Assembly: GCA_019358915.1 (NCBI GenBank)
Contig: JAHHIM010000071.1
Location: forward strand, 1 to 10,148
DNA: 10,148 nucleotides
Direction of reading: 5' to 3'
Source: Trichormus sp. ATA11-4-KO1
GTDB lineage: Bacteria > Cyanobacteriota > Cyanobacteriia > Cyanobacteriales > Nostocaceae
Below the pieces are notes generated by a model. The model had not been told where the DNA came from, did no database searches, and saw only the letters and a list, made by a program, of their open reading frames with translations. The translations under genes and the position numbers were made by a program. Each line of letters opens with the position of its first letter. The stretch's first letter is position 1. Positions 1 through 10,148 of the stretch are shown here, piece after piece.

Positions 1-33
1 AACACGAACCACGTTCTAGGGGGTTGAGGCGTT

Positions 34-183
34 GATTTAAACGCAGCTGCACGAACTCGTTGCCGCTTCGCTCGAATAAGCGGTGGCTCTTACGGGCAGG
101 AAGATATTGGTAGGGCCAACTAGATCCGCAAGCCCGCAAGAGCCACTCCGCTTCGCCGCTTATTCGCAACGAGTTCTTAAATC
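34..183. repeat. Long interrupted inverted repeat / branched hairpin
   Basis: Paired arms: GATTTAA 34-40 / TTAAATC 177-183; GAACTCGTTGC 53-63 / GCAACGAGTTC 166-176; CGAATAAGCGG 73-83 / CCGCTTATTCG 156-166; GTGGCTCTTACGGGC 83-97 / GCCCGCAAGAGCCAC 132-146 (1 mismatch). GCTTCGC lies at both bulges (65-71, 150-156). Confidence 0.85.
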
Positions 184-526
184 TTGGTTGGGGAAGTATA
201 CTAAACAACAGCTTCAATTAGCACAGCCAAAACAAGCTTTTTTGGCGATTTTCGAGTTAAAGAGCAATTTTATTTTTATAATCCTGTCGTAGCAAGGCTT
301 TTAATGGCATTGAGCCGAAACCCCGACTTAATGCCTTATAGGGTGGACACAGAGAGGTATTCGTGACAGCTATCCACCAACTATGTATGTAAATTTTATG
401 GAGGGTGATTAAAAATTCATTAATAACCTGTAAATTTTTAATTGATTAATCCTAAGTGCTTTTCTAAGCCAAGTTTTTAAGTTTTTTTATTGTAAACATA
501 AACTTTTTAAAAATAAATTAAATACT

Positions 527-554
527 TTGCTAACGAGAATTATTAAGCTATGAT
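527..554 (+). promoter_or_regulatory. Putative sigma70-type promoter of the Argonaute operon
   Basis: TTGCTA (527-532), 16-nt spacer, TATGAT (549-554), preceded by a very AT-rich tract. It would put the transcript start downstream of ATG 555, favouring GTG 597 as the start codon. Confidence 0.4.
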
Positions 555-596
555 ATGGTACATTTGTATTTTTTTTATCTATTTCCAAGTCAGCAA

Positions 597-1958
597 GTGT
601 CCAGAAAAAAAATCGGTCAATCTGACATAACCGGACAGCAAGGCATCAATATTATTGAACAAGTTGTCCTGGATATGGGATTCCTTTGGTATCCAACTGG
701 AGGTGTAGAGGCGGGTATTGACGGCATAATTGAAATTCGTGATTTCCAGACAGGCGAGGTCACAAACTGTATCATTCAAGTTCAAAGTAAAGCTACTCAA
801 AAGTCTCTTCTTCAGTCAGAAAATGAAAACGGCTTTGAGTTTAGATGTGAGGAAAGAGATATTAATTACTGGTTACAAGGCAATGCCCCAGTTATTCTAA
901 TTATTGTCAAAATATCAACTAAAGAAGCTTTTTGGGTTGTTGTAAAGGATTACTTTTGTGATGCCAAGCGACGGCAATCTAAAAAAGTTACATTTGATAA
1001 GCGTTTTAATCGTTTTGATGTCAACGCAAGAGATGCGCTAATTAAGCTGGCTGTTCCCCAAAACTCAGGACTTTACCTTGCACCACGACCAAAGTTAGAG
1101 AAATTATACTCAAACCTGCTGCGAGTCTCTCAACTTGCAGAACATCTCTACACTGCTTACACAGTTACAGAGGATGAATCTAAAGCTTATTCAGCGCTTC
1201 AGAAAATTGGTCGAAATTTAGGACAAGAGTGGTTGTTGAAAGAAAATTTCGTACTTAGTTTCCACGACTTGCGTGAAGCACCTTGGACAGAAATCTGCGA
1301 TTTTGGAACTGTTGAGAAGCATGACGTAGAAGAATGGTCGTTATCAAATCGGCTTGAACGACAACAAGAATTTGTCTGGTTACTCAACAATGCACTGCGC
1401 GAGAAAATCAAAGCAGAATTATCGTTCGACAGAAAGAAAAAATGCTACTATTTCAAACCTACTAATGACTTATCAGTACTTCGATACTCCTATCGAAGTC
1501 TTTCTAAAAAAACACATCGTGATGTTTTTCAGCCCTACTTTAAAAAAAATTCTACAGAAGTTGCATACTACAGACATTCTGCTTTTGAAGGACAGTTTAT
1601 ACGTGTCGATTTAGATTGGTTTTTAGAGATTACACCAACTTATTTTTTCACTAAGGATGGTTATACCAGAGATAAGTTTGGGCAAGATCATCTTTCAGGA
1701 ATAAAACGCCTTGAAAAGAATCCTGCGGTATTTGGTCAACTTATAATGTGGGCAGAGTATTTGATTACGCCTGCTCAGGGTGATTTATTTATTCAAAATT
1801 ACCCATTTCTACATTTTTTTGACCCGCTAGAAGAATTTGAAATTGAAGTTGGTATTGATGATGATATTTGGTTAAGCAACGAAGACGATGAAACTACTGC
1901 ATTGTTAGAAGAATCTTTAAACGATTTACCTCTATTTCAAATAAACAATGAAGATTGA
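597..1958 (+). CDS. DUF4365 (DREN, PD-(D/E)xK-type nuclease)-APAZ fusion; short-Argonaute effector partner
   Basis: N-terminal EAGIDGIIEIRD...IQVQSKAT and INYWLQGNAPVILI fit DUF4365 (D...QxK nuclease motif). C-terminal LYSNLLRV, YYRHSAFEGQF, WFLEITPTYFFTKDG and KRLEKNPAV...W fit APAZ. It overlaps the pAgo start by 11 nt. The ORF is open from ATG 555; GTG 597 (MSRKKIGQSDITGQQG) is the preferred start by inference. Confidence 0.88.
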   Translation: MSRKKIGQSDITGQQGINIIEQVVLDMGFLWYPTGGVEAGIDGIIEIRDFQTGEVTNCIIQVQSKATQKSLLQSENENGFEFRCEERDINYWLQGNAPVILIIVKISTKEAFWVVVKDYFCDAKRRQSKKVTFDKRFNRFDVNARDALIKLAVPQNSGLYLAPRPKLEKLYSNLLRVSQLAEHLYTAYTVTEDESKAYSALQKIGRNLGQEWLLKENFVLSFHDLREAPWTEICDFGTVEKHDVEEWSLSNRLERQQEFVWLLNNALREKIKAELSFDRKKKCYYFKPTNDLSVLRYSYRSLSKKTHRDVFQPYFKKNSTEVAYYRHSAFEGQFIRVDLDWFLEITPTYFFTKDGYTRDKFGQDHLSGIKRLEKNPAVFGQLIMWAEYLITPAQGDLFIQNYPFLHFFDPLEEFEIEVGIDDDIWLSNEDDETTALLEESLNDLPLFQINNED

Positions 1959-3420
1959 ATTTTTACAAGAACCAGAACTGGAGTTTGGCAATGGTGGACG
2001 ACACATTGATATTCGCTTTGGGATGATGCACCATAAACCACTTGACTATGACAGCACATCTGCCCCAAAGGAAATCAAATTAGGGATTGTTGGTTCATCC
2101 GAAACAGTCGAGGGTTTAGAAATTTGGCTCGAGAGATGTAGGCAAGGGATTGAGGCAAAGAATAGTAACCAACCATACCTTTTTCCAGAATTCCCAGGCT
2201 TTGGAGAAGACAATAATTTGCCTGCGGCTATTAGCATGGATTCTAGGCGGAATGCAACTATATCGAATAAAGATATTGACAAACTTCTTCAAATTCAAGA
2301 TGTAAATACACTTATTGGTGAAACAGTCAATTTTTTAATTGAAGAGTTACGGTATATCGATGAAAAAACTAGTCCAGATGTTTTTATATGTGCATTACCA
2401 GAATCATTATTAGAAAAAATCTCTGTAGATAAAGAAAATACTGTCAATAATAACCACCCGGTTTTTAGTAATGAAAATAATCAAAAAGAAATAGAGTTAG
2501 ATTTTCATGATTTATTTAAAGCAAAAGCAATGGCATTAAGAAAGCCAACACAAATTATCTTACCCTCAACCTATAACGCAAGAAAGAAGTCAAAGATAAG
2601 TAAGAACAAGCACAAACAGAAAGCTCCGACAATCCAGGATGAGGCAACCCGTGCTTGGAATTTCTATACTGCTTTATATTACAAAGCTTTGGGAACACCC
2701 TGGCGACTGATCAGAGATTCACGAGATTTGACCACGTGCTACGTAGGTATTAGCTTCTATAAAACACTTGATCGCTCAAAATTATTAACCAGTACTGCTC
2801 AAATTTTCAACGAGCGGGGAGAAGGAGTTATTTTGCGTGGAGGGCAAGCTGAATTATCAAAAGATGATCGCCAACCTTACCTTCCAGCATCAGATGCATC
2901 CGAATTGCTTTCTAATGCCTTGGCAATGTACCGCCGAGAACATCGAAATTTACCCGCAAGAGTTGTACTGCATAAAACTTCTCGATTTATTCCAGAGGAG
3001 TTTGACGGATTTCAGGATGCCTTGGATAAACATGGTATTGATACAGGAGAGTTTATCAGCTTTGACCGTACAGGTGGAACTAGACTATTCCGTTACGGAA
3101 AGTATCCTCCTCTGCGAGGAACATTACTAAGTTTGGATGATTATACTCACGTTTTATATACGCGGGGGAGCGTTGATTTTTTTTCAACTTACCCAGGGAT
3201 GTATGTGCCACGTCCTTTAAAATTCCGGTGTGAAAGTGTAGAAGAAACGCCGAAAGCGCTGGCACAGGAAATTTTGGCACTAACGAAAATGAACTGGAAC
3301 AATACACAGTTCGACCGAGGAGAACCCATCACTATTCGAGCAGCAAGGCAGGTAGGACAAATTTTAAAGTATGTAGGTAAAAATGATCCGCTAGAGTTTC
3401 ATTACCGCTTTTATATGTAG
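1948..3420 (+). CDS. ago: Short prokaryotic Argonaute (MID-PIWI only, catalytically inactive)
   Basis: 490 aa. N-terminal EPELEFG; MID motifs HDLFKAKAM..PTQII and AWNFYTALYYKALGTPW; PIWI motifs CYVGISFY, VVLHKT, PPLRGT, YPGMYVPRPL, LTKMNWN, P.TI; C-terminal YRFYM. The slicer Asp positions appear replaced (GIS for GID, HKT for RDG). Too short to hold N/PAZ domains. Confidence 0.95.
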   Translation: MKIEFLQEPELEFGNGGRHIDIRFGMMHHKPLDYDSTSAPKEIKLGIVGSSETVEGLEIWLERCRQGIEAKNSNQPYLFPEFPGFGEDNNLPAAISMDSRRNATISNKDIDKLLQIQDVNTLIGETVNFLIEELRYIDEKTSPDVFICALPESLLEKISVDKENTVNNNHPVFSNENNQKEIELDFHDLFKAKAMALRKPTQIILPSTYNARKKSKISKNKHKQKAPTIQDEATRAWNFYTALYYKALGTPWRLIRDSRDLTTCYVGISFYKTLDRSKLLTSTAQIFNERGEGVILRGGQAELSKDDRQPYLPASDASELLSNALAMYRREHRNLPARVVLHKTSRFIPEEFDGFQDALDKHGIDTGEFISFDRTGGTRLFRYGKYPPLRGTLLSLDDYTHVLYTRGSVDFFSTYPGMYVPRPLKFRCESVEETPKALAQEILALTKMNWNNTQFDRGEPITIRAARQVGQILKYVGKNDPLEFHYRFYM

Positions 3421-3454
3421 AAATGGCAATGTCGATGTAATAGCTGAAGATTAG

Positions 3455-3491
3455 CCCACTCGTCTTTTCCTCCTTGAGAAAGTGGGATTTT
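3455..3491 (+). terminator. Possible weak terminator between convergent ago and partition genes
   Basis: CCCACT 3455-3460 / AGTGGG 3481-3486 followed by ATTTT; the loop is long and poorly paired. Confidence 0.25.
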
Positions 3492-3599
3492 CTGGTCAAC
3501 TTCCATTTACTTGAAAAACGTTACAAGCTATATATATCAAGCATTTCCAGACCATATTGCCGTAAATTACACATATCTCGGCTTCACGTCAACATCTGG

Positions 3600-4274
3600 T
3601 TACACATCTATTTGGTTACCCAAATTTTTTACTTGTTCTAGTGCCTCTACTACGCCAACTTCATCAGCAAGCCGAATAAACGCACTGGCTAATTCTTCTA
3701 GTAAGTCACTACGATCCACTTCTACCCCTTCATCAGCTAAATCCATCAACACACGGTTAATCTGCCTACTCAGCTTTTTAGGAATGCGAAAGGTGGTTTG
3801 TGTATAGTCGGGATTCTCGCGTTTAGCTAATTTATCTTTATCCTTCAATTTTTTAGCTGATGAAGGGGTAGTTGAGTTTTCGGGTTGTTGAATGTCTGGG
3901 TATCCAGGTATCTGAATATCTGTTTTTTTAGATGACTGGGTTTTTAGCGGTTCAGATTCCTGGGTTTTAGTAGAGGTGGGTTGTTGGCTGAATAAATGTT
4001 CAACTGGCTCAATATCTAACTGTTCGGGTTGCTGAATATCTGGGTATTTAGATAGCTGGGTTTTTAGCGGTTCAGATTCCTGGGGTTGCATAGTAGCAGA
4101 TTCGTGGCTTGGTAAATTTTCAACAGGCGGAGTATCTAGCTGTTCAGATACCAGATTTTCTGGGTACCCAAGCATCTGGGTACTTCCTTGTGCTGCACCC
4201 AAAACTTCACTAAATCGACTTACCCTTTTACTGCCTGAACTATTTCGTTTTTTATTACTGTCCAATCCCGCCAT
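3600..4274 (-). CDS. ParA-associated partition adaptor (centromere-binding candidate; repetitive disordered N-half, C-terminal ribbon-helix-helix-like domain)
   Basis: Directly downstream of and overlapping parA. C-terminal KRENPDYTQTTFRIPKKLSRQINRVL...DRSDLLEEL has a strand-helix-helix pattern. Internal repeats QESEPLKTQ x2 and YPDIQQPE x2. Start codon uncertain. Confidence 0.75.
   Translation of the reverse strand: MAGLDSNKKRNSSGSKRVSRFSEVLGAAQGSTQMLGYPENLVSEQLDTPPVENLPSHESATMQPQESEPLKTQLSKYPDIQQPEQLDIEPVEHLFSQQPTSTKTQESEPLKTQSSKKTDIQIPGYPDIQQPENSTTPSSAKKLKDKDKLAKRENPDYTQTTFRIPKKLSRQINRVLMDLADEGVEVDRSDLLEELASAFIRLADEVGVVEALEQVKNLGNQIDV
3936..4084. repeat. 29-bp exact direct repeat, 120 bp apart, within the adaptor gene
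   Basis: CTGGGTTTTTAGCGGTTCAGATTCCTGGG at 3936-3964 and 4056-4084, part of a degenerate 120-bp (40-aa) duplication. Confidence 0.9.
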
Positions 4275-4822
4275 GCTACTTTTCCCCCGCGAACTTTATA
4301 AATAGGAACTCCACTAGCCACCGCATCCTTATAAGCTTTGTAAAACCGAATTCCGCGACTGAAAACTGGATAATTCTGTAGTTTTAATGCTTCCATCGCT
4401 TCTTGACCATCTTTTTGTGGCGGTGGAGGAATCATTGTTAGTAGAACTTTCCAGTTTGTATCTTGTGGCAAGGATTTTGCCATCAGTGCCATTGCATCCA
4501 TACTTAAGATGTCTGGTGGAGTTGGGACAATGAGCAAATCACAACCCCTGGCTAAATCTTCCACTTCGGCATCATTAGGACGGGCGGGTGTGTCAAAAAT
4601 GATGTACTCGAACTTCTGCGATCGCATTAACTTCGCAGCTTCCTTTTCTCCACAGACCTGAAATGGTAAACCCCCAGGTCTAGCCCAAGTCGTTGCTGAC
4701 CGATTGGGGTCAGCATCAATTACCAAAGTTGTACCGTCAGCACAAAACAAGGAAGCTAAACATATCGCCGAAGTTGTTTTAGAAACCCCGCCTTTGAATG
4801 AGCTAAGAGAGACGATCGGCAT
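4220..4822 (-). CDS. parA: Small (type Ib-like) ParA partition ATPase
   Basis: Deviant Walker A FKGGVSKTT, A' LVIDADPN, Walker B IIFDTP; 200 aa with no N-terminal HTH. Contains HIP1 GCGATCGC at 4618-4625. Confidence 0.93.
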   Translation of the reverse strand: MPIVSLSSFKGGVSKTTSAICLASLFCADGTTLVIDADPNRSATTWARPGGLPFQVCGEKEAAKLMRSQKFEYIIFDTPARPNDAEVEDLARGCDLLIVPTPPDILSMDAMALMAKSLPQDTNWKVLLTMIPPPPQKDGQEAMEALKLQNYPVFSRGIRFYKAYKDAVASGVPIYKVRGGKVAWRDWTVIKNEIVQAVKG

Positions 4823-4859
4823 TATCTTCCCTCACGATAGATGAAAGCATCATAACTGC

Positions 4860-4932
4860 TACCTGGGTATATATATAAGCTGGATGTTTGAATATTTGGG
4901 TACCCAGATATTTTAATGTGTGGGTAACCGTA
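4860..4932. promoter_or_regulatory. Degenerate 8-bp tandem array upstream of parA; candidate centromere/operator
   Basis: In-phase octamers TGTTTGAA TATTTGGG TACCCAGA TATTTTAA TGTGTGGG (4885-4924), plus TACCTGGG at 4860-4867 and the palindrome TGGGTACCCA at 4897-4906. Confidence 0.5.
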
Positions 4933-5115
4933 TTAAAGTGTTTACGGAGGTTCTCAAGGTGAGGTGTGCATTGCCATGTGATTAACTTCATAATGTTTAA
5001 ACAACCTGTGGCCTCAATTGTCACGATACACCCAGACATTTCTAACATCTTTAATAATTCGGGAATTGCTGTAATTTCATTGTAGGGTTAGAATACAGAA
5101 AAAATCATTTTCCGT

Positions 5116-5343
5116 ATGCAACTAGAACTGCTTGAAATTCGTTATCGATTCTTAGGTAAACCAACTAATATACTTGTGATTGTCGCTACTTCTAAAGAGT
5201 ATGGTAGCAGCGAATATGAAGGAATGAATATAGAGGTTGTTATAGAAAGATCAACAAAAGAAGAATTATTCAATTTGTCCCTTTTAGAAATTAGACAAGA
5301 AGCTATTGAACGAGCAAAAGCCTTGATGGTTGCGGTGGAGTAG
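5116..5343 (+). CDS. Small hypothetical protein (75 aa)
   Basis: ATG-initiated ORF filling an intergenic gap, with protein-like composition and an amphipathic C-terminal helix. No recognised family. Confidence 0.5.
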   Translation: MQLELLEIRYRFLGKPTNILVIVATSKEYGSSEYEGMNIEVVIERSTKEELFNLSLLEIRQEAIERAKALMVAVE

Positions 5344-5535
5344 CTTTGATATCACAAATCTCCACAATCAAAATTCAAGGAGCGTTGAGCATTTAGCTTC
5401 TCATAGCCAAGAAATTATTAACGTTTTCTTAACTACCACACTGGTAAGAATTAGAGAACCTTAAACCGTTGCTTTTCAAGTAAAAAAATTCGGTAAATAA
5501 TTCAAAGTTAATATATATGATTTAAGAGTAAATTT

Positions 5536-6390
5536 ATGGCAATAAATATTGATTATGAACAAATTTATCAACTTACATTTCGTAAACATTGGTTGGAGTT
5601 ACTGGAGGTTGTTTATAAGTATTCTCGAATTGCTTCTACAGATGAATTAGTCATGAATGCAGTAAAAAACTTTGAAGATGAATTCTTTGAAGAATTAGAT
5701 AGAGGTACTCCAAAAGATAACTTTGAAGTTTTATTGGAAAAATTATTCCTTTTAGATAAAGGTAAAATTTATCAGTTGTCAAAAGAGCGATCTATGAGAA
5801 TTGTTGTAGAGTTAGTTAAGTTTTACAACAATAAAGGATTAACTACTGAAGCCTATGATTATGCTAAGTTCTATCCAAATAATGAAGTGTGTGCTGAAGT
5901 TATTAGATACTACGAAGAATTACAACCTACAAAATTAGTAACCCATTCTCAAAACAATAATATTAAAGTAATAGAAAATAACAGTATTGCAAATGTTGAT
6001 TACACAACTAGCCTTTTTAAGTCTCGTCAAGAGATTGATTTTTTTATGGCTGTTAGAGAAGTTTTTCAAATGTTTGTAGTTTATCCTAATGTTGCAATAA
6101 GTTGTTTAATTGACTTCGATAAAATTAAGAATAATTTGTCTTTAGAAGAAAAAAACTTTTTCTTTAAAGGAATAATAGACTGTGTGATTTTTGACCAATA
6201 CAATAATTATAAACCGATTAAATTCTTTGAGTTAGATAGCCCATATCATGACTCACCTGAACAGAATTTAAGAGATAATTATAAAAACAATATTTTAGCT
6301 TTAGCTGGACAGAAGCTTTATAGAATTAGAAAAATTTCAGATAACCAAGGTAAGACAGAGTTTATAAAACTTATAAGAGAAATAGCGTAA
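5536..6390 (+). CDS. DUF2726-like (Vsr/PD-(D/E)xK-fold nuclease-like) domain protein with an N-terminal helical domain
   Basis: C-terminal LFKSRQEIDFF..VYPNVAISCLI..IDCVIFD..FFELDSPYHD..RDNYKNNILALAGQKLYRI matches the DUF2726 pattern (D..ELD..H..RD..K..G..L.R). Very AT-rich. Confidence 0.78.
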   Translation: MAINIDYEQIYQLTFRKHWLELLEVVYKYSRIASTDELVMNAVKNFEDEFFEELDRGTPKDNFEVLLEKLFLLDKGKIYQLSKERSMRIVVELVKFYNNKGLTTEAYDYAKFYPNNEVCAEVIRYYEELQPTKLVTHSQNNNIKVIENNSIANVDYTTSLFKSRQEIDFFMAVREVFQMFVVYPNVAISCLIDFDKIKNNLSLEEKNFFFKGIIDCVIFDQYNNYKPIKFFELDSPYHDSPEQNLRDNYKNNILALAGQKLYRIRKISDNQGKTEFIKLIREIA

Positions 6391-6405
6391 GAGCAAAGGT
6401 CTGAA

Positions 6406-7347
6406 TTAGACATTGAGCCGATTAATCATGCTAATTATGCTTTTAACAGCGTCTATAGCTTCACTAAAAGTGGGGCATTCGTCTTCTACAGCGTAAGACA
6501 TTCCTGTAACAAATTGCTGATATTCATTAGCATACAAAGAATCATCTTCTAGTGTTAGCAGCATTTTTTGTAACAATTCAACTTCGGAGTTGGCTAATGA
6601 TTTAATTTTTCCTCTGTCGTTATCTATATCTTTTCGCATCACACCAATAACTAAATCTGAAAAGCTTGAATAATTAAAAATTACGTCTCTTAACGCTGTT
6701 AAATCATATAAATGGCGAATAAGAGATGGATCATCTTTTTCACTACCTCTGTTTCTAGATAATACTCGCCAAGTTAAAGCACTTAGTTTCTCTGCTGCTG
6801 TTTCTATAGGTGAAACACAAGCCATTAAAGGAACTTCTGGCGGTTGCTCCATTGCTTGAGCGATAAAAGATTGTAAAGGTCTTTGTTCAACAGCCAAGGT
6901 AGGCGAAATAAAATTAACCTCTAACTTTATATAGGGACGAAGTGCCGCAGGTATGTGAAAATTTTCTTTGTAGCGAATGTTGCAAGTAAATTTACGATTT
7001 GCATTTTCAGACTTTGGTTCGCCCTCCAATGACCATTCTGAACTACTACCACGGATTACTTCAACAATTTGCTTTCGGTAGTTACTACATTCATTCCGTG
7101 TAGGATTAGAATTTGCTTTTGGCAAAATTACTTTGAAATCAAGGTCTTCCGAAAAACGTTTAATAAGTCCAAACCCTTTTGATAAGCTGGTTCCCCCTGC
7201 AAAAACTAATTGCACACCAAAATTATTGACAGTGATCAAGGATGCAATTATCCGCATAGCGTACCAATCCTTCTCAACAAATGAAGGATTAACACCAAGA
7301 TCACTGGCAATAACTTCTATAAGATTTGGGTCAAGAAACGTATTCAA
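6406..7347 (-). CDS. abiEii: AbiEii/AbiGii-family nucleotidyltransferase toxin (type IV TA / abortive infection)
   Basis: VEKDWY, FAGGTSLSKGFGLIKRFSEDLDF (GGT...RFSEDxD nucleotidyltransferase motif), AEKLSAL, RHLYDL. Confidence 0.92.
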   Translation of the reverse strand: MNTFLDPNLIEVIASDLGVNPSFVEKDWYAMRIIASLITVNNFGVQLVFAGGTSLSKGFGLIKRFSEDLDFKVILPKANSNPTRNECSNYRKQIVEVIRGSSSEWSLEGEPKSENANRKFTCNIRYKENFHIPAALRPYIKLEVNFISPTLAVEQRPLQSFIAQAMEQPPEVPLMACVSPIETAAEKLSALTWRVLSRNRGSEKDDPSLIRHLYDLTALRDVIFNYSSFSDLVIGVMRKDIDNDRGKIKSLANSEVELLQKMLLTLEDDSLYANEYQQFVTGMSYAVEDECPTFSEAIDAVKSIISMINRLNV

Positions 7348-7744
7348 AGGTTACATATTTACCGTCGTAACCAATTTTACGTGAAACACGTCCTTTAACG
7401 CCAACAACTCGTCCGGTTGGAACTTGCGTTGTACGTCCTTGATTATAAGCTAAATCATAGCTTGATTCTACAACCTCTATCTGTAATTTCTTTAGAGCTT
7501 CAGTTGCTAATTCACGTAACCCTCTACGGGGAACTATACGCTTTGATAAAGGAGAAAATGCAGCTTTAGCGTAAAGCCCATAACCAATTTTTACGATTTT
7601 ACCTTTCTTTACTAATGCCTTAAGACTACGCCCAATTTGAGTGTAACTAGCAATGTCTACAAAATCCTTACGCATAAAGACATCACGCTCACTACTGTCA
7701 ATTCGACGAGTGATTCTATCTTCTACTGTGTTAGGGGTTTTCAT
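7331..7744 (-). CDS. AbiEi-like antitoxin (DUF6088-type winged-helix protein)
   Basis: VFMRKDF..IGRSLKALVKKGKIVKIGYGLY wHTH motif and AYNQGRTTQVP. Overlaps the toxin start by 17 nt; G-rich RBS upstream. Confidence 0.82.
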   Translation of the reverse strand: MKTPNTVEDRITRRIDSSERDVFMRKDFVDIASYTQIGRSLKALVKKGKIVKIGYGLYAKAAFSPLSKRIVPRRGLRELATEALKKLQIEVVESSYDLAYNQGRTTQVPTGRVVGVKGRVSRKIGYDGKYVTFEYVS

Positions 7745-7842
7745 CTTTTTAGTCCCCCCTGACGAGGATTAAGTGAAGTAGTAAAGGCTTACTAAGAGGT
7801 TTAATGGCTTTTATTAGCTCACAACATAATGATAAAGCAGGT

Positions 7843-7871
7843 TTGTTGAATTAAGTTACATAATTCAACAA
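7843..7871. repeat. Perfect 11-bp inverted repeat with 7-bp spacer
   Basis: TTGTTGAATTA-AGTTACA-TAATTCAACAA, between the recombinase stop and the antitoxin start. Confidence 0.85.
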
Positions 7872-7895
7872 TAGTATTCTTTTCTCTCTGGCAGT

Positions 7896-8492
7896 TCAAA
7901 AATCCAAAGCAGAGATAGCGTTTTGCTTCTGCTTCTCAGTTACCCCCAGATATCGCTCCAAAGCCGCCAAAGTCCGATGCCCCGATATCTCCTGTATATG
8001 ACGCAACGGTATCCCCGCATCGCTCATCCTGGTTAACGCAGTCCTCCTGAAACTGTGGGTACTCACGCCCTCAATCCCCAGCCGCGCACAGGTATCTCTG
8101 AGGATTTTATCAGCACTCACCTTGTGGATATGTCCCAACCCATGCCGCCCAGGAAACAAAAACTCCTTGCGGCGGTTGGGGTTGTACTCTTCCAAATACT
8201 GCTTGAGCTTCGGATGCACTCGAATTTCCCTGGTGTCCCGCTTGCCTTTAGTGTTGACGCTCCGTAGCACCAACACCCCCCTGACACCATTGCTGCCAAA
8301 CACGTCATTTACCGCCAACGTGCAAGCCTCGTTGATTCGGCAAGCAGCATAAAGACACACGCCGAATAGAGCGCGATTACGCGCAGCGTAGTGCCGGAGG
8401 CAATCGCGTGGGTTGACAAAGCCCTCGTTAAATAGGAGATTAATTTGGTCAGGGGTGAGAATTTCTGCTCGACCGAAACGATTGATTTTCAT
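7896..8492 (-). CDS. Tyrosine recombinase (short, catalytic-domain-only type)
   Basis: Catalytic motifs ACRINE (R), TKGK (K), HSFRRT (HxxR), ISGH (H) and LERYL (Y). The real start is probably ATG 8492 (MKINRFGRAEILT); the extension to 8555 in the ORF track translates heptamer repeats. Confidence 0.92.
   Translation of the reverse strand: MKINRFGRAEILTPDQINLLFNEGFVNPRDCLRHYAARNRALFGVCLYAACRINEACTLAVNDVFGSNGVRGVLVLRSVNTKGKRDTREIRVHPKLKQYLEEYNPNRRKEFLFPGRHGLGHIHKVSADKILRDTCARLGIEGVSTHSFRRTALTRMSDAGIPLRHIQEISGHRTLAALERYLGVTEKQKQNAISALDF
8378..8404. mobile_element. 27-nt structured insertion in a HIP1 octamer (SDR5-like small dispersed repeat)
   Basis: Removing 8378-8404 regenerates GCGATCGC and the usual RDRALF motif. 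The insert folds as TACGC-GCA-GCGTA plus TGCC-GGA-GGCA, closed by GCGAT/ATCGC. Confidence 0.8.
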
Positions 8493-8680
8493 TGAAGATT
8501 GCAGATTGAAGATTGCAGATTGTTTTTGGAGATTGTAGAAGTCATATTGAAGCAAGATATTGATTAATTGGGGTTATAAATCCGAGAATCGAGAAGATTG
8601 GAGATTGAAGATTGAATAAACACTTGCCCAAGTCTTTTAAGCAGGGGTCAATCTCAAATCTACAATCGGCAATCTCCAAT
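8491..8680. repeat. Heptamer tandem repeats (STRR-like) in both orientations
   Basis: ATTG(A/C)AG x4 at 8491-8518; ATTGGAG ATTGAAG ATTGAAT at 8597-8617; inverted CAATCTC AAATCTA CAATCGG CAATCTC at 8649-8676. Confidence 0.85.
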
Positions 8681-9289
8681 TGCTTGAGCGTAAGGTTTTG
8701 AGAGAGGACACCAGCATTGATACAATTTCGTTAGCTTCCTGCATTAAGTTCTGAAGCAATTTAGAGTCCACTAATTTCGCTTTGACAATCAATTCCATCC
8801 AATAAACAATACCTTAGCCAAAATAAGAGCCTTGATAATTTTTGGCAAAACTGGCAAAAATAAGCATACATAAGCGTTTCGATAAAAAGGTAGTTTGTCA
8901 TCCCAAACCCTTATCCTGCTGTCAATACGTTAAAAAACCCTTGTGGGAAACCTTAAAGGAATTTTTATGGCTGATTGTTTTTGCCAAGCCGAGCGAGAAA
9001 TGGGAGTTAATGGTTAAAGCATCATCATCTCACCCTCGTAAATTGGCTAAGGTATTGATAAAGCGATTCATCGGCTTCCTCTAATGTAATATTGAGCTTG
9101 GTGATCAGTTCAGCCGTTGATTTGGCACTGGCTCCTGCCCGATAATTGGCTCCTACTGAAGTTCCTGAACGGAGTAATTGTTTGCCTATGACTTGTGAAG
9201 TTGTTTGGTCTTTTGGTAAGGCCTCAACTAAATTAATCACCCGTAAAGCACTCGTATTGGGTTCTCTCCTTAAACTGCTCCTTGTCCAT
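8637..9289 (-). pseudogene. Four-helix-bundle protein (23S rRNA intervening-sequence protein / TIGR02436-like), disrupted
   Basis: ATG 9289 gives MDKEQFKERT, then a +1 frameshift near 9251-9260 to ALRVINLVEALP..IGKQLLRSGTSVGANYRA..EEADESLY, then the MITE, then WMELIVKAKLV..LMQEANEIVSMLVSSLKTLR..stop at 8637. Confidence 0.88.
8807..9057. mobile_element. 251-bp MITE (non-autonomous IS derivative)
   Basis: 15-bp perfect TIR CAATACCTTAGCCAA (8807-8821) / TTGGCTAAGGTATTG (9043-9057), 20/23 when extended. 5-bp target duplication ATAAA at 8802-8806 and 9058-9062. Excision restores ESLY-WMEL in frame. Confidence 0.93.
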
Positions 9290-9297
9290 TTCTCCCC

Positions 9298-9318
9298 CAA
9301 TCTGCAATCTCCAATCTC
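9298..9318. repeat. Heptamer tandem repeat upstream of the four-helix-bundle gene
   Basis: CAATCTG CAATCTC CAATCTC. Confidence 0.75.
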
Positions 9319-9616
9319 CCCTCGACAATCCTACATGATCTTCGAGCAGGAAGACAATGTATGTGACCGAAAACCCTATGATCTCGTCAGCGATGACACC
9401 CGATTAACACAGACTTATCATTCAGCCCGACTGCACGACCGCTACAACCCGCATGATTCCGTAGGCTGATTAAACTTGCTTATCTAGGCTGCACGATGAC
9501 CACTTGCAGGTATAATCCACACCAATAGCATTCGTTCATGTTTGGGCTGGCATGAGTTGTCTATACTCGCTTCTACACCCCTGGTTACTCCATCGTTGCT
9601 ATCAAAAACGATATCA

Positions 9617-9659
9617 ATTTCCGTCTCCACCAGCGTCTAGATATGGTGTAGACGGAAAT
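9617..9659. repeat. 16-bp inverted repeat (1 mismatch) with 11-nt spacer
   Basis: ATTTCCGTCTCCACCA 9617-9632 / TGGTGTAGACGGAAAT 9644-9659. Confidence 0.8.
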
Positions 9660-9946
9660 CAAATGTAAATAAAATTTAGCTCCCTAGTGGAGCGGGAACA
9701 TTTCATGCTACAGGTAAATTGGTACATTCAGAATTGCGAAAAATATCAAATTGCAGAATGCTTATCCAGTAGGGGTTACAGCCTTAGCGTAACTTTCTGT
9801 TCGATTGCTCATTTACCCCCTATTTGTGCAATCCTCATGTAGTGTTTTATTCAAACGCGTAACTCCTAAAATCTTTTCTTATAACCTGTCGTGTATTAAA
9901 TATTACGTTATAGTAAGAACTAAATCAGTTTATTTATTTAGCAGAT

Positions 9947-10024
9947 ATGGTTGATTTCAAAAAGAAACTGGGGACAAAATCGATTGAGAAAAAAGTAAAT
10001 CCTGTTGAGATTTACGATAGCTTA
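9947..10024 (+). pseudogene. 5' fragment of a gene interrupted by an IS; probably a DEAD/DEAH-box (SF2) helicase
   Basis: ATG 9947 reads MVDFKKKLGTKSIEKKVNPVEIYDSL, then enters the IS end and stops. The N-terminus resembles my recollection of SF2 helicase starts; no helicase motif is inside the window. Confidence 0.55.
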
Positions 10025-10148
10025 GAGGGTGTTTGAAAAGTCAGAAAGGTTGTAAAAAAGCTCTCTCAGTATAAGCTGTGAATGAATAGTAAACAGCACC
10101 GAGAGAGTGACATGAGTAAAGCTTACCCCAGCAATCTGACCCGTGACC
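10025..10148 (+). mobile_element. Left end of an IS5-family (IS1031-like) insertion sequence, truncated by the window
   Basis: Terminus GAGGGTGTTTGAAAAG follows TTA (10022-10024, candidate 3-bp target); a transposase start lies at 10112. Confidence 0.8.
10112..10148 (+). CDS. IS5-family transposase, N-terminal fragment (partial)
   Basis: MSKAYPSNLTRD matches the YPS(D/N)LT N-terminal motif of IS5-family (DUF4096) transposases. Confidence 0.8.
   Translation, partial: MSKAYPSNLTRD

Follow-up and report, generated by a model that had tools for sequence, protein, structure and literature searches.

A SPARDA-type short Argonaute cassette with a candidate LexA operator on a putative mobilizable plasmid of a Nostocaceae cyanobacterium

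Introduction

The SPARDA system, in which a DREN (DUF4365)-APAZ effector is paired with a short Argonaute (pAgo), is itself well described; several structures are available, and a cyanobacterial copy adds at least a fifth member to a class with solved structures. The members described are XauSPARDA and EaeSPARDA (PDB 9QBL/9QBQ/9QCC, 9QBP; 10.1101/2025.04.08.647717), NbaSPARDA (PDB 9JSB/9JSZ/9JT2/9VX6; 10.1101/2023.06.08.544223, PMC12205087, PMC12774872) and TmuRE-Ago/TmuSPARDA from Thermocrispum municipale (PMC10810196). According to the sections of these papers available to us, alanine mutants of Xau E37, D41, Q62 and K64 (10.1101/2025.04.08.647717) and of Nba D41, Q60 and K62 (10.1101/2023.06.08.544223) have reduced activity, Q62 and K64 are essential in Tmu, Nba E16 on helix 1 is counted within the catalytic pocket (PMC12774872) and the acidic tail of XauSPARDA has a described role (10.1101/2025.04.08.647717). 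The assignment of the helix-1 Glu is a structural one made in a single paper, not a test that defines the family. As TmuSPARDA prefers a 5'-U, 5'-OH guide in the available part of PMC10810196, guide preference varies within the family. A MID pocket of the HK type has been described for short pAgos, and PADLOC already has models for the SPARDA subfamily.

The original prediction for the locus studied here knew of no characterised cyanobacterial member, and our literature search found none; cyanobacterial members had, however, already been catalogued, since the founding paper (10.1101/2023.06.08.544223, legend of ED Fig 1) includes a Leptolyngbya DUF4365 among the sequences it aligns. Supplement file 1 of Koopal 2022 contains no Thermocrispum, Nostoc, Leptolyngbya or Cyanobacteria.

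Results

Gene organization

The window analysed covers positions 1-10,148 of contig JAHHIM010000071.1 of Trichormus sp. ATA11-4-KO1, and its features are collected in Table 1. The cassette, comprising a promoter and two genes, spans approximately positions 507-3425. Both reading frames are uninterrupted and share an 11-nt overlap (1948-1958), as originally predicted. From the sequence comparison, the true start of the effector is the GTG at 597, because the window and 16/16 tabulated relatives all have a GTG there. The in-frame ATG at 555 was rejected: in the Nostoc upstream sequences this position either falls outside the frame or precedes a stop codon, and in the window it lies directly 3' of the predicted -10 hexamer. 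The public record of the effector, 467 aa long, uses ATG 555. A search of Rfam yielded nothing up to an E-value of 1, and a terminator scan found 2 sites, compared with 3.0 in shuffled sequences, none of them 3' of the operon.

Table 1. Coordinates of the features in and around the SPARDA cassette
Feature	Positions	Strand	Remarks
Mob_Pre (MOB-V type) relaxase, last codons and stop	1-35	+	Context for mobilizable plasmid
Sigma-70-type promoter (predicted)	527-554	+	-35 TTGCTA (527-532), -10 TATGAT (549-554)
Candidate cyanobacterial LexA operator	557-570	.	One mismatch to RGTACNNNDGTWCB (13/14 positions)
DREN(DUF4365)-APAZ effector gene	597-1958	+	453 aa, GTG start; profile, PDB and structure-model matches
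DREN PD-(D/E)XK nuclease domain	597-1052	+	About residues 1-152; Pfam, alignments, model topology
APAZ (N-L1-L2-like) domain	1089-1865	+	Approximate limits; PADLOC APAZ-region matches
Acidic C-terminal tail	1866-1955	+	Last 30 residues: 9 D/E, no K/R
Short pAgo (MID-PIWI) gene	1948-3420	+	490 aa; profile and PDB matches
Plasmid partition pair	3600-4822	-	ParA 4220-4822 and 224-aa partner 3600-4274; context

Effector protein

The profile searches proposed with the original prediction returned DUF4365, short-pAgo and effector-APAZ matches. The effector matched Pfam DUF4365 with an E-value of 3.4e-26 (92 bits, cut-off 24.3) and PADLOC Aga_REase with an E-value of 1.3e-158. DUF4365 was the sole effector domain found; TIR, SIR2 and HNH, the domains of SPARTA, SPARSA and SPARHA, were absent, and the PADLOC and PDB matches to SIR2-APAZ and HNH-APAZ proteins were confined to the APAZ part. 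The predicted D...QxK nuclease motif was recovered, its GID Asp being D42 (720-722) and its QSK motif Q63 (783-785) and K65 (789-791). Together with E38 (708-710), these are all the SPARDA nuclease residues tested by mutation, and all are kept. D42, Q63 and K65 are invariant across 104 aligned homologues and E38 nearly so; invariance of E38 and D42 in the metagenome loci was not counted, as both residues formed part of the search pattern.

The structure model of the effector (pLDDT 85.5, low at residues 439-453) retrieved SPARDA proteins at all Foldseek ranks from 1 to 12, and its TMt of 0.80-0.88 to the DREN-less SPARDA chains 9qbl_A, 9qbp_A and 9vx1_B bore out the expected C-terminal APAZ region. 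By analogy, the acidic tail is a candidate autoinhibitory plug. Four copies of DREN residues 1-152 were predicted to form a tetramer with a score of 0.95 (best control 0.00), through helix-1/helix-1 (N18-N18) and strand contacts on which the runs agreed by at least 95%, with pLDDT of at least 91; the score mark was reached by 20/30 solved pairs and by 1/23 single chains. Since like complexes are already solved, this tetramer indicates likeness and not binding.

Argonaute

The Argonaute matched PADLOC pAgo_I with an E-value of 3.6e-179, covering positions 1-455 of the 455 in the profile, and its 490 residues align end to end with the Xau, Eae and Nba Argonautes, with MID and PIWI only; the Pfam Piwi and NCBIfam profiles gave no match. 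The expected loss of the slicer acids held on comparison with eight cyanobacterial long pAgos: two columns that carry D in 8/8 of them are occupied by S269 and T344 in the window, with R467 at the fourth position of the tetrad, the alignment of the Glu finger being unreliable. On this alignment the Argonaute is slicer-dead, without a DEDX tetrad.

Its guide pocket comprises D185-F186-H187-K191, Q230, N238 and K246, and the MID 5'-end pocket is of the HK type (H187, K191, K246). Of the 65 metagenome loci covered at the His/Arg position, 60 have His and 5 have Arg; in a separate comparison, four Nostoc copies carry Arg. The readers of U at the second guide position (Q230, N238) are kept, and the A1 pocket is changed relative to Nba, Xau and Eae. 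As the Asn that reads adenine in the solved systems is missing from this branch, its preference for the guide 5' base may differ from the 5'-A of Nba, Xau and Eae.

Host and replicon

The cyanobacterial look of the context was confirmed. Judged by its proteins, the host is a Nostocaceae cyanobacterium: its DnaA and DnaN are 87% and 88% identical to those of Nostoc, psbA is present, HIP1 occurs 824 times per Mb, and GTDB places it in one family with the Nostoc genomes compared; a search of its own genome for 16S found none. The contig appears to come from a mobilizable plasmid. Positions 1-181 of the window are 98.9% identical to positions 6982-7162 of contig C61 from the same genome, and the translation of 3-35 equals the final 10 residues of the relaxase encoded on C61, a protein that matches Mob_Pre (E 5e-38). 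The ParA of the partition pair has Pfam and NCBIfam profile matches, and the partition region shares 83% DNA identity over about 1.3 kb with complete Tolypothrix and Aulosira plasmids. A second pAgo was not found in the host genome with the queries used. Placement of the window at the host oriC was rejected: in the host genome dnaA and dnaN are on separate contigs, and no SPARDA accompanies the cluster of DnaA boxes before dnaN.

Relatives and selection

The pAgo gene follows the effector gene in 14/14 genome loci and in 69 of the 72 metagenome loci with downstream room. A dN/dS of 0.10-0.19 for both genes against five Nostoc copies points to purifying selection, and cassettes of this kind decay often, since 5/14 genome loci are broken. 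Six of the eight Nostoc-named loci are chromosomal and adjoin dnaA, and these six copies adjoin the oriC DnaA boxes within a variable cargo slot, a place to mine for defence genes. Other loci lie among type I RM, DUF499/DUF1156 and DarTG genes; full-length effector homologues occur on 22 of 72,556 PLSDB plasmids, and no relative was found in the viral contigs searched.

The helix-1 Glu corresponding to Nba E16 is I17 in the window (645-647). I or V occupies this position in 111 of the 112 homologues that have a residue there and in 79/79 metagenome loci, and Glu occupies it in 12/17 alphaproteobacterial plasmid copies. In a quick, unrooted tree, from which the incomplete sequences L080 and L081 were left out, the Glu-bearing sequences form one long branch (10 rows, SH-aLRT 100), and the Glu-less state is the widespread one; E38 may cover for the missing residue. 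Together with the guide pocket, these comparisons suggest that the cyanobacterial copies are part of a broad, structurally unsolved branch whose active site lacks the Glu and whose guide 5' pocket differs.

Promoter and candidate LexA operator

The predicted promoter has 9/12 consensus matches. Its support comes from conservation, because the scan found 7 sites overall against 9.6 in shuffled sequences; a TA-N3-T hexamer ends 2-3 nt 5' of the LexA box in the window and in 16/16 tabulated relatives. The candidate operator lies 2 nt 3' of the -10 hexamer, over the expected transcription start and 40 nt 5' of the GTG, and its reference is the LexA box of Nostoc PCC 7120, RGTACNNNDGTWCB (PMC3091678). 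A box is present at -37 to -41 in 13/13 relatives with at least 65% identity (nine with one mismatch, four with two), its half-sites fixed and its spacer variable; most box-bearing relatives are close kin. As the background for this count, only 16 of 2599 host ORFs have a one-mismatch box at -60 to -25. Within the window alone, one-mismatch boxes are at chance level (2 sites, a count reached by 48/200 shuffles). The host encodes a LexA with both domains, and its lexA and recA boxes are identical to the PCC 7120 boxes in PMC3091678 Table 1. A 14-bp box near the promoter, kept in orthologues, is found in a host that has LexA, and LexA probably binds 557-570.

Outside the cyanobacteria, an exact GTTC-N7-GTTC is present in 3/17 alphaproteobacterial copies (0.07 expected) and the cyanobacterial box in 0/17. 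Among 64 distinct metagenome upstream sequences, the cyanobacterial box occurs in 7 (2.6 expected), GTTC-N7-GTTC exactly in 1 (0.33 expected) and the Gram-positive and E. coli types in none, so that non-cyanobacterial metagenome copies show no enrichment of these three other types. LexA control as a rule for the whole SPARDA family is unsupported by these counts.

Discussion

The system is almost certainly a member of the SPARDA family, as originally predicted, and the locus is very probably an intact abortive-defence cassette on a mobilizable Nostocaceae plasmid, probably kept under LexA control. This copy is very probably active, as its frames are intact, its catalytic residues are kept and both genes are under purifying selection. 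The original prediction did not include the LexA box, the location on a plasmid or the absence of the helix-1 Glu.

By comparison with Nba, Xau, Eae and Tmu SPARDA, the two proteins would associate in a 1:1 ratio, the acidic tail occupying the nucleic-acid cleft. As in the known systems, the Argonaute would load a short RNA guide and pair it with single-stranded invader DNA, the complexes would polymerise through Argonaute contacts, and polymerisation would bring four DREN domains together as an active tetramer whose indiscriminate DNA cleavage would kill or arrest the cell. Two steps are proposed from this locus only: a guide with a non-A 5' base, with the second-position U readers kept, and low expression maintained by LexA until stress or DNA damage relieves repression. 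Such relief need not equal a classical SOS response, since PCC 7120 LexA undergoes RecA-independent autoproteolysis and its gene is not induced by UV-B or mitomycin C (PMC5101192). There is perhaps an even chance that licensing has two levels, a LexA off-state until damage or stress and then firing on guide-target pairing, with the coupling to LexA as a selected feature; the operator would have been rewritten to suit the host (the cyanobacterial box in cyanobacteria, GTTC-N7-GTTC in some alphaproteobacteria). If true, this coupling would account for the tolerance of a suicide nuclease on a plasmid or adjoining oriC.

That the palindrome at 557-570 instead belongs to the core promoter or is bound by another regulator, the operon being constitutive, is possible although somewhat unlikely. 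The box has one consensus mismatch, a quality shared by 838 plus-strand matches in the host genome, two mismatches in 4/13 close relatives, and no enrichment in most non-cyanobacterial copies; against this, its position and half-sites are fixed though the promoter flanks do not align (the DNA homology of loci L004 and L009 begins only inside the effector gene), PMC3091678 Table 1 gives lexA promoters with an identical right half, TGTATT, and some alphaproteobacterial copies carry their own LexA type instead. It is unlikely, too, that the plasmid and not the cell benefits from the cassette, through exclusion of competing plasmids and phages or through a selfish, stress-triggered kill switch, an option in which the beneficiary differs and the mechanism is the same. 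The position of the cassette, flanked by the end of a relaxase gene and the par genes, the homologues on PLSDB plasmids, a sister plasmid of the same genome in which HmaABC adjoins the same relaxase, and the action of Xau and Eae on plasmids and not on 12 phages agree with it; the chromosomal Nostoc loci and those among type I RM, DUF499/DUF1156 and DarTG genes do not, and an antitoxin logic for post-segregational killing is absent.

It is very improbable that the nuclease of the Glu-less branch has been lost or weakened, acting by DNA binding or compaction, or that this copy is a decaying relic. The near-universal I or V at the Nba E16 position and the broken loci would fit such a loss; the invariant D42, Q63 and K65, the nearly invariant E38, the low dN/dS and the restriction of Glu to one long branch argue against it, and the available part of PMC12774872 states no result for an E16 single mutant. 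An active SPARDA cassette, probably under LexA control, is the preferred reading.

The new elements here are the conserved candidate LexA box on a SPARDA promoter and a small number of residues in the active site that differ from the solved versions. The known LexA targets of PCC 7120 are repair, hydrogenase and stress genes, whereas here the target would be a short-pAgo operon; our literature search found no paper with such an operon under LexA, and the portions of the SPARDA full texts searched (including 10.1101/2025.04.08.647717) mention neither LexA nor SOS and use arabinose promoters in E. coli. The conserved operator offers a cheap, direct test of native SPARDA control in the genetically tractable Nostoc PCC 7120, and SPARDA-based detection would gain in range from a branch that prefers a different guide 5' base.

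Regarding the known systems, the closest solved relatives by sequence and fold are Eae, Xau and Nba SPARDA (closest PDB chains, E 8e-58 to 3e-53 for the effector and 7e-108 to 2e-97 for the Argonaute). Residue correspondences with them refer to the accessible parts of the papers cited above, and some interface residues were mapped by eye. Xau and Eae, with the best PDB scores, have the same gene order and the same DREN-APAZ and MID-PIWI architecture, at about 29-30% identity in structural alignments; Xau E37/D41/Q62/K64 are E38/D42/Q63/K65 here, the second-base readers Q222/N230 are Q230/N238, and the acidic C-tail is common to Xau and the window effector. In contrast, Xau and Eae have the helix-1 Glu that the window effector lacks, their Asn reading the 5' adenine is D185 here, and their MID Arg-Lys is His-Lys. 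For Nba, D41/Q60/K62 correspond to D42/Q63/K65, K187, K240, Q224 and N232 to K191, K246, Q230 and N238, R285, R459 and N17 to R290, R464 and N18, and the K324-E360 pair to R329-D365, whereas E16 is replaced by I17, R183 by H187, the 5'-A pocket W159/W201/N181 by S159/L205/D185, the tetramer residues E13, R20, Q29, D31 and R33 by Q14, E21, L30, Y32 and T34, and the PIWI-PIWI interface R287/E253 by E292/S258. TmuSPARDA likewise combines DUF4365-APAZ with a short pAgo, and if it shares the Glu-less, Asp-His branch, an active member of this branch has already been characterised. SPARHA (HNH-APAZ, PDB 9OM4) and SPARTA (TIR-APAZ) follow the same logic of a short pAgo and an effector-APAZ protein, and their Argonautes are related, but their matches are more distant (SPARHA effector 7e-15 and Argonaute 7e-71; SPARTA pAgos about 1e-38) and their effectors carry HNH and TIR, whereas that of the window carries DUF4365 and scores far higher to SPARDA.

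Gene organization and family assignment

The original prediction of an intact SPARDA operon, a short Argonaute (pAgo) with a DREN(DUF4365)-APAZ effector, was borne out in its gene coordinates and in its reading of two overlapping, uninterrupted genes; both frames are open and share 11 nt, and the GTG start of the effector is common to the window and the 16 of 16 tabulated relatives. The ATG start at 555 used in the public record (467 aa) was rejected, as in Nostoc upstream sequences this codon either falls in another frame or has a stop after it. The profile searches proposed with the prediction matched the effector to Pfam DUF4365 (E 3.4e-26) and to the PADLOC REase-APAZ type model Aga_REase-PNTD1-PNTD2 (E 1.3e-158), and the Argonaute to PADLOC pAgo_I (E 3.6e-179); profile searches with the Argonaute gave no match to Pfam Piwi or NCBIfam. 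The SPARDA-type assignment also stood, since the closest PDB relatives of both proteins were chains of the solved SPARDA systems Eae, Xau and Nba, with SPARHA and SPARTA ranking lower, and SPARDA chains filled Foldseek ranks 1-12 for an AlphaFold2 effector model (pLDDT 85.5, pTM 0.58) built from a 104-sequence alignment, whose fold starts as a helix-three-strand PD-(D/E)XK. Judged from the sequence, the operon carries every testable membership feature of SPARDA.

Features of the window and of related loci in other genomes (L numbers)
Feature	Location	Strand	Description
Candidate LexA box	557-570		
Effector gene	597-1958	+	open frame, 453 aa
Argonaute gene	1948-3420	+	open frame, 490 aa
DNA homology with Nostoc copies	~507-3425		
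284-aa gene	5536-6390	+	~27% GC; weak DUF2726 match below cut-off, E 3e-4
AbiEi-AbiEii type IV toxin-antitoxin pair	6406-7744	-	profile matches
Recombinase insertion	~8380-8407		nine codons, in frame
Repeated element	8807-9057		251 bp, 23-nt inverted ends
ORF from 9947	9947-10148		truncated at ~10022 by one end of a multicopy element
Slot ORF	L001:8945-9385		146 aa
Slot genes	L058:1600-5358		caspase-FGE-sulfatase, then bAvd-like and reverse-transcriptase genes
TIR-APAZ gene with short pAgo	L017:451-3460		
Internal deletion	L005:6001-7746		
Internal deletion	L012:6001-7136		

Catalytic and guide-binding residues

Residues were paired through HMMER alignments with those named in papers. The predicted D...QxK nuclease motif held, as effector residues E38, D42, Q63 and K65 correspond to E37, D41, Q62 and K64 of Xau, whose mutants are described as dead or reduced (10.1101/2025.04.08.647717), and D42, Q63 and K65 to the Nba nuclease residues D41, Q60 and K62 (10.1101/2023.06.08.544223, PMC12205087). 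D42, Q63 and K65 are invariant across the 104-row alignment, and E38 is Glu in 115 of the 116 rows with a residue there. Acidic slicer residues are absent from the Argonaute, again as predicted, at three slicer columns defined by eight cyanobacterial long pAgos, where it has S269, T344 and R467. Its guide-phosphate pocket comprises H187, K191 and K246, an HK-type pocket being known for short pAgos (PMC6299218), and the residues that read the guide's second base are retained (Q230, N238).

Host, plasmid and chromosomal settings

The cyanobacterial context seen originally was upheld: the host is Nostocaceae-like, with DnaA and DnaN 87% and 88% identical to Nostoc, psbA, and 824 HIP1 sites per Mb. 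The window spans the whole of one contig, C71, with one HIP1 site in 10 kb and a GC content of 38.5% vs 41.7%. Over its initial 181 nt C71 shares 98.9% identity with the end of a Mob_Pre relaxase on host contig C61, a par pair downstream of the operon matches complete plasmids of Tolypothrix and Aulosira at 83% identity, and beyond it lie AbiEi/AbiEii and a tyrosine recombinase. C71 is best read from these sequences as a mobilizable plasmid whose replicon is not closed. A sister plasmid of the same genome (C61 and C67; L025, L026), which shares the relaxase end almost unchanged and has a recombinase of 87% identity, carries HmaA/HmaB/HmaC defence genes in place of SPARDA.

On C71 itself, the 284-aa gene is possibly another defence nuclease. 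The 251-bp element, with five 96-100% copies elsewhere in the genome, interrupts a four-helix-bundle gene (23S rRNA IVP family) that has 7-nt tandem repeats on both sides, inverted relative to each other, and a contig from another run bridges the element. The recombinase insertion, relative to the C67 paralogue, looks like one of the short repeats dispersed in Nostocales genomes, and the multicopy element that truncates the ORF from 9947, seen at several contig ends, is one we take to be of the IS5 family.

In six of eight Nostoc-named loci (L001, L002, L003, L007, L008, L012) the cassette lies between dnaA and dnaN (~5500-10600), starting ~390 nt past the last DnaA box in L007 and ~90-100 nt past it in the other five. 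This gap measured 312 to 23,926 nt in 35 of 127 Nostoc genomes (pairs matched by eye). Among 29 gaps fetched (L041-L069; 44 of 105 ORFs scanned), TIR/FGE-sulfatase genes occupied six, caspase/FGE-sulfatase genes five and PIN toxin-antitoxin genes seven, with metal efflux and IS605 genes as further cargo; the gap is a variable, defence-leaning slot adjoining the putative oriC. The gene order in L058 is that of a diversity-generating retroelement. The 146-aa ORF recurs in the slot in many Nostoc genomes, with or without SPARDA (L001, most of L042-L063), had no Pfam or PADLOC match and was not found in the host genome.

Linkage and spread

Effector and Argonaute genes lay together in all 14 genome loci and in 69 of the 72 metagenome loci that had enough sequence downstream. 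Because homology with the Nostoc copies has the limits tabulated, promoter and both genes move as a single unit. A close copy occurs in 9 of 389 genomes of the host's family, the host counted, and named relatives include Nostoc, Coleofasciculus, Leptolyngbya, Nodosilinea and Tildeniella. Five of the 14 genome loci hold broken cassettes: L005 and L012 carry two independent internal deletions that take out APAZ/MID parts, the L005 remnant being a single in-frame 581-aa fusion, and L007, L013 and L014 have split effector genes, some possibly sequencing errors. In L017, from another Nostocaceae genome, the pAgo scores as PADLOC class I like that of the window, and the APAZ part scores higher with REase-APAZ than with TIR-APAZ models, which suggests an effector swap.

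A candidate LexA box in the promoter

The palindrome upstream of the effector agrees with the PCC 7120 LexA consensus, taken with the Table 1 boxes from PMC3091678, at 13 of its 14 positions. The case for it is one of sequence conservation. The box stands at -37 to -41 from the GTG in 13 of 13 relatives of at least 65% identity (nine with one mismatch, four with two), many of them close kin or duplicates amounting to about four distinct promoter groups, and always 2-3 nt past a TA-N3-T hexamer, with fixed half-sites and a variable spacer. It recurs at -40 in three more distant loci chosen partly after the scan (L110, L116, L153; 51-55%). The host has lexA and recA, whose boxes are identical to those in the PCC 7120 list (PMC3091678). 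Of 2599 host ORFs, just 16 have a box with one mismatch between -60 and -25. Similar boxes lie upstream of two further host genes, which we take to be uvrA and ssb.

Alphaproteobacterial copies showed the cyanobacterial box in 0 of 17; exact GTTC-N7-GTTC occurred in 3 of 17 (0.07 expected), and with at most one mismatch in 6 of 17 (1.77 expected), four at -26/-27; promoters bearing it include L023, L073, L074, L076 and L020. No box enrichment was found in metagenome loci of other hosts.

Proposed mechanism and alternatives

By analogy with Nba, Xau, Eae and TmuSPARDA of Thermocrispum municipale (Tmu), the complex would most likely load short RNAs and recognise complementary ssDNA from plasmid or phage; target-bound complexes would polymerise, and the DREN tetramer would then degrade DNA at large, the cell being sacrificed (10.1101/2023.06.08.544223, 10.1101/2025.04.08.647717, PMC12205087, PMC12774872, PMC10810196). 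LexA repression would be an added transcriptional safety catch. PMC5101192 describes self-cleavage of PCC 7120 LexA without RecA and no induction of lexA by UV-B or mitomycin C, so de-repression may follow a route other than the classical SOS response.

A weakened or dead nuclease in this effector branch would accord with the absence of the helix-1 Glu, counted in the catalytic pocket as Nba E16 (PMC12774872) and present in all three solved systems. The window has I17 there, with I/V in 111 of 112 homologues that have any residue at this place (8 of 120 rows gapped) and in 79 of 79 metagenome loci; alphaproteobacterial plasmid copies have Glu in 12 of 17 and lack it in five, and in a quick unrooted tree of 45 rows the ten Glu rows form one long branch (SH-aLRT 100). 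We consider such a loss of activity very improbable. Comparison with five intact Nostoc copies gave dN/dS values of 0.13-0.19 in the effector gene and 0.10-0.13 in the Argonaute gene; two pairs at greater distance were saturated. The helix-1 Glu is missing, but it is no defining test, and the system appears to work like SPARDA.

That the cassette serves the plasmid, its chemistry unchanged, fits the setting on C71 and seems unlikely; SPARDA on plasmids is not unusual, near-full-length effector homologues occurring in 22 PLSDB records. That the palindrome is a non-LexA element, which bears on the regulatory part only, is somewhat easier to entertain, though still doubtful: the match within the window alone is no better than chance (48 of 200 shuffles have as many sites) and L106 (53% identity) is without the box, set beside the conserved placement in the closer relatives. 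A LexA operator is the reading we prefer.

Comparison with known SPARDA systems

Several tetramer and filament residues of Nba are changed in the window proteins; those kept are N17 (N18), R285 (R290) and the pair K324-E360 (R329-D365). Four copies of DREN 1-152 were predicted to assemble via helix 1 and strands with a score of 0.95, vs 0.00 for the best control (contact agreement at least 95%, pLDDT at least 91), a mark that solved pairs attained in 20 of 30 cases and single chains in 1 of 23; because similar complexes are already solved, this modelled tetramer is a likeness only. The first-base pocket differs, Nba W159, W201 and N181 being S159, L205 and D185, and the Xau reader N179 likewise D185; of the 65 metagenome loci that cover this position, 58 have Asp. 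The last 30 effector residues (nine acidic, no basic) resemble the cleft-plugging tail of Xau (10.1101/2025.04.08.647717).

Our literature search found no characterised cyanobacterial SPARDA, and, mostly outside subscription journals, no link of short-pAgo operons to LexA; a Leptolyngbya DUF4365 was already aligned in the founding SPARDA paper (10.1101/2023.06.08.544223). To the known SPARDA kind, the candidate LexA box adds a testable regulatory lead.
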